Assembly (NCBI GenBank): GCA_004554165.1
Contig: SFNQ01000007.1
Coordinates: forward strand, 1,220 to 65,219
Source: Clostridiales bacterium
GTDB taxonomy: Bacteria; Bacillota; Clostridia; Christensenellales; CAG-138
Direction of reading: 5' to 3'
Length of the DNA: 64,000 bases
The notes beneath the pieces were generated by a model, which was not told the DNA's origin, did not search any database, and worked only from the letters and a program-made list of their open reading frames with translations. A program made the translations under genes and the position numbers. Shown piece after piece: positions 1-64,000 of this stretch (positions within the stretch are counted from its first letter, which is position 1; every line of letters begins with the position of its first letter).

Positions 1-1
1 T

Positions 2-355
2 TGTGCCGACAATAACCTCTGCGGAGTAGTTGTTTTCGCCGACCGACATGAGGGCTACTATGTGCCAACGGTTGGCTTGAACGAAGCAACGATCAGCAAA
101 TACATCCAGGACCAGGAACGGGATGATATAGCAGTGGACAAGTTCAGTGTGAAGGAGTACGAAGACCCGTTTACGCAAAAAGCGCCCCTTAAGGGGCGTC
201 AGAGTGTCGAAAAAGTGGCGTTCAGCCACTTTTTCGAGCTTTCACAGGTTTTGCCTCTCGCATTCGCTCCCGGGCGGAAAAACCTGCAAGGTACGAAAAC
301 CTCTGGGGTTTCATCCGTTCTGACGCACTTGTCGTCAGAGCCGGATGGAACATAA
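2..355 (+). CDS. tnpA: IS200/IS605-family Y1 transposase (TnpA), C-terminal fragment cut by the window edge; frame now reads on into an inserted repeat element
   Basis: Frame-2 translation ..GYYVPTVGLNEATISKYIQDQERDDIAVDKFSVKEYEDPF resembles the conserved C-terminus of IS200-type TnpA (GYYVxTVG..YIxxQ). There is no stop until 353-355 because of the insertion at 199. Confidence 0.6.
   Translation, partial: CADNNLCGVVVFADRHEGYYVPTVGLNEATISKYIQDQERDDIAVDKFSVKEYEDPFTQKAPLKGRQSVEKVAFSHFFELSQVLPLAFAPGRKNLQGTKTSGVSSVLTHLSSEPDGT
181..198. repeat. Left copy of an 18-bp target duplication AGCGCCCCTTAAGGGGCG (itself a palindrome)
   Basis: Identical 18-mer at 399-416, directly flanking the repeat element. 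Confidence 0.85.
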
Positions 356-398
356 GGGGCTGCGGCCCCTTATCAACCCCGGGGTTTTTCGACAATCT
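199..398 (+). mobile_element. Structured TIR element, copy 1 (MITE-like, non-coding, family unassigned)
   Basis: About 93% identical by eye to 37638-37881 outside one indel. Ends are AGAGTGTCGAAAAA / TTTTTCGACAATCT (inverted). It has five internal hairpins and is flanked by an 18-bp direct repeat. Confidence 0.8.
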
Positions 399-416
399 AG
401 CGCCCCTTAAGGGGCG
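399..416. repeat. Right copy of the 18-bp target duplication, followed by the displaced tnpA stop (C TAA at 417-420)
   Basis: Identical to 181-198. Joining 198 to 417 gives CGC TAA in the tnpA frame. Confidence 0.85.
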
Positions 417-906
417 CTAAGCAAGATGAGACATCGCAGCTTGAGTTAACGAAAGTCTGCGTCTTTCGACGCTTGTCGGCAACATGGGCTGATAGCCCCA
501 GTGCGAACCATCCGTTTTACGGGTGGATGCGATTTTGAGCCGATGAGAAAAACGTCATCTTTTGTCAGATTCAGTTTGTCCGTGAGGGAGCGGTGAAGTT
601 GTTTTGCCCATCGCTTTTATCGGCGGCTTCAGCCCGCTGTGGTTCAGACAGCAAACGCCCGCGGCGGAAACAGGCTTACGCCTCCTGCGCCGCCTCGCAC
701 CTGCTGTCGTCACGCCCGGAGGAATTTCCCGGAATCTTCCGGGCAACGGCGCTTAACTCCGCCACAACCCGGCCGCCGACGAACGCCTTCGGATTGCCGG
801 TATTCTCCGCTGGGCAATCCTGTATCGGAAAGCCATTGCCATGCACGCATGGCCGCCTCGGGAGATGTGACCAAAGGACGGGAACAGCAGATGGGGGGCA
901 GTCCAC

Positions 907-1323
907 CTATTCCCCGATGATTTTGATCAGCGCCCGCTTATCGCGTCCGCCGTCCATCTCATAGTAGAAGATCTGCTCCCATGGACCAAAATCCAGCCGT
1001 CCGCCGGTAATCGCGCAGACAACCTCGCGCCCCATGATGGTGCGCTTGAGGTGGGCGTCCGCGTTGTCCTCAAAGCCGTTGTGGCGGTACTGGCTGTAGG
1101 GCTTTTCGGGCGCCAGCTTTTCCAGCCAGGCCTCATAGTCCGCGTGCAGGCCGCTCTCATCATCGTTGATGAACACCGAGGCCGTGATGTGCATGGCATT
1201 GACCAGCGCCAGCCCCTCCTGCACACCGCTTTCATCGATGGCGGCCTGAACCTGATCGGTGATGTTGACAAGGCCCCGCCGCCTGTTCAGATGGAACCAA
1301 AGCTCCTTGCGATAACTCTTCAT
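907..1323 (-). CDS. YjbQ/UPF0047 family protein (secondary thiamine-phosphate synthase family)
   Basis: 138 aa, [36 protein letters not shown] is typical of the YjbQ family. Start taken at ATG 1323 rather than the longer track ORF. Confidence 0.85.
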
Positions 1324-1333
1324 TGGAACCGCC

Positions 1334-2182
1334 CTATTCCAGCAGCTCGGAAACGTCCACCAGGGGCGACGCACCGGAGCTTACCTTGGGCAGCTCGCCG
1401 TTCCAGCTCTGAATGGTCTGATACTTGATGAGCAGGTCCGAAAGCGATTCGGTGAGAATCCGGTTGCTTTCGGCGTTGGCCTCCGCCAGAAGCTTGATTT
1501 CGTTGGCTTCGGCCTGGGCCGCAATGATGCGCTTTTCCGCCTCGGTGTTGGCGATGACCAGCGCCTGCTCCTGCTCGGTACGGGTCTTGATGAGGTTCTG
1601 CTCTGCGACCTGCTTGGCCTCGATGGCGTTGATATATTCGGGCGAGAAGTCCCAGTTGATGATGTTCAGCTCGTTGATGAAGATTCCATAGCTGTTGAGC
1701 TTTTCGTTCAGCCCCTCGTCCAGCAGAACGCTGACCTCCGAGCGTGAGCTGACAAGCTCCACTGCCGTATATTTTGCGGTTACGGCCTTGAGCACCTCGT
1801 TCACCGCGGGCGTGATGAGCACATCCTCATATCCAAGGCCGATGTTTTTGTAGAGTCTGGAGCTCTCATCCTTGGAAATGTGGTAGTTGACCGCCACATT
1901 GGTGTTAATGGTCTGCAAATCCTTGGAGAAGGCCTCGGTGGACACATCGAGCTTGACGATGCGGTTGTCCACGATCATGACCTGATGCATGAAAGGAACC
2001 TTGAAGTGCAGCCCCTCCTGCAATACGCCCTCGCTGACCTTGCCGAACGCGAGCACAACGCCCGTATGACCCGCCGGGACAATGGTAAAGCATGAGCTGC
2101 CGATCACCGCGATGAGCACAACCACCGCGACCAGACCGATCAACCGGCCAATGGCAAAGCTGCCATCCTGTTTTCTGAACAT
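1334..2182 (-). CDS. SPFH/band-7 (prohibitin-like) membrane protein
   Basis: N-terminal TM helix followed by an SPFH-like domain and a coiled Ala/Glu-rich tail. GGAGG lies upstream of ATG 2182. Confidence 0.85.
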
Positions 2183-2575
2183 GGTTTCATTCCTCCGCTT
2201 GCATGATCTGTTTTCCTTTAGTATATCACAACGGCGCGCGCCGGTCGATAGGGCGGCTGCCAACGCGGCGGGGAAGTTTCCGCCCGCCCTGTGTTCCTGC
2301 ACAAAGGGGCGACAGGGAGGGCCTGAGAACCCTTGCGAATCCGATTCTCAAAAAGAAGCGGCCGGCGCAGGCAGCGGCGGGTAGTTGGACCACAGGCAAT
2401 GGATGGTTCGCTTCAGCGATGCATGCAGCGCCAGAAGTTCAAACAGCAGGATTCGACTGCATCGCCGTATCCACCGGCAGACAACGAAAGGGCGCGCGGC
2501 GGTTCGCCCCCAGTTTTGGGAGGGAACGCCTGCGCGCCCGCCTTTTTCACGCTTGATCGCGGCCGAAAAGGAAGC

Positions 2576-5128
2576 CTATTTTTTCCTGCTGTACGGCGTG
2601 TCCGAAAGCGGCAGCTCCGTGCGGAGCTTTCCGTCGTACTGGAAGTAGGCGGCGGCGATGGCCGGGGCGGTGGGGATGGAGGTAATCTCGCCGATGCCGA
2701 TGGCGCCGTAGGCCATCCGGAAGGCAGGTTTTTCTACGATACGCGCGTCAATGACGGGAACGTTGGGCGCTTTGAACAGACCCAGCGTGCCGAACTTTGC
2801 CGTGGGGACGCAGTCGGTCAGCGGATATTGCTCCGTCAGCGCATAGCCCATGGACATGACCACGCCGCCCTCGATCTGGCCCTCCACGGAGATGGGGTTC
2901 ACCGCGCGGCCCACGTCATGCGCCGCGATGATGCGCTCGAGTTTGCCGTCCTCGCCCAGGATGGCAACCTGCGTGGCGTAGCCGTAGGCAACGTGGCTTA
3001 CGGGGTTTGGCTTGGGAGAGCCCAGCGGATCGGTCTTTGCAAAATACTCGGCGTAGAACTCCTGCCCTTCCAGCTTGGAGAGTGGCGCGTCCCCCCGCGC
3101 GTCGTTCAGCAGCAGGCAGGCGCGGCGCGCAGCCTCGCCGGTGATGAGCGTCTGGCGGGAGCCGGAGGTGGTGCCGGAGTCCGGCGCGTTGAAGGTGTTC
3201 GCCGGCTCGTAAACGATTTCGTCCCGGGACAGCCCCGTGGTCTCGCCCACGATCTGCACGAGCACGGTGCCAAGCCCCTGCCCGATGCAGGAGGCGCCAG
3301 CGAAGATATGCACCCTGCCGCCCTCCACCAGCAAGCGCACGCGGCCCTTGTCGGGAATGCCCACGCCCACGCCGGCGTTCTTCATCGCGCAGGCAAGGCC
3401 AGCGTACTTTGCGTTTTCAAAGTCCTGGCGTACGGCTTCCAGGGTCTCGACAAGCCCTGTGCTATCGTCGACAATCTGGCCGTTGGGCAGCGTCTGCCCG
3501 GGCCGGATGGCGTTGCGGTAGCGGATTTCCCAGGGGGAGATGCCGAGCTTGTGCGCCATCTGGTTTAGCAGGGTTTCGATGGCAAAGCAGGTCTGCGTTA
3601 CGCCAAAGCCGCGGAAGGCGCCTGCGGGCGGGTTGTTCGTGTAGTAGGCGTAGCCGTCGATTTCAAAATTCTCATAGTTGTAGGGCCCCGCGGCGTGCGT
3701 GCAGGCCCGCTCCAGCACCGGGCCGCCCAGAGAGGCGTAAGCGCCGGTGTCCGCGATGACCTTTGCTCTGACGCCCTGAATAATGCCCTGTTCGTCGCAG
3801 CCCAGCGTGAATTCCATCTCCATGGGGTGGCGCTTGGGGTGGACGATGAGGCTCTCCGCCCGGGTGAGCTTGACCTTGACGGGGCGCTTGGTCAGGAAGG
3901 CAATGAGCGCCGCGTGGTGCTGTACGGTCACGTCCTCCTTGCCGCCGAAGCCGCCGCCCACGAGCTTGTTCTCCACCCAGACCTTTTCCAGCGGCAGGCC
4001 GAGCACAGGCGCCGTTTCAAAGCGGGTGTCGTAGGTGCCCTGATCCGTGGAGTAGATCAGCACGCCGTCATCCTTCGGCAGCGCCACCGCGCACTCCGGC
4101 TCCAGAAAGGCGTGCTCCGTAAAGGGCGTTTTAAAGGTGCCGGATAGCACATGCGCGCTGTTTTGGATGGCGGCGTCCGCGTTGCCGCGGCTCACGTGCT
4201 TGTGGGCAAGAAGGTTGCCGCCCTTGTGCAGGCGCGGCGCGCCCTCGGCCATGGCCTCCGCCGGATTGCGCACAGGCGGCAGCACCTCGTATTCAACCTC
4301 GATGAGCGCCTTTGCCTCGGCGAGAATCTCCGGCGTTTCCGCGGCCACAAGGCAGATGGAATCGCCAAGATAGCGCGTTTCGCCGCCCACAGGGATGAAC
4401 ACGTCCCAGTCCTTGACCAGGTGCCCCACGATGTTCAGGCCCGGAATATCCTCTGCCGTGAACACGCCGACAACGCCCGGGAGCGCGCGGGCCTTTTCCG
4501 TATGGATGGCGAGCACTCTTGCGCGAGGGTACCTGCTGCGCACGGCGCTGCCGTAAATCATGCCCTCATAAGCCAGATCGTCCGGATACTCGCCGTAGCC
4601 CAGCACCTTTTCGCGCACGTCCAGCCGGTGTACCCGCGCCCCCACCTTCCAGGCGGTTTCCTCGGCGGGAACCTGGCCCTCGCGCAGCAGACGCGCGGCG
4701 ATTTTGACCGCCTCGATGATCTTCACATAGCCCGTGCAGCGGCAGATGTTGTTGCGCAGCGCATGGCGGATTTCTTCCTCCGAGGGATCGGCGTTTGTAT
4801 CCAGCAGGGCCTTGGCGGCGATCACCATGCCGGGAATGCAGAAGCCGCACTGCACGGCGCCTGCCTCGCCGAAGGCAAAGGTATAAACGTCCTTTTCAAA
4901 GTCCGAAAGCCCTTCCACGGTGAGAACGTGCCTGCCCTCCAGCTTGTCCGTTTGCTGAACGCAGGCCTTGACCGCCTTGCCGTCGATGAGCACGGTGCAG
5001 GTGCCGCAGGCGCCCTCCGAGCAGCCGTCCTTCACGGAGGTCAGGTGCAGCGTATCGCGAAGGTAGCGCATGAGGCGCTGGTTGTTTTCCACCGTAACGG
5101 CTTTGCCGTTGACAAAAAAGCTGGCCAT
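2576..5128 (-). CDS. Molybdopterin-dependent hydroxylase with N-terminal 2Fe-2S domains (XdhD / selenium-dependent molybdenum hydroxylase-like)
   Basis: 850 aa. The N-terminus has CSEGACGTCTV and CGFCIPG..CRCTGY ferredoxin motifs, followed by an aldehyde oxidase/xanthine dehydrogenase Mo-binding domain. It sits downstream of ygfK and ssnA as in E. coli. Confidence 0.9.
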   Translation of the reverse strand: MASFFVNGKAVTVENNQRLMRYLRDTLHLTSVKDGCSEGACGTCTVLIDGKAVKACVQQTDKLEGRHVLTVEGLSDFEKDVYTFAFGEAGAVQCGFCIPGMVIAAKALLDTNADPSEEEIRHALRNNICRCTGYVKIIEAVKIAARLLREGQVPAEETAWKVGARVHRLDVREKVLGYGEYPDDLAYEGMIYGSAVRSRYPRARVLAIHTEKARALPGVVGVFTAEDIPGLNIVGHLVKDWDVFIPVGGETRYLGDSICLVAAETPEILAEAKALIEVEYEVLPPVRNPAEAMAEGAPRLHKGGNLLAHKHVSRGNADAAIQNSAHVLSGTFKTPFTEHAFLEPECAVALPKDDGVLIYSTDQGTYDTRFETAPVLGLPLEKVWVENKLVGGGFGGKEDVTVQHHAALIAFLTKRPVKVKLTRAESLIVHPKRHPMEMEFTLGCDEQGIIQGVRAKVIADTGAYASLGGPVLERACTHAAGPYNYENFEIDGYAYYTNNPPAGAFRGFGVTQTCFAIETLLNQMAHKLGISPWEIRYRNAIRPGQTLPNGQIVDDSTGLVETLEAVRQDFENAKYAGLACAMKNAGVGVGIPDKGRVRLLVEGGRVHIFAGASCIGQGLGTVLVQIVGETTGLSRDEIVYEPANTFNAPDSGTTSGSRQTLITGEAARRACLLLNDARGDAPLSKLEGQEFYAEYFAKTDPLGSPKPNPVSHVAYGYATQVAILGEDGKLERIIAAHDVGRAVNPISVEGQIEGGVVMSMGYALTEQYPLTDCVPTAKFGTLGLFKAPNVPVIDARIVEKPAFRMAYGAIGIGEITSIPTAPAIAAAYFQYDGKLRTELPLSDTPYSRKK

Positions 5129-5251
5129 CCGAGTTTTTCTCCTTATTTATATGGTTCAGGTTTGCGCTTTTCAGAACGCGGAAAGAACTGCCGCGCTCTG
5201 GAAAGCGGCCGGAGGGGGGGAGGCCCCTCCGGCGCGGGGAGTTGCGGCGCG

Positions 5252-8239
5252 CTACAGCAGGTAGCTGTAGTCGTTCACAACGGCGAACAGAATCCGCTCC
5301 AGGGCCGGATCCAGTTCCGCCGGCTGGTCGAGGTCGATCGTGCGCGCAGCCCCGTCCGTACGCAGCAGGAAGCGATGGCCGCCCAGATGGAAGAAACCGG
5401 GATTGTCGCTCTCGCGGAATTCCTTCTCCGTGGAGAACAGCGTGAGCTTCTCCTTGTAGGGGCGGCTGTCGTAGGGGCAGAACACGAAGCAGTTGCCGCA
5501 CTCGTTGCACATCCGGTCAACGTGCAGAATCTGCGGCATGTCAAGCCCCTTGACGGTCAGGGCGATGTTGGCCCGGTTGGGGCAGACCTGTACGCAGCAC
5601 TCGCAGACCGTCGAGCAGGCAAGGCAGCGGTTCGATTCCTTGTCCGCGCTGTCATAGGTGCCGAGAACGCCCTGCTTGTCGTAGCAGGCCTTCTCGCAGG
5701 CTTTGGCGCAGGCGGGAATCTCGTACGCATAGCTGCCGAGGATCGCGTCGGCGGCTCTGCGCGCGTCCGCAATGCACTCCACAACGGTGGAGGGGCCGCG
5801 GTTTGCGTCGCCGATGACGTAAACGCCGTCCAGATTGGTTTGCAGCAGGCCGTCCACCGCCGCGCGGCCACGGGGCGTCACGTCGATGCCGTTTTCGCGG
5901 AAGTAGCCGTCGTCCACCTTCTCGCCCGTGGCAAGGATGAGCGCGGTGCAGGGGATCTCCCGGGTTTTGCCCGTGGCTTCGGGCGCGCGGCGGCCGGAGG
6001 CGTCGGGAGCGCCGAGGCGCATCTCGTCGCAGAGCAGCAGGCCGTCCTTCAGCGCGCGCGGCGCAAGCAGTTCGCAGAATTCCACGCCGTCCTGGAGGGC
6101 CAGCGTAAGCTCCTCCTCGTCCGCCGGCATATAGCGGCGGGTACGGCGGTAGACGAGCCGCGCGTGCTTGACACCCTTGACGCGCTTTGCCGTGCGCGCG
6201 GCGTCCATCGCGGTGTTGCCGCCGCCGATGACGACCACGTCCGTGCCAAGCTCGCCAAGGCTGCCGTCCTTATATTGCGCAAGGAAGTCGAGCACATTCA
6301 TGCCCTCACCCGCTTCGAGCTCCACCGCGCCGTGCTTCCAGGCGCCGATGGCGCAGACAACGTGCGTAAAGCCCTGCGCCTTGAGCTCTTTGACGGAGGG
6401 CGCCTTTTCGCCGGTCCGGACGGTCACGCCCATGGCGCGCATGATCTGCTCGTCGCGGTCCATGCCGAGTTCGCCGATGCGGAAGGGCGGAATCACATAG
6501 CGCACGATGCCGCCAAGCTGCTCCCGCTGCTCAAACAGCGTAACGCTGGCGCCCTCGCGGCCGAGGAAGAAGGAGACCGCCATGCCGGCCGGGCCGCCGC
6601 CCACAACGGCGACGCGCACGTCGGCCTTTGCGTTGCCCGCGGGCCGGAGGGTGCCGATGACCTCGTCAAAGCCGCGGCGGGCGGCCACGAGCTTTGCGTC
6701 GCGGATGCGGACGCTCTCCTCATAGAAATTGCGGGTACACTTATCCATGCAGCGGTGGCTGCAAATGCGGCCCGTAATGAAGGGCAGGGGATTCTTTTCG
6801 AGAATCAGGCGCAGCGCGGCGGCATATTCGCCCTTGCCCACAAGGCCGATGTACTCGGGGATATCCTGATGGATGGGGCAGCCGTGCGTACAGGGCGCGG
6901 TGAAGCAGCTGGTCAGGGGCACCTTTTCCTCCAGCTTGCGGCTGGGCATGGGCTTGACGGGCTTTTCGTTGCGCGCGTCGGACTTGCTGCGGGCGGCGAG
7001 ATAGGCCACCTTGCCCACGGATACGCCGTCGAAGGGGCGGTAGTCCGCGGCCTGCAACTGCTGGGCCATCTGCGTGAGGCGCTGGTAGCCGCCGGGCTTG
7101 AGCAGCGTGGTGGCCAGCGTGATGGGCCAGATGCCCGCGTCGAACAGCTCAACGATGTTAAAGGTGTCGATGCCGCCGGAGAAGGACAGGCGGAGCTGCC
7201 CGTCGAACTCGGCGCTGATGCGCTTTGCCATCTCAATGGTCAGCGGGTAGAGCGAACGGCCGCTCATGTACATTTCCTGGCTGGGCAGCTCGCCGCGCGT
7301 TACCTCCACGGGGAAGGTGTTGGACAGCTTCAGGCCGAAGCAGACGCCGTTGTCCCTGGCCTTGTCCAGCAGGCGCTTGAACATGGGCACCGCGTCGCGG
7401 TACTGGAGATCCTCGTTGAAGTGGTGCTCGTCGAACACGATGTAGTCAAATCCCAGATCATCGAGAATCTTGCGGGCGCTGCCATAGCCCAGAATGGTCG
7501 GGTTGCACTTGACGAAGGTGTTGAGCTTTTTGCTTTCGATGAGATAGGCCGCGATGCGCTCGATCTCCTGCGGCGGGCAGCCGTGGAGGGTGGAGAGCGT
7601 GATGGAGGTGCAGACCTTCGGGCTGATGGCGTCAATATAGGACTCGTCCACGCCGGGCAGCTCCGCAAGGTGCGCCTTGGCCCACTGCGCGCATTCCCGC
7701 CAGACGGGGGAGGCGGAGGCGTCCTTCAGACCCTCGATAAAGGCGTCGATCTTGGGGCTGGTGATGCCCGCATAATCGTAGCCCACGCTCATGTTGAAAA
7801 TAAAGCCGTCCGGATCGCCCAGCTTCCAGGCGCGGGCCAGGAGCTTCAAGGCAAACCAGGCTTTCACATACTCGTCGAAGGCCTGCGGAACGGTGAGCTC
7901 CGTAGACCATTCGCAGTTATAGCACTCGTCCTCGGCGAGAATGCAGGGCTTGGGCACGCACTTGGAGAGCTCCTCGCCGTCCATAATCTGTACGGTCTTG
8001 AGCTCGAAGAAGCGGCTGCCGGCATAGTAGGCGGCGATCAGGTTCTGGGCAAGCTGCGTGTGCGGGCCTGCGGCAGGGCCGAAGGGGGTTTCCAGCCGCT
8101 CGGAAAAAAGATCGAGCAGCTTGCCCTCTGCGGGGACGAACGCGCGGCGAAGGCCGAACACCGTGCCATGGGCTGCCTTTTCGCGCAGAATCCACTGCAT
8201 GAGCGCGTCAAAGGGGATGGGCGTCATTTGATCTGACAT
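5252..8239 (-). CDS. ygfK: YgfK-type Fe-S/FAD oxidoreductase (DPD-like domain plus glutamate-synthase-small-subunit-like domain)
   Basis: 995 aa. N-terminus PIPFDALMQWILRE..GPAAGPHTQLAQNLIAAYYAGSRFFELKTVQ closely parallels E. coli YgfK. C-terminal ferredoxin Cys clusters are present. Confidence 0.9.
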   Translation of the reverse strand: MSDQMTPIPFDALMQWILREKAAHGTVFGLRRAFVPAEGKLLDLFSERLETPFGPAAGPHTQLAQNLIAAYYAGSRFFELKTVQIMDGEELSKCVPKPCILAEDECYNCEWSTELTVPQAFDEYVKAWFALKLLARAWKLGDPDGFIFNMSVGYDYAGITSPKIDAFIEGLKDASASPVWRECAQWAKAHLAELPGVDESYIDAISPKVCTSITLSTLHGCPPQEIERIAAYLIESKKLNTFVKCNPTILGYGSARKILDDLGFDYIVFDEHHFNEDLQYRDAVPMFKRLLDKARDNGVCFGLKLSNTFPVEVTRGELPSQEMYMSGRSLYPLTIEMAKRISAEFDGQLRLSFSGGIDTFNIVELFDAGIWPITLATTLLKPGGYQRLTQMAQQLQAADYRPFDGVSVGKVAYLAARSKSDARNEKPVKPMPSRKLEEKVPLTSCFTAPCTHGCPIHQDIPEYIGLVGKGEYAAALRLILEKNPLPFITGRICSHRCMDKCTRNFYEESVRIRDAKLVAARRGFDEVIGTLRPAGNAKADVRVAVVGGGPAGMAVSFFLGREGASVTLFEQREQLGGIVRYVIPPFRIGELGMDRDEQIMRAMGVTVRTGEKAPSVKELKAQGFTHVVCAIGAWKHGAVELEAGEGMNVLDFLAQYKDGSLGELGTDVVVIGGGNTAMDAARTAKRVKGVKHARLVYRRTRRYMPADEEELTLALQDGVEFCELLAPRALKDGLLLCDEMRLGAPDASGRRAPEATGKTREIPCTALILATGEKVDDGYFRENGIDVTPRGRAAVDGLLQTNLDGVYVIGDANRGPSTVVECIADARRAADAILGSYAYEIPACAKACEKACYDKQGVLGTYDSADKESNRCLACSTVCECCVQVCPNRANIALTVKGLDMPQILHVDRMCNECGNCFVFCPYDSRPYKEKLTLFSTEKEFRESDNPGFFHLGGHRFLLRTDGAARTIDLDQPAELDPALERILFAVVNDYSYLL

Positions 8240-8279
8240 GATAAAATCCTCCTGCTGAAAAAATTATGTGGGGGCGGGC

Positions 8280-9605
8280 TCAGGCGTTGACGGACTGCCA
8301 GAGCGCGGCGGCGCTTTGGCGGCACTCGGCCATGAGCGCCTTTTCGTCGATGCCGGTGAGTCTGCGGTCCTTCATGAGCACCTTGCCGTTGCAGACGGTG
8401 GTGGTGACGCTGCGGCCGTTCATGCCGAAGAGGATGTGGCCGTTGACGTTGCCGCCGTCCATGGGCGTCAGCGGATCGTAGTCGGTCACGATCACGTCCG
8501 CGTAGGCGCCTTCCTTCAGGATGCCGATGGGATGGTCGAAATAGCGGGCGGCGATGGCGCGGTTGTTTTCAAACAGCATCGCCGGAATCTCGCCCCAGGC
8601 CACGGTGGGATCGCAGAGGTGGTGCTTGTGGATGATGTTGCCGACCTTGTAGCTTTCCAGCATGTCGTTGGTGTAGCCGTCCGTGCCGAGGCCCACCAGC
8701 AGACCCTCGCGCATCATGTGGATGACCGGGCCGCAGCCGACGGCGTTGCCCATATTGGATTCCGGGTTGTGGACCACGGCGGTGTCCGTATCCCGAAGGA
8801 GCTGCATTTCCGCGCGGTTGATGTGGACGCAGTGGATGGCCAGGGTGCGATCGCCGAGCACGCCGTTGTCATAAAAGCGGTGGATGATGCGCTTGCCGTG
8901 TTCGGCGAGGCAGGCCTTTACGTCCGCGGGGCCTTCGGCACAGTGAACGTGGAAGCCCGCGCCATGGCGGCGCTCGTTGCACTCGCTGAGCGTTTTGTCG
9001 GAAACCGTGAAGGAGGCGTGCAGGCCCATCATGCCCTTGAGCATGTCGCTGGTGTCCTTCTGCGTGCGGAGGATGAAGCGCTCGTTTTCCAGGATGCTCT
9101 GCACACGCTTCTGCTCGCCGTCGCGGTCGGAAACCTCATAGCAGAGCGAAGCGCGCACGCCGAGCTTTGTGGCGCCCTCCGCGATGTCGTCGAGGCTGCC
9201 GGGAATTTCAAAGTAGCTGGCGTGGTGGTCGAATACCGTGGTTACGCCGTTTTTGATGCAGTCGGCAAAGACCGCCAGAGAGGAAAGCCGGTTGTTCTCC
9301 CGGGTGAGCCTGCGGTCGATCTTCCACCACATGCCCTCAAGGATGTCGTTGAAATCCTTGGGATCATAGCCCCGGATGGATAGCCCGCGGGCAAAGGCGC
9401 TGTAGATGTGATTGTGCATGTTGATGAGACCCGGCATGATGACGCCGCCGTCCGCATCGAGAAATTCCGCGTCCGGATACGTTTCGCGGAGCGTCTTCGT
9501 CTCTCCGACCGCTTTGATGAACCTTCCGTCGATAGCGACGGCGCCGTTCTCGTAAAATTTACCTTCGTCCCTGGTGATGAGGCGTCCGTTTCCGATCAGT
9601 AGCAT
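8280..9605 (-). CDS. ssnA: SsnA-type amidohydrolase (chlorohydrolase/aminohydrolase family)
   Basis: 441 aa, ..VIMPGLINMHNHIYSAFARG..WWKIDRRL..VFDHHAS.. parallels E. coli SsnA. Located immediately upstream of ygfK. Confidence 0.9.
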   Translation of the reverse strand: MLLIGNGRLITRDEGKFYENGAVAIDGRFIKAVGETKTLRETYPDAEFLDADGGVIMPGLINMHNHIYSAFARGLSIRGYDPKDFNDILEGMWWKIDRRLTRENNRLSSLAVFADCIKNGVTTVFDHHASYFEIPGSLDDIAEGATKLGVRASLCYEVSDRDGEQKRVQSILENERFILRTQKDTSDMLKGMMGLHASFTVSDKTLSECNERRHGAGFHVHCAEGPADVKACLAEHGKRIIHRFYDNGVLGDRTLAIHCVHINRAEMQLLRDTDTAVVHNPESNMGNAVGCGPVIHMMREGLLVGLGTDGYTNDMLESYKVGNIIHKHHLCDPTVAWGEIPAMLFENNRAIAARYFDHPIGILKEGAYADVIVTDYDPLTPMDGGNVNGHILFGMNGRSVTTTVCNGKVLMKDRRLTGIDEKALMAECRQSAAALWQSVNA

Positions 9606-9829
9606 GTTGCGTGGTATCCCCTTTCAAAGAATGTCAGGTTTGATGTGTAACTTCATTATATATGAGAGCGCGGTGCGTTGCAATAAAAATGACGCCGGAA
9701 GATAAAAATTTTTTCTGTTCAAAAAAATTTTATTCAGATCACAATTTTTTCTGTACATTTCCCTCGGTTTACGTTATGATAGATACAACACAAGGTCGTT
9801 TGCTGCAAAAAACAGGAGTACAAAATCAT

Positions 9830-11065
9830 ATGAAACGTGTGATCGGATATCGCTGCACCATCTGCGGCAAGGAGTTTCCCTTTGAACCGGAACGGATGAC
9901 CTGCCCCCATTGCGGAGAGAAGGGAATCCTCGACATTCTCTATGATTATGATGAGATCAAGAAGACCCTGACCCGCGAGGCGCTCCGCAACAACCGGGAC
10001 AACAGCATGTGGCGCTACCGCGACCTCATGCCCGTGGACGAGCGCACGGATGTCTCCGGCTTCCTGCGGATCGGCTGGACGCCGCTGTACGAGTCCCGGC
10101 AGCTGGGGCGGGAGCTGGGGCTGAAAAGGCTCTACGTCAAGGACGACGGCCTGAACCCGACCGCCTCGCTGAAGGATCGCGCGTCGGGCGTGGCCGTGGC
10201 CAAGGCCATCGAGCTGGGCTACGATACCATCGCCTGCTCCAGCACGGGCAACGCGGCCTCCTCCTGCGCGGGCAGCGCTGCGCGCATGGGGCTTAAGGCG
10301 GTCATCTTCGTGCCGGAGCGCGCGCCGGAGGGAAAGGTGGCGCAGCTTATGATTTTCGGCGCAAAGGTCGTCTCCGTCCACGGGGACTACAAGGCGACCT
10401 TCGATCTGTCCAAGGCTGCCATCGAAAAATACGGCTGGTACAACCGCAATGCGGGCATCAACCCGGTTATGACCGAGGGGAAAAAGACCGTTTCTCTGGA
10501 AATCGCGGAGCAGTTGGGCTTTGAACCCACGGACTGGGTGGCCTGCTCCGTGGGCGACGGCTGCACCATCGGCGGCGTATACAACGGCTTCCGGGATCTT
10601 TACGAGCTGGGCCTCATCGAGCGGATTCCCAAAATCCTCGGCGTGCAGTCCACCGGCTGCTGCCCCTTTGTGGACGCCGCGCGCCAGCAGCGGCCGCTGG
10701 TCCCCACGGAGGAGAACACCATCGCGGATTCGATCGCCGTGGGTGTGCCGCGCAATCCCGTCAAGGCGCTGCGCGCCGTGCGGGACAGCGGGGGCGCGTG
10801 GATCGCCGTGTCCGACGAGCAGATTCTCGATACCATGCGCGTACTGGGCCGGACCGAGGGCGTGTTTGGAGAGCCGGCGGGCGTGACCGCCACGGCGGGC
10901 GTGCGCCAGGCGGTGGCGGACGGACTGATCCGCGCGGACGAGACAGTGACGGTCATTTCCACGGGCAGCGGCCTCAAGGATGTGAAAAACGCCCTGCGCG
11001 CTGCGGGCAAGCCCAAACTCTGCGAACCGGCGCTGGATGCGCTGGAGCGGAGCGGAATTCTCTGA
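9830..11065 (+). CDS. Threonine-synthase-family PLP enzyme with N-terminal Cys4 zinc ribbon
   Basis: 411 aa. CTICG..CPHCG ribbon, NPTASLKDRAS PLP-lysine motif and SSTGNAA are present. AGGAG lies 8 nt upstream of ATG 9830 (the track ORF starts earlier at 9662). Confidence 0.8.
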   Translation: MKRVIGYRCTICGKEFPFEPERMTCPHCGEKGILDILYDYDEIKKTLTREALRNNRDNSMWRYRDLMPVDERTDVSGFLRIGWTPLYESRQLGRELGLKRLYVKDDGLNPTASLKDRASGVAVAKAIELGYDTIACSSTGNAASSCAGSAARMGLKAVIFVPERAPEGKVAQLMIFGAKVVSVHGDYKATFDLSKAAIEKYGWYNRNAGINPVMTEGKKTVSLEIAEQLGFEPTDWVACSVGDGCTIGGVYNGFRDLYELGLIERIPKILGVQSTGCCPFVDAARQQRPLVPTEENTIADSIAVGVPRNPVKALRAVRDSGGAWIAVSDEQILDTMRVLGRTEGVFGEPAGVTATAGVRQAVADGLIRADETVTVISTGSGLKDVKNALRAAGKPKLCEPALDALERSGIL

Positions 11066-11211
11066 TACGGCGTCTGTCCTGCGGGGCGGCGGCTTCCGTC
11101 CCGCGGGGAAAAGCCACTCCTCCGGCAATGTCCGGGAGCCCGGCGCTTCGCGGGGCCTTCGCCCCGGTCCGAAAGGCCTCGGGCCGACCAGGATGTGACA
11201 ATCCATATTTC

Positions 11212-11241
11212 TTGACAAACCGGTACAGGACAGGATAAAAT
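11212..11241 (+). promoter_or_regulatory. Sigma-A-type promoter for the BMP/ABC operon
   Basis: TTGACA (11212-11217), then an 18-nt spacer, then TAAAAT (11236-11241). Confidence 0.5.
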
Positions 11242-11337
11242 ATTTCGTATATTTTCTGTTTCCATGAATTCGGTTGTGTCGCTCTTCCCCCTTCGGGAAG
11301 AACGAAATCATACAACAATAAAAATAGGAGGAAAAAA

Positions 11338-12609
11338 ATGAAAAAGATTCTCACCCTCTTGTTGGTCATCGCGATGGTCTTCTCGCTGGTGGCCTGCGCC
11401 CAGGCGCCCGCGGTGGATGCTCCTGCGGTGGACGAACCCAAAACGGAGGAACCCGTAGTGGATGAGCCCAAGACGGAGGAACCCACGACCGAGGAACCTG
11501 CCGCCCTCAAGATCGGCGTTATCCTCGTGCATGATGAGAACTCCGGCTACGACATGGCGCACATCGAGGGCGTCGAGGCTGCAAAGAAGGCCCTCGGCCT
11601 GTCGGACGATCAGATCGTTTACAAGTACAACATTCCGGAAGATGAAAAGTGCTACGACACCGCCATCGACCTTGTGGAGCAGGGCTGCAACCTGATCTTC
11701 TCCGACAGCTACGGCCATCAGGCCTTCATGATGCAGGCTGCCCGCGAGGTGCCGGACGTCACCTTCATCGCCTGCACCGGCGACACCGCTGCGCTGGAAG
11801 AGCTTGACAATGTCGGCAACGTGTTCCCCTACACCTTCCAGAGCCGCTATGTTTCCGGCGTTGTTGCCGGCATGAAGCTCAAGGAGCTCATGGATGCGGG
11901 CAGCGTTACCGATCCGTATATCGGCTATGTGGGCGCTTATCCCTATGCCGAGGTGGTTTCCGGCTACACGGCGTTCTTCCTGGGCATCCAGTCCATCGTG
12001 CCGGAAGCGCACATGGACGTGCAGTACACCAACTCCTGGTATGATCCCACCGCTGAGGCGGAAGCCGCCAACGCGCTGATCGCCCGCGGCTGCGTCATCA
12101 TCGGCCAGCACGCCGACTCCACCGGCGCTCCCTCCGCTGTGCAGGCTGCGCAGGACGGCGGCAAGGTCGTCTACAGCGTTGGCTACAACATCGACATGCT
12201 CTCCGTTGCGCCCACCGCCGCGCTGACCAGCGCCCAGAACAACTGGGGCGCGCTCTACACCCCGCTCATCGAGATGGCGCTCAAGGGCGAGAAGCTGCCC
12301 GTGGACCTCTCTCTCGGCTATGCGAACGATGCGGTCATGATTTCCCCGATCGGCAACTGCCCCGAGGGAACGCAGGAGAAGGTTGACGAAGTCATCGCAG
12401 GGCTCAAGGACGGCTCTCTGGAGGTCTTTGATTGCGCTACCTTCACCGTCAACGGCGAGCATCCCACCACCTACACCGCGCTTGATACCGACGGCGACTT
12501 CGTACCGGACACCGGCGAAGCCATCGACAACGGCATCTTCCACGAGTCCACGCTCCGCAGCGCGCCGTATTTTGCAATGCGCATCGACGGCATCACGGAA
12601 CTGAACTAA
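11338..12609 (+). CDS. BMP-family (PnrA/Med-like) nucleoside-binding lipoprotein of an ABC importer
   Basis: Lipoprotein signal ..SLVAC, a Pro/Glu-rich linker, then a BMP-family domain. Followed by cognate ATPase and permeases. Confidence 0.9.
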   Translation: MKKILTLLLVIAMVFSLVACAQAPAVDAPAVDEPKTEEPVVDEPKTEEPTTEEPAALKIGVILVHDENSGYDMAHIEGVEAAKKALGLSDDQIVYKYNIPEDEKCYDTAIDLVEQGCNLIFSDSYGHQAFMMQAAREVPDVTFIACTGDTAALEELDNVGNVFPYTFQSRYVSGVVAGMKLKELMDAGSVTDPYIGYVGAYPYAEVVSGYTAFFLGIQSIVPEAHMDVQYTNSWYDPTAEAEAANALIARGCVIIGQHADSTGAPSAVQAAQDGGKVVYSVGYNIDMLSVAPTAALTSAQNNWGALYTPLIEMALKGEKLPVDLSLGYANDAVMISPIGNCPEGTQEKVDEVIAGLKDGSLEVFDCATFTVNGEHPTTYTALDTDGDFVPDTGEAIDNGIFHESTLRSAPYFAMRIDGITELN

Positions 12610-12626
12610 CCGGCAGAATAGGAACA

Positions 12627-12653
12627 GGGGAACGGTTTGCCCGTTCCCCTTTT
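12627..12653 (+). terminator. Intra-operon intrinsic terminator/attenuator after the binding-protein gene
   Basis: GGGGAACGG-loop-CCGTTCCCC followed by TTTT. Confidence 0.6.
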
Positions 12654-12800
12654 CACGGGGCGTCCCAGCGGACGCAGGGATGGGGTTTTTGTTTGCGGCA
12701 GCAGCGCTGCGCTGAAATCAAACTGTTCTTTTAACCTGATCTATACCAGCCATTGTTTATCGGCTATTGTTTATAATCTTAGGCAGAAAGGGTCAATCTC

Positions 12801-14348
12801 GTGGAAGCAATGAAAGCAATCCAAATGATTGATATCGTAAAGACCTTCGGACCGGTCACGGCAAACGATAAGGTCTCTTTGGATATCATGCAGGGCGAGA
12901 TTCTCTCGCTTCTTGGGGAAAACGGCAGCGGCAAGACGACGCTCATGAACATGCTGGCAGGCATTTATTTTCCCGACAGCGGCAGGATTCTCATCAACGG
13001 AAAGGAAGTCACCATTCGTTCCCCCAAGGATGCGTTTGACCTGCATATCGGCATGATCCATCAGCATTTCAAGCTCGTGGACGTACTCACCGCCGCCGAG
13101 AACATTATTCTCGGGCTGAACGAGCACGCGCTTGTGGATCTCAAGGGGGTTCGGGCTGCGGTCAGAGAGATCTGCGACCGCTATGGCTTTGTGGTTGATC
13201 CCGATAAAAAGGTTTACGATATGTCCGTCTCGGAAAAGCAGACCCTTGAGATTGTCAAGGTACTCTACCGCGGCGCGGATATTCTGATATTGGACGAGCC
13301 TACGGCGGTTCTGACGCCGCAGGAGACGGCGAAACTCTTTGCCGTCATGCGCAACATGCGGGCGGACGGCAAGTCCATCGTCATCATCACACACAAGCTC
13401 CATGAGGTGATGGAAATCTCCGACCGTGTGGCGGTGCTGCGCAAGGGCAAATACATCGGCGATCTCATGACAAGGGATACCAACCCACAGCAACTCACCG
13501 ACATGATGGTGGGCCGTGCAGTGGCGCTCAATATTGACAGGCCGGATCCGGTCAATCTGTCGGAGCGGCTTGTGGTGAAGAATCTGACCGTTGTGGACGG
13601 GGATGGCGTCAAGCGTCTGGATGGCGTGAACTTTACCGCCTATGGCGGGGAACTGCTGGGCATCGCGGGGATCTCCGGCAGCGGCCAGAAGGAACTGCTG
13701 GAGGCCATCGCCGGTCTGCAGCCCATCGAAGCGGGTTCCAGCATCCGCTATCTCCCGCCGGAAGACAAGGAGGCGGAGGAGCTGGTCGGAAAAACGCCGC
13801 AGGATATCAAGCGGCTTGGCGTCCGGCTGGCCTTTGTGCCGGAGGACCGCCTTGGCATGGGCCTTGTGGGCAGCATGGACCTGTCGGACAATATGATGCT
13901 GCGTTCCTACAAGTCCGGAAAGCTCCCCTTTGCCGACAGGAAGCACCCGCGCCAGCTGGCGGCGAAGGTGGTGGAGGAGCTGGAGGTTGTCACGCCCGGC
14001 CTGTCCACCCCGGTCAGAAGGCTTTCGGGCGGCAATGTGCAGAAGGTGCTGGTGGGCCGCGAAATCGCCGGCGCGCCGTCGCTTCTGATGACGGCCTACG
14101 CCGTGCGCGGCCTGGACATCAACACATCCTATACCATCTACCGCCTGCTCAATGAGCAGAAGCAGGCGGGCGCTGCGGTCATCTACGTTGGCGAGGATCT
14201 GGACGTGCTGCTCGAGCTGTGCGACCGCATTCTGGTGCTCTGCGCAGGCAGGGTCAGCGGTATCGTGGAGGGGCGCAAGACCACCAAGGAGGAGGTGGGT
14301 CTGCTGATGACCCATCTGGGACAGGAGGCAAACGCAAATGAAGCATGA
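12801..14348 (+). CDS. ABC transporter ATP-binding protein, duplicated ATPase (nucleoside/sugar type)
   Basis: Two Walker A / signature sets (GENGSGKTT, LSGGNVQK). The start is ambiguous (GTG 12801 or ATG 12810). Confidence 0.9.
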   Translation: MEAMKAIQMIDIVKTFGPVTANDKVSLDIMQGEILSLLGENGSGKTTLMNMLAGIYFPDSGRILINGKEVTIRSPKDAFDLHIGMIHQHFKLVDVLTAAENIILGLNEHALVDLKGVRAAVREICDRYGFVVDPDKKVYDMSVSEKQTLEIVKVLYRGADILILDEPTAVLTPQETAKLFAVMRNMRADGKSIVIITHKLHEVMEISDRVAVLRKGKYIGDLMTRDTNPQQLTDMMVGRAVALNIDRPDPVNLSERLVVKNLTVVDGDGVKRLDGVNFTAYGGELLGIAGISGSGQKELLEAIAGLQPIEAGSSIRYLPPEDKEAEELVGKTPQDIKRLGVRLAFVPEDRLGMGLVGSMDLSDNMMLRSYKSGKLPFADRKHPRQLAAKVVEELEVVTPGLSTPVRRLSGGNVQKVLVGREIAGAPSLLMTAYAVRGLDINTSYTIYRLLNEQKQAGAAVIYVGEDLDVLLELCDRILVLCAGRVSGIVEGRKTTKEEVGLLMTHLGQEANANEA

Positions 14349-15450
14349 GGGAAGGGAACCCTTGATCCGTATCAGCAAACGCAACCGCGATGCGATGCCC
14401 CTGTGGCAATCCGTTCTGGTACGCATCATTGCAATTCTGATTTCGCTGTTGATCTGCGGAATTATCATTTACGCCATTGTCAAGCTGAACCCGGTCGAGG
14501 TTTACAAGGCCATGTTCGAGGGCGCGTTCAGCACCAGCAAGCGCCTGTGGGTGTTCATCCGCGATATGATGATGATGCTCTGCATCGGCGTCGGACTTGC
14601 GCCGGCGTTCAAGATGCGCTTCTGGAACCTTGGCGCGGAGGGACAGATTCTGATTGGCGGCATCGCAACCGCAGCCTGCATGATCTATCTTGGCAAGGGG
14701 CAGGTGGCTCCCGCGCTGCTGATGATCATCATGTTCCTCGCAGCAGCCCTTTCGGGCGGCGTTTGGGGCGCGATTCCCGCCATATTCAAGGCCAGATGGA
14801 ACACCAACGAGGTGCTCTTCACGTTGATGATGAACTATATCGCAATTCAGCTGACCAGCTTCTTTGTTTCCAAATGGGAGAATCCCTTTGGCAGCAACGT
14901 GGTGGGCATCATCAACCCGCGAACCCGGATCGGCTGGTTTCCCGAGGTGCTGGGCCAGCAGTACCTGCTGAATCTCATCATTGTTCTGGTGCTGGCGATC
15001 GTGATGTTCCTGTACCTCAAGTACAGCAAGCAGGGCTTTGAAATCGCCGTTGTGGGCGAGAGCGAGAACACCGCGCGTTACGCGGCCATCAACGTACGCA
15101 GGGTGATCGTCCGCTCCATGGCCATTTCCGGCGCGGTCTGCGGCATTGCCGGCTTTATCGCCGTGTCGGGCGCGGGCCATACGATTTCCACCAGCACGGC
15201 CGGCGGCCGGGGCTTTACGGCGGTTATCGTCGCCTGGCTTGCCAAGTTCAATACCTTCGTAATGATTCTCATTTCGGCGCTGATCGTGTTCCTTGAAAAG
15301 GGCGCCATTGAGATCGCATCGCGGTACAATCTGTCCGACTATGTGTCGAGCATGATTACGGGCATCATCCTGTTCTTCATTCTCGGCAGCGAATTCTTTG
15401 TCAATTATAAGGTAAGGTTCCGTGGAGGGAAAAAGGAGGAGCTGAAATGA
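14338..15450 (+). CDS. ABC transporter permease (BMP-associated)
   Basis: 370-aa polytopic membrane protein that overlaps the ATPase stop. Confidence 0.9.
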   Translation: MKHEGREPLIRISKRNRDAMPLWQSVLVRIIAILISLLICGIIIYAIVKLNPVEVYKAMFEGAFSTSKRLWVFIRDMMMMLCIGVGLAPAFKMRFWNLGAEGQILIGGIATAACMIYLGKGQVAPALLMIIMFLAAALSGGVWGAIPAIFKARWNTNEVLFTLMMNYIAIQLTSFFVSKWENPFGSNVVGIINPRTRIGWFPEVLGQQYLLNLIIVLVLAIVMFLYLKYSKQGFEIAVVGESENTARYAAINVRRVIVRSMAISGAVCGIAGFIAVSGAGHTISTSTAGGRGFTAVIVAWLAKFNTFVMILISALIVFLEKGAIEIASRYNLSDYVSSMITGIILFFILGSEFFVNYKVRFRGGKKEELK

Positions 15451-16430
15451 CACAGATTGTATCTCTCTTTCAGGCTGCCATAGTTTTCGGAACGGTCATC
15501 CTCTTTGGCGCAATCGGCGAAATCCTCGCCGAAAAGGCGGGAAATCTGAACCTGGGCGTTCCCGGCATCATGTATCTGGGCGGCATTGCGGGTCTGATCG
15601 GCGTATTTTACTATGAGATGAACGCGGCGCAGCCAAGCCCGGTGCTCTGTCTCATCATCGCCCTTGTCTGCTCCGTTGCGGCGGCCATGCTGGGCGGCCT
15701 GATCTTCTCCTTCCTGACGATCTCGCTGCGGGCCAATCAGAACGTAACCGGTCTTGCGCTGACCATCTTTGCGGGCGGCTTTGCAAACTTCTTTGGCGGC
15801 TCGCTCAACAAGCTGGCCGGCGGCGTCGGCCAGATTTCCGTCGCCATCACCAGCGCCGCATTCCGGAGCGACATCCAGTTCACCAATTCCTGGGGCTATA
15901 TTGACGACCTGTTCTTTGACTATGGCTTCCTCGTGTATGTCGCCATTTTGATGGCCATTCTGCTCAACTGGTTCCTGAATCGGACGAGCATCGGCCTGAA
16001 CCTGCGCGCCGTTGGCGAAAACCCTGCCACGGCGGATGCGGCGGGCATCAACGTGACAAAGTACCAGTACCTTGCAACCTGCCTTGGCGCGGGCATTTCC
16101 GGCCTTGGCGGACTCTACTACGTCATGGATTACATGAAGGGTACCTGGGACAGCGCAGGCGCCATCGAGGGACTTGGCTGGCTGGCTGTGGCGCTGGTTA
16201 TCTTTGCTTCGTGGAAGCCGATTCGCGCGATTTGGGGCGCGTATCTCTTCGGCCTGCTTTCCTGGGCCTATTTCTACATCCCCGGCCTGACGCGCAGCTC
16301 GCAGGAAATCTTCAAGATGCTGCCGTATGTGGTGACGATCATGGTGCTGCTGGTGGTCTCGTTCCGCCGCAGCCGCGACAACCAGCCTCCGGCGCATCTG
16401 GGCCTGCCCTACTTCCGCGAGGATCGCTGA
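15447..16430 (+). CDS. ABC transporter permease (BMP-associated, second subunit)
   Basis: 327-aa polytopic membrane protein with a 4-nt overlap on the previous gene. Confidence 0.9.
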   Translation: MTQIVSLFQAAIVFGTVILFGAIGEILAEKAGNLNLGVPGIMYLGGIAGLIGVFYYEMNAAQPSPVLCLIIALVCSVAAAMLGGLIFSFLTISLRANQNVTGLALTIFAGGFANFFGGSLNKLAGGVGQISVAITSAAFRSDIQFTNSWGYIDDLFFDYGFLVYVAILMAILLNWFLNRTSIGLNLRAVGENPATADAAGINVTKYQYLATCLGAGISGLGGLYYVMDYMKGTWDSAGAIEGLGWLAVALVIFASWKPIRAIWGAYLFGLLSWAYFYIPGLTRSSQEIFKMLPYVVTIMVLLVVSFRRSRDNQPPAHLGLPYFREDR

Positions 16431-16559
16431 AAAGGGAACGGAACGAAAAAAACAGCGTATTATGGCCGCTCCAACCGGGGCGGCCGCTGTTATTGCTAAA
16501 AAATCATAAGACAACAAAAATATATTTTGGATATTTGCTGGTTTTCCCCTGTGATACGG

Positions 16560-16588
16560 TTGAATTGTGGAAGGAACAGGGATATAAT
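16560..16588 (+). promoter_or_regulatory. Sigma-A-type promoter for serC-serA
   Basis: TTGAAT, 17-nt spacer, TATAAT. Located about 50 nt upstream of the serC ATG. Confidence 0.6.
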
Positions 16589-16641
16589 GGAGACAAGTTC
16601 TCGCGGCAGTCCGCCGCAAATAAAACAAGGAGCGATACGAA

Positions 16642-17733
16642 ATGGAATACGGCCGGATTTTTAATTTTTCCGCAGGCCCTGCGACCATGCCTGTGGAAGT
16701 GCTGGAAGAAGTTGCAGCAGAGGTACTCAACTATCGTGGCAGCGGCATGGGCGTCATGGAGATGTCCCACCGTTCCAAGGTCTTTCAGACGATCATTGAT
16801 GAAGCGGAAGCGGATCTCCGGGAGCTGATGGGGATTCCGGAGAACTACAAGGTGCTGTTCATTCAGGGCGGCGCCACGCTACAGTTCGCCATGATCCCGA
16901 TGAATCTGATGAAAAACGGCGTTGCGGACTATATCGTGACCGGCGCCTGGTCCAAAAAGGCCTACAGCGAGGCCAAAAAATACGGCAGGGTGAACCTGCT
17001 TGCCACCAGCGAGGACCGCAATTACAGCTATATTCCCGATTGCTCCGATCTGCCCGTAGATCCGGAGGCGGATTATGTGTACATCTGCGAGAACGAGACG
17101 ATTCACGGAACCACCTATCAGACGCTTCCCAACACCAAGGGCAAGGTGCTGGTGTCCGATCAGTCCAGCATGTTCCTCTCTCGTCCCTGCAATGTATCCG
17201 ACTATGGCATGATCTATGCCGGCGTGCAGAAAAACGTCGGTCCGGCGGGCATGGTGGTGGTCATCATCCGTGAGGATCTCATCCGCACGGATCTCGATGA
17301 AAAGATTCCCACCTACCTGCGCTACTCGATTCATGCAGACAACGGCTCCATGTACAATACGCCGAACTGCTGGGCCATCTATGTCTGCGGCAAGGTCTTC
17401 AAATACCTCAAAAAGATTGGCGGGCTTTCCGAGATGGCGCGCCGCAACGAGGAAAAGGCCAAAATACTCTATGATTTCCTGGACGAGAGCAAACTGTTCC
17501 ACGGTACGGTGGATAAAGAGGTCCGCTCGCTGATGAACATTCCCTTTGTGACCGGCGATAAGGAGAAGGACGCGGCCGTGGTTGCGGCGACCAAGGCGGC
17601 GGGCTTTGAAAACCTCAAGGGGCACAAGAGCGTCGGCGGCCTGCGCGCCTCCACCTATAACGCCATGCCCAGGGAGGGCGTGGAAGCGCTTGTGAACTTC
17701 CTGCGCCAGTATGAAGCAGAGCATCAGGCATAA
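16642..17733 (+). CDS. serC: Phosphoserine aminotransferase
   Basis: 363 aa, FNFSAGPATMP..MEMSHRS..FIQGGATLQF is typical of SerC. Confidence 0.95.
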   Translation: MEYGRIFNFSAGPATMPVEVLEEVAAEVLNYRGSGMGVMEMSHRSKVFQTIIDEAEADLRELMGIPENYKVLFIQGGATLQFAMIPMNLMKNGVADYIVTGAWSKKAYSEAKKYGRVNLLATSEDRNYSYIPDCSDLPVDPEADYVYICENETIHGTTYQTLPNTKGKVLVSDQSSMFLSRPCNVSDYGMIYAGVQKNVGPAGMVVVIIREDLIRTDLDEKIPTYLRYSIHADNGSMYNTPNCWAIYVCGKVFKYLKKIGGLSEMARRNEEKAKILYDFLDESKLFHGTVDKEVRSLMNIPFVTGDKEKDAAVVAATKAAGFENLKGHKSVGGLRASTYNAMPREGVEALVNFLRQYEAEHQA

Positions 17734-17753
17734 GCAAGAAAGGAGAACAGAGC

Positions 17754-18668
17754 ATGATTAAGATTCTGGCATCCGACGGAATGGAAAAGGGCGCGATCGC
17801 CGCGCTGGAAGCCAAGGGCTGCGAGGTAACCTGCGAGTTTTTTGAGCCGGAGGCGCTCAAGGCTGCGGTCAAGGAGTACGACGTGCTGGTGGTGCGCAGC
17901 GCAACAAAGGTGCGTGAGCCGCACATCGATGCGGCGCTTGAAACCGGAAAGCTCCAGCTCATCATCCGCGGCGGCGTGGGCGTGGACAATATCGACGTCA
18001 AGTATGCCGAGGAGAAGGGCATTGCCGTGCGCAATACGCCCAAGGCAAGTTCCGACGCCGTGGCAGAGCTGGCGCTGGCGCACATGTTCTCCGTGGCGCG
18101 CTTTGTCTCCCTTGCAGGGCATACCATGCGCGAGGGCAAGTGGGAGAAGAAGGCGTACAAGGGCATTGAGCTGACCGGCCGCACGGTGGGTATCGTAGGC
18201 TATGGCCGTATCGGTCAGGCGCTGGGCCGCCGCTGCCAGGCGCTGGGCATGAAGGTCCTCGCTTATGATATCTATCAGAATAAGGAACTCGAGTGCGATA
18301 CCATGCGCTATGTTGAGATGGATGAGCTGCTTGCAAATTCTGACATCATCTCGCTGCACGTTCCGTCCCTGCCGGGCCAGCCGCTGGTCAATGCGGAAAC
18401 CATCGCGAAGATGAAGGACGGCGTGATCCTCATCAACACCTCCCGCGGCACCAACGTGGACGAGGCGGCGCTCATCGCGGCCCTGGATTCCGGCAAGGTC
18501 TACGGCGCGGGGCTTGATGTATTCGCGGAGGAACCCGCAAAGAACGAGGCGCTCTACGCCCATCCGCGGGTATCCTGCACACCGCATATCGGCGCGTCCA
18601 CCGTGGAGGCACAAAAGCGGATTGGCGCTGAGATCGTCAGCATCATTTCGGAAAAGTTCGGCCTGTAA
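17754..18668 (+). CDS. serA: D-3-phosphoglycerate dehydrogenase (short form, 2-hydroxyacid dehydrogenase family)
   Basis: 304 aa with GIVGYGRIG NAD motif. Adjacent to serC. Confidence 0.85.
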   Translation: MIKILASDGMEKGAIAALEAKGCEVTCEFFEPEALKAAVKEYDVLVVRSATKVREPHIDAALETGKLQLIIRGGVGVDNIDVKYAEEKGIAVRNTPKASSDAVAELALAHMFSVARFVSLAGHTMREGKWEKKAYKGIELTGRTVGIVGYGRIGQALGRRCQALGMKVLAYDIYQNKELECDTMRYVEMDELLANSDIISLHVPSLPGQPLVNAETIAKMKDGVILINTSRGTNVDEAALIAALDSGKVYGAGLDVFAEEPAKNEALYAHPRVSCTPHIGASTVEAQKRIGAEIVSIISEKFGL

Positions 18669-19009
18669 TCCGGGAGACGACACAATACCACACGCAACCG
18701 GGACGGAGGCTCGCCCTCCGTCCCGCTGTGTGCCGAAAGCGGGGCCTGAGGCCGCGCTTTTCCTTTTTGGCCTTGCCTTCGCGGCCTGTAGGGCGGTCCT
18801 GCGGGGAAGAGCGCCGCAAGGCAGTAAGTTCCCATGGCGTCGTCCGTTTCCGGGCGTGAGCCCCTGCTGCCGGAACGGGGGCCTCCACGGCCGCCTCAGG
18901 CTCCGGCAGACTCCGCGCCGACTGCGCATCGTTCGCCCCAGTCCCGGTTTTTGCATGCCGGAGGAAAGGGGCGGGTCTGCGGGCCGGAAAATCGGAATTG
19001 TCACAGAAA

Positions 19010-19025
19010 CCACAATATGTTGTGT
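19010..19025. promoter_or_regulatory. NrdR box 1
   Basis: CCACAATATGTTGTGT fits the 16-bp NrdR palindrome (acaCwAtATaTwGtgt). Confidence 0.6.
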
Positions 19026-19040
19026 CTTGCAATAGAACGC

Positions 19041-19056
19041 TTACTATCTATTGTGG
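19041..19056. promoter_or_regulatory. NrdR box 2
   Basis: TTACTATCTATTGTGG. Its centre is 31 bp from box 1, the usual tandem spacing. Confidence 0.5.
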
Positions 19057-19270
19057 AAAATTACGAAAAATTATGAAATCTTTATAAACAAAACTCATAA
19101 GAATTCATTTCATGCAGCGCTGCCATGCAATTCGAAAAAATATCTGTAATTGCGAAAAGAACAGAAAAGGCCGCATTGCCGAGCTTTTTATGAAAAGGTT
19201 GCTGCTTGTCCACAGATTATCCACTGCATATCCACAGCGAATATCAAAATATGGTATGCATAAGCAGGCA

Positions 19271-19299
19271 TTGACACAACATCTTGTATCCTGTAAACT
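19271..19299 (+). promoter_or_regulatory. Candidate nrdD promoter overlapped by a weaker NrdR-like box
   Basis: TTGACA, 17-nt spacer, TAAACT. ACACAACATCTTGTAT (19274-19289) is a partial palindrome. Confidence 0.4.
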
Positions 19300-19335
19300 A
19301 TCCCATGCACAGTGAATTCAGGGGAGGAAGTTTCC

Positions 19336-21411
19336 ATGTTTACGGAGATTATTAAGCGGGATGGACGCACCGAGGCCTTTGACCGCAGTAAAATTCAGAG
19401 CGCAATCTGGAAAGCGGCTCAGGCGGTCAACGGTACCGATGAGGCGCTGTCCGAGCGTCTGACCGACGAGGTGGTTCGCCTTGCGGAGCAGAAATACAGC
19501 AACCGCCTGCCGGACGTGGAAGGCATTCAGGATATCGTTGAGAAGGTGCTCATCGAGGCGGGGCATGCGCGCACGGCCAAGGCCTATATCCTCTATCGTG
19601 AAAAGCGCCGCAGCACCCGGGAAATCAACGCGCTGATCGGCGCGACCATCGACATGTTCGGCGACTACCTCAACGACAAGGATTGGCAGATCAAAGAGAA
19701 TTCCAATATGCAAAAGAGCGTCAACGGGCTCAACAACTATGTCCGCGAGGCGTTTACAAAGAAATACTGGCTCTATGAGGTCTATCCAATCGACGTATGC
19801 AAGGCCCATGAGAGCGGCGACGCGCATATTCACGATCTGGGCTTTTTCGGCCCCTATTGCGCGGGCTGGGATCTTCGCCAGCTGCTGATGGAGGGCTTTG
19901 GCGGCGTGGAGGGCAAAGTGGAGTCCAAGCCCGCCAAGCACCTGCGCTCCTTCCTCGGCCAGATCGTCAATTCGACCTTTACCACGCAGGGCGAGACTGC
20001 GGGCGCACAGGCCTGGAGCTCCTTTGATACCTTCTGCGCGCCCTTTGTGCGCTATGACAACATGGACTTTGAGCAGGTGCGCCAGTGCCTGCAGGAGTTC
20101 GTGTTCAACATCAACGTGCCCACCCGCGTGGGCTTCCAGTGCCCCTTTTCCAACCTGACCTTCGATATCAAGGTGCCGGGTACGCTGAAGAATGAGCCCG
20201 TCATCATCGGCGGCCAGTACACCTCCGACACCTATGGCGATTTCCAGAAGGAGATGGATCTGTTCAACCGCGCTTTCTGCGCCGTCATGCTGGAGGGCGA
20301 CGCCAAGGGCCGCGTGTTCACCTTCCCCATCCCGACGATCAACATCACAAAGGATTTCGACTGGAACACGCCCGTGGTGGACGATTTCATGCGCATCACC
20401 TGCAAGTACGGCATTCCGTACTTTGCCAACTACGTCAATTCCGACCTCTCGCCGGAGGACGCGGTGTCCATGTGCTGCCGTCTGCGCCTGGATAAGCGGG
20501 AGCTGAGAAAGCGGGGCGGCGGCCTGTTCGGCAGCAATCCCATGACCGGCTCCATCGGCGTTTATACGATCAACCTTCCGCGCATCGGCTATCTTTCCAA
20601 GACGCGGGAGGAGTTCATGGCGCGGCTGGAGCGCGTCGCAACGCTGGGCAAGGTCAGCCTCGAGATCAAGCGCAAGATCATCGAGCGTCAGACCGAGCGG
20701 GGACTCTACCCCTATTCCGCCTTCTATCTGCGCAACATCAAGGCGCGTACCGGCGAGTACTGGACGAACCACTTCAACACCATCGGCCTTGTGGGCATGA
20801 ACGAAGCCTGCCTGAACTTCCTCGGCAAGGACATCGGCAGCCCCGAGGGGCTGGCCTTCTCGCTGGATGTGATGCATTTTCTGCGGGATCTGATGGTGCG
20901 GTTCCAGGAGGAAACCGGGCATAGCTACAACCTGGAGGCGACGCCTGCGGAGGGCACGAGCTACCGCCTCGCCAAGCTCGACAAGGCGCGTTATCCCGAC
21001 ATCATCCAGTCGGGCATCGACGAGCCCATGTATACGAATTCCTCGCAGCTGCCCGTGACCTATACGGACGATATCTTCGAGTGCTGCGATTTGCAGGATG
21101 AGCTCCAGTCGCTCTACACTGGCGGAACGGTGCAACACCTGTACATCGGCGAGCGCATCGAGGACATCGAAACCTGTAAGGAGCTGATCCGCTCGATCTT
21201 CCATAAGTACAAGATGCCCTATATCTCCCTCACGCCGACCTTCTCCGTCTGCCATGAGCATGGCTATATCGCAGGCGAGCATTTTACCTGCCCCGAGTGC
21301 GGCAGGGACGCGGAGGTGTGGAGCCGCGTGGTGGGATATCTGCGCCCGGTGCAGAACTATAATCCCGGCAAGAAGGAAGAGTACATGATGCGCAGGAAGT
21401 TTGTCATCTGA
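19336..21411 (+). CDS. nrdD: Anaerobic ribonucleoside-triphosphate reductase
   Basis: N-terminal ATP-cone, C-terminal CPECG zinc site and glycyl-radical motif RVVGYLRP. GGAGG lies upstream of ATG 19336. Confidence 0.95.
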   Translation: MFTEIIKRDGRTEAFDRSKIQSAIWKAAQAVNGTDEALSERLTDEVVRLAEQKYSNRLPDVEGIQDIVEKVLIEAGHARTAKAYILYREKRRSTREINALIGATIDMFGDYLNDKDWQIKENSNMQKSVNGLNNYVREAFTKKYWLYEVYPIDVCKAHESGDAHIHDLGFFGPYCAGWDLRQLLMEGFGGVEGKVESKPAKHLRSFLGQIVNSTFTTQGETAGAQAWSSFDTFCAPFVRYDNMDFEQVRQCLQEFVFNINVPTRVGFQCPFSNLTFDIKVPGTLKNEPVIIGGQYTSDTYGDFQKEMDLFNRAFCAVMLEGDAKGRVFTFPIPTINITKDFDWNTPVVDDFMRITCKYGIPYFANYVNSDLSPEDAVSMCCRLRLDKRELRKRGGGLFGSNPMTGSIGVYTINLPRIGYLSKTREEFMARLERVATLGKVSLEIKRKIIERQTERGLYPYSAFYLRNIKARTGEYWTNHFNTIGLVGMNEACLNFLGKDIGSPEGLAFSLDVMHFLRDLMVRFQEETGHSYNLEATPAEGTSYRLAKLDKARYPDIIQSGIDEPMYTNSSQLPVTYTDDIFECCDLQDELQSLYTGGTVQHLYIGERIEDIETCKELIRSIFHKYKMPYISLTPTFSVCHEHGYIAGEHFTCPECGRDAEVWSRVVGYLRPVQNYNPGKKEEYMMRRKFVI

Positions 21412-21527
21412 CAGGGAACTTCTGCGGCCCGACTTTGGCGCGGCGATCCCTTCGCCGCGCCAGCTCTGCTTTAGAGCGCCGCTGCGGTTGCGCGGCGGGC
21501 GCGGACAGGATCAGGAGAAGCAAAGAT

Positions 21528-22199
21528 ATGCTGATTGCAGGCTTTCGCAAGACCTCGTTCATAGACTATCCGGGCCAGCCCTGCGCCGTGGTCTTTACGC
21601 CCTATTGCAATATGGACTGCTCCTATTGTCACAATGCGGAAATTCTGCGCGGCAGCGTACCGCTGGTTCCCGAGGAGGAGGTCATGGCGTATCTTGCCAA
21701 GCGGGCGGGCCTGCTCCGGGCGTTGACGATATCGGGCGGCGAGCCGACCTTGCAGCAGAACCTGCTTCCCTTTATTGTGGCGGCGCGGGAGCTTGGCTAT
21801 CGCATCAAGCTGGACACCAACGGCACAAAACCGCAGGTGCTGAAAGAATTGATGCAGAAGGGGCTGCTGGACTATGTGGCGATGGACGTCAAGGCCTCGC
21901 CGGAGAAGTACGATGCTGTCACGCGCGTGAAAAACGACATGGATGCAATCCGAAGGAGCATCGCCCTGCTTCGTAACGGCGCCGTTGCGCACGAATTTCG
22001 CACCACCTTTGCGCCGGAGCTTACCGCAGAGGATGTGCTGGCGGCGGCAGCCATGGTCAAGGGCACGGAGCGCTACTTTTTGCAGCAGTACCGGCCCTGC
22101 AAGCCTGAGGATGCCGAGCCGCACCCGCCCTCCTATGTGCGCGAAACGGCGGCGCGGGTCGAGGCGGAAATCGGCGTTTGTACGGTGCGCGGACTCTGA
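21528..22199 (+). CDS. nrdG: Anaerobic ribonucleotide reductase activating protein (radical SAM)
   Basis: CNMDCSYCHN radical-SAM motif. Follows nrdD. AGGAG lies upstream of ATG 21528. Confidence 0.9.
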   Translation: MLIAGFRKTSFIDYPGQPCAVVFTPYCNMDCSYCHNAEILRGSVPLVPEEEVMAYLAKRAGLLRALTISGGEPTLQQNLLPFIVAARELGYRIKLDTNGTKPQVLKELMQKGLLDYVAMDVKASPEKYDAVTRVKNDMDAIRRSIALLRNGAVAHEFRTTFAPELTAEDVLAAAAMVKGTERYFLQQYRPCKPEDAEPHPPSYVRETAARVEAEIGVCTVRGL

Positions 22200-22547
22200 G
22201 CGGGCGCTGCCCGCAGAGCAAAGCGTCGGCAGAGAAAACGCGGTTTTGGCGCTTCTTCCGCCTTTCTCCCTCCAAACAGAGCTTACCGTAGCAAAGCCTT
22301 CCGTCCCCTGGCCTGTGGATACCCTGCCGCACCGGGAGCGTGCAGTCCGGGGTCGGTGCGCCGGGTGCCCCGGGCCTGTTTCATGCGCGGCCCTGTCCCG
22401 CCAGCCCGGCCGTCCTTCCGATAAGACCCCGCCTTCCACAGAAGCGATGAAGCGTGCTGCAACAGGCCCTCGCCATACACCGGGGCTTTTCCTTTTCCAT
22501 GCTTTGTTTTACAACAGGACAAAACAGTCGCAGGAACGAAAGAAAGT

Positions 22548-23228
22548 ATGAGATATGAAAACATCCGGCCCGCCATATTCCTCAACCGGCCCAACCGCTT
22601 TATCGCCAATATCCGGCTGGACGGCAATGCGGTGGCGTGCCATGTAAAGAATACGGGCCGTTGCAGGGAACTGCTGCTCCCCGGCGCCAGGGTGCTGGTG
22701 CAGATGTCCGGCGCAGCCGGGCGCAAAACGTCCTGCGACCTGATCGCCGTATGGAAGGGGAGCCGCCTTGTCAACATGGATGCGCAGGCGCCCAACCGGG
22801 TATTCGGCGAATGGCTGTCCGGCGGCGGCCTGGGCGTTACGCCGGGGCTGATACGTCCCGAATGTACCCACGGCGATTCCAGATTTGATTTTTATTTTGA
22901 GGCCAACGGCCGGCGCGCCTTTGCGGAAATCAAGGGCGTGACCCTGGAGGAGGAGGGCGTCGCCCGCTTTCCCGACGCGCCGACAGAGCGGGGCGTGAAA
23001 CACCTCCACGGTCTGATCCGCGCCGTTTCCGAGGGCTATGATGCGTACGCGGTGTTCATCATCCAGATGCGGGGCGTTACGCGCTTCGAGCCGAATTGGG
23101 CGGTTCATCCCGCCTTTGGCCATGCGCTCCAAAAAGCGCAGGCAGCCGGGGTCCGCGTTCTCGCGCTGGACTGCGACGTGACGGAAAACAGCCTTGCGAT
23201 CCATGCACCCGTGCAGGTTGAATTGTAA
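22548..23228 (+). CDS. sfsA: Sugar fermentation stimulation protein SfsA
   Basis: 226 aa, ..FLNRPNRFIANIRLDG..HVKNTGRC..PTERGVKHL is typical of SfsA. Confidence 0.9.
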   Translation: MRYENIRPAIFLNRPNRFIANIRLDGNAVACHVKNTGRCRELLLPGARVLVQMSGAAGRKTSCDLIAVWKGSRLVNMDAQAPNRVFGEWLSGGGLGVTPGLIRPECTHGDSRFDFYFEANGRRAFAEIKGVTLEEEGVARFPDAPTERGVKHLHGLIRAVSEGYDAYAVFIIQMRGVTRFEPNWAVHPAFGHALQKAQAAGVRVLALDCDVTENSLAIHAPVQVEL

Positions 23229-23481
23229 TTACGGGAGCGCCCGGAGGACGGGGCAATCGGCAGCGGCAGGGCCATGCCGCGGAAGCCGGACAGCAGGGGG
23301 CGCAGGTTGAACAGAGGTTCTGTGCGCGGGGCGAATGAAGCCGGCAGCGGACAGGACGCAGCGACATTTTTCGATTTCATCGATGCCGGAGAAACAGAGG
23401 GGATGCGCCGCCACGGGACGGTACGGCAAAAAGCCCCGGCAAGAGCGGAAGCCCTGATGGGGACCGACGACCGAAAGCCCG

Positions 23482-23504
23482 CGTTCCATCCGGAACGTTT
23501 TTTT
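23482..23504 (+). terminator. Intrinsic terminator (plus strand) abutting the uvrC stop
   Basis: CGTTCC-ATCC-GGAACG followed by T7. Confidence 0.6.
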
Positions 23505-25344
23505 ATTCTCTGCTTTGGGGGTGAAAGTAGGCGTATACTGCCTGCGCGCTGGGCCGGTTCATGCCGGGTACGGCTGCAAGGGTGTCCACATCGGCGCTTT
23601 TGATGGCGTTGAGCGTGGTAAAGGCGTCGAACAGGGCGCGCTTGCGCCTGTCGCCAATGCCGTCGATTTCGTCCAGCACGGAAAAGAGCGCAGTTTTCTG
23701 GCGGAGGCTCCTGTGATAGGTAATGGCAAAGCGGTGCGCCTCGTCGCGGATGCGCTCCAGCAGGTGCAGCGCGGCGCTGGCCCGCGGCAGCTCGATGGGC
23801 GTTTCCCTGCCGGGTACATAGATCAGCTCGTGGAGCTCGGCAAGGCCGATTGCCGGGATAAAGGACAGGCCAAAGGCGTCCAGAACTTCCGTTGCAACGG
23901 CCAGCTGCGTTCTGCCGCCGTCGATGATGAGCAGGTCCGGCAGCGCGTCAAAGCCCGCGTCGCCGTTTTTCGCGCGGGCAAAGCGCCGGGAGAGCGCCTC
24001 GCGCATGGCGGCCAGGTCGTCGCCGCCCGTGTCCGTGCGGATGCGGAACCTGCGGTAGGCCTTCCTATCCGGCTGGCCGTCCGTAAATACGACCATGGAG
24101 GAAACCGTATCGCGGCCCTGTAAGTGGGAGTTGTCAAAGCATTCCATGCGCTGCGGCAGGGTTTCCAGTCCCAGAATTCCCGTCAGCTGCGCAAGCGCGC
24201 CCTCGCCGCGCTCCCAGGCCCGCTTTTGCAGCGCGGCGTCCTTTTCCAGCGCGTCGATGCAGTTGCGGTAGCACAGGCTGGCAAGCTGCGCCTTGTCGCC
24301 CCGCTGCGGCCTGTGCAGGCGAACGCTGCGGCCCCCGGCCGCGGACAGCCAGGACTGAATCTGCGGAAGCTCCGAGGGCTCGCTGTGTACGAGAATCTCC
24401 GGCGGGATGCTGTCCGCCTCCGCATAGTATTGCTTGAGAAAGGCGGCCATGATATCCGCGTCGCTTTCGTCCGACAGAGCGCCCATGCGGAACCGCTCCG
24501 TGCCGATGACCTTGCCGTCGCGCACAAACAGCGCAAAGACCAGAACCGCGCCGTCCAGCCTGCCCACGGCGAACACATCCGACATGGAATGGTTGACGCC
24601 GATGACCACCTGCTTATCGGCAAGGGATCGGATGGCGTGGATGCGATCGCGCAGGTAGGCAGCCCGCTCAAAATCGAGCGCTGCGGCAGAGGACTCCATC
24701 TGCGCCTCCAGCTCGCGCAGCACCCCCGCCGTATCGCCCGAAAGGAAGGCGATGACCTCCGAGAGCATCGCGTGGTATTCCTCGCGGCTGACCTTGCCGG
24801 AGCAGGGCGCGCAGCACTTGCCCACATGGTGCATCAGACAGGGCCGCTCGCGCCGGGCGATGGCCCTTTTGAGATCCTTTTTGCAGTGGCGGATGGGGAA
24901 ATGATCGCGCACCACGTTCATGCTCTCGCGCAGCAGCAGGGCGGAGAGATAGGGGCCAAGATAGCGCGCGCCGTCCTTTTTTACGCGGCGGACGATCTCA
25001 ACGCGGGGAAAATCCTGCCGAAGATCGATGCGCACATAGGGAAAGTGCTTGTCGTCCTTGAGCAGGATGTTGTACTTGGGCTTGAACTGCTTGATGAGAT
25101 TGCTCTCCAGCGAGAGCGCCTCCGTCTCGTTGGATACGCGGATCGTTTCAAAGTCCGCGATGTGCCGCACCATGGCGGCGACCTTTGCCGGCTGGTTTTT
25201 GCCGCTTTGGAAATATTGCCGTACGCGGTTTTTCAGGGAGACTGCTTTGCCGACATAGATGACCTCGCCCGCCTCGTTGAACATCTTGTAGACGCCGGGG
25301 GCGGAGGGCAGGAGCCTGAGCTTTTCCTCGATGATCTGGTTCAT
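23503..25344 (-). CDS. uvrC: Excinuclease ABC subunit C
   Basis: 613 aa with an N-terminal GIY-YIG (GVYKMFNEAGEVIYVGKA), a UVR domain and a C-terminal HhH. Confidence 0.95.
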   Translation of the reverse strand: MNQIIEEKLRLLPSAPGVYKMFNEAGEVIYVGKAVSLKNRVRQYFQSGKNQPAKVAAMVRHIADFETIRVSNETEALSLESNLIKQFKPKYNILLKDDKHFPYVRIDLRQDFPRVEIVRRVKKDGARYLGPYLSALLLRESMNVVRDHFPIRHCKKDLKRAIARRERPCLMHHVGKCCAPCSGKVSREEYHAMLSEVIAFLSGDTAGVLRELEAQMESSAAALDFERAAYLRDRIHAIRSLADKQVVIGVNHSMSDVFAVGRLDGAVLVFALFVRDGKVIGTERFRMGALSDESDADIMAAFLKQYYAEADSIPPEILVHSEPSELPQIQSWLSAAGGRSVRLHRPQRGDKAQLASLCYRNCIDALEKDAALQKRAWERGEGALAQLTGILGLETLPQRMECFDNSHLQGRDTVSSMVVFTDGQPDRKAYRRFRIRTDTGGDDLAAMREALSRRFARAKNGDAGFDALPDLLIIDGGRTQLAVATEVLDAFGLSFIPAIGLAELHELIYVPGRETPIELPRASAALHLLERIRDEAHRFAITYHRSLRQKTALFSVLDEIDGIGDRRKRALFDAFTTLNAIKSADVDTLAAVPGMNRPSAQAVYAYFHPQSRE

Positions 25345-25943
25345 GCCGGCCTGCCTGGCCCGGAGCGGGGCAAAAGCCCGCCCTCCAGCGCGCCCGCATC
25401 CTTCAGCATGCGGTACAGAAGCGGCAGCGGCAGGCCGATGACGTTGAAATAGTTCCCCTCGATGCGCGCAACGAAAACACCGCCCGGACCCTGCACGCCG
25501 TAAGCGCCGGCCTTGTCCAGCGGCTCTCCGGTGGAAACGTACCAGTCGATCTCCGCCTCCGTCATGGGCGCAAAGGTGACGTCCGTGGCTTCGCAGCGCA
25601 GGTCAACCCTGCCGCCGGCGAGTACGGCCAGGCCCGTATAGACCGTATGCCGCCGTCCCTGCATGCGCAAAAGATACTGTTTGGCCCGCTGTGGCGTATG
25701 GGGCTTGCCGAGGATATCCCCGTCCAGATAGACCACCGTATCCGCGCCGATGACGCAGTCCTCCGGGTGGCTTGCCGCCACGGCCTGGGCCTTTTGCAGC
25801 GCCAGTGCCTTCACATAGTCGGAAACGGCGGCGCCCTCCGGCGGGCGTTCCTCCACATCGCTGGTAATTACGGTAAAATCGAGCCCCAACAGCGTGAGCA
25901 GCTCGCGCCGCCGGGGAGACTGGGAGGCAAGGATGAGCTTCAT
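25341..25943 (-). CDS. maf: Maf-family nucleoside triphosphate pyrophosphatase
   Basis: MKLILASQSPRRRELL.. is typical of Maf. Its start overlaps the xth stop (ATGA) and its stop overlaps the uvrC start. Confidence 0.9.
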   Translation of the reverse strand: MKLILASQSPRRRELLTLLGLDFTVITSDVEERPPEGAAVSDYVKALALQKAQAVAASHPEDCVIGADTVVYLDGDILGKPHTPQRAKQYLLRMQGRRHTVYTGLAVLAGGRVDLRCEATDVTFAPMTEAEIDWYVSTGEPLDKAGAYGVQGPGGVFVARIEGNYFNVIGLPLPLLYRMLKDAGALEGGLLPRSGPGRPA

Positions 25944-26707
25944 GCTTCGGTTCCGTCCTTTAACAGCAGGCAGACGGGGCAATGGTCGCTGCCGTAGATA
26001 TCGTTCATGAGGATGCTGTCGCGCACGCGGGGCATGAGCCGGTTGGAAACAAGAAAATAGTCGATGCGCCAGCCCGCGTTCCTTGCCCGCGCGGCGCTGC
26101 GGTAGCTCCACCAGGAGTAGGCCTGCGCCACATCGGGATACAGCGTGCGGAAGCTGTCCGAAAAGCCGGCGGCCAGCAGCTCCGTCATCTTGCCCCGCTC
26201 CTCGTCGGAAAAGCCGGCGTTGCCGCGGTTCTGAGCGGGGTTTTTGAGATCAATCTCGTTGTGCGCAACGTTGAGGTCGCCGCAGAGGATAACGGGCTTT
26301 TTCCGGTCCAGCGCCGTAAGATACCCACGCAGCGCGTCCTCAAAGGCCATGCGATAGTCGATGCGGCGGAGGCCGTCCTGCGCATTCGGCGTATAGACGG
26401 TGACAAACCAGTAGTCCGGGTATTCCAGGGTGATGACCCGTCCCTCGCAGTCGAACTCCGGCCTGTCGATCCCATAGGCGACGGAAAGCGGCGCTTCCTT
26501 TACAAAGACCGCCGTGCCGGAGTAGCCCTTCTTTTCCGCGCTGTGCCAGTATTGCAGGTAGCCGGGGAGGGGCACCTCGGCCTGATGCGGCTGCATCTTG
26601 GTTTCCTGCAAGGCCATAATGTCCGGCGACTGCGCCTCCACAAAAGCAAGGAACCCCTTGTCCATACAGGCCCGAAGCCCGTTTACATTCCAGGAAATCA
26701 TCTTCAT
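25940..26707 (-). CDS. xth: Exodeoxyribonuclease III
   Basis: 255 aa, MKMISWNVNGLRA..IMALQETK..SDHCPV. Confidence 0.9.
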   Translation of the reverse strand: MKMISWNVNGLRACMDKGFLAFVEAQSPDIMALQETKMQPHQAEVPLPGYLQYWHSAEKKGYSGTAVFVKEAPLSVAYGIDRPEFDCEGRVITLEYPDYWFVTVYTPNAQDGLRRIDYRMAFEDALRGYLTALDRKKPVILCGDLNVAHNEIDLKNPAQNRGNAGFSDEERGKMTELLAAGFSDSFRTLYPDVAQAYSWWSYRSAARARNAGWRIDYFLVSNRLMPRVRDSILMNDIYGSDHCPVCLLLKDGTEA

Positions 26708-26797
26708 ACTTTCATTATAGCATTGACAGAATCCACAAACAATCCTATAATTGCATTATAAACTGTATCAAATGATACAAAAATCAGGAGGAAAACT

Positions 26798-27457
26798 TTG
26801 GCTCGTTCCAGATCCCCTGCGGCATACGCTTCCCTTGCGGCCACAACCTTCCTGTTTTCCGGCCTCACCGAGGAGGAAACGGAGGCGCTGCTTGGCCATC
26901 CGGAGGCCTTCGTGCAGAGCTATGCGCGCGGTGAGCGCATCCGTACGGAGCATGGCGCGTTCCGTGCGCTGGGCATCCTGCTTTCGGGCGGTGCGGTCGT
27001 CGAAAAGCACGCGGGGAGCAGCGTCATGCGCATGAGCGTGCTGCGGCCGGGGGATCTGTTCGGCGCGGCGTCGATCTTCTGCGAGGCTGAGGATTATGTT
27101 GCGCAGATCGTGGCGGACGGACATACCCGCGCGCTGATTCTGCCGGAGACCGCTCTGCTGTCCATGATGCACCGGGACCAGCGGGTGATGGAGAATTACA
27201 TCCGTTACCTGACCGCGCGCATCCGCTTTCTGAGCGTCCGGATCGACGGCTTTGTCTGCGGCGGCTCGGAGGAACGGGTGCTGCTGTTTTTGAGCAACAA
27301 TGCCGAGCAGGGCGTTTGTACGCTGCCCTATGGCATGGAAACCTTTGCGCGGACGCTCTCCATGAGCCGGGCGACGCTCTACCGCGCGCTGGACGCGCTG
27401 GCCGATGCGGGCAGAATCCGGCGAAACGGAAGAAGTTTTACTATCCTGACGGACTGA
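26798..27457 (+). CDS. Crp/Fnr-family transcriptional regulator
   Basis: cNMP-binding-like N-domain and a C-terminal HTH (..SMSRATLYRALDAL..). TTG start sits after AGGAGG. Confidence 0.8.
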   Translation: MARSRSPAAYASLAATTFLFSGLTEEETEALLGHPEAFVQSYARGERIRTEHGAFRALGILLSGGAVVEKHAGSSVMRMSVLRPGDLFGAASIFCEAEDYVAQIVADGHTRALILPETALLSMMHRDQRVMENYIRYLTARIRFLSVRIDGFVCGGSEERVLLFLSNNAEQGVCTLPYGMETFARTLSMSRATLYRALDALADAGRIRRNGRSFTILTD

Positions 27458-27481
27458 AACGACAATGAGGAGGGAAGAAAT

Positions 27482-28435
27482 ATGGAACGGAAATTCAAAA
27501 GCATTCTCTGCGCCCTGCTGTGCCTGGCGCTTGCGTTCTCCCTGACCGCCTGCAAAAAGGCGGAGCAGCCCGTGCTGCAGGTGGCGGCGCTGAAGGGGCC
27601 CACCGGGCTGGGGCTTTCAAAGCTCATGACGGATGCGGAGGACAATTTTGAAATCACGCTCTACGACGCGCCGGACGCCGTGACCGGGAAATTCATCAGC
27701 GGCGAGATCGATATCGCCGCCGTGCCCATCAACCTCGCCTCCGTGCTGTACAGCAAGACCCAGGGGCAGGCGGTCATGATCGCGGTGAACACCCTGGGCG
27801 TGCTCTACATCCTGGAAAACGGGGAGACGGTGGGGAGCCTGTCCGACCTTGCCGGCAGAACCCTGTACGCCACGGGGCAGGGCAGCACGCCGGAATACGT
27901 CCTCAACCGTCTGCTTGCGGAAAATGGGCTGACGGACAGCGTAACGGTGGAATATGTGGGCGAGCACGCGGCGCTGGCGGCGATGATGGCCTCGGGCGAG
28001 GCGGAGCTTGCCATGCTGCCGGAGCCCAACGTCTCGGCCGTACTGCTCAAAAACGAGAAGGTGCGGATTGCGCTGGATCTGACGGAGGCATGGGAAACCG
28101 CCTTCGATACCACGCTGGTGCAGGGCTGCTATATCGTGCAAAAGTCCGTGCTCGACGAACACCCTGAAGCGGTCAGCGCCTTTGTGGAGGCTGCGGGCAG
28201 GTCCGCGGAGTATATGCTGACGGCGGATGACGCGGCAAAGATTGCCGCAGAGCAGGGCGTCGTTGCTTCCGAGCAGATCGCCGCAAAAGCCATGCAGAAC
28301 TGCAACCTTGTTTGCATTGCGGGCGAGGAAATGCAGCGCATTGCCTCCGCCATGCTGTCGGCGCTGTTTGAAGCCAACCCGAAATCCGTCGGCGGTGCCT
28401 TGCCGGACGATGCCTTCTATGCGGCGCTTTCCTGA
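27482..28435 (+). CDS. ABC transporter substrate-binding lipoprotein (NMT1/NitT/TauT-like)
   Basis: Lipobox LTAC and a periplasmic-binding fold. Followed by a permease and an ATPase. Confidence 0.8.
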   Translation: MERKFKSILCALLCLALAFSLTACKKAEQPVLQVAALKGPTGLGLSKLMTDAEDNFEITLYDAPDAVTGKFISGEIDIAAVPINLASVLYSKTQGQAVMIAVNTLGVLYILENGETVGSLSDLAGRTLYATGQGSTPEYVLNRLLAENGLTDSVTVEYVGEHAALAAMMASGEAELAMLPEPNVSAVLLKNEKVRIALDLTEAWETAFDTTLVQGCYIVQKSVLDEHPEAVSAFVEAAGRSAEYMLTADDAAKIAAEQGVVASEQIAAKAMQNCNLVCIAGEEMQRIASAMLSALFEANPKSVGGALPDDAFYAALS

Positions 28436-29165
28436 GACTGCGCTCAAAAAACTGGCCATAGCGGCCTTCTATCTTGCGCTGTGGCAGGGGCTTGCCAGCC
28501 TTGTGGGCAGGTCTCTGCTGCTGCCCGGGCCCTTCGAGACGATCGAACGGCTCGTGGCGCTGTTTTCGGAGGGCGCGGCCTGGGCGGCGGCGGGCATGAC
28601 GCTGCTGCGCATCCTCTCGGGCTATCTGCTGGGCATTGCAGCGGGCGTGCTGCTGGCCTGGTTTACGGCCCGCTCCCGGCTGATGGACGCGCTGCTGCGG
28701 CCCCTGCGGGCGGTGGTCAAGGCCACGCCCGTGACCTCCTTCATTCTGCTTGCGCTGCTCTGGCTGTCCTCGGGGCTTGTGCCGGTTTGCATCGCCTTTC
28801 TCATGACGCTGCCCATCGTCTGGGCCAATGTACACGAGGGGCTGGTCAACGTGGACGCCCAGCTTCTCGAAATGGCAAGGGTGTTCCGGCTGACGCGCTG
28901 GAAGCGAATCCGCGAGATTGAGATTCCTTCCGTCCTGCCGCAGTTTCTCGCGGCCTGCACCACCGCGCTGGGCTTTGCCTGGAAATCCGGCGTAGCGGCG
29001 GAGGTTATCGCCGTTCCGAGGCATGCGGTGGGCAGCGCGCTGTACCTGTCGAAGCTGACGCTGGAAACTGCCGATCTGTTTGCCTGGACGCTGCTGGTCA
29101 TTCTGCTCTCCATGATGCTGGAAGCGCTGCTTGTCCGCTTGCTCGGGAGGATTCGTCATGATTGA
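28410..29165 (+). CDS. ABC transporter permease (NitT/TauT family)
   Basis: Six predicted TM segments plus an EAA-like loop (..EMARVFRLTRWKRIREIEIPSV..). The start is ATG 28410 or 28419. Confidence 0.8.
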   Translation: MPSMRRFPETALKKLAIAAFYLALWQGLASLVGRSLLLPGPFETIERLVALFSEGAAWAAAGMTLLRILSGYLLGIAAGVLLAWFTARSRLMDALLRPLRAVVKATPVTSFILLALLWLSSGLVPVCIAFLMTLPIVWANVHEGLVNVDAQLLEMARVFRLTRWKRIREIEIPSVLPQFLAACTTALGFAWKSGVAAEVIAVPRHAVGSALYLSKLTLETADLFAWTLLVILLSMMLEALLVRLLGRIRHD

Positions 29166-29718
29166 ACTGAAAGATTTAACCGTCGCCTATGGAGACAAGC
29201 CGGTGCTGCGGGGCCTTGACGCGACCCTGCCGGACGATGGCTGCGTTGCGGTGCGGGGTGCGTCCGGCGCAGGAAAGACGACGCTGCTTCGCGTACTGGC
29301 GGGGCTCGTTGCGCCCGCTGCAGGCAGCATCAGCGGCCTGTCCCAACGCCGCGTTTCCATGGTGTTTCAGGAGGATCGCCTGCTGCCCTGGCGCAGTGCG
29401 CTGGAGAATGTGGCGCTGGTTTCCAATGGGGATACCGCGCGGGAATGTCTTGCGCTGGTGGGCCTGTCGAAGGAGGGAGACAGACTGCCCGGCGCGCTGT
29501 CCGGCGGCATGCGCCGCCGCGTGGCGATTGCGCGCGCGCTGGCTTATTCGGATGACGTGCTCCTGCTGGACGAGCCCTTTACCGGGCTGGACGCCGCCCT
29601 CCGGGCGCGCGTTGCCGCAGAAATCCGCAGCCGGGCGCGGCTCATCGTGCTTGTCACCCACGATGCGGAGGAGGAGGCGCTGCTGGGCGCAGGCTGCGGC
29701 ATTGCGCTCGGCGGCTGA
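29158..29718 (+). CDS. ABC transporter ATP-binding protein
   Basis: GASGAGKTT Walker A, LSGGMRRR signature, LLLDEP Walker B. Confidence 0.85.
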   Translation: MIELKDLTVAYGDKPVLRGLDATLPDDGCVAVRGASGAGKTTLLRVLAGLVAPAAGSISGLSQRRVSMVFQEDRLLPWRSALENVALVSNGDTARECLALVGLSKEGDRLPGALSGGMRRRVAIARALAYSDDVLLLDEPFTGLDAALRARVAAEIRSRARLIVLVTHDAEEEALLGAGCGIALGG

Positions 29719-29780
29719 TCCTTTCCGGATTTCGCCAAAATCACTCCCCAGCCCTGCCGCATAAAAATCCATCCTTTGTC

Positions 29781-29809
29781 TTGAGTATTCCATACAACAA
29801 TGGTATACT
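29781..29809 (+). promoter_or_regulatory. Sigma-A-type promoter with extended -10
   Basis: TTGAGT, 17-nt spacer, TGgTATACT. Confidence 0.5.
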
Positions 29810-29847
29810 TTTCTTACATGTGTGCAACAAACTGGAGAGGTGTGGGT

Positions 29848-30786
29848 ATGAAGATTGCCGTTAAGGAGAAGCGGTTTCCGTCCGCAACCGGGAATTGCAA
29901 CTGCCGCTACCGCATGTGGATTCCGGAGGAGGTGCGCGCTGCGGTTCAGCTTACGCACGGCATGGCGGAGCATATCGACCGCTATGACGCCTTTGCCCGC
30001 TTTCTCGCGGAAAACGGCGTTCTCGTTTACGGTCAGGATCATGCGGGCCATGGCAAGAGCATCGGCGAGGGCATGCCCAAGGGCTTTTTTGCCGATGAAA
30101 ACGGCTGGGATGCGCTGGTGCAGGATATGCGAACCCTCCGCGACACGGTAAAAAAGGACTATCCCTCGATTCCCTTCCTCCTCTTTGGCCACTCCATGGG
30201 GTCTTTTCTTGCGCGTACCTATGCCGGGCGCGACGGGAAGGATTTCGACGCATATCTCTTCTGCGGCACCGCTGGCAAAAATCCGGTGTTGCCGGCAGCC
30301 AGATTTTTGGCAAAGCGCGAGATCAGAAAGCATGGCGGCAGAACGCCTTCCGCCCTGCTGCACAGGCTGGCCTTCGGCCCCTACAACAGATTTTTCCGCC
30401 CCAACCGCACCGAGGTGGACTGGCTCTCGAAGGACGAGGACAATGTGGACCGCTATATCGCGGATGACCTCTGCGGCTTTGTCTTTACGGCCTCCGCCAT
30501 GCTGGATCTGTTCAACGGCCTCGGCGAGATATCCAGCCGCCAGTGGGCTGCGTCCGTGCCGGACCGCCCCATTCTCATGATCGCCGGGGACAGGGACCCC
30601 GTGGGCAATATGGGCCGGGGCGTGACGCAGGTGGCAAACTGGCTGAAGGAAACGGGCCATACCGTGGAGCTGATCCTGTACCCGGGCGGCCGCCACGAGA
30701 TTTTGAACGAAAGCAACCGCGAGGAGATCTATCGGGACGTCCTGTTGTTTATCGAAACGGTTGCGGCAGCGGGAGAGTTGGTATGA
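29848..30786 (+). CDS. Alpha/beta hydrolase (lysophospholipase/monoacylglycerol-lipase-like)
   Basis: HGMAEH.., GHSMGS nucleophile elbow, C-terminal ..GGRHEILNE. Confidence 0.8.
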   Translation: MKIAVKEKRFPSATGNCNCRYRMWIPEEVRAAVQLTHGMAEHIDRYDAFARFLAENGVLVYGQDHAGHGKSIGEGMPKGFFADENGWDALVQDMRTLRDTVKKDYPSIPFLLFGHSMGSFLARTYAGRDGKDFDAYLFCGTAGKNPVLPAARFLAKREIRKHGGRTPSALLHRLAFGPYNRFFRPNRTEVDWLSKDEDNVDRYIADDLCGFVFTASAMLDLFNGLGEISSRQWAASVPDRPILMIAGDRDPVGNMGRGVTQVANWLKETGHTVELILYPGGRHEILNESNREEIYRDVLLFIETVAAAGELV

Positions 30787-31451
30787 GCGTTCTGGTATAT
30801 CGCGACAAATCCATCGCGGGCGCTGCGGCTTCAACGCTGCTTGCGGCCCAGATCATCGAAAAGCCGGGCTGCGTGCTGGGGCTGGACTGCGCCGAGGAGC
30901 TGCTGCCCGTCTACCGGGCCGTGGCGCGCATGACTGCGGACGGCCTGCTGGACTGGAGCGAGGTGCGGGCCTATAATCTGTCGGAGTCCGTGCGCGCGGA
31001 CGCCGAGGAATCGGTCATGTCAAAAATGCAGGCGGCGCTTTACGGCCGCATCAACATTGCGCAGGAGAACTGCTTCGCGCCGGGCGCGGACGCCGGCGAC
31101 TGGAGCGTGGTCTGCAACCGGTACGAGAACGATATCCTGGAGGCCGGCGGCATCGACCTGATGTTTCTCGCCGTGGGCAGGGACGGCAGCATTGCGCACA
31201 ATCTGGGCGCGGCCGAGCTGGCGCCCGTGACCCATGTGGAGCGAACGGAAAACGGCCGCGTGGTCACGGTGGGGCTTGCGACGGTCATGTCCGCCAGGAA
31301 GATCGTCGCCCTGATGACGGGAGAGGACAGGACGGAGATTGCCGGACGCATTTTCAACGGTCCGGTCACGCCGCAGGTGCCGGCCAGTTACTTGCAGCTG
31401 CACCCGAACGCCGTATTTCTGCTTGACGAAGCGGCAGCAAAACAGGTATAG
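30783..31451 (+). CDS. NagB/6-phosphogluconolactonase-superfamily protein
   Basis: 222 aa with family-like ..GGIDLMFLAVGRDGSIAHN..PASYLQLHPN... Catalytic assignment is uncertain. Confidence 0.7.
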   Translation: MSVLVYRDKSIAGAAASTLLAAQIIEKPGCVLGLDCAEELLPVYRAVARMTADGLLDWSEVRAYNLSESVRADAEESVMSKMQAALYGRINIAQENCFAPGADAGDWSVVCNRYENDILEAGGIDLMFLAVGRDGSIAHNLGAAELAPVTHVERTENGRVVTVGLATVMSARKIVALMTGEDRTEIAGRIFNGPVTPQVPASYLQLHPNAVFLLDEAAAKQV

Positions 31452-31454
31452 TAC

Positions 31455-32051
31455 ATGGAACGCTGCGGCGCGGCCTGCCAACCCGAACCAGAAGCGCTAT
31501 GGACGCGGCTGGAGGCCGCCGTGGCGGACTGTCGCGGCTGCCGGCTGGCGCAAACCCGCAGGCATACCGCCTTTGGCGAGGGGAACCGCGCGGCGCAGGT
31601 TCTGCTTGTGGGCGAGGGGCCCGGCCGCGAGGAGGATTTGCAGGGCAGGCCCTTTGTGGGCCCGGCGGGACGGCTGCTCGACCGCATGCTGGCTGCCGTC
31701 GGGCTGGACCGCGAGACGGTGTATATCGCAAACGTGGTCAAGTGCCGGCCGCCGGGCAACCGCAACCCGGAGCCGGACGAAGCCGCGGCCTGCCTGCCGT
31801 ACCTGCGCGCGCAGTATGCGCTGCTGCGGCCGAAGATTGTCGTATGCCTTGGCGCCGTGGCGGCAAGATATCTCTGTGATCCGGGGATACGCATTACGCG
31901 CGACCGCGGCAGGTGGCGGGAAAAGGGCGGCGTCTGGTTTCTGCCCACCTATCATCCGGCGGCGCTTTTGCGCGACGAAAGCAAAAAACGGGAAGCGTGG
32001 CTGGACCTGCAGGCGCTTGCCGCGAAAATCAAAGAACTGGAGATACAGTAA
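31455..32051 (+). CDS. Uracil-DNA glycosylase, family 4
   Basis: CRGCRL.., GEGPGREED, FVGPAG.., NVVKCRPP motifs. Confidence 0.85.
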   Translation: MERCGAACQPEPEALWTRLEAAVADCRGCRLAQTRRHTAFGEGNRAAQVLLVGEGPGREEDLQGRPFVGPAGRLLDRMLAAVGLDRETVYIANVVKCRPPGNRNPEPDEAAACLPYLRAQYALLRPKIVVCLGAVAARYLCDPGIRITRDRGRWREKGGVWFLPTYHPAALLRDESKKREAWLDLQALAAKIKELEIQ

Positions 32052-32060
32052 GGAGGCAGT

Positions 32061-32804
32061 ATGTCAGGACATTCCAAATGGGCGAACATTAAAAATAAAA
32101 AGGAAAAGACCGACGCGCAGCGCGGCAAGATCTTCACAAAGATCGGCCGCGAGATTGCCATCGCCGTCAAGGAGGGCGGCGGAGCGGACCCCGCCAACAA
32201 CAGCAAACTCCGGGACGTAATCGCCAAGGCCAAGGCCAACAACATGCCCAACGACAACATCAACCGCTCCATCAAAAAGGCGGCGGGCGAGGGTACGGCG
32301 GTCAACTATGAGGAGATTACCTACGAGGGCTACGGCCCGGGCAACACGGCGGTCATCGTACAGGTGCTGACCGACAACCGCAACCGCATCGCCGCGGAGA
32401 TGCGGCATATCTTCGACAAGAGCGGCGGCAACCTGGGCGCCTCCGGCTGCGTCGGCTGGATGTTCGACAAGAAGGGCGTCATCGTCATTGAGCGCACCGC
32501 CCTCATGGACGAGGACGAGGTCATGATGACCGCGCTGGACGCGGGCGCGGAGGATTTCGTCGCCCAGTACGACGCCTTTGAGGTGTATACCGCACCGGCG
32601 GATTTTTCGGCCGTGCGCGAGGCGCTTGAGGCGGCGGACTTCACCTTCCTCTCCGCAGAGGTGCAGATGCTGCCCCAGAACACCGTGAATATTACGGATG
32701 CGGAGACGGTTGAAAAGGTCGAAAAATTTCTTGAGCGTCTGGACGACAATGACGATGTGCAGGAAGTGTTTCACAACGCCGTTTTGCCGGAGGATGCGGA
32801 ATAG
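32061..32804 (+). CDS. yebC: YebC/PmpR-family DNA-binding regulator
   Basis: [27 protein letters not shown].. is diagnostic. Confidence 0.95.
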
Positions 32805-32881
32805 GCGGGCGGCACGCGCAGAATCTGCGTCCGTTGGGTAAGGACGCTTGCCAACACAGAAAAAATAAAGGAGGCAGTTTT

Positions 32882-33220
32882 ATGGCGGCAGAATTGGTCA
32901 CCGAATTGGGAAAGATCACAATTTCCGAAGATCTGATCGGCGATATTGCGGGCTTTGCGGCTGTAGAAAACTACGGCATCGTCGGCATGAACGCGAAAAA
33001 GGTGGAACTGTTCAAGCGCGACAACCTTCGCCGCGGCGTGCAGGTGACGCTCGTGGGTCCGCAGACCGTGGCAATCGATCTGTTCGTCACTCTGGAATAC
33101 GGCGTCTCCCTGCCGGCGGTGGCGGAAAACACGAAGGACAATGTAAAATACCGCGTGGAGGATCTCACCGGACTGAAGGTGCAGTATGTCAACATCCACG
33201 TTGAAGGAATTCGCGTCTGA
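32882..33220 (+). CDS. Asp23/Gls24-family protein (YloU-like)
   Basis: 112 aa, ..ISEDLIGDIAGFAAVENYGIVGM... AAGGAGG lies upstream of ATG 32882. Precedes the DAK2 gene as in Bacillus. Confidence 0.85.
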   Translation: MAAELVTELGKITISEDLIGDIAGFAAVENYGIVGMNAKKVELFKRDNLRRGVQVTLVGPQTVAIDLFVTLEYGVSLPAVAENTKDNVKYRVEDLTGLKVQYVNIHVEGIRV

Positions 33221-33262
33221 CCGCACGCCATTTGGCCGGTCAAATTTGCGGATGGAGGAAAC

Positions 33263-34897
33263 ATGAATCAATTGAATATCACCGGGGCGCAGTTCCGCGA
33301 CATGATCGCGGTCGGTGCCGCCCTGCTTGAAAAAAACAAGCAGGCCATCGATGCGCTCAACGTTTTTCCCGTACCCGATGGGGATACGGGTACCAACATG
33401 TCCATGACCATGCAGAGCGCGGTCAGGGAGCTCCAGAAGGTGGCGGAAACAGCCACGGTCTCCGAAGTGGCCGATGCGCTCAGCATGGGTGCGCTGCGCG
33501 GCGCGCGCGGCAATTCGGGCGTTATTCTGTCGCAGCTGTTCCGCGGCTTTTCCCGCGCGCTCAAGGGCGCGGAAACCATGGACGCGCAGCGCTTTTCCGA
33601 CGCGCTCATCATGGGCAGCGAGGCGGCCTACAAGGCGGTCATGCGGCCCAAGGAGGGCACGATTCTGACCGTTTCCCGCGCCATTGCGGAGGCGGTGGCC
33701 GAGCTTTCCGGGCGGGGCGCCAACGTCTACCGGCTGATGGACGCGGTGCTGGAGGCCGGGGAGAGGGCGCTTGCGCTGACGCCGGAGCAGCTGCCCGTGC
33801 TGAAGGAAGCGGGCGTGGTCGATTCCGGCGGCAAGGGTCTTTTGACCATCTATCGCGGTTTCAAGCTCTCGATGGATGGCGAGGAGGCAGCGGATTACGA
33901 GGAGATTCCCGTGGACGCCGCCGTGATCTCCAGCGATACCGAGCTCACGGAGGAAAACATTACCTTTGGGTATTGCACGGAATTTTTTATCATTCATCTG
34001 AATCCATCGTTTCAGGAATCCGATCTCGATAATTTCCGCGAGCACCTCATGCGCATCGGCGATTCCGTGGTTGCCGCGTACGATTCCGACATGATCAAGG
34101 TGCATGTGCATTCGGACGCCCCCGGAAAGGTGCTGCAAATGGCGCTGCGCCTGGGCGAGCTGGACCGGCTGAAAATCGAGAACATGCGCGAGCAGAACCG
34201 GGAGCTGCAGGCCGAGCGCAAGCGCAACGAGAAGGAGTATGCCATGATCGCCGTCAGCGCGGGCGCGGGGTTGGACGAGGTGTTCCATGAGCTTGCCGTG
34301 GATCAGATCATCACGGGCGGCCAGACGATGAACCCCAGCATCGACAGCATTGCCCAGGCGATCCGAAAGGTCAACGCCAGGAACGTTTTCGTTTTCCCCA
34401 ACAACAGCAACATCATCCTTGCGGCGCAGCAGGCCGGAGAACTGGCCTCCTGCAACGTTGTGGTGCTGCCGACCAAGACCATTCCCCAGGGGATTTCCGC
34501 AGCCATGACCTTCAATCCCACGGAGAGCCTCGAGGAGAACACCGCCGCCATGAACGAGGCGCTTGAAAACGTCGTCTCCGGCGCGGTGACCTATGCCGTG
34601 CGCAGGACAAAGTTTCAGGGCAGGGATATCAAAAAGGGCGATATCATCGGGCTCATGGACAACGACCTCTGCGTGGTCAGCGAAACGGTGGAAGCTGCGG
34701 CGGAAGCGCTGCTTGCCAGAATGATGGAGAAGAAGGGCGAGGCCGACGCTGCGGTGACGCTGTTCTACGGCGAAGAGGTCGCGCAGGAGGACGCGGAGGC
34801 GCTCCTTGCAAAGCTGGAGGAACGCTACCCGGAGGCCGAGTGCATGATCCAGAGCGGCGGGCAGTCGCTGTACTACTACTATCTCGCTGTGGAGTGA
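33263..34897 (+). CDS. DAK2-domain protein (YloV-like)
   Basis: 544 aa, ..FPVPDGDTGTNM.. Dak phosphatase-like N-domain. Confidence 0.9.
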   Translation: MNQLNITGAQFRDMIAVGAALLEKNKQAIDALNVFPVPDGDTGTNMSMTMQSAVRELQKVAETATVSEVADALSMGALRGARGNSGVILSQLFRGFSRALKGAETMDAQRFSDALIMGSEAAYKAVMRPKEGTILTVSRAIAEAVAELSGRGANVYRLMDAVLEAGERALALTPEQLPVLKEAGVVDSGGKGLLTIYRGFKLSMDGEEAADYEEIPVDAAVISSDTELTEENITFGYCTEFFIIHLNPSFQESDLDNFREHLMRIGDSVVAAYDSDMIKVHVHSDAPGKVLQMALRLGELDRLKIENMREQNRELQAERKRNEKEYAMIAVSAGAGLDEVFHELAVDQIITGGQTMNPSIDSIAQAIRKVNARNVFVFPNNSNIILAAQQAGELASCNVVVLPTKTIPQGISAAMTFNPTESLEENTAAMNEALENVVSGAVTYAVRRTKFQGRDIKKGDIIGLMDNDLCVVSETVEAAAEALLARMMEKKGEADAAVTLFYGEEVAQEDAEALLAKLEERYPEAECMIQSGGQSLYYYYLAVE

Positions 34898-34990
34898 AGC
34901 CGGCGGGAAGCGGCGGTACGTCAGGAGCATTTTGGGCAGGGCGGGCGCGGACCCGCCCGCTTGTCGTCTGATGCAAAGGAGAGGGCTTTG

Positions 34991-36997
34991 ATGGAGACGC
35001 TGCCCCTTACGGCAATCAAGGGCGTAGGCGAAGCGCGGGCGAAGGCGCTCCGGCAGCTTGGCGTGAACACGGTTGGCGACCTGCTGCGCTTTTTGCCCCG
35101 CGATTTTCAGGATTTTTCTGAAGCCAGACCGGTGGCGTCGCTGAAGAATGGGGAGATGGCAGCGGTCCGTGTGCGCATCCTCGAAGAACCGAAGCTGGCG
35201 CGCTTTCACGGCATGACCGTGGTTTCCGTTCCGGCGTCGGACGGCCCGGACCGGCTCCGGCTCAAGTGGTACAACCAGCCCTATCGGAAAAACCAGGTTT
35301 TTGCGGGCCAGACGAAGATCGCCTGCGGCCGGGTGGACAGGGCGCGCGGCGTGGCGATGCAAAACCCGCAGCTGCTGGATGAATTGCCGGGGCTGATCCC
35401 GGTATACCCGCTTTGCCGCGGGCTGACGCAGCGGACGGTGCGGACAGCCATGCGCGGCGCGCTGGAGCTTCTGGAGAGCGGCTTGCAGGAGACGCTGCCG
35501 GACGATATCCTTGCGGATTACGGACTTTGTCCGCTTTGGGAGGCGCTGCACGCGGTGCATTTTCCCGCAGCGCGGGAAACGCTCCTGGCGGCGCGGCGAA
35601 GGCTCGCCTTTGAAAACATGACGGCCTACCTTGCGGTTGTGGAGCTGCAACGGCAGAACCGCCGGCGCATGAACGGAATCGCCTTCGACGTTTCCGGCGT
35701 GCGGGAGCGCTTGCTCAAAAAGCTCCCCTTCGCCCTGACAGGCGCACAGCAGCGCGTGCTGGACGAAATTGATGCGGATATGCAAAGCCCCGTTCCCATG
35801 AACCGGCTGGTGCAGGGGGACGTGGGCTCCGGAAAGACCGCGGTGGCGCTGTATGCGCTTTGCGTTGCCGCGGCAAACGGCCGTCAGGGGGCGCTGCTTG
35901 CGCCGACGGAGATTCTCGCGCGGCAGCATTTTGAAACCCTCAGCACAATTTTTGGAGAATCCGCCTGTCTCTTAACGGGCAATATGAAAAAGCGGGAGCG
36001 GGATGCGGCGCTCGACCGCATTGAAAGCGGCGCGGCGCTGTGCGTTGCGGGCACCCACGCGCTTTTGCAGGAGGATGTTCGCTTCCACAGGCTGGGCCTT
36101 GTGGTGACGGACGAGCAGCACCGCTTTGGCGTTGCGCAGCGGGCGGCGCTGGAAAAAAAGGGCGTCCGGCCGGATGTGCTGGTCATGAGCGCGACGCCCA
36201 TTCCCCGTACGCTGGCCATGCTCCTGTACGGTGACCTCGATGTTTCCGTGCTGGACGAGCTGCCGCCCGGCCGCAAGCCGGTCAAAACCAGCTGCATCCC
36301 GGAAAGCCGCCGCAGAGACATGTATGATTATGTGGCGCGGCAGGCTGCGCAGGGCTTGCAGACCTATGTGGTCTGCCCCTTCATCGAGCCCTCGGACACG
36401 GTGGATGGGCCCAGCGCGACGGCGCTGTATCAGGAGCTGCGCGAGGCATATCCCGCCGTTTCCTTCGGGCTGCTGCATGGACGCATGGGCCAGCAGGAGA
36501 AGGAGCACGCCATTGCGCGCTTCCGTAGCGGCGAAACCCGCGTTCTTGTCACGACCACGGTCATCGAGGTGGGGGTACACGTCGATAAGGCAGCGGTAAT
36601 GATTATTGAGGGCGCGGAGCGCTTCGGCCTTGCGCAGCTGCATCAGCTTCGCGGGCGGGTGGGCCGCGGCAGCGAGCAGGCGTATTGCTTTCTGCTGGCG
36701 GAGAGCGGCGGCGACGCCGCGCTTGCCCGCCTCTGCGCGCTGACCGAGAGCAACGACGGCTTTTGGATTGCCGAGCGCGACCTTGCCCAGCGCGGGCCGG
36801 GCGATTTTCTCGGCACACGGCAGCACGGCGAGGGCGACGCCGCGCTGTTTTCCGCCGCGGGCAGCATGGAGCTGCTGGAAGAAGCAAAGGCGGCGGCGCA
36901 GCGCGTCATCGATCTGCCCAGCGTCCGGAACAACGCCTTCCTCGCGGCGGCGCTTGCCCGCTATCAGGCAAAATTCGACAGCATTGCAATGAATTAA
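34991..36997 (+). CDS. recG: ATP-dependent DNA helicase RecG
   Basis: Wedge domain plus helicase motifs (GDVGSGKT, DEQHRFG). Start taken at ATG 34991 after GGAGAGGG. Confidence 0.95.
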   Translation: METLPLTAIKGVGEARAKALRQLGVNTVGDLLRFLPRDFQDFSEARPVASLKNGEMAAVRVRILEEPKLARFHGMTVVSVPASDGPDRLRLKWYNQPYRKNQVFAGQTKIACGRVDRARGVAMQNPQLLDELPGLIPVYPLCRGLTQRTVRTAMRGALELLESGLQETLPDDILADYGLCPLWEALHAVHFPAARETLLAARRRLAFENMTAYLAVVELQRQNRRRMNGIAFDVSGVRERLLKKLPFALTGAQQRVLDEIDADMQSPVPMNRLVQGDVGSGKTAVALYALCVAAANGRQGALLAPTEILARQHFETLSTIFGESACLLTGNMKKRERDAALDRIESGAALCVAGTHALLQEDVRFHRLGLVVTDEQHRFGVAQRAALEKKGVRPDVLVMSATPIPRTLAMLLYGDLDVSVLDELPPGRKPVKTSCIPESRRRDMYDYVARQAAQGLQTYVVCPFIEPSDTVDGPSATALYQELREAYPAVSFGLLHGRMGQQEKEHAIARFRSGETRVLVTTTVIEVGVHVDKAAVMIIEGAERFGLAQLHQLRGRVGRGSEQAYCFLLAESGGDAALARLCALTESNDGFWIAERDLAQRGPGDFLGTRQHGEGDAALFSAAGSMELLEEAKAAAQRVIDLPSVRNNAFLAAALARYQAKFDSIAMN

Positions 36998-37141
36998 TTC
37001 GCATCGGCATGTTTGTTACCTTCTTCAAAAACCCACAAAATCTGTGGGATTTTTTTCATAATAAACCTGTACAAATTTCCAGTCATATTTCGGCGAAATG
37101 CGCACAAATTAGAACCACATCCGAAAAAGGAGGTGAATACG

Positions 37142-37333
37142 ATGGCACGAAACGGCGCATTGGTTCCTGAAGCGAAGTCCAAGATGAACAGTCTGAAGAC
37201 CGAGGTTGCGAACTCTCTGAACGTCAACCTGCAGCAGGGCTACAATGGCAGCCTGACCTCGCGTGAGGCGGGTTCCATCGGTGGCGAAATGGTGAAGCGC
37301 ATGATCGCTTACGCGGAAAACAACATGAACTAA
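37142..37333 (+). CDS. Small acid-soluble spore protein, alpha/beta type
   Basis: 63 aa, ..LVPEAKSKMNSLKTEVANSLNV..SREAGSIGGEMVKRMI.. is the SASP signature. AAGGAGG is the RBS. Confidence 0.9.
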   Translation: MARNGALVPEAKSKMNSLKTEVANSLNVNLQQGYNGSLTSREAGSIGGEMVKRMIAYAENNMN

Positions 37334-37403
37334 ACCATGAGTGACAGCCGGCGCAGCAAACTGCCAGGCAAAGAATAATACATGGAAGAAAGGAGTACCG
37401 AAC

Positions 37404-37595
37404 ATGGCCAGAAACGGAGCACTGGTTCCTGAAGCGAAGTCCAAGATGGACAGCCTCAAGACCGAGGTTGCGAACTCTCTGAACGTTAACCTCAAGCAGG
37501 GCTACAACGGCGACCTGACCTCGCGCGAAGCGGGTTCTGTCGGCGGCGAGATGGTGAAGCGCATGATCGCTTATGCGCAGACCAACATGAAATAA
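37404..37595 (+). CDS. Small acid-soluble spore protein, alpha/beta type (tandem paralogue)
   Basis: 63 aa, near-identical to the upstream copy. Confidence 0.9.
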   Translation: MARNGALVPEAKSKMDSLKTEVANSLNVNLKQGYNGDLTSREAGSVGGEMVKRMIAYAQTNMK

Positions 37596-37612
37596 ACAGT
37601 ACGACGATATAC

Positions 37613-37637
37613 GGGGCCGGCGCTCATGCGCCGGCCT
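37613..37637. repeat. Left copy of a 25-bp target duplication GGGGCCGGCGCTCATGCGCCGGCCT (contains a 9-bp-stem hairpin)
   Basis: Identical 25-mer at 37882-37906. Lies 18 nt after the SASP stop. Confidence 0.85.
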
Positions 37638-37881
37638 CAGAGTGTCGAAAAAGTGGCTGAACGCCACTTTTTCGAGCTTTCACAGGTTTTGCCTCTCCCA
37701 TTGTCTCCCGGGCGGCAAAACCCGCAAAGTACGAAAACCTCCGGGTTTTCATCCGTTCTGACGCACACCCCCCAGGGGGCCTTCTCTTGCCCCTGCGGGG
37801 CAATTCACCTTGTGTCGTCAGAGCCGGATGGAACATAAGGGGCTGCGGCCCATTATCAACCCCGGGGTTTTTCGACAGGCT
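37638..37881 (+). mobile_element. Structured TIR element, copy 2 (with a ~45-nt expansion in one hairpin loop)
   Basis: Collinear with 200-398. Same termini (CAGAGTGTCGAAAAA / TTTTTCGACAGGCT). Flanked by a 25-bp direct repeat. Confidence 0.8.
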
Positions 37882-37906
37882 GGGGCCGGCGCTCATGCGC
37901 CGGCCT
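37882..37906. repeat. Right copy of the 25-bp target duplication
   Basis: Identical to 37613-37637. Confidence 0.85.
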
Positions 37907-38127
37907 GCTGCATGCCGAAACAGGGGCCTGGCGGCGCCTGCTCCGCTCACTCCGGATTTTGCGGCGCCGGTTTCCGGTGGGCAGGGGCAGCCGGGAAGGG
38001 AAGCAGACGTCTTGCCGGCGTTTCAGCGGCGCGGCGGCTCCGAGTCTGCAAGCCTGCGGACGGAATTGCCGCCCACAAAGGGCGCGGTGGAAACCACGAA
38101 GCCGGATCCCGTCCGGCGCAAAGGGTC

Positions 38128-39168
38128 TCAAAAGCCCTTTTCCACCGTGAAATCCAGCGATTCGCCCGTTTTCCTGTTCACATGATAACAATCCCGGTAG
38201 GGCGAGTAGGTAACGATTTCGATGCTGCGCGACAGGGGGTCAAAGCGCAGAAGGCGAAGAAAACCGTAGGAGGCGCTGCCCTTCAGGTTAAACATCATTG
38301 CGCAGACCCTGCGCTCCGCCGTACCGTCGCCATCGTCATCATAGGACTCGTAGCGCGTGGAGACGCCGCTGCTGTGGCCGCAAAGCACCAGGCGAACATT
38401 GGGGTTGGCGGCGACGATGCGCTCCTGGTTTTCCCGGCTTTTCTTGAAGGTTTCGCCCTTGCCGTCCATATACCGGTGAAACAGCACAATGCCCACGCGA
38501 TCCCGGTGCGCTTGCAGAACCGCGTCGATCCAGTCGAAAGCGCCCTCAAACTGCCGCGTTGCGTCAAAGCCTACGCCAAGGACGATAAAGTCCGTGCCGC
38601 CGGCAGAGAACAGGTCGTAGAACACCGCGCCGTCTCCAAACTTCCGCTCCGGTGGAAAATCGTTCAGAAAGTCGCAGTGCGTGTAACCCTCATAGTTTTG
38701 CGCGCGCACGCCGATGTCATGGTTGCCTGCCACGGGATAGAAGGGGATTTTCCCGCGGAATTTTTGCAGAGCCAGATCAAAATTGTCCCACTCCCAGCTC
38801 TTAAAACCATTGTCCACAATATCGCCGGTATGGAACACGCCGATGATGTTCTCGGTCTCAATTTTTGCGCTAATCCAGTCGCCCATGCTGTCCAGCGCAT
38901 CCGGCACATGGTAGCTCAGGGCCTGCGTGTCCGTCATCCAGACAAAGGAAAAGGGCGTTGGCTGGGGCGAAGGGGAGGGCGAAGGGGAGGACGAAGGGCC
39001 GGGGGCGGGGCTTACCTGCACGGGGGCAGGGCTTTCCTGAACGGAATCGGCCGGAGCCGAAGGCGCGGGAGCCGCCGCCGGAGCGCTCTTGGCGCAGGCG
39101 CAGCAGAGCAGGCACAGCGCCAGTAAGGCCATAACGATTGGGGAGAGGGTGGGTCGGCGATGCTGCAA
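38128..39168 (-). CDS. Calcineurin-like metallophosphoesterase lipoprotein
   Basis: Lipobox LCCAC, a Pro/Ser-rich linker, then GD..GDIVDNG..GNHD motifs. TTG start sits after GGAGGA. Confidence 0.8.
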
Positions 39169-39454
39169 GCAGATTTCCTCCGAGTCTGTTTTATTTTATA
39201 AGAGTAACATGAAACCGGTTGAAATGCAAACCCGCCCCGGCCCCAAAGGCACCGAGCATCCAATGGAGGTGCCGGCTTGGCGCGGAGGCACATCCGGCCC
39301 GCCAATGCTCTGCCGGGCCAGAGGAACCATCCAAAAGGAAGGGCCTTTTGACCGCTGGCGAAAAGCGTACTTTTCTTGCATTTCTTTCCCGCATACGGTA
39401 TCATTGTTTGCAGCTGGCTTTGGCCGGCCGAATTGTTGTGGGAGGAATGACCCT

Positions 39455-41256
<1,802 letters not shown>

Positions 41257-41257
<1 letters not shown>

Positions 41258-42411
41258 TGAAGTCCGCCGGGCTGTACCTGCACATTCCATACTGCGTCAA
41301 AAAGTGCTCCTATTGCGACTTTGTCTCCTTTCCGTCCGCAGAGGGCGTTCCGGCCGACTACTGCGCGGCGCTCCTGACGGAGATCGCGCTGACCGCCGAA
41401 GCCCTGCCGGAGCGGGAGTATGCAACGCTGTTTTTCGGCGGCGGCACGCCCTCCCTTCTGAGCGGGGCGCAGATGACGGAGCTTCTCCGGGCACTTCGGC
41501 TGCATTTTCGCATCCGGCCGGACGCGGAGATTACGGTGGAGTGCAACCCGGGTACGGTCACGGAGGAAAAGCTGGCTGCCTACCGCGCCGCCGGGGTCAA
41601 CCGCATATCCGTGGGGCTCCAGTCCTCGGACGACGGTCTGCTCCGCGCCCTGGGCCGCATCCATGATTTCGCCGCTTTTGAGGATACGGTTCGCCTGCTC
41701 AGACAAACGGGGTTCCAAAACTTCAATGTGGACGTAATGCACGGTCTGCCCGGGCAGACCGGGGCGCAGTATCTCGATGCGCTCCGCCGCGCCATGGACA
41801 GCGGCGCAACGCACATCTCGGCCTATGGACTGATCCTTGAGGAGGGTACGCCGCTGTATCGCACGGTGCGCGCGGGCCGCGCCCTTCTGCCGGAGGAGGA
41901 CGAGACTGCGGATATGCAGGACGCGGGAATCGACCTGCTGGAACAAAACGGCTTTGCCCGATACGAGATTTCCAACTTCGCCAGAGCGGGCTTCTGCTGC
42001 CGCCACAATCTCAACTACTGGGCCAACGGCGAATATGTGGGCCTGGGCCTTGCGGCCCACTCGGCCATGCGTCAGGACGGCTGGACCCGCTGGTCGAACA
42101 CGGAGCAGCCCAGGACCTATCTCGCCCGGCTTCAGGCGCAGCGCAGGCCTCTGGCGGAAACCATGCGCCTGCCGCCCATTGAGGAGATGTTTGAAACCGT
42201 GATGCTGGGGCTTCGGACGGTGCGGGGCGTATCTCTCGCGGGATTTCAGGCGCGCTTTGGCGCGGCGCTGCCCGATGTCTACGGGGAGGCCGTCGGGGAA
42301 CTCAGGGACAGGGGCTGGCTCGACGAAAGCGCCCTCGTCGCAGGCTTTCTCGCCCTGAACCGCCGCGGGCTCGACCTGCAAAACGCGGCCCTGCAATACT
42401 TCCTTTCCTGA
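41257..42411 (+). CDS. hemW: Radical-SAM heme chaperone HemW (HemN-like)
   Basis: LYLHIPYCVKKCSYCDF motif. The ATG overlaps the lepA TGA by 1 nt. Confidence 0.9.
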
Positions 42412-42448
42412 ATTCACGGGATTGTCACATTTTTGTAATAGCGCTCGC

Positions 42449-42477
42449 TTGACTTTATGGCCCGCGAGTGTTATTTT
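42449..42477 (+). promoter_or_regulatory. Sigma-A-type promoter of the hrcA-grpE-dnaK-dnaJ operon
   Basis: TTGACT, 17-nt spacer, TATTTT. Located immediately upstream of CIRCE. Confidence 0.6.
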
Positions 42478-42488
42478 TTTCTTAGTGA

Positions 42489-42515
42489 TTAGCACTCGAC
42501 GAAACGGAGTGCTAA
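42489..42515. promoter_or_regulatory. CIRCE operator (HrcA binding site)
   Basis: TTAGCACTC-N9-GAGTGCTAA, a perfect match to the CIRCE consensus. Confidence 0.95.
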
Positions 42516-42541
42516 CAACATTCGGAAAGGTGGTGAAGAGC

Positions 42542-43579
42542 GTGGAGCTGGACGCAAGAAAGCTGCGGATTTTGCAGGCGATCATTGACGAGTATATCCT
42601 CTCGGCCGCGCCGGTGGGTTCGCGTTCGATCAGCCGTACCGCGGGCTTCAACCTTTCCAGCGCGACGATCCGCAACGAGATGGCGGATCTTGAGGAGATG
42701 GGCTTTCTTGAGCAGCCGCATACCTCCGCGGGCCGCATTCCGTCGGATAAGGCTTACCGCCTGTATGTGGACAGCATCATGAACCGTGCGCAGCTCAGCG
42801 AGGATGAGCTCCGCTATCTTCGCGCACACTGCGCCCAAAAGGTCGATGAGGTGGATGCGGCGCTCAAGCAGACCGCGCAGGCGCTGTCCAACATTACGCA
42901 GTATACGGCCATGGTGCTGCCGCCGGAGCTGGACAACGACCGCCTCCGGCATATCCAGCTCGTGCCGCTGATGGAGGGGAAGGCGCTGGTGGTGGTCGTA
43001 ACGGATACGGGCTTTGCCCGCGATGCGGTCATCCGTGTGGCGGATCGCATGACGACCACGGAGCTGGAGCAGATTTCGCGCCTTCTGACGGACCGGCTGC
43101 GGGGCTGCCGGATGGATCTGGTGAGCGAGCGCATCGCGGAGGAGCTCAACGAGGAGCTCTCCGGCAAGCGGAGCTTTTTGAACAACCTTGTGGATGCCAT
43201 AGCCCGAAAGATCGCGCCCAGTCCCCACGACGTTGAGCTGTCCGGCACGGGGAATATGCTGCACTATCCCGAGTACAGCGACCTGAACAAGGCGAGAAAT
43301 TTCCTCGCGGCGGTGGAAGGACGGGAGGCGCTCTACGGTATGCTGAAAAAGGCCAGCACGGTGGAGTTCACCTTTACCATTGGCGCGGAGAACGAGCATG
43401 AGCCGCTGCGCGATTGCAGCATTGTGACCGCAACCTACCGCATGGGAGACACGCCGGTGGGATCTCTGGGGATCATTGGCCCCACGCGCATGAACTACAG
43501 CAAGGTGATCTCTGTGCTGGAGTACATGCGCAGGAGCCTCAGCCAGGTTTTGACCAACTATATTGAGGAGGACAAATAG
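42542..43579 (+). CDS. hrcA: Heat-inducible transcription repressor HrcA
   Basis: ..LDARKLRILQAIIDEYILSAAPVGSRSI.. Start taken at GTG 42542, downstream of CIRCE and GAAAGGTGG (the track ORF starts at 42422). Confidence 0.9.
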   Translation: MELDARKLRILQAIIDEYILSAAPVGSRSISRTAGFNLSSATIRNEMADLEEMGFLEQPHTSAGRIPSDKAYRLYVDSIMNRAQLSEDELRYLRAHCAQKVDEVDAALKQTAQALSNITQYTAMVLPPELDNDRLRHIQLVPLMEGKALVVVVTDTGFARDAVIRVADRMTTTELEQISRLLTDRLRGCRMDLVSERIAEELNEELSGKRSFLNNLVDAIARKIAPSPHDVELSGTGNMLHYPEYSDLNKARNFLAAVEGREALYGMLKKASTVEFTFTIGAENEHEPLRDCSIVTATYRMGDTPVGSLGIIGPTRMNYSKVISVLEYMRRSLSQVLTNYIEEDK

Positions 43580-43581
43580 TC

Positions 43582-44211
43582 TTGTCGAAGAATAAAAAGG
43601 AGAAGCAGCCCGCTGTGGAAACCGCCGAAGCGGTGGAGGCGGGCATGGCGGCGGAGGAGGCCGCGGCGGCAGACACGCAGGCGGAAGGCGCCTCAGACGG
43701 GCAGGCGGAAGCTGCCTCGCAGCCGGAGCCGGAGAGCTACACGCTCACGGCGGAGGAATTCAAAACCGTGCAGGAGCACATTCAGACCCTGCAAAAGCAG
43801 AAGGATGAAACCGTGGCCCTGCTGCAGCGCAACCAGGCGGATTTTGACAACTTCCGCAGGCGCAACGCCTCCGTGCGCGCCGACAGTCTGGAGGAGGGCA
43901 AGCGCGAGTGCATCAAGGCGCTGCTGCCGGCGCTGGACAACTTTGACCGCGCGCTTCAGGCCGAGGGTGCGGGCGACGAGAGCTGGCGCGAGGGCGTCCG
44001 CCTTGTACACAGGCAGCTCATGGACAGTCTCCAAAAGCTGGGGCTTTCCGAGATCGAGGCGGAGGGCAAGTTCGACCCCAACGTTCACGAGGCCGTCATG
44101 CAGGAAAAGGCCGAGGGACGGGAGAGCGGCGATATTCTCGCGGTGCTCCAGAAGGGCTACCGCGTCGGCGAAAAGATCGTGCGTCATAGCATGGTCAAGG
44201 TTGCAGAATAA
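43582..44211 (+). CDS. grpE: Nucleotide exchange factor GrpE
   Basis: 209 aa with an acidic N-terminus, ..DNFRRR.. and ..HEAV... TTG start sits after GAGGAGG. Confidence 0.9.
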   Translation: MSKNKKEKQPAVETAEAVEAGMAAEEAAAADTQAEGASDGQAEAASQPEPESYTLTAEEFKTVQEHIQTLQKQKDETVALLQRNQADFDNFRRRNASVRADSLEEGKRECIKALLPALDNFDRALQAEGAGDESWREGVRLVHRQLMDSLQKLGLSEIEAEGKFDPNVHEAVMQEKAEGRESGDILAVLQKGYRVGEKIVRHSMVKVAE

Positions 44212-44250
44212 TAAAAGAAAGATTGAAGGATAAAACAGGAGGATACATTT

Positions 44251-46098
44251 ATGGGCAAAATCATCGGTATTGACTTGGGCACCACCAATTCCTGCGTAGC
44301 CATTCTGGAGGGCGGCCAGCCGGTCGTCATCCCCAACTCCGAAGGCGCGCGCACCACGCCCTCCGTCGTCGCGTTCAAGGACGGCGAGCGCATGGTCGGC
44401 ACCATCGCCAAGCGGCAGGCGATCACCAATCCCGAGCGCACGGTCTCCTCGATCAAGCGCGATATGGGATCCGACCGCAAGGTGCATATTGAAGGCAAGG
44501 ACTATACGCCGCAGGAGATTTCCGCAATGATCCTGCAAAAGCTCAAGCAGGAGGCGGAGAGCTATCTTGGCGAGACGGTTTCGCAGGCGGTCATCACGGT
44601 CCCGGCGTACTTCACCGACAGCCAGCGTCAGGCCACGAAGGACGCGGGCCGCATTGCGGGCCTTGAGGTGCTGCGCATCATCAACGAGCCTACGGCGGCG
44701 GCGCTTGCCTATGGCATGGATAAGGAGAACAACCAGAAGATCCTGGTGTATGACCTGGGCGGCGGCACCTTCGACGTGTCCATCCTCGAGATTGGCGACG
44801 GCGTGTTTGAGGTTCTTGCCACTGCGGGCAACAACCGGCTGGGCGGCGACGACTTTGACCAGCGCCTGATGGATTACATCGCGGACGATTTCAAAAAGAG
44901 CAGCGGCATCGACCTGCGCAACGACAAAATGGCCATGCAGCGGCTGAAGGAAGCCGCAGAGAAGGCGAAGATCGACCTGTCCGGCGTGGCGCAGACCAAC
45001 GTTAACCTGCCCTTCATCACCATGGACGCTTCCGGCCCGAAGCACCTGGATATCACGATTTCCCGGGCGAAGTTCAACGAGCTGATCGGCGATCTGATCG
45101 ACAAGACCCGCGTCTGCGTGGAAAAGGCCATGAGCGACGCCGGACTTTCCACCGCGCAGATCGACAAGGTCATCCTCGTTGGCGGCTCGTCCCGCATTCC
45201 CGAGGTGCAGGAGATGGTCAAGCGCATCACCGGCAAGGAGCCCTTCAAGGGCATTAACCCCGATGAATGCGTCGCCATCGGCGCGGCCATTCAGGGCGGC
45301 GTGCTGGGCGGCGAGGTCAAGGACATCCTGCTTCTGGACGTCACGCCCCTGTCCCTCGGCATTGAGACGGTGGGCGGCGTGTTCACCCGCCTCATCGACC
45401 GCAATACCACCATCCCGACCAAGAAGAGCCAGATTTTCTCCACTGCGGCAGACGGGCAGACCAGCGTTGAAGTGCATGTGCTGCAGGGCGAGCGCGAGAT
45501 GGCGCAGTACAACAAGACGCTGGGCCGCTTCCAGCTTGCGGGCATCGCGCCCGCGCCCCGCGGCGTGCCGCAGATCGAGGTCTCCTTCGATATCGACGCC
45601 AACGGCATCGTACACGTTTCCGCCAAGGACCTGGGAACCGGCAACGAGCAGCAGGTGACGATCACCGCTTCCAGCAATCTCTCCGAGGAGGAGATCAAGC
45701 GCGCTGTGGACGAGGCGGAAAAATTCGCCGGCGAGGACAAGAAGCGCAAGGAAGAGGTGGAAATTCGCAACCAGGCGGATCAGCTGGTCTACTCCACGGA
45801 AAAGAGCATGAAGGAACTGGGCGACAAGCTGGACCCGCAGGACAAGGAATTCATTGAGAACGGCCTTGCGGACCTCAAAAAGACGCTTGAGGGCGGCGAT
45901 GTCGAGATGATTAAGACCGCTACGGAGCGGCTCACCGAGGTGAGCTACAAGGCCTTCGGCAAGGTCTACCAGCAGCAGGCCCAGCAGCAGCAGGCCCAGC
46001 AGGCGGGCGGCGCGGACCCGGGCCAGCAGAGCTACGAGCAGCCGCCGCAGGACGACGTTGTGGACGCGGACTACGAGGTTGTTGACGACGACAAGTAA
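44251..46098 (+). CDS. dnaK: Molecular chaperone DnaK
   Basis: GIDLGTTNS.., DLGGGTFD.. Hsp70 signatures. Confidence 0.98.
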
Positions 46099-46137
46099 AC
46101 CCTGACGAAACAGGGAACACAGAGAAAACCAAGCCGG

Positions 46138-46160
46138 AGGCGCACAGGGCCTGTGCGCCT
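46138..46160 (+). terminator. Stem-loop between dnaK and dnaJ (partial terminator or processing site)
   Basis: AGGCGCACAG-GGC-CTGTGCGCCT, 10-bp stem, no strong T-run. Confidence 0.4.
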
Positions 46161-46183
46161 TCTGCCTGAAGGGGTGAGGGGTT

Positions 46184-47308
46184 TTGGCAGACAAGCGAGA
46201 TTATTATGAGGTGCTCGGCGTACAGAAAAACGCCACGGAGGCCGAGATCAAAAGCGCGTTCCGAAAGCAGGCCAAGTCCTGCCACCCGGACCTGCATCCG
46301 GGCGACAAGGAAGCGGAGGCGCGCTTTAAGGAGCTCAACGAGGCGGCCGAGGTGCTCTGCGATCCGGACAAACGCGCCAAGTACGACCAGTTTGGCCATG
46401 CGGCGTTCGACCCGTCCATGGGCGGGCAGAATCCCTTTGAGGGCGGCTTCGGCTTCGGCGGCTTTTCGGATATCTTTGACCAGATGTTCGGCGGCGGCTT
46501 TGGCGGGGCCGCGCGCTCGCACAATGGGCCGGTCCCGGGCAACGATCTGCGATATAACCTGACGCTGACCTTTGAGGAGGCGGCTTTCGGCGTTAAAAGG
46601 GAAATTCTGATTCCGCGGGAGGAGTCGTGTCCGGCCTGCGGCGGCAGCGGCGCAAAGCCCGGCACCGAACCGGCGCGCTGCACCACCTGCGGCGGCACGG
46701 GCACTGTGCGCACACAGCAGAATACCATCCTTGGCTCCTTTACCTCGACGCGGCCGTGCAGCGCCTGCAACGGTACGGGCAAGATCATCAAGGAGCCCTG
46801 CCAGGACTGCCGCGGCGCCGGGAGAATCCGAAAGAACACGCGCATCGTTGTCAACGTGCCGGCGGGCATCGACAACGGGCAGACCATCAGCATGCGCGGC
46901 GAGGGGGAGGCAGGCAGGCGCGGCGGTCCGCGGGGCGACCTGTTTGTGACGATCACCGTCCGGCCGCACAAGCTCTTCCGCAGAAAGGGCTACGATCTGT
47001 ACCTCGACATGCCCGTGAGCTATACAACGGCCGCGCTGGGCGGGGAGATCGTTGTGCCGACGCTGAACGGCAGCGTCAAGTACACGGTGCCGGCTGGCAC
47101 CCAGTCCGGCGCCACCTTCCGGCTGCGCGAGCAGGGCGTGCAGCGTCTGCAAAGCCAGGGAAAGGGCGATCTGTTTGTGACGGTGACGGTGGAAGTGCCC
47201 AAAAAGCTCACCGACGAGCAGCGGGAGCTGCTGGAAAAGCTGGCGGCGAGCTTTGGCGATGGGCAGACGAAGCACGCGAAGAAGAGCATCTTCAACAAGA
47301 AAAAGTAA
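46184..47308 (+). CDS. dnaJ: Co-chaperone DnaJ
   Basis: J-domain DYYEVLGV..HPD, G/F region, four CxxCxGxG repeats. Confidence 0.95.
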   Translation: MADKRDYYEVLGVQKNATEAEIKSAFRKQAKSCHPDLHPGDKEAEARFKELNEAAEVLCDPDKRAKYDQFGHAAFDPSMGGQNPFEGGFGFGGFSDIFDQMFGGGFGGAARSHNGPVPGNDLRYNLTLTFEEAAFGVKREILIPREESCPACGGSGAKPGTEPARCTTCGGTGTVRTQQNTILGSFTSTRPCSACNGTGKIIKEPCQDCRGAGRIRKNTRIVVNVPAGIDNGQTISMRGEGEAGRRGGPRGDLFVTITVRPHKLFRRKGYDLYLDMPVSYTTAALGGEIVVPTLNGSVKYTVPAGTQSGATFRLREQGVQRLQSQGKGDLFVTVTVEVPKKLTDEQRELLEKLAASFGDGQTKHAKKSIFNKKK

Positions 47309-47336
47309 GACCGGGAAGTTCCGGGCGGACAGAAAG

Positions 47337-47359
47337 GCGGGGGTTGCAGCCCCCGCTTT
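47337..47359 (+). terminator. Stem-loop after dnaJ (weak intrinsic terminator)
   Basis: GCGGGGG-loop-CCCCCGC followed by TTTA. Confidence 0.5.
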
Positions 47360-47620
47360 ACGCGTTAAAGGAATTGCCTGGTTTTTCTGGGGCGGCAGTC
47401 TTTTGCTGAAAAAGTCTGCTGCCTAATTTGTGTGAGAAAACCAGTTTTCCAACGGAACGCAGAGAATGGCGGAAGGAGCAAACGAAGACTTCGTTTTGTT
47501 TTAACGGGCGTGATGAGCTTTGCCCTTTGGCTCTTTGGGCATACCGCCCGAGAATATCAGAGGGGGTCTTAAGGAATCCGTGGGCTGGAAAAGAGGGGGA
47601 AAGCCATTTTGGAAGGGAAG

Positions 47621-47642
47621 GCGGAGGGCATTTGCGCTCCGC
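47621..47642. repeat. REP-like GC hairpin, family B (GCGGAGGGCATTTGCGCTCCGC)
   Basis: Reverse complement of 47856-47877 with one mismatch. Confidence 0.6.
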
Positions 47643-47854
47643 CTGTCCAGAAACGCCCTGGATTCTTGGTGGCCACGGCGGCCGGAGGCTTTGCCCGGGG
47701 CCAGCGGCAGGTACGCCAGATCCGTAAGGCGCTGCCTGCGGAGCAAGGCTTTCTCTGCTAAGGGCGGATGACCATGCCGCGGGCGCAAGCTGTCTGGCCG
47801 CCTCTCAAAAGCGCGAACAGGTAAGTGGTAGAATCCATGCTGCCAGCAGACAGA

Positions 47855-47882
47855 AGCGGAGCGCAAATGCGCTCCGCTTTTT
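47855..47882 (+). terminator. Strong plus-strand intrinsic terminator (family-B hairpin plus T5)
   Basis: AGCGGAGCGC-AAAT-GCGCTCCGCT followed by TTTT. On the minus strand only TT follows the hairpin. Confidence 0.6.
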
Positions 47883-47913
47883 GGACTTATGCTTTTTTTC
47901 GCAGCACCGATGC

Positions 47914-49602
47914 TCAGGCATCCTCCTCGCGGAACTTGAACTGCTCGATGAGCTGCTTCATCATGGAAGCCTGAGAGGAAAGTTCCTCGCTGGAAGCAGC
48001 GGCCTGCTCAGCGGTCGCGGAGTTGGTCTGGACGACGGTGGAGATCTGGTCGATGCCCATGCTGATCTGAGCAATCTGGTCGGCCTGCTCTTCCGAAGCG
48101 CTGGCAATGGTCTGAATCTTCTGGCTGACATCCTCCGCCTTGGTGACGACCATCTGCAGGGACTTGGCGGTTTCGTCTGCGACGCTCATGCCCTTATTGA
48201 CGGCGTTGACCGTGCTCTCGATCAGCGCGGTGGTATCCTTCGCTGCGTCGGCAGACTTGCCGGCGAGGTTGCGCACTTCGTCTGCGACGACTGCAAAGCC
48301 CTTGCCGGCAGTACCCGCGCGGGCTGCCTCGACGGCCGCGTTGAGCGCCAGAATGTTGGTCTGGAAGGCGATGTCGTCGATGGTCTTGATGATGTTGTTG
48401 ATCTTGTTCGAGGTGGCGCTGATCTCGTTCATGGCAGCCATGAGCTGCTGCATGTAACCGTTGCTCTCCTCCACAAGACGGCCCGCCTCGCCGGCCAGAT
48501 CGCTTGCCAGCACTGCGCTGTCAGCGTTGCTCTTGACGTTGCCGGTCATCTCGGCAATGGTTGCGGAGAGCTCTTCAACGGAGCTTGCCTGCTCGGTGGC
48601 GCCCTGCGCCAGCGCCTGCGAAGCGTGGGAGACCTGGTTGCTGCCAAGGTCGACCTGCTGCGCTGCGGTATTGATGTTGCTCAGGGTATGGCTGAGGTTG
48701 CGGTTGATGATGCGGACGGACTGGAGCACGGAACTCAGGGCGCCGACGTACAGGTTCTCGTCCTTGGTCCTGACGTCGAAGTTGCCGGAAGCCATTTCCT
48801 CCAGCAGGCGGCACTGATCGCTGATGACCTCCTTGAGGGTGCTCTGCGTGCTGCGCAGCGCGGCGCACATTACGCCAAGCTCGCTCTTGCTCTCATAGCT
48901 GCAGGGAACCTCAAAGTCGCCCTGGCTGAAGCCTGCCAGCGTATCGTGTACCTGGGAGACCGGAACCACAATGCTGCGGATGATCGCGAACGCAAAGACC
49001 ATAATGATCGCGGTGAGGGCGACCATGGCGGCGATCATGATAATGATGGTGATCCGGACGGTCCTGCTCTGCTGCGCAAGCGCGGCATCCTGCGCTGCAC
49101 TCAGATTGTTGTCGATTTCCTGCGCAATGTCGGCCATGGTATTGAGACGCGGGGTACATTCGTTCATCACAAGGCTTGCGGCCTTCTCGGCCTGGCCGGC
49201 GTAAACAGCCTCAAGAATGGGGGGGATCTGCTGGCCCCAGTCGTTGACCGCTGCGACGTAGTCTTCCACCCTGCTGTCGTTGAGCGGGTAGATGGAGCGC
49301 AGCTCCTTGAGGAGCGCATCCACCTCTTCAAGAACCTCATAGGACCGGGCTTCCAGCTGATCGTTGGCCGGATCATCGGGAATCAGCGCGATATCGCGGA
49401 CGTTGCGCGCCGCGATGTTGCAATCCAGACGGGTGGTGGTGATGATATCGTTGGAACGAACCTGACGGTCAATGATCGCCTCATAATTCTGCTCCTGCAC
49501 GTTCATCAGCACCAGAGTGACGACGATGAGCGCGACCGATACCAGAATGGTAATGCCAAATCCCAGTATCAAACTTGTCTTGATCTTCATGTTTTTGAGC
49601 AT
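47914..49602 (-). CDS. Methyl-accepting chemotaxis protein
   Basis: Two TM segments, HAMP, and a conserved signalling domain (..[19 protein letters not shown]..). Start is ATG 49602 after GGGAGGGG. Confidence 0.9.
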
Positions 49603-49683
49603 AGCAGCCCCTCCCATAATTATTTCATCATTGGGTTGTATTTCTGAAAGCAAGCCGGCGGCCGGGGCCGCAGCCTGCCAATT

Positions 49684-50205
49684 TCAGGCGCTCATCAGAA
49701 GCTGGATTTCATCCTGCCCCAGAAGCTTCGCCGGGTTGAGACACAAAACCACGGTCTCGCTGCCGTCCCCGGCGGGGAGACGGCCAATGCCGGTCAGACA
49801 GGCGCTGGAACAGGCTCCCTGTTCCGCCCCGGGAAGGGCGGACACGGCTTCCGGCGGAATGTCCAGCACCGCGTCCACATCGTCAACCATAAAGCCGACC
49901 TGGCAGGCTCCGACGCTGGCGATGATGATGCAGGTGCGCTCGGTCTCAACGCCCTCGGGCAGACGGAGCACCCGGCGCAGATCCACCAGCGGAACGATGT
50001 TGCCGCGGAGGTTGATCACACCCCTTGCACAGGAGGGGAAATGGGGTACCGCCGTAATCGGCTGCATGCGGACAATCTGCTCGGCCGCGGCGATGGAAAG
50101 GCCGTAGAGCTGTCCGTTCAGACGGAAGGTCAACCACTTTTCGCTGAGTTTTCCGGCGCAATCCTGCGGCGTTTCCGTTTTCCGGCTTAACGCTACCTGC
50201 TCCAT
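49684..50205 (-). CDS. cheW: Chemotaxis coupling protein CheW
   Basis: 173 aa, ..WLTFRLNGQLYGLSI..VINLRGNIVPLVDLR... Confidence 0.85.
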   Translation of the reverse strand: MEQVALSRKTETPQDCAGKLSEKWLTFRLNGQLYGLSIAAAEQIVRMQPITAVPHFPSCARGVINLRGNIVPLVDLRRVLRLPEGVETERTCIIIASVGACQVGFMVDDVDAVLDIPPEAVSALPGAEQGACSSACLTGIGRLPAGDGSETVVLCLNPAKLLGQDEIQLLMSA

Positions 50206-50888
50206 AATATGCGCTCCGTTCCCGGCCAAAATGCCCTGCAAAGGGGGGGATGGTTCCCGGCCTTTGCCGGCAGAGGATTGCCGCGTCCCGTGACAATAAC
50301 AAAAGGGCCTGCCGTATGGATGCCGAAAAAACGATTCTGGGTGACCGGCATTTGGATCAACAAAGGCCATTTTGCCAGCAGAACATGATTTTTGCTAATT
50401 ATATCATAAGCAGGAACAAAAAGCCAAATAATTTTGTAGAAATAATTTATTTTTTCCAAGAATTCCGAGGAAATTGTCACAGGCGGACCTTGGGGCCTCT
50501 GCCAAGCTCGGCTCAGTGCTGGCGGAATGTATCAAAAACCGCATGACGCATGCAGCGCAGGGTTCGTTCCGGCCGTGGGTCTGGGCGGTCTTTGACCCCG
50601 GGCAGAGAATTCGCGCCATACCCGAAAGCGGAACCTTGAAAAACGGGACCCTCCTGCGCATGGCAGGGCGCAGATGAAGCCCGGCTCCGCTTGGAATACG
50701 TCGGAGCAGCCGGTTCCTCTCCTGCGCCGTTTCGCTTTCGGAACCGAAAACACCGCGTGCAGAAGGGACCGGGCCGGGGAAACGCCAAACCGCAAAATGC
50801 CCGCTTTTTCGGGGCGGCTCCTTTTGGATGCTCCGGAAGAGCGCCGGCTGCCGGCAGCCGAACGGAGGGGCCGTCCGCAGGCGCGGAC

Positions 50889-50910
50889 AATGCGCAGCGC
50901 ATTTTTTTTT
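50889..50910 (+). terminator. Orphan plus-strand intrinsic terminator in an ORF-free gap
   Basis: AATGCG-CAG-CGCATT followed by a long T-run. Preceded by a second hairpin GTCCGC-AGGC-GCGGAC. Confidence 0.6.
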
Positions 50911-50913
50911 GCC

Positions 50914-50942
50914 TTGAAAAAACCCGCGGTCTCCTGTACACT
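50914..50942 (+). promoter_or_regulatory. Sigma-A-type promoter of the DUF1538/P-II operon
   Basis: TTGAAA, 17-nt spacer, TACACT. Confidence 0.5.
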
Positions 50943-51073
50943 GGTAACAACATGTAGCATATGCGAGGGACGCCATTCCATATATCTGGAACATATCAGG
51001 AGAAAGGAGCGAGCCTGCGCTGAGAAAGAACCGAACCATACTGCTCGAAAAACTGAAGGAATCGCTGGCCTCG

Positions 51074-52558
51074 GTGCTGCCGGTGACGGGCATCGTATTT
51101 CTGCTTTGCTTTACCGTCGTTCCCGTGCCGACGGATATTCTGATGGCCTTTGTTGTGGGCGCTGTGCTGCTGGTCATCGGCATGGGGCTGTTTACGCTGG
51201 GTACGGATCTTGCCATGACGCCCATTGGCGAGCAGGTGGGCTCCGCCATCACAAAGTCCCGGAAAATCTGGTTTGTTGTGCTCGTCTGCTTCGTGGTGGG
51301 CGTGATCATCACCGTGGCCGAGCCCGATTTGCAGGTGCTTGCCGGGCAGGTGCCCAACATTCCGAACCTCGCGATCATTCTTGCCGTGGCCATTGGCGTG
51401 GGCGCCTTCCTCGTGATCGCAATGCTGCGCATCATTTTTCGCATTCGCCTGTCCTACCTGCTCATCTTCTTCTATGCGCTGGTGTTCCTGCTGGTGCAGT
51501 TTGTGCCCGAGGCCTTCGTTGCCGTGGCCTTCGACTCCGGCGGCGTGACCACGGGACCCATGACCGTTCCCTTTATCATGGCGCTGGGCGTGGGCGCGGC
51601 GGCCATCCGCACCGACCGCGATGCGGACAACGACAGCTTCGGCCTTGTGGCGCTCTGCTCCATCGGGCCGATTCTGGCGGTGCTGATCCTCGGGCTGATC
51701 TTCCGGCCGGAGGCCGCGCAGAACGCCTATACGCCGGTCACCATTCCGGTGTTTGAGGACTCCCGCGCGCTCTGGCATTATTTCGCTTCCGCATTTCCGG
51801 AATATCTCAGCGAGGTGCTGCTGGCGCTGCTGCCGATTCTCCTGTTTTTCCTGCTGTTCCAGGTGTCGGTGATCAAGCTGCGGAAGGAGCCGCTGATCCG
51901 TATCGGAATCGGCCTGCTGTATACCTTCATCGGCCTCGTGCTGTTTCTGACGGGCGTAAACGTAGGCTTCATGCCGGTGGGAAATTACGTGGGCAGCCAG
52001 CTTGGCGCGCTTTCCTGCAACTGGATTATCATTCCCGTGGGCATGCTGATCGGCTATTTCATCGTCGCCGCGGAGCCTGCGGTGCATGTGCTCAACAAGC
52101 AGGTGTATGAGCTGACCTCCGGCGTTGTGCCGCAGAAGGCCATGCAGACCAGCCTGTCCATCGGCGTGTGCCTCTCCGTGGGGCTTGCGATGCTGCGCAT
52201 CGTGCTGGAGATACCCGTCCTGTATTTTCTCGTGCCGGGCTATCTGATCGCCATTGCGCTGTCCTTTTTCGTGCCGCCCATGTTTACGGCCATCGCGTTT
52301 GACTCGGGCGGCGTGGCCTCCGGGCCCATGACGGCCACCTTCCTTCTGCCGCTGGCCATGGGGGCCAGCGCTGCGCTGGGCGTCAATATTGTAGAATATG
52401 CTTTCGGCATTGTGGCCATGGTGGCCATGACGCCGCTGATTACGATTCAGATTCTCGGGGTCATGTTCCGAATCCGGCAGAGCAGGGCCGGCCGCCCAGA
52501 GCCGCGGCAGGCGGAGCCTGTGCGGGAGGAGCTGATCGAAATGGAGGGGGAGGAATGA
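51074..52558 (+). CDS. DUF1538-family polytopic membrane protein (two repeats)
   Basis: 494 aa, multi-TM, with repeated ..AFDSGGVTTGPMTVPF.. / ..AFDSGGVASGPMTATF.. motifs. The true start may lie upstream, since the in-frame sequence is open back to about 51002 with no ATG/GTG/TTG. Confidence 0.8.
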   Translation: MLPVTGIVFLLCFTVVPVPTDILMAFVVGAVLLVIGMGLFTLGTDLAMTPIGEQVGSAITKSRKIWFVVLVCFVVGVIITVAEPDLQVLAGQVPNIPNLAIILAVAIGVGAFLVIAMLRIIFRIRLSYLLIFFYALVFLLVQFVPEAFVAVAFDSGGVTTGPMTVPFIMALGVGAAAIRTDRDADNDSFGLVALCSIGPILAVLILGLIFRPEAAQNAYTPVTIPVFEDSRALWHYFASAFPEYLSEVLLALLPILLFFLLFQVSVIKLRKEPLIRIGIGLLYTFIGLVLFLTGVNVGFMPVGNYVGSQLGALSCNWIIIPVGMLIGYFIVAAEPAVHVLNKQVYELTSGVVPQKAMQTSLSIGVCLSVGLAMLRIVLEIPVLYFLVPGYLIAIALSFFVPPMFTAIAFDSGGVASGPMTATFLLPLAMGASAALGVNIVEYAFGIVAMVAMTPLITIQILGVMFRIRQSRAGRPEPRQAEPVREELIEMEGEE

Positions 52559-53253
52559 GCAATTTACGGCTTCTGATCGGCATCGTTCGACGAGACCAGG
52601 GGGAGGCGTATATCGATTTTTTCCGGGATTACGGGATACTGTCGGTGCTTGCCAACCTCTGCAACGGAACGGCGAGCAAGAGCATGCTCGACTATTTGGG
52701 AATCGAGAAGACAGAGCGGGTCATGCTCCAATGCATGATTCCCGCGGCGGATGAGAAACGGATCCTGCGCAGGCTTGAGGAGCGCATGGGCATCAACATG
52801 CCGGGCAGCGGCATCGCCATAACCATACCGGTGGGCAGTATCGGCGGCGCATCCAGCCTGAACTATCTGATGCAGGGGCAGGACACGACAAAGGACGAGG
52901 TGAAGAAAATGAGCGAAACACCGTACTCGCTGATTGTAACGATTGCCAACAAGGGGAATGTGGACCTGATCATGGACGCGGCCAGGAGCGCGGGCGCAAA
53001 GGGCGGCACGGTGATCCACGCCAGAGGAACCGGGACAAACCAGACCTCAAAGTTTTTCGGCCTCTCCATTGCCGCGGAGAAGGAGATGGTCTATATCGTC
53101 GCAAGAAAGAGCGATAAAGCGGCCATCATGCGCGCCATCATGGATCAGGCGGGGCCCAATTCTCCGGCGGCAGCGGTGCTGTTCGCGCTTCCCGTGGATA
53201 CGATCGTGGGCCTGCAAAGCGTTGCGCTGCCGGAGGAAGAGACGCAGGCCTAG
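52555..53253 (+). CDS. Tandem P-II-like signal-transduction protein
   Basis: 232 aa with two P-II-like halves (..LLIGIVRRDQGE.. and ..LIVTIANKGNVD..GGTVIHARGTG..). ATGA overlap with the DUF1538 gene. Confidence 0.7.
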   Translation: MSNLRLLIGIVRRDQGEAYIDFFRDYGILSVLANLCNGTASKSMLDYLGIEKTERVMLQCMIPAADEKRILRRLEERMGINMPGSGIAITIPVGSIGGASSLNYLMQGQDTTKDEVKKMSETPYSLIVTIANKGNVDLIMDAARSAGAKGGTVIHARGTGTNQTSKFFGLSIAAEKEMVYIVARKSDKAAIMRAIMDQAGPNSPAAAVLFALPVDTIVGLQSVALPEEETQA

Positions 53254-53375
53254 GGACGGCCGCCCCTTCGGACGGCGCCTGCTGCATTGGCGCCGCCCCC
53301 GCTGTCGCGTGCGCCTGAAATGTGGCCGGGAGAGCGGGGCTTTTCCGGCGGCAGAAAAACCAACCCGAAAGCACC

Positions 53376-53401
53376 TGAGCCGGCGCGGATGCGCCGGCTC
53401 A
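53376..53401. repeat. REP-like GC hairpin, family A (TGAGCCGGCGC-GGAT-GCGCCGGCTCA)
   Basis: Shares the core GCCGGCGC-N4-GCGCCGGC with the hairpin duplicated around element copy 2. Confidence 0.6.
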
Positions 53402-53548
53402 GTCTGTCCGGCGGCCGCAGCCTTTCGGCGGGCGGCGTCCCGGGTCTGACGGTATGGGCGGCAGAAGGGCCGCCCCCTCGAATTTTGCGCCCTGTGGTTT
53501 GTGATGCTGCCCGGGGTTAAAGCCCGCAGGACGGCAGGGAACAGAGCC

Positions 53549-53744
53549 GGGAGCTCGAAAAAACCTGGATTGTCAAGGGCCGCAGCCCCGGACCTTCCAT
53601 CCGCCGCTGGGGGCCTGTACGTCAGAAGGGATGATCCCCCTCGGGGGGTTCCCTTTTTCCGGTTTTGCCGCCATGAAACGTGCAGGGATTTTGGGCAAAA
53701 GCTGGTCTTTCAAAAAAGTCCGTCCGGACTCTTTTGACAGGCTG
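53549..53744 (-). mobile_element. Structured TIR element, copy 3 (diverged, inverted orientation)
   Basis: Collinear blocks match the reverse complement of copies 1/2: TCGAAAAA, GGGCCGCAGCCCC, TTCCATCCG, GTCAGAAnGGATGA, GGTTTTGCCGCC, GGCAAAA, AAAAAGT..ACT.TTT.GACA. Two hairpins are kept by compensatory changes. Confidence 0.6.
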
Positions 53745-53809
53745 AAGCGCCCCGGGCCCCTTTTTCGGCATACGGCTTCGGCGCGCCGGCCGTCCTCCGG
53801 GACGAGGAA

Positions 53810-55237
53810 TCAGCCGATGATATACTGCGGCGCTCTTTCCGGCTGTGCGGCAAGCTCCGCCCGCTTTTCGTCGTAGCCCGGCTTGCCAAGCAGGGCGTAG
53901 GTGGCGTTCTTTCCCTCCTCCACGCCGGGCTGGTCAAAGGCGTTGATGTTGAGCAGCTCGCCCGCAAAGGCGGTCATGACCTCGAACATGTACAGCAGCT
54001 CTCCGATGGTGAAGGGGTTTACCTCGGGCAGCGTGATCGTGTGCGACAGGTGGCCGCTTTTCATCACGGCATATTCCGTGGCCCGCTGCTCGGCCTGAAT
54101 CAGCTCGTTGAGCGAGTGTCCGCAGAGGAAGGAGACGTCCGGCAGGTGGGAATAGCCCTTGGGGATCGGCACCTCCGTGCGGTACCTGTCCACGCCGAGG
54201 AAGGTGATGACCTTGTCAAAGGGGCCCTCGGTGTAGAGCTGTACCTGGGAGTGCTGGTCCGTCACGCCCAGCGCCTTTACGGGCGTCTGGCCGGTATGCG
54301 CGGGGCTGCCGTCGCGGTGGACGCGCTTGCCCAGGGATTCGGCCCAGAGCTGCGCAAACCAGTCGGAGATGTATTTGAGCGAGTCGGCGTAGGGCATGAG
54401 CACGTTGATGTTGCAGCCGCGCTGCATGGCGATGTAGGCAAGGGTCGCCAGCAGGTAGGCGGGGTTTTTGCGAACGTCGCGCTCCCTGCACCACTCGTCC
54501 ATATAGGCCGCGCCCGCAAGCAGCTCGCGGATGTCGATCCCGCAGACTGCGGCAGTCAGAAGCCCAACGGGGCAAAGCTCCGAAAAACGTCCCCCCACGC
54601 CGTCCGGCACATAGAAGGTGGTGAGCTGCTCAAGGCGGGCGATCTTGATGAGGTTGCCCCTGACCTCGTCCGTGATGGCGATGAGGTGGCCGGAGATGTC
54701 CTCCCCATAGATTCTGTGCAGAATGTCGGAAACGATCAGAAGCTGGGACATGGTCTCGCTGGTTCCGCCGGACTTGGTGATTACGTTGAACACGGTTTTC
54801 TGCACGTCGATCACGTCCAGCAGCGCGGCCATGGATTCCGGGTCCACGTTGTCGATGACGAACAGGCGAGGCCCCCTGCGCTTTTCGTTGGGCAGGTCGT
54901 TGTAGCGCAGGTGGCTCAGCGCCTGCTGTACGGCGATGGGGCCCAGCGCGCTGCCGCCGATGCCCAGGACGACAAAGTTTTCGCAGCGCAGGCGGATGTC
55001 CGCGGCGGTTTTTTCGATTTCTTCAACGATCTGATTCTGATTGTGGGGCAAATCGCGCCAGCGCATCTGGGAGCGGTTGGCCTCCAGCGCTTCTGCGGCT
55101 GCGGCCAGCCTGGGGGCCAGCGCGTCGAGCTCCGCGTCCGCAATCCCCCGGTCGCCCAGTTGCAGGGCCATCATGTTGTTGTAGTCGATGCGCAGGCGCA
55201 TGCGGGTCTGAAAAGCCGGATCTTCATAACGCTTCAT
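53810..55237 (-). CDS. pgi: Glucose-6-phosphate isomerase
   Basis: 475 aa, ..VVLGIGGSALGP.., ..DQHSQVQLYTEG... Start is ATG 55237. Confidence 0.9.
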   Translation of the reverse strand: MKRYEDPAFQTRMRLRIDYNNMMALQLGDRGIADAELDALAPRLAAAAEALEANRSQMRWRDLPHNQNQIVEEIEKTAADIRLRCENFVVLGIGGSALGPIAVQQALSHLRYNDLPNEKRRGPRLFVIDNVDPESMAALLDVIDVQKTVFNVITKSGGTSETMSQLLIVSDILHRIYGEDISGHLIAITDEVRGNLIKIARLEQLTTFYVPDGVGGRFSELCPVGLLTAAVCGIDIRELLAGAAYMDEWCRERDVRKNPAYLLATLAYIAMQRGCNINVLMPYADSLKYISDWFAQLWAESLGKRVHRDGSPAHTGQTPVKALGVTDQHSQVQLYTEGPFDKVITFLGVDRYRTEVPIPKGYSHLPDVSFLCGHSLNELIQAEQRATEYAVMKSGHLSHTITLPEVNPFTIGELLYMFEVMTAFAGELLNINAFDQPGVEEGKNATYALLGKPGYDEKRAELAAQPERAPQYIIG

Positions 55238-55309
55238 GGTTTTAATCATCCTCCTGTGGTTCTGATATTGCCACATGCCGTCATATCCATAGTGGGGGAG
55301 GTGAGCGGC

Positions 55310-55786
55310 ATGGAACTGTGGCGGAGCTGCGCTGCGCGGGCGCTGCTGCTTCTGGCGGCGGGCCTTTGCCTGCTGCCCGCGTCGGGTTGCGTTCGGGCGG
55401 GGGAGACGGGCCTGCTCAGCGTGCGCGTGACGGACGGATGGACGGACGCGCCCATTGAAAACGCGCGGGTGGTCATTCCGGAAAACGGCGGCGTCTGCCA
55501 GACCGACGGGAATGGCAGGACGGTCCTGATGGAGGTTCCCGTGCTGCGGGACGCGCATTTCCGGCACATCCTTCCGCAGGACTGGGGTACGGTTACGGTA
55601 CTGGTCTATGCCGAAGGCTATTATGCCTGCGCGCTGTACCATGCGCGCGTTGCGGCGGATGCGCCTAGGGAGGATCTCCCCATACGATTGTTCCCAAACG
55701 ACGGCACGCTTGAAACGCCCTTCTCCCTGATCGAGTCTCCGGATGAGGACTGGGTCAGGGAGATGCTCCATCGCTACGGTTCCTGA
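55310..55786 (+). CDS. Lipoprotein with carboxypeptidase-regulatory-like beta-sandwich
   Basis: 158 aa, signal plus lipobox LLPASGC. GGGGAGG is the RBS. Confidence 0.6.
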   Translation: MELWRSCAARALLLLAAGLCLLPASGCVRAGETGLLSVRVTDGWTDAPIENARVVIPENGGVCQTDGNGRTVLMEVPVLRDAHFRHILPQDWGTVTVLVYAEGYYACALYHARVAADAPREDLPIRLFPNDGTLETPFSLIESPDEDWVREMLHRYGS

Positions 55787-55804
55787 GCGGCGGCGGGCGC
55801 AAGG

Positions 55805-56647
55805 TTACAGGGGCGAATCGCCGGATACGCTCCCAAAGCGGCCTGCAAACGCGCGGTATCCTTCATACAGCTCCGAAAGGTCGCCGTAGGAGTCGCTGTA
55901 GACCTCCACAAAGGCCGGGCCGCCATAGCCCTTTTGAGCAAGCCGCGTGAATACCCCGGCAAGATCGCAGTCGCCGCGGCCGGGCAGCAGCCATTTCCAG
56001 GTTCCGTCCGCAGCGCGGCGGTAGTCGCACAGATGCAGGTTTGCAATCAGTTCGCCAACGGCTTCAATATAGTCCGCGGGCGTATGGCCGCCCCGCACCG
56101 CCTGCTTGACGTCCAGCGTGTAGTGCAGCGCGTCGCCAAGCCGGTCGGACAGTCGCAGGCCATAGTCCGGCGTTCGGAACATGCCCCAGCTGACGTTTTC
56201 CAGCGTCAGCGTCACGCCATAGCCCCGCGCCATGGCGCAAAGATCGGCAAAGATGGGGACAATCCGATCCGGCTGGAGGTTTTTCGCCGCGCCGGACAGG
56301 TGGGCCGCGCCATGCATCACATAGCAGCTTGCGTTGAGCTGCTTTGCCGCGCGGAGCACCCGCTCAAAGATCCGCAGCGCGTCCGCGCGCTGGCGATGGT
56401 GGATCGAAAAGAGCTGCGGCTCAAACTGCGACCCCATGGGATGGACGCTGTAAATGGTAAGCCCGGCGGCCCTGGCCCGCTCCGCAAGAAGGGAGACAAA
56501 GCCCTCCTCGTATTCCGAGAAAGTATTCAGGAACAACTCCGCAATGGGGATGCGGTGCGCGCCAAGATCGGACACCACGTCCTCGATGTCCATCCGGTGG
56601 AAAAAGCTGGCGCTTGAGATGCCGATGCGCGGCGCTTTCAGAGCCAT
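55805..56647 (-). CDS. Sugar phosphate isomerase/epimerase (xylose-isomerase-like TIM barrel)
   Basis: 280 aa with family-like motifs. AGGAGG lies 8 nt upstream of ATG 56647. Confidence 0.75.
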   Translation of the reverse strand: MALKAPRIGISSASFFHRMDIEDVVSDLGAHRIPIAELFLNTFSEYEEGFVSLLAERARAAGLTIYSVHPMGSQFEPQLFSIHHRQRADALRIFERVLRAAKQLNASCYVMHGAAHLSGAAKNLQPDRIVPIFADLCAMARGYGVTLTLENVSWGMFRTPDYGLRLSDRLGDALHYTLDVKQAVRGGHTPADYIEAVGELIANLHLCDYRRAADGTWKWLLPGRGDCDLAGVFTRLAQKGYGGPAFVEVYSDSYGDLSELYEGYRAFAGRFGSVSGDSPL

Positions 56648-56691
56648 ATGCAAATCCTCCTGTTTCCATCATAGCACGATTCTCCCCGACA

Positions 56692-56700
56692 TGCTATAAT
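56692..56700 (+). promoter_or_regulatory. Extended -10 element (TGcTATAAT), 6 nt upstream of the DUF3810 start codon
   Basis: TGCTATAAT ends at 56700 and the ATG is at 56707. No Shine-Dalgarno sequence is present. Confidence 0.45.
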
Positions 56701-56706
56701 GGAAGC

Positions 56707-57855
56707 ATGGAAAAACTGCAAAACGCAAAACAGAAGCAGGACTGGCGGCCGGTGCTCTTGCGCCTCCCCTGGCTGCTGCTCCTTCCGCTGGGCCTGCTCC
56801 TGCCGCAGCTTTGCGCGGGGCGGCAGCAGGCCATGGAACGCTATGCGCAAACCCTGTACCCGGCCATAAAGGATGCGCTTTGCGCGGTCACCTCCCGCCT
56901 GCCCTTTTCCCTTGCGGAGGCGCTTTTGTACGCGCTCTGCATCGGCGTTCCCCTGCTGCTCGTGTCGCGGCTGATCCTGCTCTGCCTTCGCCGCATCACG
57001 CTTGCGCGCTTTACGCAAATCGTTCTGTCCCTGCTGATTGCGGCGGGCGTGGCGCTGAACCTGTTCTATGTCACCTGGGGGTTCAACTATTTCCGCGCGC
57101 CGCTGCCGGAGCGGATGGACCTTTCCCTGCGGGAGCGGCCGGTGGAGGAGCTCGGGGACTTCACAGCTGCGCTGGCAAAAGCGGCTTCCGCCCTGCGGGA
57201 GACCCTGCCGGAGGATGAAGCCGGGGTATTTACCGTGGCGGATAGCGCTCCGGCAGCGCTGTTTCCGGAGCTGGTGGACGCCTATGGGGCGCTGGCGAAG
57301 GAGTATCCCGTGTTTTCCGGCAGGGTGACGCCCGCAAAGTCCGTCGAATGGTCGGAGGGCCTGTCCTGGCTGGGCATATCCGGGATCTATATTGGACTGA
57401 CCGCAGAGCCCAACGTGAACACGCACCAGCCGCCGCTGCTGATGCTGCACGGCGCGGCGCATGAGATGGCGCATCAGCTGGGGATCGCCTCGGAGGATGC
57501 GGCGGAGCTGGCCGGCTTTCTTGCCTGTCTTTACGCGGACCGGCCGGAGATCGTCTATTCCGGGCTGGTCAACGCGCTTATCCACTGCGGCAACGCCCTG
57601 TACCGCGCGGATGCGGCGCAGTATGCGCTTGCGTACCGGCAGTATTCCGATGCCCTCGTGCGCGATCTTGCGGCCTATCGGCTGTATTGGCAGCGGTATG
57701 AGGGCAGGGCGGAGGAAATCGCCTCGCAGGCAAACGATGGATATCTCAAACACAACGCCCAGCAGAGCGGCATAAAAAGCTACGGCGAATCGGTGGATCT
57801 GCTGCTGGCCCTGCAGGAGTCAAAAAATATTTTAGCAAAGATAAATTATTTTTGA
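56707..57855 (+). CDS. DUF3810-family membrane protein with HExxH motif
   Basis: 382 aa with N-terminal TM segments and ..GAAHEMAHQLG... Confidence 0.8.
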   Translation: MEKLQNAKQKQDWRPVLLRLPWLLLLPLGLLLPQLCAGRQQAMERYAQTLYPAIKDALCAVTSRLPFSLAEALLYALCIGVPLLLVSRLILLCLRRITLARFTQIVLSLLIAAGVALNLFYVTWGFNYFRAPLPERMDLSLRERPVEELGDFTAALAKAASALRETLPEDEAGVFTVADSAPAALFPELVDAYGALAKEYPVFSGRVTPAKSVEWSEGLSWLGISGIYIGLTAEPNVNTHQPPLLMLHGAAHEMAHQLGIASEDAAELAGFLACLYADRPEIVYSGLVNALIHCGNALYRADAAQYALAYRQYSDALVRDLAAYRLYWQRYEGRAEEIASQANDGYLKHNAQQSGIKSYGESVDLLLALQESKNILAKINYF

Positions 57856-57873
57856 TATCTCTGTCTTTTTCTG

Positions 57874-57902
57874 TTTACAAAGCGAAAAAATTTGTGTATG
57901 CT
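57874..57902 (+). promoter_or_regulatory. Sigma-A-type promoter of the PLP-enzyme gene
   Basis: TTTACA, 17-nt spacer, TATGCT. Confidence 0.5.
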
Positions 57903-57943
57903 AGGGGTATCACCGAAAAATAATTTTGAATGGGAGTGGAACA

Positions 57944-59416
57944 ATGATCGATCTGACCATGCATCGTGACAACCTGAACCGTACGATAGCGCGTGCGAGA
58001 GAGAAGGGCATCATCATTCCGACCTTTGCGCAGATGCGTAACCCCGACCTGATTCCCGGAAAGATCAAAGAGCAGCTCAAAAGCGTCGGTCTGTGGGACC
58101 TGAATCCCCTCAACCTGTTCCGCATCAGCTGGCGCAACGAACAGAAGGAAACCGGCGGCGTGTTCGGCGATGTGAATTTCATCGAGGTTCCCTCCGTGCT
58201 GTCCGGCGTTAAGGCCCGCATCATCATCCTCACCGGCAAGTGGTTCCCCACCGGCTGCCACAAGGTCGGCGCATCCTTTGGCTGCCTCGTGCCGCGCCTT
58301 GTTACCGGACAGTTCGACCCCACCTATCATAAAGCGGTATGGCCCTCCACGGGCAATTACTGCCGCGGCGGCGCCTTCAACTCCAAGCTCCTGGCCTGCG
58401 ATTCCATCGCGATTCTTCCTGCGGAGATGAGCCGCGAGCGTTTCGAGTGGCTTTCCAACATCGCGGGCGAGGTCATCGCCACCCCCGGCTGCGAGAGCAA
58501 CGTCAAGGAAATCTTCGACAAGACCAAGGAGCTGCGCGAAACCCGCGAGGACGTCATGATCTTCAACCAGTTTGAGGAGATGGGCAACTGCGTGTGGCAT
58601 TATCAGGTCACCGGCAAGGCCATTCAGGATGCGTTCGAGCAGATCAAGCGCGAGGGTGACCGCTTCGCGGGCGCCTGCTTCACCTCGGGTTCCGCCGGCA
58701 CCATGAGCGCGGGCGACTATCTCAAGGAGCAGTATCCGCTGTCCAAGCTGGCCGTCGGCGAGGCGCTGCAGTGCCCCACGCTGCTGGAAAACGGCTTTGG
58801 CGGTCACCGCATCGAGGGCATTGGCGACAAGCACGTGCCGTGGATTCACAACGTCCGGAATACCGACATGGTCATCGATATCGACGACGAGGACAGCCAG
58901 AAGCTCCTGCGCCTGTTCAACGATCCCATCGGCCAGAAATACCTGGTCGAGGAGGTCGGCGTTCCCGCGGACTTTGTGGCAAAGCTCTCGCTGCTGGGCA
59001 TCTCCGGCATTGCCAACATGCTCTGCTGCATCAAGATGGCCAAGTACTATGAGCTGACCGAGCACGACGTGCTGGCCACCGTTGGCACGGACTCCGCCGT
59101 CATGTACCAGAGCCGTATTCAGGAGCTGGCGGACGCGGATGGCGCCTACACCAGCTGCATGGCCGCCGCAGACTACGCGGAGCACCTCCACGGCATCCGC
59201 ACCGACGTTATGGAGGAGCTGACCTATCAGGCCAGAAAGCGCGTCCACAATCTCAAGTACTACACCTGGGTCGAGCAGCAGGGCAAGACCTACGAGGAGA
59301 TCAACCAGCAGTGGTACGACGAGCATTACTGGACCGATATGCACGATCAGGCAAAGGATATCGACGCCCTCATCGACCAGTTCAACGACGAGGTGGGCCT
59401 GCTCAAGAAGCTGTAA
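57944..59416 (+). CDS. Fold-type-II PLP-dependent enzyme (cysteine synthase/TrpB-like, long form), function unknown
   Basis: 490 aa, ..FPTGCHKVGASFG.. (candidate PLP lysine), ..STGNYCRGGAF... Monocistronic, sitting between its own promoter and terminator. Confidence 0.75.
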   Translation: MIDLTMHRDNLNRTIARAREKGIIIPTFAQMRNPDLIPGKIKEQLKSVGLWDLNPLNLFRISWRNEQKETGGVFGDVNFIEVPSVLSGVKARIIILTGKWFPTGCHKVGASFGCLVPRLVTGQFDPTYHKAVWPSTGNYCRGGAFNSKLLACDSIAILPAEMSRERFEWLSNIAGEVIATPGCESNVKEIFDKTKELRETREDVMIFNQFEEMGNCVWHYQVTGKAIQDAFEQIKREGDRFAGACFTSGSAGTMSAGDYLKEQYPLSKLAVGEALQCPTLLENGFGGHRIEGIGDKHVPWIHNVRNTDMVIDIDDEDSQKLLRLFNDPIGQKYLVEEVGVPADFVAKLSLLGISGIANMLCCIKMAKYYELTEHDVLATVGTDSAVMYQSRIQELADADGAYTSCMAAADYAEHLHGIRTDVMEELTYQARKRVHNLKYYTWVEQQGKTYEEINQQWYDEHYWTDMHDQAKDIDALIDQFNDEVGLLKKL

Positions 59417-59450
59417 GCATCGGCTCAGCGATACGATTGATACGGAACAG

Positions 59451-59494
59451 AGCCGCCGGTTCCCGCAAAGGGGAGCCGGCGGCTTTCCGTTTTC
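59451..59494 (+). terminator. Intrinsic terminator
   Basis: 13-bp stem GCCGCCGGTTCCC / GGGGAGCCGGCGGC followed by TTTCCGTTTT. Confidence 0.75.
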
Positions 59495-60254
59495 CCAAAA
59501 GACCGGAATTGCAGGCCATGCTGGACAGAGGGACGGCCCGTGGACCTTGCCGCAGCTGCAAGCCTGGCCGCCGTATCCCGCTGGGCGGGAGGGTGCATCC
59601 TGCCCGTTCAGCGGAAAGGGCGGGCTTAACGAAGCAACCCTCTCTCTATTGGAAAAGCTCCTTCCCCGGGCTGGCTGACGAAGCGCGCGCCCCATGCCCC
59701 GAAAATCCCGGCGGCTCTTTGCCTTTCCCCAAAGCGCGCCGCCGCCCTTTTTGCGGGGCAGGTGGCTTTTGGGGCGCGGACGCCTCCCCAATATGCAACA
59801 CCCGATCAGATTTTTTTCAGGGAGGAGTCTTGTTTTTTCTGATTGCCCTGTGCTATATTAATAAAAAGCGTGTAGCGATGAGCGTAAGTCCGGCTCACTC
59901 CTGCGCGCTGTTTTTTTTGTGCGGGAGATCGGTGGACAAGGAGGCGACAGCCGGACTTGGGCGGCGTCACCCGGGGGACGAAATATGCGGACCCCTTGTG
60001 CGGGCGCGCCGGCTTGGGGATATCCGAAACCGCATCGCCCCTTTGGAGCCGCTGCGGCCGGCCGCTTGTGGGCGGCAGAGCCGGCAAAACCTTGCAGGAG
60101 GCGGGTTTTCCTGGCAGATGCAGGCGAAAAAAAGGGACATGCCGGCCCGGCAAAGCCCGCTGGGAGAGAAGGGGCCGACCTGCGGACAGCGCGGGGCGCG
60201 CCTGCTGCCTGCCGGTTGCGGCTTTGCTCACAAAACGAAATATTATGCGGACAC

Positions 60255-60316
60255 GATACATGCGAGCCATCGCAGACACGATACGGTTGCGGCGCCATCG
60301 CATGTATCTTTGTTGT
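60255..60316 (+). terminator. Terminator-like hairpin in the MATE leader (possible attenuator or riboswitch expression platform)
   Basis: Perfect 11-bp stem GATACATGCGA / TCGCATGTATC enclosing 32 nt, followed by TTTGTTGT. Alternative pairings are possible via the repeated ACACGATAC. Confidence 0.4.
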
Positions 60317-60354
60317 CCTGCGGGAGGCGTACGTTGGAACAGGAGGAAGTTACG

Positions 60355-61749
60355 TTGGAACAGAAAGCAAACAATTTTCTTGAAACGGAAAAGATTGGAA
60401 AACTGATGCGCAGGTATTCCGTGCCATGCATCATTTCCCTGATGGTGGCCGCCCTGTATAACATCGTTGATCAGGTCTTTATCGCCAATGCCGATTATCT
60501 TGGCTCTTACGGCAATGCCGCCAACACCGTGGTTTTTCCTTTAACGGTGGTCGCTTTGGCAATTGCGGTAATGCTGGGCGACGGCTGCTGCGCCTTTGTC
60601 AGCATCAGCCTGGGAGCGAATCAGAAGGAGGATGCCGCAGGAAGTATTGGCAGTGCCATTGTGCTCTGCGTCGCCAGCAGCGTTGTTTTGACCGCGCTCT
60701 ATCTGATTTTTATGGAACCGATTCTGACGCTGTTCGGCGGCAGGGTCAATGCGCAAACCTATGCCTGCGCAAAAGAGTATTTCTTCTGGATTGCTCTTGG
60801 CATACCGTTCTATATGTTCGGCCAGGCAATGAACCCGGTCATTCGGTCAGACGGCAGTCCGGTATTCGCCATGTTTGCCACCCTTGCCGGCGCTGTTACA
60901 AACCTGATTCTGGATCCCCTGTTCATTTTTCCGATGCAGATGGGCATGAGAGGCGCGGCAATCGCTACCGTGATCGGGCAGCTGCTGACGGCTGCGCTCT
61001 CACTCTGGTATCTGTTCCATATGAAGGCGGTCAGGCCGGGAAAACTCAGTTTTCGACTCCGCAGAGCTCTGGTGAAGAGACTTCTGGCGCTCGGCCTTAC
61101 CAGCTTTCTGTCCCAGATTTCTCTGGTTGTTTCCATGGCGGCTGTTCAGAATATGTGCATGAAATACGGCGCGATGGACGAAATCTTCGGTCAGGCGGCG
61201 TACGCCCAGATTCCTCTGGCGGTTCTGGGCATCGTCATGAAGTTTTTCCAGGTTGCCATTTCGGTTGCGGTTGGCATGGCCGCCGGCTGTATTCCCATTG
61301 CAGGATACAATATCGGCGCAAAGCGAAACGACCGGGCAAAAGGACTGTTTACCTGCCTGCTGGTTGCGGAAGCAGCCGTTGGCGCGGTAGCGCTTCTGCT
61401 TGTGGAGTTTTTCCCAAACCGGCTGATCGGCATTTTCGGCGCCGGTAACGAAAGCGTTTATTATGCGGAGTTTGCCGTGAGATGTTTTCGCATTTATCTT
61501 TGCATGATGCCCCTTGCGATGGTAAACAAGGGGACGTTCATCTATCTGCAGGCGCTTGGCAGGGCTGCGGAGTCCACCGCGCTTTCACTGATCCGCGAAG
61601 TGGTCTTCGGGGTTCTGCTGCCCGTTGTTCTTCCGGTTTTCTGGGGATTGAACGGACTTTTATATTCCTTCCCTGCGGCGGACGTTCTCACCTTTGCGAT
61701 CACGCTGCTTGTGATCCGCCGAACCTGTCGGCAGCTCAGCGCGAACTGA
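60355..61749 (+). CDS. MATE-family efflux transporter
   Basis: 12-TM profile, ..YSVPCIISLMVAALYNIVDQVFI... TTG 60355 follows AGGAGG. An alternative in-frame TTG at 60334 follows GGGAGG. Confidence 0.9.
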   Translation: MEQKANNFLETEKIGKLMRRYSVPCIISLMVAALYNIVDQVFIANADYLGSYGNAANTVVFPLTVVALAIAVMLGDGCCAFVSISLGANQKEDAAGSIGSAIVLCVASSVVLTALYLIFMEPILTLFGGRVNAQTYACAKEYFFWIALGIPFYMFGQAMNPVIRSDGSPVFAMFATLAGAVTNLILDPLFIFPMQMGMRGAAIATVIGQLLTAALSLWYLFHMKAVRPGKLSFRLRRALVKRLLALGLTSFLSQISLVVSMAAVQNMCMKYGAMDEIFGQAAYAQIPLAVLGIVMKFFQVAISVAVGMAAGCIPIAGYNIGAKRNDRAKGLFTCLLVAEAAVGAVALLLVEFFPNRLIGIFGAGNESVYYAEFAVRCFRIYLCMMPLAMVNKGTFIYLQALGRAAESTALSLIREVVFGVLLPVVLPVFWGLNGLLYSFPAADVLTFAITLLVIRRTCRQLSAN

Positions 61750-61985
61750 TGCCTCGCCCGGAACTGCCCTTAGACCATGGACGCCGGACTTTGCCTGCCA
61801 AACGCGCGGGGCGGTTTCGCGTCCCGCCGGGTATGTTTTTGATGACTTTGTGCAATCGGTTTCCTCGCTTGAACGCCGTTGTATTTCTGAGATGCGGGCT
61901 TTCCGGTGCAGCCGTTTTTTGAAATTTCGGCCCTTTTGTTGACGAAAGTTGCAGGCTGTTGTAAAATAACACCAGTTGGTTTCGT

Positions 61986-62993
61986 TTGGAGGGCTTTGTG
62001 GACGAAGTAACAATTTATGATATCGCAAGGATGGCGAACGTTTCTCCGAGTACCGTTTCCCGAGTGGTCAACAACTATCCTCATGTGAAGAAAACAACCA
62101 GAGCGCGGGTTCAGAAACTGTTGGAAGAGTATCATTACGTTCCAAACGAAACCGCGCGGGGCCTGGTGAACCAGTCCTCGAAAATGATTGGAATTCTGAT
62201 TTCCGATATCCGCACAACGCACCATACGGACGGCGTGTATTATATTGAAAGGGAGCTGTCCAAGCAGGGCTATTCCTGCCTGATTTACAATACGGGCGTA
62301 GCTGCGGAGGAGCAGTCCCGTGCGATTCACCTGATCAGTCAGCGCAAGGTGGATGCGGCAATCCTGATGGGCTCCATTTATCAGACCGATGCGGTGAAGA
62401 AAGCGATTCGGAATTACCTGCCCACAACGCCCGTTGTGATCTGTAACGGATTCCTCGATGCTCCGAATATTTATGGGCTGATTGCGGACGAGCGAAACGG
62501 CGTTTGCGACTGTGTCAGACTGCTGGCGGACAAGGGGAGAAAGCACCCCGCATTTATTGTAGATCATTATACGCCAAGCAACCGGCTGAAACAGGAGGGA
62601 TTTGAAACGGGAATTTCTCAGTATTTTACCGGCCATACCCCGGTGGTTGTAGAATCTGGCGTCTCCACGCAGAACATCTATGACGCCACGGTGGACCTGC
62701 TGCGCAGACGCCCGGAAATCGACGGCATTATCTATGCGGAGGATTTGATGGCGCTCACTGGCATACGGGCCCTGTCGGAACTGCGCATTTCCGTCCCGGA
62801 TGATGTTGCGGTGATAGGTATCAACAACTCAAGATATGCGGAAATCTGCAACCCGCCGCTCACTTCTCTGGACAATATGCTCTATGACCTGAGCCTGACC
62901 GCTGCGAGAAACATGATTGCTTTATTGCAGGGCGGGCATATCAACAAGAAAATGATGATCTGTTCCGAGGTCGTGGAACGCAAAACCACCTAG
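61986..62993 (+). CDS. LacI-family transcriptional regulator
   Basis: ..TIYDIARMANVSPSTVSRVVN.. HTH plus a periplasmic-binding-like core. The start is TTG 61986 or GTG 61998. Confidence 0.9.
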   Translation: MEGFVDEVTIYDIARMANVSPSTVSRVVNNYPHVKKTTRARVQKLLEEYHYVPNETARGLVNQSSKMIGILISDIRTTHHTDGVYYIERELSKQGYSCLIYNTGVAAEEQSRAIHLISQRKVDAAILMGSIYQTDAVKKAIRNYLPTTPVVICNGFLDAPNIYGLIADERNGVCDCVRLLADKGRKHPAFIVDHYTPSNRLKQEGFETGISQYFTGHTPVVVESGVSTQNIYDATVDLLRRRPEIDGIIYAEDLMALTGIRALSELRISVPDDVAVIGINNSRYAEICNPPLTSLDNMLYDLSLTAARNMIALLQGGHINKKMMICSEVVERKTT

Positions 62994-63006
62994 CCCCCAA
63001 AACAGG

Positions 63007-63028
63007 CGCTGCATCGGCAGCGTTTTTT
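63007..63028 (+). terminator. Intrinsic terminator after the LacI-family gene
   Basis: CGCTGC-ATCG-GCAGCG followed by T6. Confidence 0.75.
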
Positions 63029-63612
63029 CTTTGGTCGCTTTCCTGATGCATACGGGCAATTTGAATTTCAACAGAGGCGTGCAGGAGTGTCGTTTTTGGC
63101 AAATATCCGTTTCAGGATACGGTTGCAGAAGAATTTGTGATTCCGGCCTGGAGGAAGCGGAGCGCTCCGGCGGGGCAAAGCCAACGCTGCGGTTTGGCTC
63201 CGGAGCCAGGGGGGTTGCCGTCCCCTGATCGGCACGGAGGCGAGACGGCCGGGCCGTTGGGGGTACGCTGGAAAAGCTGCGCGTGCTGATGGAGCGAAAG
63301 AGAATTCCGCAACGCAGGCAGCGGTGCGGGAAGCGGATGGCGCGGCTTATTCGGCAGGAATGGAGGGGGATGTGCGCTTGCGGTTCACAGGGGCGCGGTT
63401 GCCGGCAGGCTGCAATAATGCTATACTGGAAATGTCCAAAGCATCAAGCGATAAACTCTAAAGAACAGATTTGACTGGGATTGGCAGGAAATGGGCGCTT
63501 CTCGTACAAACCCCGTATGGCGCAGGACAGGGTTGCAATGGATTCTCTGACGGAAACACTTCGATACGCAATGGAAAACATCTGCTGAGGCATCGCAAAC
63601 GGAGGGAGCGGC

Positions 63613-64000
63613 ATGATGCGGAAAAGGAGAAAACCGGGCCGGACAATGATTCGGGCAGGAATCCTGGTTGTGCTGCTGGCAATCCTGTGCGCCATGCTTT
63701 TTGCGCCGGAGTGGATGCGAGAATTATAGAACGCCTTATTGATATGGCAAAGGCATATGGGGTTAAACAGGTTTTATTCACAAGCGGGTATAGGTCTCAT
63801 GAAAAGCAAAAGGAGATTTACGATGCTTATATAGAGGGAGTTAAAGGAGCTAACTATGCCATGGAGCCCTATACAAGTTGGCATGAATATGGTGGTGCTG
63901 TGGACATCTATAGTCCGCAATTGCAAGAGTTACCGAATGCGGCGTTCTTGGAGTTCGGATTATCAAGACCAGCCTATGTGCCCGGAGATCCTGTGTTAAT
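63613..64000 (+). pseudogene. Membrane-anchored M15-family (VanY/L-Ala-D-Glu-type) peptidase, interrupted by a frameshift and cut by the window edge
   Basis: GGAGGG RBS, ATG 63613, a TM anchor, then a stop at 63727-63729. The peptidase domain (..FTSGYRSHEKQ..SWHEYGGAVDI..) continues in another frame from about 63720. One extra T in the T5 run at 63698-63702 would fuse them. Confidence 0.55.

Follow-up and report, generated by a model that had tools for sequence, protein, structure and literature searches.

Small mobile elements that insert at stem-loops and duplicate them in an uncultured Clostridia lineage

The first few hundred base pairs of the stretch of DNA analysed here (64,000 nucleotides of contig SFNQ01000007.1, hereafter the window) raise the question of whether the end of an IS200-type tnpA gene is interrupted by a second mobile element and, if so, of what kind. 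A sequence-only reading had proposed that a 200-bp segment between direct repeats is a genuine insertion with target duplication in the terminal palindrome of tnpA, and that its excision restores the tnpA stop codon. The repeat, AGCGCCCCTTAAGGGGCG, is present at 181-198 and again, as an exact copy, at 399-416 (both + strand; 18 bp, 0 mismatches, chance expectation 0.00 in 100 shuffles). The segment between the repeats has the boundaries proposed: it spans 200 bp at 199-398 (+ strand), starts with T-CAGAGTGTCGAAAAAGTGGC and ends with GGGGTTTTTCGACAATCT. Its left terminal inverted repeat (TIR), CAGAGTGTCGAAAAA, lies at 200-214, its right terminal repeat ends ...TTTTTCGACAATCT at 398, and the left 18-bp repeat folds into a hairpin with a dG of -11.3 kcal/mol. 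The tnpA sequence upstream (Y1_Tnp; 47-178, + strand) ends in the codons GAA GAC CCG TTT ACG CAA(176-178) AAA GCG CCC CTT AAG GGG CG|T. Translation confirmed that its frame (...KEYEDPFTQKAPLKGR) enters the segment, hereafter copy 1, giving an ORF at 62-355 with a TAA stop at 353-355; an exact look-up of this 97-aa tnpA-element fusion retrieved no record.

Searching public proteins with the tnpA fragment identified element-free relatives. L004, the contig that encodes one of them (P0002), carries an IS200-like copy with 95% amino acid identity that reads ...CCGTTTACGTAAAAAGCGCCCCTTAAAGGGCGTTAAGTAAGATGAGACATCGCAGC, a single hairpin with no element, and its junction, ...CCGTTTACG TAA AAAGCGCCCCTTAAAGGGCGTTAAGTAAGATGAGACATCGCAGCTTGAGTT, corresponds to window 166-198 joined to 417-450. 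The paralogous IS copies in L004, L005 and L006 all have the single hairpin and lack the element, so the 200 bp are not carried by all homologous tnpA copies. In silico deletion of 199-416 reproduced the predicted ...GGG CGC TAA, and L004 also has an in-frame TAA after KGR, as expected by the earlier reading for intact copies with a single palindrome. However, the closest intact-ended relatives (P0002, P0003 and P0011) have the C-terminus ...EDPFT*, and the closest element-free tnpA stops ten codons earlier, with TAA where the window has CAA at 176-178. Moreover, the base following the right repeat varies between strains (GCGCTAAG, GCGTCAGG or GCGTTAGG), so the restored stop is strain-specific and a weak argument for insertion.

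The location of the target within the IS200-like element also needed revision. Homology to the IS copy in L004 runs ~117 bp beyond the hairpin, to ~534, so that window 417-534 (+ strand) represents the rest of the IS200-like right end, including the subterminal CCGTTTTACGG hairpin. Because the IS homology extends this far, the target is not the end of the IS but a hairpin that directly follows the ORF: copy 1 is nested in an IS200-like element, as had been claimed, but the hairpin is not the terminal palindrome of that element.

The orthologous chromosomal locus was fetched via the neighbouring yjbQ gene from ten independent assemblies. All ten, which are short-read assemblies, contain the hairpin-element-hairpin arrangement and, after it, the right end of the IS, differing by substitutions at strain level; copy 1 is therefore old, fixed in the species and no assembly artefact, which disposes of the concern that the junction might be misassembled. 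Taken together with the one-hairpin empty site in L004, these junctions establish a real insertion with target duplication: copy 1 is an old, species-fixed insertion into the hairpin that follows the ORF of a decayed IS200-like element, and the 50 codons by which tnpA seems to be extended are incidental to it. What the earlier reading did not include is that a complete hairpin is duplicated, the family being one that targets hairpins.

The IS200-like element itself has a separate history. Window 1-46 is unrelated to tnpA, homology to relatives starting only at ~47, and is identical in contig L051, which is 100% identical to window 1-2500 and in which unrelated sequence replaces the tnpA 5' part. 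In L051 the sequence of window 1-46 is part of a region with a 254-aa ORF and a phage-integrase gene fragment. A separate rearrangement has therefore truncated the IS200-like element at ~47, and other strains have a longer, but frameshifted, tnpA at this locus; the tnpA in the window is an already decayed, truncated remnant. A 573-bp ENA contig (L007) has the same left tnpA-hairpin-element junction as the window and another terminator (ACAAGCCCGAAGGGTTGTTTT) as its right flank, and has either arisen by recombination of two copies of the element or is a short chimera.

The earlier reading had spoken of the same element, and BLAST and a profile search located two further copies in the window, at 37638-37882 (+ strand, copy 2) and, diverged, at 53550-53744 (- strand, copy 3). 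Copy 2 is 245 bp long, shares 75% identity with copy 1 (BLAST) and is flanked on both sides by GGGGCCGGCGCTCATGCGCCGGCC(T). Its left hairpin copy (GGGGCCGGCGCTCATGCGCCGGCCT; 37613-37637, + strand) lies downstream of a gene for a small acid-soluble spore protein (SASP), and its right hairpin copy occupies 37883-37906 (+ strand), with the G at 37882 common to the terminal CTG of the element. Using the SASP protein, we identified ten conspecific contigs spanning this site. Three of them (L034, L039 and L042) are filled, with hairpin, element and hairpin in succession; the other seven (L035-38, L040, L041 and L043) have a single hairpin that leads directly into GCTGCATGCC. What separates filled from empty alleles is thus exactly one element together with a single 24/25-bp hairpin. 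These alleles, present or absent among strains of one species, are the cleanest proof of insertion, and they show that the family is mobile.

Two side observations concern the copy 2 region. Window 37139-37595 contains two tandem alpha/beta-type SASP genes, and the host therefore belongs to a spore-forming Clostridia lineage. Copy 2 also carries, at the tip of stem P3b (~37767-37812), an extra two-hairpin module of ~45 nt (ACCCCCCAGGGGGCCTTCTCTTGCCCCTGCGGGGCAATTCACC) that is identical in an element of another subfamily on an unrelated contig (L032, ~3134-3378); the shared module suggests that copies have recombined with one another or that it is itself a mobile insert, smaller still. Copy 3 lies directly downstream of pgi and is old and diverged, with no flanking duplication (nhmmer E = 6.8e-33). 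Its hairpins have been kept by compensatory changes, the P1 stem having gone from GTGGC/GCCAC to GTCCG/CGGAC.

All young copies share the same 15-bp TIRs, 5'-CAGAGTGTCGAAAAA ... TTTTTCGACAGRCTG-3', the two ends being CAGAGTGTCGAAAAA and, in inverse, CAGYCTGTCGAAAAA. In the window, the inverse of CAGAGTGTCGAAAAA is found at 385-399 and 37868-37882, and the terminal repeats give 9 matches compared with 1.3 expected, essentially only at element ends. Copies range from 199 to 245 bp and contain only spurious ORFs and no transposase gene; three are present in the window and up to three per 20 kb in related contigs.

To follow the family beyond the window, we used a spurious minus-strand ORF inside copy 1 (222-395) as a query against public proteins. 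At least 126 public "protein" clusters (among P0020-P0139; 50-99 aa) are spurious element ORFs, and some of their source records name Christensenellales. Past ...KVAFSHFFDTL the tails of these clusters are all different and encode short palindromes; each cluster is therefore an element located elsewhere, and the insertion sites are many. Long spurious ORFs also run from the element into its flanks in the high-GC window, at 37624-37950 (- strand) and 37810-39126 (+ strand). Scanning for the pattern GGATGGAANNNNNGGGGCTGCGGCCC gave one true copy (L003) and two chance matches in genome contigs, one distant relic (L009) and one chance match in metagenome contigs, and none in viral contigs; a search with a left-end hairpin pattern added one truncated copy, from a viral contig (L033), and no plasmid or phage matched the element by BLAST. 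The relic in L009 (a JGI metagenome contig, 3368-3527) keeps hairpins P2 and P4, lacks P1 and the terminal repeats, and occupies the gap between two genes of like orientation, immediately upstream of a ribosome-binding site. Another repeat family, ~250 bp long with TIRs TACCATCAGTTGACAAG, is present in contigs of the element set (L022, ~2530-2790; L029, ~3230-3445), and in L022 it occupies the position of the element copy in L020.

Contigs fetched for several of the clusters provided a census of insertion sites, in which contigs often end inside the element, as would be expected of a repeat. At nine young sites, repeats of 18-26 bp flank the element and abut both of its ends. Each of these repeats is different in sequence, and each folds end-to-end into a GC-rich hairpin (dG -9 to -23 kcal/mol). 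The duplication lengths (18, 20, 20, 23, 24, 24/25, 25 and 26 bp) track hairpin size; against an exact fit, repeat boundaries are sometimes 1-4 bp inside the maximal palindrome (L028 and L031) or asymmetric by 1-2 nt (copy 1). No shared target motif was found when the nine sites were compared. Most young targets are intrinsic or bidirectional terminators, among them those behind rpsR, an amino-acid permease gene and parB, and one is the terminator of a CDP-alcohol phosphatidyltransferase gene, held in common with the convergent trkH. One terminator was used twice, independently, in opposite orientations and by different subfamilies (L029 at 3651, + strand, versus L030, L031 and L032, - strand). 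Five older copies, copy 3 of the window among them, have no flanking repeat. In spacers between tandem genes, orientations read from the gene tables were 4 co-oriented versus 5 antisense; an arrangement in which the element is always co-oriented with the upstream gene, between stem and T-tract, was rejected, since no bias was left once more sites had been seen. Taken together, insertion occurs at GC-rich stem-loops, mostly intrinsic terminators, that have no primary sequence in common, and every young insertion has a complete stem-loop of 18-26 bp on both sides.

We consider that the segment at 199-398 is probably a copy of a ~200-bp non-autonomous DNA transposon, or MITE (miniature inverted-repeat transposable element), that inserts at hairpins and duplicates them through a transposase acting in trans. 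Mobilization in trans as DNA, by cutting or copying, is favoured because the copies have TIRs and target duplications, occur in both orientations and have no common target sequence. In a DDE-type reaction, a duplication would arise when each 3'-OH joins the target on its own strand, at the 5' side of what becomes the duplication. For this family, the transposase would recognize the target as an extruded cruciform, the two element 3'-OH ends would join the 5' foot of the hairpin, one on each strand, in a staggered strand transfer, and gap repair would then copy the whole hairpin, such that the length of the duplication would equal that of the hairpin. Recognition of a cruciform (or hairpin) is suggested because the points of attack are 18-26 bp apart in B-form DNA and would be side by side at a cruciform junction whatever the stem length. 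Terminators would offer safe landing sites between genes, and hairpin P1 of the element could replace the T-tract lost by the upstream hairpin copy.

The enzyme family, the cruciform intermediate and the effect on termination are all matters that we infer, the enzyme and its chemistry because neither an autonomous partner nor any transposase with matching ends turned up in the window, in ~0.3 Mb of related loci or in collections of plasmids, phages and viruses; a terminal-repeat scan of the window and the loci picked up element ends only, and Y1_Tnp is the one transposase type listed in the loci's gene tables. Rather more tentatively, and with doubts of our own, we suggest that the mover may be a transposase from a family not yet described, or from a branch not yet characterised, and may read only DNA shape and attack the cruciform four-way junction, the duplication length being set by the hairpin, and that the five-hairpin core of the element may be functional cargo, as an RNA or single-strand DNA module.

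In copy 1, the hairpins of that core are P1 (207-237), P2 (247-285), P3a (295-312), P3b (314-345) and P4 (352-373), and the RNA fold has an energy of -100 kcal/mol, with z = -9.35 on the + strand versus -6.4 on the - strand. Across 15 diverse copies, 96% of the cells in the five helices are paired and compensatory change is seen in 18 of 51 pairs, a level that none of 500 shuffles reached and that slid controls fell far below. G-U exceeds A-C by 50 to 8, favouring the + strand, and together with the better + strand fold this excess indicates that any constraint acts on that strand. A strand-biased, covarying core is not obviously needed by a pure DNA parasite, and the transposon model alone leaves it unexplained.

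These properties would be expected if the element served above all as a structured RNA module with a function, for example as a cassette for a 3'-UTR, a terminator or a small RNA, spread by mobility and with its hairpins kept by selection on the transcript. We regard this as a possibility, albeit one on the unlikely side. Older copies that have no flanking repeats keep the structure in operon spacers (copy 3 of the window, L029 at 11979, L044 at 13305, L045 at 7197, L046 at 5379, and L009), and on the minus strand a promoter-like TTGATA-N16-TATGTT spans P4 in both copy 1 (349-376) and copy 2 (37832-37859), with P1 downstream as a possible terminator. P1 consists of an A-tract, a GC stem and a T-tract and, by its sequence, looks like a bidirectional terminator, so that a minus-strand RNA of ~140 nt is conceivable; the TTGATA and TATGTT hexamers also form the AT-rich base of the P4 stem. 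However, Rfam gave nothing at gathering score across the whole window and only weak matches, none of them accepted, at a relaxed E-value; TD-2 RNA (RF03162) was rejected at 20.6 bits (E = 0.8, minus strand), below its gathering score of 48.7 bits. A simple role as a 3'-UTR is hard to square with the mixed orientation relative to adjacent genes, part of the P2 covariation reflects a swap of the whole module between subfamilies, and DNA-level processes can keep palindromes symmetric. An RNA module would also leave the terminal repeats and target duplications unexplained, and so supplements the transposon reading without replacing it. As a separate observation, the P1 loop is inverted between copies, GTTCA in copy 1 (220-224) being TGAAC in copy 2 (37658-37662) and most others, which is a DNA-level flip of the hairpin loop.

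The duplications themselves, at 18-26 bp of palindromic unit, resemble the repeat duplication of Cas1-Cas2 at spacer integration, and no DDE partner was found, so a different integrase of Cas1/casposase-like or still unknown type could have made long staggered cuts on either side of the palindrome. This seems improbable to us, since no cas1 or casposon gene is present in any locus table examined, casposon target duplications are reported as fixed at 14-15 bp unlike those of 18-26 bp here, and a DDE enzyme is favoured by the TIRs and by published precedent. Insertion through a single-stranded or RNA intermediate recognizing the terminator hairpin on one strand, by an IS200/IS605-type Y1 enzyme acting on a palindrome-associated element or by a group IIC intron-like route, is very improbable and already largely refuted by the duplications. 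Both of those systems use hairpins, an IS200-type tnpA adjoins copy 1, and the G-U bias indicates one strand; yet both lack the target duplications and TIRs that are present at every young site, the same hairpin was used in both orientations, a 200-bp element with no ribozyme match is far from an intron, and no tnpA is found near copy 2 or most other sites. Finally, that the 200 bp are the conserved right end of the IS200-like element, present as they are in ten of ten conspecific assemblies, or an assembly artefact, is already refuted by the element-free paralogous IS copies in L004, L005 and L006, by insertions of the element behind a range of unrelated genes (SASP, rpsR, pgi, trkH, parB and others), the duplicated hairpin differing from one to the next, and by the recurrence of the junctions with independent assemblers.

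The hairpin-targeting, hairpin-duplicating MITE family is abundant in an uncultured lineage of gut-type Clostridia, where it is still polymorphic, and it provides a natural data set for structure-directed transposition, in which each young site examined has one whole stem-loop duplicated and matching empty alleles exist. Each insertion turns one terminator into a hairpin, the element, and a hairpin with T-tract, and so rewrites 3' UTRs. The copies can serve as presence/absence strain markers for this lineage. For annotation, the at least 126 public clusters are spurious proteins, and the element both extends real ORFs, such as tnpA here, and breaks metagenome contigs. The partner enzyme, once identified, could be a cruciform-targeting transposase.

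Among known systems, the family has the traits of MITEs, namely TIRs, flanking duplications with single-copy empty sites, small size, lack of a transposase gene and many dispersed copies. Bacterial MITEs such as bcr1 of the Bacillus cereus group, Correia elements and RUP have hairpins conserved through compensatory changes (reviewed in PMC3184786), and the present element resembles them in being small, ORF-less, multicopy and strain-polymorphic, with TIRs, flanking direct repeats and maintained hairpins. They differ in having fixed duplications of 2-9 bp at sequence-defined sites, whereas the duplications here are 18-26 bp, variable and always a hairpin. Unusually long target duplications are shared with the IS1202 family, in which they measure 27-28 bp in the IS1202 subgroup and 15-17 bp in the ISTde1 subgroup (bioRxiv 10.1101/2022.12.17.520857). 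Membership of that family was rejected, since its lengths are fixed per subgroup (5-6, 15-17 or 27-28 bp) and unrelated to hairpins, while here they follow stem-loop size continuously; no IS1202-type transposase was seen in the loci examined. IS200/IS605-derived elements have neither TIRs nor target duplication and insert 3' of a fixed tetra- or pentanucleotide; a palindrome-associated element of this derivation was rejected because TIRs and 18-26-bp duplications are present and the targets have no common motif. Insertion beside terminator stem-loops as a safe harbour is shared with group IIC introns, which are located just after terminator stems (PMC1702495). However, these introns comprise a ribozyme and a reverse transcriptase in 0.7-2 kb, are strand-specific and produce no target duplication, and the element has no Rfam intron match.

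Palindromic or stem-loop targets, a trait of the IS1182 family, are present at 9/9 young sites. In ISfinder, the duplications of this family range over 0-60 bp, and that of a hairpin would fit. Some of its members are described as targeting palindromes (Siguier et al. 2015, as cited in PMC5678879 and PMC4923244). Staphylococcal IS1272 and TnSha1, of the same family, target stem-loops, mostly terminators, by structure and not sequence, use the same hairpin repeatedly and in both orientations, and delete all or part of the stem-loop without duplication; attack on a cruciform has been put forward as a model of how they insert (PMC5678879, PMC4923244). The present element shares with them the stem-loop and terminator targets, the use of one hairpin in both orientations and short TIRs. 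In contrast, it has no transposase gene, its host is an uncultured high-GC Clostridia lineage rather than staphylococci, and the deletion typical of IS1272 and TnSha1 is absent, the stem-loop being duplicated instead. Attack at the 5' foot, pathway b in Fig. 13 of Wan et al. 2017, predicts that the entire stem-loop becomes duplicated and is given there only as a possibility (PMC5678879); in the literature found, such duplication exists only as this hypothetical branch of the IS1272 model. The nearest known behaviour is that of IS1272 and TnSha1, and the mechanism proposed for the element described here would correspond exactly to pathway b.

Follow-up and report, generated by a model that had tools for sequence, protein, structure and literature searches.

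Probable hairpin-targeted, hairpin-duplicating MITE-like elements in Oscillospiraceae-like gut Clostridia

The window (the whole 64-kb stretch of DNA analysed here) contains three copies, A, B and C, of a short element that is very probably a MITE-like, non-autonomous DNA transposon belonging to a large superfamily of Oscillospiraceae-like gut Clostridia, one that is targeted to hairpins and duplicates the whole target hairpin upon insertion by means of a transposase supplied in trans. Below, we describe the copy at the SASP locus and its empty alleles, the relation between duplication and target across the superfamily, the internal structure of the element and the search for its enzyme, weighing the competing explanations where the evidence bears on them.

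A mobile element downstream of the SASP genes

The first-pass annotation of this locus had described a 244-bp non-coding element with inverted ends and perfect 25-bp flanks, and all of these features were recovered at their coordinates (Table 1). Between its flanking repeats, copy B starts with CAGAGTGTCGAAAAA and finishes with TTTTTCGACAGGCT, and the repeats themselves (GGGGCCGGCGCTCATGCGCCGGCCT) are identical over their full length (100% identity). The duplicated segment had also been read as a GC hairpin behind the second SASP gene, which can be seen directly in the sequence: 9-bp GC stem arms (GGCCGGCGC and GCGCCGGCC) enclose a 4-nt loop, and the hairpin begins 18 nt downstream of the TAA stop codon (37593–37595). 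Since most superfamily members finish ...CTG and the repeat at the SASP site begins with G, the duplication can be taken as 24 or 25 bp long, and the element correspondingly as 245 or 244 bp. By chance, 0.01 occurrences of the 20-nt terminus would be expected; there are two.

The second copy that had been reported, with an 18-bp palindromic duplication, corresponds to copy A, which is bracketed by two copies of AGCGCCCCTTAAGGGGCG. Copies A and B share ~93% identity, the 45-bp indel aside, and the loop of hairpin H1 is flipped in one relative to the other. Copy C had no recognisable flanking duplication.

At the SASP site, 8 of 10 sister-strain contigs carry an exact empty allele (loci L002–L006 and L008–L010), in which the left hairpin is the sole copy and is followed by GCTGCATGCC. 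Looking for empty sites in sister strains had been proposed as a check, and these sites hold a single hairpin rather than two, which makes copy B a real insertion; presence/absence polymorphism combined with a target duplication, in turn, identifies the element as mobile DNA. All 10 of the sister contigs examined carried copy A. Host nucleases can cut palindromes, which are fragile, and flanking repeats could in principle either predate the insertion as a tandem hairpin or derive from host repair of a broken cruciform that captured an unrelated fragment. We find such an origin scarcely credible, given that the empty sites carry one hairpin, not two, and that one family with the same termini sits at dozens of hairpins in several genera.

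Table 1 Features of the element copies and their target hairpins in the window.
Feature	Position	Strand	Description
Copy A, left duplicated hairpin	181..198	+	18 bp, AGCGCCCCTTAAGGGGCG
Element copy A	200..398	+	199 bp, without the 45-bp module
Copy A, right duplicated hairpin	399..416	+	18 bp, AGCGCCCCTTAAGGGGCG
Copy B, target hairpin, left duplicate	37613..37637	+	9-bp GC stem, loop TCAT
Element copy B	37638..37881	+	244 bp, non-coding, variant with the optional 45-bp module
Left terminal inverted repeat	37638..37657	+	CAGAGTGTCGAAAAAGTGGC; kept across subfamilies in genome and metagenome loci
Hairpin H1	37645..37675	+	Inner left repeat, 5-nt loop, inner copy of the right repeat
Hairpin H2	37685..37722	+	Compensatory changes in 8 of 11 pairs
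Hairpin H3	37734..37749	+	GAAAACC/GGTTTTC
Hairpin H4	37755..37824	+	GTTCTGACGCAC…GTCGTCAGAGC
Optional 45-bp module	37768..37812	+	Centre of H4; absent from copy A
Hairpin H5	37835..37856	+	AAGGGGC…GCCCATT in copy B; GCCCCTT in most others
Right terminal inverted repeat	37867..37881	+	TTTTTCGACAGGCT, plus G if the element finishes ...CTG
Copy B, target hairpin, right duplicate	37882..37906	+	Matches the left duplicate
Element copy C	53545..53744	-	Old, diverged; hairpins kept through compensatory changes

Abundance and anatomy of the superfamily

More than 200 related loci, a lower bound counted among the matches listed, were recovered from genomes and metagenomes, and the host range of the superfamily corresponds to Oscillospiraceae-like gut Clostridia. 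Species rich in the element include Intestinimonas butyriciproducens, W0P13.014-like Clostridiales and the species to which the window belongs. Single MAGs hold dozens of copies (for example, SFCQ01), and at least about 65 complete ~200-bp elements have their left end abutting a hairpin. Element lengths span 182–249 bp, with no coding capacity beyond spurious overlapping ORFs, and the termini (5'-CAGNNTGTCGAAAAAGTGGC … TTTTTCGACANNCTG-3') form inverted repeats of 16–20 bp, of which CAGNNTGTCGAAAAA(GTGGC) on the left and TTTTTCGACANNCTG on the right are conserved across subfamilies. A body of ~200 bp with five hairpins is likewise conserved between subfamilies, and other sequence subfamilies have the same size, termini and hairpin duplications. 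When hairpins with 5-nt loops were excluded from a metagenome scan, chiefly further subfamilies with 3–4-nt loops were returned.

Several variants depart from this plan. Minimal copies of ~45 bp consist of a left repeat, a loop and a right repeat (loci L034, L189 and L192), and tandem arrays run hairpin-element-hairpin-element-hairpin (L049 and L060). The 45-bp module occurs in both orientations among other copies, and related modules were found in two human faecal contigs (L111 and L112). Two loci (L133 and L171) were considered as the end of an insertion sequence with a ribosome-binding site and start codon, and this was rejected on account of an ORF of just 10 codons; they represent another non-coding body type.

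Duplications follow the target hairpin

We related duplications to their targets in 25 distinct copies with perfect flanking repeats, which come from several genera and subfamilies among the matches listed. Duplication length ranged from 18 to 37 bp (median 27, n = 25), and every one of the 25 duplications was centred on a palindrome, 21 of them deviating from dyad symmetry by at most 2 nt and 22 having ends no more than 3 nt to either side of the stem feet. As the first-pass annotation had proposed, the length of the duplication tracked the hairpin (Spearman 0.79 against palindrome span, p = 3e-6, n = 25). Its further suggestion, that integration is directed by a hairpin or cruciform and uses no fixed stagger, is supported by these duplications being palindrome-centred, dyad-symmetric, foot-ended and length-tracking. 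The targets are GC-rich perfect palindromes, chiefly hairpins just 3' of genes, and left flanks folded with a median of −21.4 kcal/mol, compared with −7.4 kcal/mol for shuffled sequence. Many target hairpins have an A-tract and a T-tract on their sides and so resemble bidirectional terminators; the orientation of the elements relative to these tracts showed no significant bias (p = 0.2).

Tabulating the flanks of other copies, a check that had also been suggested, bore out the rule in part: next to the 25 perfect hairpin duplications, about half of the complete copies had no recognisable duplication (87 distinct copies compared), and in 46 of these 87, among the matches listed, flank-to-flank similarity exceeded the 99th percentile of a null of mismatched pairs. 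Decay, recombination between copies or the definition of the right end could be the cause in copies without a duplication, and a few copies have unlike hairpins at either side (L019, L052 and L189).

Internal structure at the DNA or RNA level

The fold of the element is very stable (z about −10), and its internal hairpins contain 22 pairs with compensatory changes, against 8.2 in shuffles and 7–11 in slid controls. H1 is near-invariant across genera, with helix 1 paired at 99.3%, and in copies without the 45-bp module the apex of H4 is the conserved palindrome GCACATGTC. This stability, the covariation backing for all five helices, an architecture kept across divergent subfamilies and a position always just 3' of genes would together suit a structured non-coding RNA, or a regulatory element associated with 3'-UTRs or terminators, whose repetition is secondary. 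We nonetheless consider this reading improbable. The opposite strand folds as well or better, leaving the plus strand without advantage, and the loops and the 45-bp module are found in either orientation, which points to palindromes at the level of DNA rather than RNA. Moreover, the presence/absence polymorphism with target duplication and the lack of orientation bias relative to the A/T tracts fit such an RNA poorly, as do the expression signals: the plus strand of the element has no predicted promoter, one weak promoter-like match (9/12) lies on the minus strand (37859–37832), and no terminator was called within the element. The Rfam search proposed at the outset matched no known family, with no match at the gathering score in the whole window and, across 37500–38000, just sub-threshold noise at E ≤ 10. 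Besides being DNA-level palindromes, the elements may still have secondary effects on RNA, for example on how stable mRNA 3' ends are.

Search for the mobilising enzyme

The first-pass annotation had noted that no transposase with matching ends lies in the window, and this holds more widely, as neither a transposase nor an autonomous partner with matching ends was found in the 64-kb window or in 1.72 Mb of related loci among the matches listed. Within those related loci there was also no recurrent ORF near copies, no left repeat without its hairpin partner, no pair of left and right ends 450–4000 bp apart with a duplication, and no transposase at right ends that had no left end nearby, and a tblastn query with IS30 InsI from E. 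coli detected no IS30-type gene. Candidate transposase ORFs were sought between widely separated end pairs, but those present there proved to be ordinary genes (transporter, kinase and membrane protein). Scans of viral contigs for a partner gave nothing or chance coding matches, a plasmid collection gave chance matches only, whether the query was the element or a consensus 43-nt mini-element, and a phage collection gave a match restricted to the 45-bp module region, in unannotated faecal contigs. Searching the full text of papers for the exact terminal strings retrieved no relevant paper.

The one Y1 transposase gene beside a copy is an IS200/IS605-family tnpA directly upstream of copy A, whose left hairpin encodes the final codons of the gene. 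Like REP, BIME and REPIN sequences, the elements are extragenic, hairpin-built from GC-rich palindromes, placed at gene 3' ends and diversified lineage by lineage, and the near-invariance of H1 is what one would see if a conserved protein bound there; they might therefore have been spread by a single-copy HUH/Y1 transposase (RAYT- or IS200-type) acting on single-stranded DNA hairpins. REPs, however, flank a RAYT gene and are not known to have terminal inverted repeats or target duplications, neither of which is known to arise from Y1 transposition, whereas the present elements have both. The Y1 gene beside copy A is IS200-type (131 bits, against 29–31 bits on the RAYT model, for which the cut-off is 80), is frameshifted or truncated in several strains, and adjoins an element at this one locus only within the 1.7 Mb of loci listed. 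IS200/IS605 derivatives (PATE), for their part, have subterminal hairpins and no terminal repeats, and insert 3' of a short motif without duplication, which again differs from elements with terminal repeats and long duplications. Spread by an HUH/Y1 enzyme thus appears quite improbable, and this tnpA is an unlikely mobilising enzyme, adjoining an element at one locus only and having flanks with no sequence in common with the element; the simplest reading is that the IS200 right-end hairpin was another target.

A Cas1-like integrase working in the manner of casposons or CRISPR adaptation, or another non-DDE enzyme with a long stagger, was also considered. Cas1-Cas2 attacks both strands of a CRISPR repeat (23–47 bp, usually palindromic), one at each end, and so duplicates it, and the 18–37-bp hairpin duplications lie near that range. 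Such integration depends on a CRISPR-specific enzyme, leader context and repeat, however, whereas no cas genes were seen near the element, and neither cas1 nor another recurrent gene lay near copies in the related loci listed. Casposon duplications are fixed at ~14–15 bp while those described here vary continuously with hairpin size, and DDE elements typically have terminal inverted repeats such as these, all of which renders a Cas1-like integrase very improbable.

Proposed mechanism and relation to known systems

Based on these results, we posit that hairpin-targeted transposition in trans would proceed as follows. A transposase supplied in trans would bind the terminal repeats and capture the target in its extruded form, as a hairpin or a cruciform, whereupon each 3' end of the element would be joined at the 5' foot of a different stem-loop, the two joints lying on opposite strands. 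Reabsorption of the cruciform would leave the two joints one palindrome length apart, and gap repair would then double the whole hairpin, giving duplications of 18–37 bp according to hairpin size. Because both hairpin copies would stay valid targets, tandem arrays of elements and hairpins could follow. By analogy, the likeliest candidate for the enzyme is a DDE transposase that acts as the one of IS1630 does (IS30 family), a class suggested solely by the co-occurrence of terminal repeats and a duplication.

To our knowledge, transposition that duplicates whole hairpins has been documented in a handful of mycoplasma insertion sequences only, and to date no mechanism has been established for it. 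Two IS30-family members, IS1630 of Mycoplasma fermentans and ISMhom-1 of M. hominis, resemble the element: they insert at inverted repeats or terminator hairpins that differ in sequence, duplicate these targets, and combine long, variable flanking repeats with terminal inverted repeats. IS1630 makes variable duplications of 19–26 bp (PMC2853133), or 16–26 bp in strain M64 (PMC3317919), and ISMhom-1 behaves similarly to IS1630 (PMC7648426). Both are autonomous, ~1.3–1.4 kb long, bounded by 27-bp inverted repeats, equipped with an IS30-type transposase and found in Mollicutes, whereas the present element is ~200 bp, non-coding and clostridial, with duplications that reach 37 bp compared with 16–26 bp for IS1630. 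IS1272/TnSha1 (IS1182 family, staphylococci) is similar in having hairpins, terminators among them, as targets and in lacking a primary-sequence consensus at these sites, which indicates structure-dependent target capture. IS1272 insertion deletes or replaces the stem-loop and leaves no target duplication, unlike the element, which duplicates it; the published IS1272 model nevertheless includes a pathway in which the whole stem-loop is duplicated, and a cruciform is drawn there as being attacked at its 5' feet (PMC5678879, Fig. 13, pathway b). The novelty suggested by the first-pass annotation therefore holds for the non-autonomous form, which is new, but the mode of insertion has a direct precedent in IS1630 and ISMhom-1 and in the published cruciform model, none of which had been named there. 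The element is a widespread non-autonomous form of a known but rare insertion mode.

Among small repeats, the element has the usual attributes of a MITE, namely small size (<500 bp), no coding sequence, terminal inverted repeats, many copies, and a duplication with corresponding empty sites. Classical MITEs make short, fixed duplications (for example, TA or 2–9 bp), in contrast to the long hairpin duplications found here. Unusually long target duplications are shared with the IS1202 group and with IS1634/IS1549; the IS1202-type elements brought up in the first-pass annotation are nonetheless a misfit, since IS1202 subgroups fall into fixed classes of 5–6, 15–17 and 27–28 bp and the range here is continuous (18–37 bp) and set by the palindrome, while IS1634-type duplications are not known to be hairpins. 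Correia, RUP, BOX, ERIC and Chunjie elements are small, non-coding, multicopy and intergenic, with terminal inverted repeats and stable folds, and a 2024 review of MITEs describes no hairpin-duplicating member (PMC10969869).

The proposed mechanism does not account for the five-hairpin body or for the conservation of the H4 apex, as a passive non-autonomous element would need no such body. It is conceivable, albeit unlikely, that the ~200-bp elements are a self-standing class rather than decayed remnants of insertion sequences, in which a conserved five-hairpin module would be served by a trans-acting, as yet unrecognised enzyme (possibly fixed in the chromosome) that would respond to DNA shape, namely to cruciforms extruded at gene ends, and not to sequence; the body would then either belong to the machinery or benefit the host at gene 3' ends. 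Were this so, they would be the first structure-targeting non-autonomous family and would offer a natural means of placing DNA into any hairpin.

Implications

The superfamily offers an abundant natural case of hairpin-duplicating insertion: copies number in the hundreds, the hairpins come in many sizes, and sister strains provide both empty and filled alleles, data in which a rule of cutting at the stem feet is directly legible. Should the enzyme be identified, it might serve as a tool for placing DNA into palindromes of choice. In practice, metagenome assemblies break at element sites, and genome annotators have no model for the family, which is absent from Rfam and over which spurious ORFs are called. 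For the hosts themselves, the elements sit at the 3' ends of many gut-Clostridia genes and double the hairpin there, and they may thereby affect both transcription termination and mRNA stability.

Hairpin duplication at the SASP locus

Downstream of the second tandem SASP gene, the 25-bp hairpin duplication that the first-pass annotation had claimed around 37638-37881 (copy B) was confirmed, and the 20-nt left terminus of the enclosed element is present two times in the window, where 0.01 occurrences would be expected by chance. As most members of the family end in ...CTG and the repeat at 37882 begins with G, the duplication can be read as either 24 or 25 bp. Copies A and B are ~93% identical with a 45-bp indel set aside. 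The tandem SASP genes themselves (37143-37333 and 37404-37595; 63 codons each) are closely similar, with 3' ends 86% identical over 36 nt. Just past the right hairpin, the GC-rich spacer (37901-37986) resembles Rfam M23 RNA weakly, below the gathering score (24.3 bits against 41.2, E = 0.019), and the match is probably noise.

Ten sister-strain contigs of this locus were found in public assemblies via the exact SASP protein. Eight carry the single-hairpin empty site that the first-pass annotation had proposed to seek in sister strains, the hairpin being followed directly by GCTGCATGCC, so that the allele equals the window exactly minus the element and one repeat; in the other two (L001, L007), two hairpin copies enclose a 243-bp form of the element. 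In its flanks the window matches empty alleles L002 and L005 at 99.5-99.6% identity, and the filled alleles match it at only ~96.8% in the right flank and at 96.7-97.1% in the element; thus the SASP site is polymorphic within the species. Since the filled alleles have a rare module-bearing variant in common, a single old insertion that was later passed on or removed by recombination, perhaps via the 25-bp repeats, would explain the pattern with slightly fewer assumptions than a pair of separate insertions. None of the ten sister contigs examined lacks copy A. Gene calling in L001 yielded a 201-aa ORF (3223-3828) that spans the element and matches nothing in Pfam; elements of this family give rise to such spurious protein predictions.

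Table. Coordinates of the element copies, their target hairpins and associated features
Feature	Location	Remarks
Second tandem SASP gene, stop TAA	window 37593-37595	
Left target hairpin GGGGCCGGCGCTCATGCGCCGGCCT	window 37613-37637	9-bp GC stem, loop TCAT; starts 18 nt past TAA
Element copy B, 244 bp	window 37638-37881 (+), between the two 25-nt repeats	start CAGAGTGTCGAAAAAGTGGC, end TTTTTCGACAGGCT
Optional 45-bp module (…CTTCTCTTGCC…CAATTCACC…)	window 37768-37812	exact centre of CTGACG…CGTCAG palindrome
Right target hairpin	window 37882-37906	same 25 nt as left, 100% identical
Element copy A, 199 bp	window 200-398 (+)	headed by second occurrence of 20-nt left terminus
Copy A flanking repeats AGCGCCCCTTAAGGGGCG	window 181-198 and 399-416	
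Third element copy (C)	window 53545-53744 (-)	old
IS200/IS605-family tnpA (Y1_Tnp), 3' end	window 1-202	truncated at window start
tnpA in sister contig L234	3647-4147 (-)	intact, 166 aa
Minimal copies	L034 24-58; L189 2811-2849; L192 ~2006-2045; L172 ~5199-5240	
Variant first hairpins	L175 ~9236-9273; L219 ~3314-3351; L201; L216; window 53700-53744 (-)	inner stem GTCC/GGAC, not GTGGC/GCCAC

The duplication follows the target palindrome

Perfect flanking repeats were found around 25 distinct copies from several genera and subfamilies, with lengths of 18-37 bp (median 27). When the empty site of each copy was reconstructed and its best palindrome located, the palindrome lay at the centre of the duplication in every case; the duplication ended no more than 3 nt either way from the outer stem ends in 22 of the 25, and in 21 the left and right offsets were within 2 nt of each other. 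Duplication length tracked palindrome span (Pearson 0.71; Spearman 0.79, p = 3e-6), so the earlier claim that it follows the size of the target hairpin holds across the set, as does the notion that the duplicated segment is always a hairpin.

Among 87 complete distinct copies, left/right flank similarity exceeded the 99th percentile of a null built by pairing flanks of different elements in 46, and reached a score of at least 18, a value the null never attains, in 38. The flanks of copies below the null threshold have presumably decayed or been rearranged; at three loci (L019, L052, L189) the hairpins on the two sides differ. The 40 nt adjoining the element on its left have a median folding energy of -21.4 kcal/mol, versus -7.4 for shuffled sequence. 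Many target hairpins have an A-tract upstream and a T-tract downstream, with no significant bias in element orientation relative to these tracts. Tandem hairpin-element-hairpin-element-hairpin arrays, with three copies of the same hairpin (L049 3127-3395; L060 1600-1940), suggest repeated insertion at a duplicated target, as expected if every hairpin copy stays a target.

Structure and distribution of the family

Structurally, the element folds very stably on both strands (z ~-10 each), with no plus-strand advantage in folding energy. An alignment of 52 copies resolved a conserved architecture of five hairpins, with 96.6% of cells paired and both-side changes in 22 of 50 pairs, compared with 8.2 ± 1.6 for column shuffles and 7-11 for slid partners. 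The 13-bp stem of the first hairpin is identical between copies A (207-237) and B (37645-37675), and its 5-nt loop is flipped between them, GTTCA against TGAAC, exact reverse complements; the 45-bp module likewise occurs in either orientation among copies (window, L023, L096, L093, L001). Together, the absence of a plus-strand advantage, the inverted loop and the two-way module point to DNA-level palindromes rather than strand-specific RNA. Rfam, against which the first-pass annotation had proposed a search, contains no family matching the element; in simple scans no terminator was called within it, and its one promoter-like match, a weak one, is on the minus strand (37859-37832). The fourth hairpin bears an apex motif close to GCACATGTC in every subfamily, within differing stems (copy A ~316-324). 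In two human faecal contigs submitted under the name 'Bacteriophage sp.' (L111 and L112, both 401-467), a post-terminator element of different construction contains a module that is related to the 45-bp one and shows compensatory changes.

A search for the first-hairpin pattern, with each species represented by a single genome, returned at least 100 stretches, the matches listed including Clostridiales and Clostridia MAGs, Intestinimonas butyriciproducens, a "Christensenella sp." MAG, Ruminococcaceae bacterium AM07-15 and uncultured Oscillospiraceae; a metagenome scan returned at least 120, human gut assemblies being the majority among the matches listed. In the window's subfamily, ~65 complete elements were delimited, mostly of 198-200 bp and some of 242-248 bp. 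Other subfamilies have quite unlike internal sequences, and have in common an overall size of 182-218 bp, the first hairpin (TGTCGAAAAAGTGGC-loop-GCCACTTTTTCGA, loop 3-5 nt), which is near-invariant across genera, and the right end (…TTTTT(C)GACA(A/G)(G/A)CTG), which together define termini 5'-CAG … CTG-3' with inverted repeats of ~16-20 nt. Variant inner stems (Table) indicate that the first-hairpin arms co-vary between lineages. Minimal copies of ~45 bp contain only the left and right repeats joined by the loop; some of these palindromes lie between two different hairpins, and in ~ten metagenome samples one recurs at the same locus, with a peptidase gene on one side and a TetR-type gene on the other. 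Many metagenome contigs terminate inside the left repeat or a few nt past it (L113, L120, L126, L132, L156 at both ends, L157, L168, L197, L239-L243); the family evidently breaks short-read assemblies.

Search for the mobilizing enzyme

The tnpA gene adjoining copy A is a nearby candidate. Among the sister contigs, L234 and L237 have it intact, L235, L236 and L239 carry a frameshifted form, and in L238, as in the window, it is truncated. We set it aside: it scores far under the RAYT cut-off, adjoins the element at this locus only, and its flanks have no sequence in common with the element. Y1 transposition is not known to produce terminal repeats or duplications. The insertion site of copy A is the hairpin at the 3' end of tnpA, probably the right-end hairpin of an IS200 element, and the gene's last codons make up this duplicated hairpin; in the window the ORF runs on through the element's CAG start as far as 355, whereas in L234 it is stopped by a TAG at the point where the window has that CAG. 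We read this hairpin as merely one more target.

The first-pass annotation had also proposed looking for a longer element with the same termini and an enzyme gene. The search yielded none in 1.72 Mb of related loci, with no end pairs 450-4000 bp apart bearing a duplication; the ORFs lying between distant end pairs are ordinary genes. Among the collected loci there was no recurrent ORF, no left repeat lacking its hairpin partner and no tblastn match to IS30 InsI. Lone right-end matches had no transposase in their immediate context, plasmid and viral collections were negative for a partner element, and two promising carriers (L133, L171) proved non-coding.

Proposed mechanism and related systems

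Mechanistically, target sites are independent of sequence, the duplication is the palindrome itself, symmetric about its dyad and of palindrome-set length, and terminal inverted repeats are present. On plain duplex, paired attacks 18-37 bp apart would land on shifting helix faces, an arrangement that a single enzyme of fixed geometry could hardly accommodate. Extrusion of the palindrome as a hairpin or cruciform would bring the two sites side by side at its base, as in pathway b of a published model of structure-dependent transposition (PMC5678879). The hairpin- or cruciform-directed integration originally proposed from the window is thus supported and generalized, with all 25 duplications palindrome-centred across several genera, and we consider it probable that the element is mobile, non-autonomous and integrates at hairpin feet. 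By analogy, the terminal repeats and duplication suggest a DDE-type transposase supplied in trans, and we lean slightly towards such an enzyme acting on a cruciform.

The closest known behaviour is that of IS1630 of Mycoplasma fermentans, an IS30-type element with duplications of 19-26 bp (PMC2853133), or 16-26 bp in strain M64 (PMC3317919), and of the similar ISMhom-1 of M. hominis (PMC7648426); membership of the IS30 family would be possible but less likely than not. IS1272/TnSha1 (IS1182 family) likewise inserts at hairpins whatever their sequence, with loss of the hairpin and no duplication (PMC5678879). IS1272-type, IS1202-type, REP/RAYT and IS200-derived readings were excluded, the defining features tested being absent. 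Unlike this element, none of the bacterial MITEs in a 2024 review is described there as having a hairpin duplication (PMC10969869). The element represents a new and widespread non-autonomous form of an insertion mode that is rare but has been described before, and its interest lies in an enzyme absent from 1.72 Mb of related loci, a conserved five-hairpin body and a first hairpin that hardly varies from genus to genus.

Follow-up and report, generated by a model that had tools for sequence, protein, structure and literature searches.

What is the diverged hairpin-bearing repeat at the right-hand part of the 64,000-nucleotide stretch of DNA analysed here (the window), and is its fold under selection where it now lies? 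This locus holds the third copy of a repeat that occurs twice more in the window, and the preliminary description had read two of its stems as replaced in place by compensatory substitutions, with the fold itself maintained as RNA or single-stranded DNA. The repeat is a MITE (miniature inverted-repeat transposable element), a gene-less miniature transposon of ~199 nt (range 164–245 nt). Our preferred reading, to which we give a probability of roughly 0.6, is that copy 3 is a dead copy of this MITE, mobilized in trans by IS1182-family DDE transposases, and that the fold was kept for propagation of the element.

Copy 3 is located where a DUF1538/P-II-like operon (+) and pgi (−) converge, in the spacer between them, in agreement with the convergent intergenic position described earlier. 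Once reverse-complemented, copies 1 and 2 are collinear with it, and every shared block listed previously is present on its plus strand. The three copies and the blocks, the latter read from the sequence, are as follows.

200–398 (−): copy 1, young subfamily A, between 18-bp duplicated host hairpins at 181–198 and 399–416
37638–37881 (−): copy 2, subfamily A with a 45-nt insert, between 25-bp duplicated host hairpins at 37613–37637 and 37882–37906
53548–53744 (+): copy 3, a diverged, immobilized subfamily-B member of the ~199-nt IS1182-type MITE, matched over model positions 1–199
53555–62 (+): shared block TCGAAAAA
53577–89 (+): shared block GGGCCGCAGCCCC
53595–603 (+): shared block TTCCATCCG
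53621–34 (+): shared block GTCAGAAGGGATGA
53661–72 (+): shared block GGTTTTGCCGCC
53694–700 (+): shared block GGCAAAA
53713–39 (+): shared block AAAAAGT..ACT.TTT.GACA

The preliminary description had staked its case on this similarity being significant, and it is far above chance. R1, a five-hairpin covariance model built from 19 seed sequences, copy 3 among them, scores copy 3 at 134 bits (E = 1e-38 to 3e-37), and an nhmmer search with a family profile, iterated from copies 1–3 as seeds, recovers it at E = 1.3e-30. Seed-independent blastn of copy 3 against the genome matches subfamily-A copies at E values of 1e-8 to 1e-10, and the 13-mer GGGCCGCAGCCCC occurs three times versus 0.45 expected. 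The global identity, put earlier at about 65–70%, is indeed 65% with copy 1 but only 57% with copy 2, with its 45-nt insert. The closest relatives of copy 3 are three other copies in the same genome (71–76% identity).

Alignment to R1 divides copy 3 into hairpins P1–P5 between two terminal repeats; the hairpins below are placed by this alignment.

53542–53563 (+): degenerate left terminal repeat, CAGAG-CCGGGAGC-TCGAAAAAA (from the sequence and the R1 alignment)
53573–53592 (+): hairpin P1, TCAAGGGC-CGCA-GCCCCGGA, with two pairs broken in copy 3
53606–53626 (+): hairpin P2, GCTGGGG-GCCTGTA-CGTCAGA, with its 5′ arm mutated and uncompensated
53633–53651 (+): hairpin P3, with a C5/G5 stem in place of GAAAACC/GGTTTTC
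53659–53704 (+): hairpin P4, CCGGTTTTGCC ... GGCAAAAGCTG, with an inner region and two pairs broken
53710–53737 (+): hairpin P5, TCAAAAAAGTCC-GTCC-GGACTCTTTTGA, also matching the subterminal hairpin of IS1182-type ends
53732–53744 (+): right terminal repeat TTTTGACAGGCTG (reverse complement CAGCCTGTCAAAA), intact (from the sequence and comparison with IS tips)

The left boundary of copy 3 is probably at 53542, where CAGAG is found, not at 53549, with a damaged left tip: 8 nt follow CAGAG where 2 are usual, a net insertion of 6 nt relative to the family consensus of the left terminal repeat (CAGAGTGTCGAAAAA or AGTCTGTCGAAAAA). The P1 loop CGCA is kept family-wide, and the 3′ arm of P5 overlaps the right terminal repeat. 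P3 has a T-rich run behind it and scored as terminator-like; a G/C-rich P3 of this kind is also present in the copy C57:78878. Both stem differences noted earlier are real. The second is GAAAACC/GGTTTTC to CCCCC/GGGGG; the first is better described as GTGGC/GCCAC to GTCC/GGAC, since the fifth pair drawn for it leaves a loop of 2 nt.

The window's genome (G000), a 2.28-Mb draft of 65 contigs from pig gut, contains ~80 nhmmer matches to the family and more than 60 true R1 matches. They include a young subfamily A of ~35 copies that are 90–97% alike, a subfamily B to which copy 3, C51:3307, C20:55727, C57:78878, C32:5854 and C38:27804 belong, and further forms diverged beyond both. Full copies have 14-bp terminal inverted repeats (AGAtTGTCGAAAAA ... 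TTTTTCGACActCTG; AGAtTGTCGAAAAA and TTTTTCGACActCT(G) in young copies). Nearly every young copy in this genome is flanked by a duplication of a complete GC-rich hairpin, 16–28 bp in length and different at each site. Hairpin duplications of 16–34 bp are found in G000 and, beyond its genus, in G013, G020, G014 and G006, and also around the subfamily-B copy on C51; the right-hand duplicate often carries a terminator T-run and the left-hand one usually does not. The MITE has no similarity to transposase by tblastx, and its length variants (the 45-nt insert and indels of 1–4 nt) are unlike those of a conserved reading frame. An Rfam 15 scan of the window at gathering thresholds gave no match, and a scan of nine copies gave five scattered sub-threshold matches to unrelated families, far below gathering scores.

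Several variants of the repeat were observed in the same genome. The 45-nt insert is found in the P2 loop of four subfamily-A copies (window 37638–37881 (−), and C50:15961–16203, C3:54475–54717 and C57:60306–60548); it folds as two GC hairpins, GCCCCGCAGGGGC and GGCCCCCTGGGGGG, and could have arisen by capture of a hairpin or as a mini-insertion nested in the element. Locus L041 (C6:30488–31261) packs four copies, head-to-tail or nested, into 800 bp, which fits the idea that every insertion makes two new hairpin targets. A 35-nt ‘solo’ element, CCTGTCGAAAAAGCA-GAAGT-TGCTCTTTTGGCAGG, consisting of tip, hairpin and inverted tip without the core, is located on C31 (−), ~376 nt from one end of the contig. 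Contigs C58 and C60 open with the same ~100 nt, including at 61–95 of each a P5-like hairpin, GCGAAAAAGTGGC-GTCG-GCCACTTTTTCGC, a repeat at contig ends. A promoter-like TTGATA-16-TATGTT (9/12) runs across P1 in copy 1 (window 376–349, −) and is confined to subfamily A. Finally, just upstream of copy 2 (window 37142–37597, +) is a tandem pair of genes for alpha/beta-type small acid-soluble spore proteins, which share 88% identity over 194 nt.

Of 41 related genomes, 13 contain the MITE. Both genomes of the same genus (G001 and G002) lack it, and it is present in 12 other genera of the family (within the range G003–G021), reaching at least 59 copies in G020. This patchy distribution points to horizontal spread.

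The tips of the MITE (CAGAGTGTCGAAAAAG...) match those of autonomous IS1182-family insertion sequences of Clostridia, a Clostridia-wide clade of elements 1.5–1.6 kb in length. We screened the 41 relatives for transposases using NF033551 (IS1182) and NF033563 (IS30). An element in G037 (L092) encodes a 453-residue open reading frame that scores 423.7 bits on NF033551 (cut-off 270), contains DUF772 and DDE_Tnp_1_6, and lies between two copies of a 24-bp host hairpin. It starts with CAGAGTGTCAAAAAAGGTCGC-TATGAT-GCGGTCTTTTTTG and ends with ...GGGGTTCTTTGACACTCTG, that is, CAGAGTGTCAAAAAAGG-hairpin and hairpin-CTTTGACACTCTG. The right end of the MITE, read as its reverse complement, is CAGAGTGTCGAAAAAGTGGC-TGAAC-GCCACTTTTTCG: the tip is identical to that of L092 in 15 of 16 bases and is followed by the same kind of hairpin. 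A search with the L092 transposase led to 136 confirmed relatives in contigs of public genomes, of which the best 80 were retained as loci (from Oscillospiraceae, Christensenellales, Syntrophomonadaceae and other Clostridia). Among these best 80 of 136, most loci have CAG(A/T/C)CTGTC(G/A)AAAAA tips, almost all have a hairpin of 13–17 bp just inside each tip, and 33 of the 57 with both ends in the locus are flanked by duplicated hairpins of 17–36 bp. IS1182-type elements and young MITE copies alike target GC-rich hairpins, most of them terminators, and leave the whole hairpin duplicated.

The subterminal hairpin of these insertion sequences has the A-run or T-run of the terminal repeat as its stem base. 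Its stem sequence varies by lineage and between the two ends of an element while the structure is kept, and stems of both the GTGGC type and the GTCC type occur among the autonomous elements. Judged by sequence, P5 is the subterminal hairpin of IS1182-type ends. At the opposite end of the MITE, AACCCCGGGGTT (palindrome CCCCGGGG) has the appearance of the second IS hairpin in collapsed form (AACCCCG...CGGGGTT in L092). The sequence common to the MITE and the insertion sequences is limited to the terminal 18–36 nt, and P1–P4 therefore form a MITE-specific core; a search for this core inside 65 IS1182-type loci with the covariance model, blastn and tblastx recovered tips only.

No parent insertion sequence was found in the G000 draft by scans for terminal inverted repeats, at contig ends or with NF033551, and NF033551 has no match in G000, G013 or G020. 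Draft assemblies often lose IS copies. An IS1182 transposase is present in 4 of 13 genomes with the MITE versus 7 of 28 others, so that presence of the family does not track the MITE, and the tip-matching autonomous elements come from other families and orders than the MITE host. Movement of the MITE in trans by an IS1182-family transposase is therefore inferred from the tips only.

Other partners were considered and set aside. NF033563 (IS30) matches 8 of the 41 genomes, of which only G000 (a fragment) and G016 have the MITE, and no matching tips were found. The IS1182 elements found in G014 and G016 lack a matching hairpin, and their tips (CAGACCGTCCGAAAA), though related, are different. An assignment of the P5 end of the MITE to the left end of the insertion sequence was dropped, because which end carries which hairpin type differs between IS subclades. 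Separately, some autonomous IS1182-type copies (L153, L154, L156, L172 and others) lie between two different hairpins and not within a duplication; these mismatched flanks could result from recombination between copies, or from an IS1272-style ‘inverted-repeat-replacing’ mode.

The fold was assessed on two alignments. In a structure-blind MAFFT alignment of 19 copies, all from G000, 95.1% of cells are paired compared with 38–51% in slid controls, and nine pairs have changed on both sides versus 4.8 in shuffles, a number reached by 1 shuffle in 500. For the second alignment, 70 copies drawn from 12 genomes were fitted to the fold with the covariance model, a procedure that may overstate pairing and count G:U too often relative to A:C; here 95.4% of 3061 cells pair, versus 72.5% when shuffled and 39–54% when slid, and both sides have changed in 43 of the 47 pairs. 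The covariation score for these 70 copies is 0.546 versus 0.168, with none of 500 shuffles as high and all helices contributing. The five hairpins of R1 thus covary, in the smaller alignment and far more strongly in the larger one.

Stems are swapped between genera in a manner that is easily followed by eye. P2 occurs as TCTGACG/CGTCAGA, TTCGGCG/CGCCGAA and TGCGGCG/CGCCGCA, and P4 as CAGGTTTTGCC/GGCAAAACCTG, CAGGAACCGCC/GGCGGTTCCTG and CAAGGGCGGCT/AGCTGCCCTTG. Loops and linkers stay conserved while the stems swap, the P2 loop being CATGTG or GCTTTGC. An outer P2 stem, ATCCG/CGGAT, is conserved in sequence without covariation (470 of 500 shuffles as good) and was dropped; because it failed the same test, the covariation test is not passed automatically. 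A helix proposed by RNAalifold around P1 (CCGGG/TCCGG), a competitor of this outer P2 stem, was likewise dropped.

On the strand that reads AGTCTGTCGAAAAA..., we counted G:T and A:C pairs as one event per pair position and genome. The G:T to A:C ratios are 20:7 for P1, 13:5 for P2, 8:5 for P3, 23:6 for P4 and 10:10 for P5, in total 74:33 (p = 9e-5). This excess of G:T on one strand fits single-strand folding, in line with the earlier suggestion of a fold in RNA or single-stranded DNA.

Private and shared variants place the constraint in time. Among 27 young subfamily-A copies, shared variants number 0.14 per paired versus 0.37 per unpaired column (p = 0.002); singletons number 0.42 versus 0.56 (p = 0.2, in a test of low power), and pair-breaking changes acquired after insertion comprise 17 G:T and 16 A:C. 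These values fit stems that are constrained in propagating lineages and decay neutrally after insertion, when constraint is not detectable. As the constraint is found between propagating lineages and not in private mutations, selection acts on the mobile element and not on a function at the locus, and the fold therefore most likely serves the spread of the element. The copies favour neither orientation, whether judged against neighbouring genes (11 co-directional, 15 opposed and 18 convergent, with a crude gene call) or against replication direction (22 versus 24 by GC-skew strand). The earlier proposal that the fold is under selection thus stands at the level of the family, but not as maintenance or function at the locus of copy 3.

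Copy 3 itself has the properties of a relic. Of its 47 pairs, 37 are Watson–Crick, 3 are G:T and 7 are broken, compared with a family mean of ~5% broken; copy 3 has therefore not maintained its hairpins in place, contrary to what its description had suggested. The broken pairs fall in P1, P2 and P4 in the R1 alignment. One of the P3 pairs is broken in the window's genome and retained by most other populations, and the variant 53635 T>A, found in other metagenome populations, restores the P3 pair broken in the window's strain. Nor were the two stems replaced at this locus: both stem versions are common to the subfamily-B copies C51, C20:55727 and C57:78878, and P3 and P5 were therefore inherited in these forms.

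We searched for a flanking duplication around copy 3 and found none. The site is filled, with single-nucleotide polymorphisms and small indels, in four of four independent gut metagenomes, and no empty-site form was seen. The missing duplication had been taken as a sign of an old insertion, and this fits a copy that is fixed in four metagenomes and mutated at its left tip. In the same-genus genome G001, the P-II gene faces a GNAT gene instead of pgi, and the orthologous site is not syntenic. As part of our preferred reading, copy 3 would be an old, dead MITE copy that inherited its subfamily-B stems, then lost its left tip and flanking duplication, and has since undergone neutral erosion in the P-II/pgi spacer.

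Directly upstream of copy 3 is a stretch with weak collinear matches to R1 (P2 at 53440–53465, E = 0.0014; P1 loop at 53413–53422, E = 0.046).

53375–53480 (+): a host-type hairpin (53375–53398), then AGTCTGTC, a P1-loop-like GGCCGCAGCC and a P2-like TCTGACGGTATGGGCGGCAGA (from the sequence and the R1 matches)

This stretch is probably the stump of a further copy, comprising its 5′ third. A right-end-like CCTTTTTCGGCATAC at 53760–53776 may belong to the same stump.

How, then, would the fold serve the element? In our preferred reading it would be needed in cis for propagation, most likely as hairpin-shaped DNA or single-stranded DNA that is recognized by a hairpin-reading transposase. P5 would double as a two-way terminator, insulating the element from host transcription, and the fold would not be kept for a host function at individual loci. 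The role of P1–P4 in propagation is putative. Against this reading, a strand-specific fold is not obviously expected of a cut-or-copy DDE transposon and suits a role in RNA equally. A DNA-level and an RNA-level role of the fold are not separable with the present data, and an RNA reading explains the bias of P1–P4 and the symmetry of P5 equally well.

A bolder proposal, which we consider possible but hold only tentatively, is that the five hairpins are a structure code read by the DDE transposase, which would recognize a hairpin or cruciform at its own ends, at the target and in the MITE core. Cuts at the two bases of the hairpin would then account for duplication of the whole hairpin, P1–P4 would be extra landing or recruitment hairpins that compete for transposase made elsewhere, and the one-strand G:T bias would indicate a single-stranded stage. 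In a variant of this proposal, the core would be an RNA module that moves about and re-creates a stable mRNA 3′ end at each new site.

The main rival, which we regard as unlikely, is that the fold acts in cis as RNA. The MITE would then be a ‘polite’ mobile 3′-end module that restores termination and protects the upstream mRNA, and lineages with a good fold would survive insertion. Transcripts entering from the left would cross P1–P4 and stop at P5, and those entering from the right would stop at P5 immediately. The confinement of the G:T excess to P1–P4, with P5 symmetric, is what one-directional transcription of the core and a two-way terminator would produce, and P5 indeed combines a GC stem with an A-run and a T-run. 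The terminator-like score of P3 in copy 3 is consistent with this rival, as are insertion sites that are themselves terminators, with a left duplicate that usually lacks a T-run. However, insertion is unbiased in orientation relative to the terminated gene, constraint on the stems after insertion was not detectable in the low-power comparison above, and termination needs fewer than five hairpins with conserved loops. A 158-nt RNA contig covers 53583–53740, from P1 to P5, and its right end is within 4 nt of the right end of the element, as the rival would have it; but this is a single unstranded contig from one of four pig-gut metatranscriptomes (run X25), at a low depth like that of pgi, and it may be read-through or DNA.

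It is improbable that the paired changes are unselected, arising by quasi-palindrome template switching or by capture of different host hairpins and being exaggerated by a model-fitted alignment. The element does live among hairpins and regenerates two per insertion, nested and tandem copies exist (C6:30488–31261), and the 70-copy alignment is model-fitted. However, the hairpins are collinear, with loop and linker sequences conserved across 12 genomes; covariation is also present in the MAFFT alignment; the neighbouring stem ATCCG/CGGAT failed the same test; and inserted copies gather uncompensated mismatches that are not corrected. Least probable of all is that P1–P4 are a trans-acting or host-useful non-coding RNA gene that IS1182-type ends picked up and dispersed: the strong covariation and conserved loops across genera (P1 CGCA; P2 CATGTG or GCTTTGC), a core unrelated to the IS interior, an sRNA-like layout with terminator-like P5 at its 3′ end and the promoter-like site over P1 in subfamily A would suit such a gene, but the window and nine copies match no Rfam family, the promoter-like site is not conserved outside subfamily A, the covariance-model search with R1 found no core-only (P1–P4) locus, and the repeat has tens of copies per genome, is patchy enough to be missing from two same-genus genomes and decays once fixed.

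Bacterial MITEs and repeats such as Correia/CREE, RUP, BOX, ERIC and bcr1 of the Bacillus cereus group are short, gene-less, multi-copy and intergenic, with terminal repeats borrowed from insertion sequences and hairpin folding when transcribed; compensatory changes are on record for some bcr repeats. The present MITE shares their size, lack of genes, copy number, intergenic position and IS-derived terminal repeats. It differs from them in that its duplication is a whole hairpin of variable length and in having a row of five local hairpins that covary across genera in place of one long terminal-repeat hairpin. IS200/IS605 elements and their PATE derivatives use an HUH transposase, insert beside a short specific sequence with a bias to the lagging strand, and have no duplication or terminal inverted repeats. 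They resemble the MITE in their subterminal hairpins and in strand-specific folding of one DNA strand; the MITE, however, has no lagging-strand bias.

Closer parallels are found within the IS1182 family. IS1272 and the composite TnSha1 of staphylococci insert into terminator hairpins, with partial deletion or replacement and no duplication (PMC4923244, PMC5678879). They share with the present clade a DDE transposase (DUF772, DDE_Tnp_1_6, NF033551), terminal inverted repeats, and DNA hairpin or terminator targets that have no primary-sequence consensus and are used in both orientations. By contrast, the present clade duplicates the whole hairpin (17–36 bp), and the MITE has no transposase gene and carries a four-hairpin core that is not found in the autonomous elements. 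IS1630 of Mycoplasma fermentans, an IS30-family element, is reported to duplicate variable inverted repeats (Calcutt et al. 1999, PMC94219; cited in PMC7648426). It differs from the MITE in its transposase family, in being autonomous and in its tips, which do not match. A MITE of this kind is already known; what is unusual is how deep the covariation in its core goes, and that its autonomous relatives have terminal hairpins whose structure is conserved.

Hairpin targeting by IS1182-type elements is likewise already documented, and this family provides a clean natural data set on its mechanism: exact hairpin duplications at dozens of insertions, autonomous relatives with structure-conserved, sequence-variable hairpins at both ends, and a MITE with four extra hairpins that covary across genera. 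R1 also makes recognizable a repeat that is very abundant in gut Clostridia and that, given its covariation, could otherwise be mistaken for a new regulatory RNA. If the fold is necessary for mobilization, a DDE transposase would be reading DNA shape rather than sequence, which would explain why the length of the duplication equals that of the hairpin.
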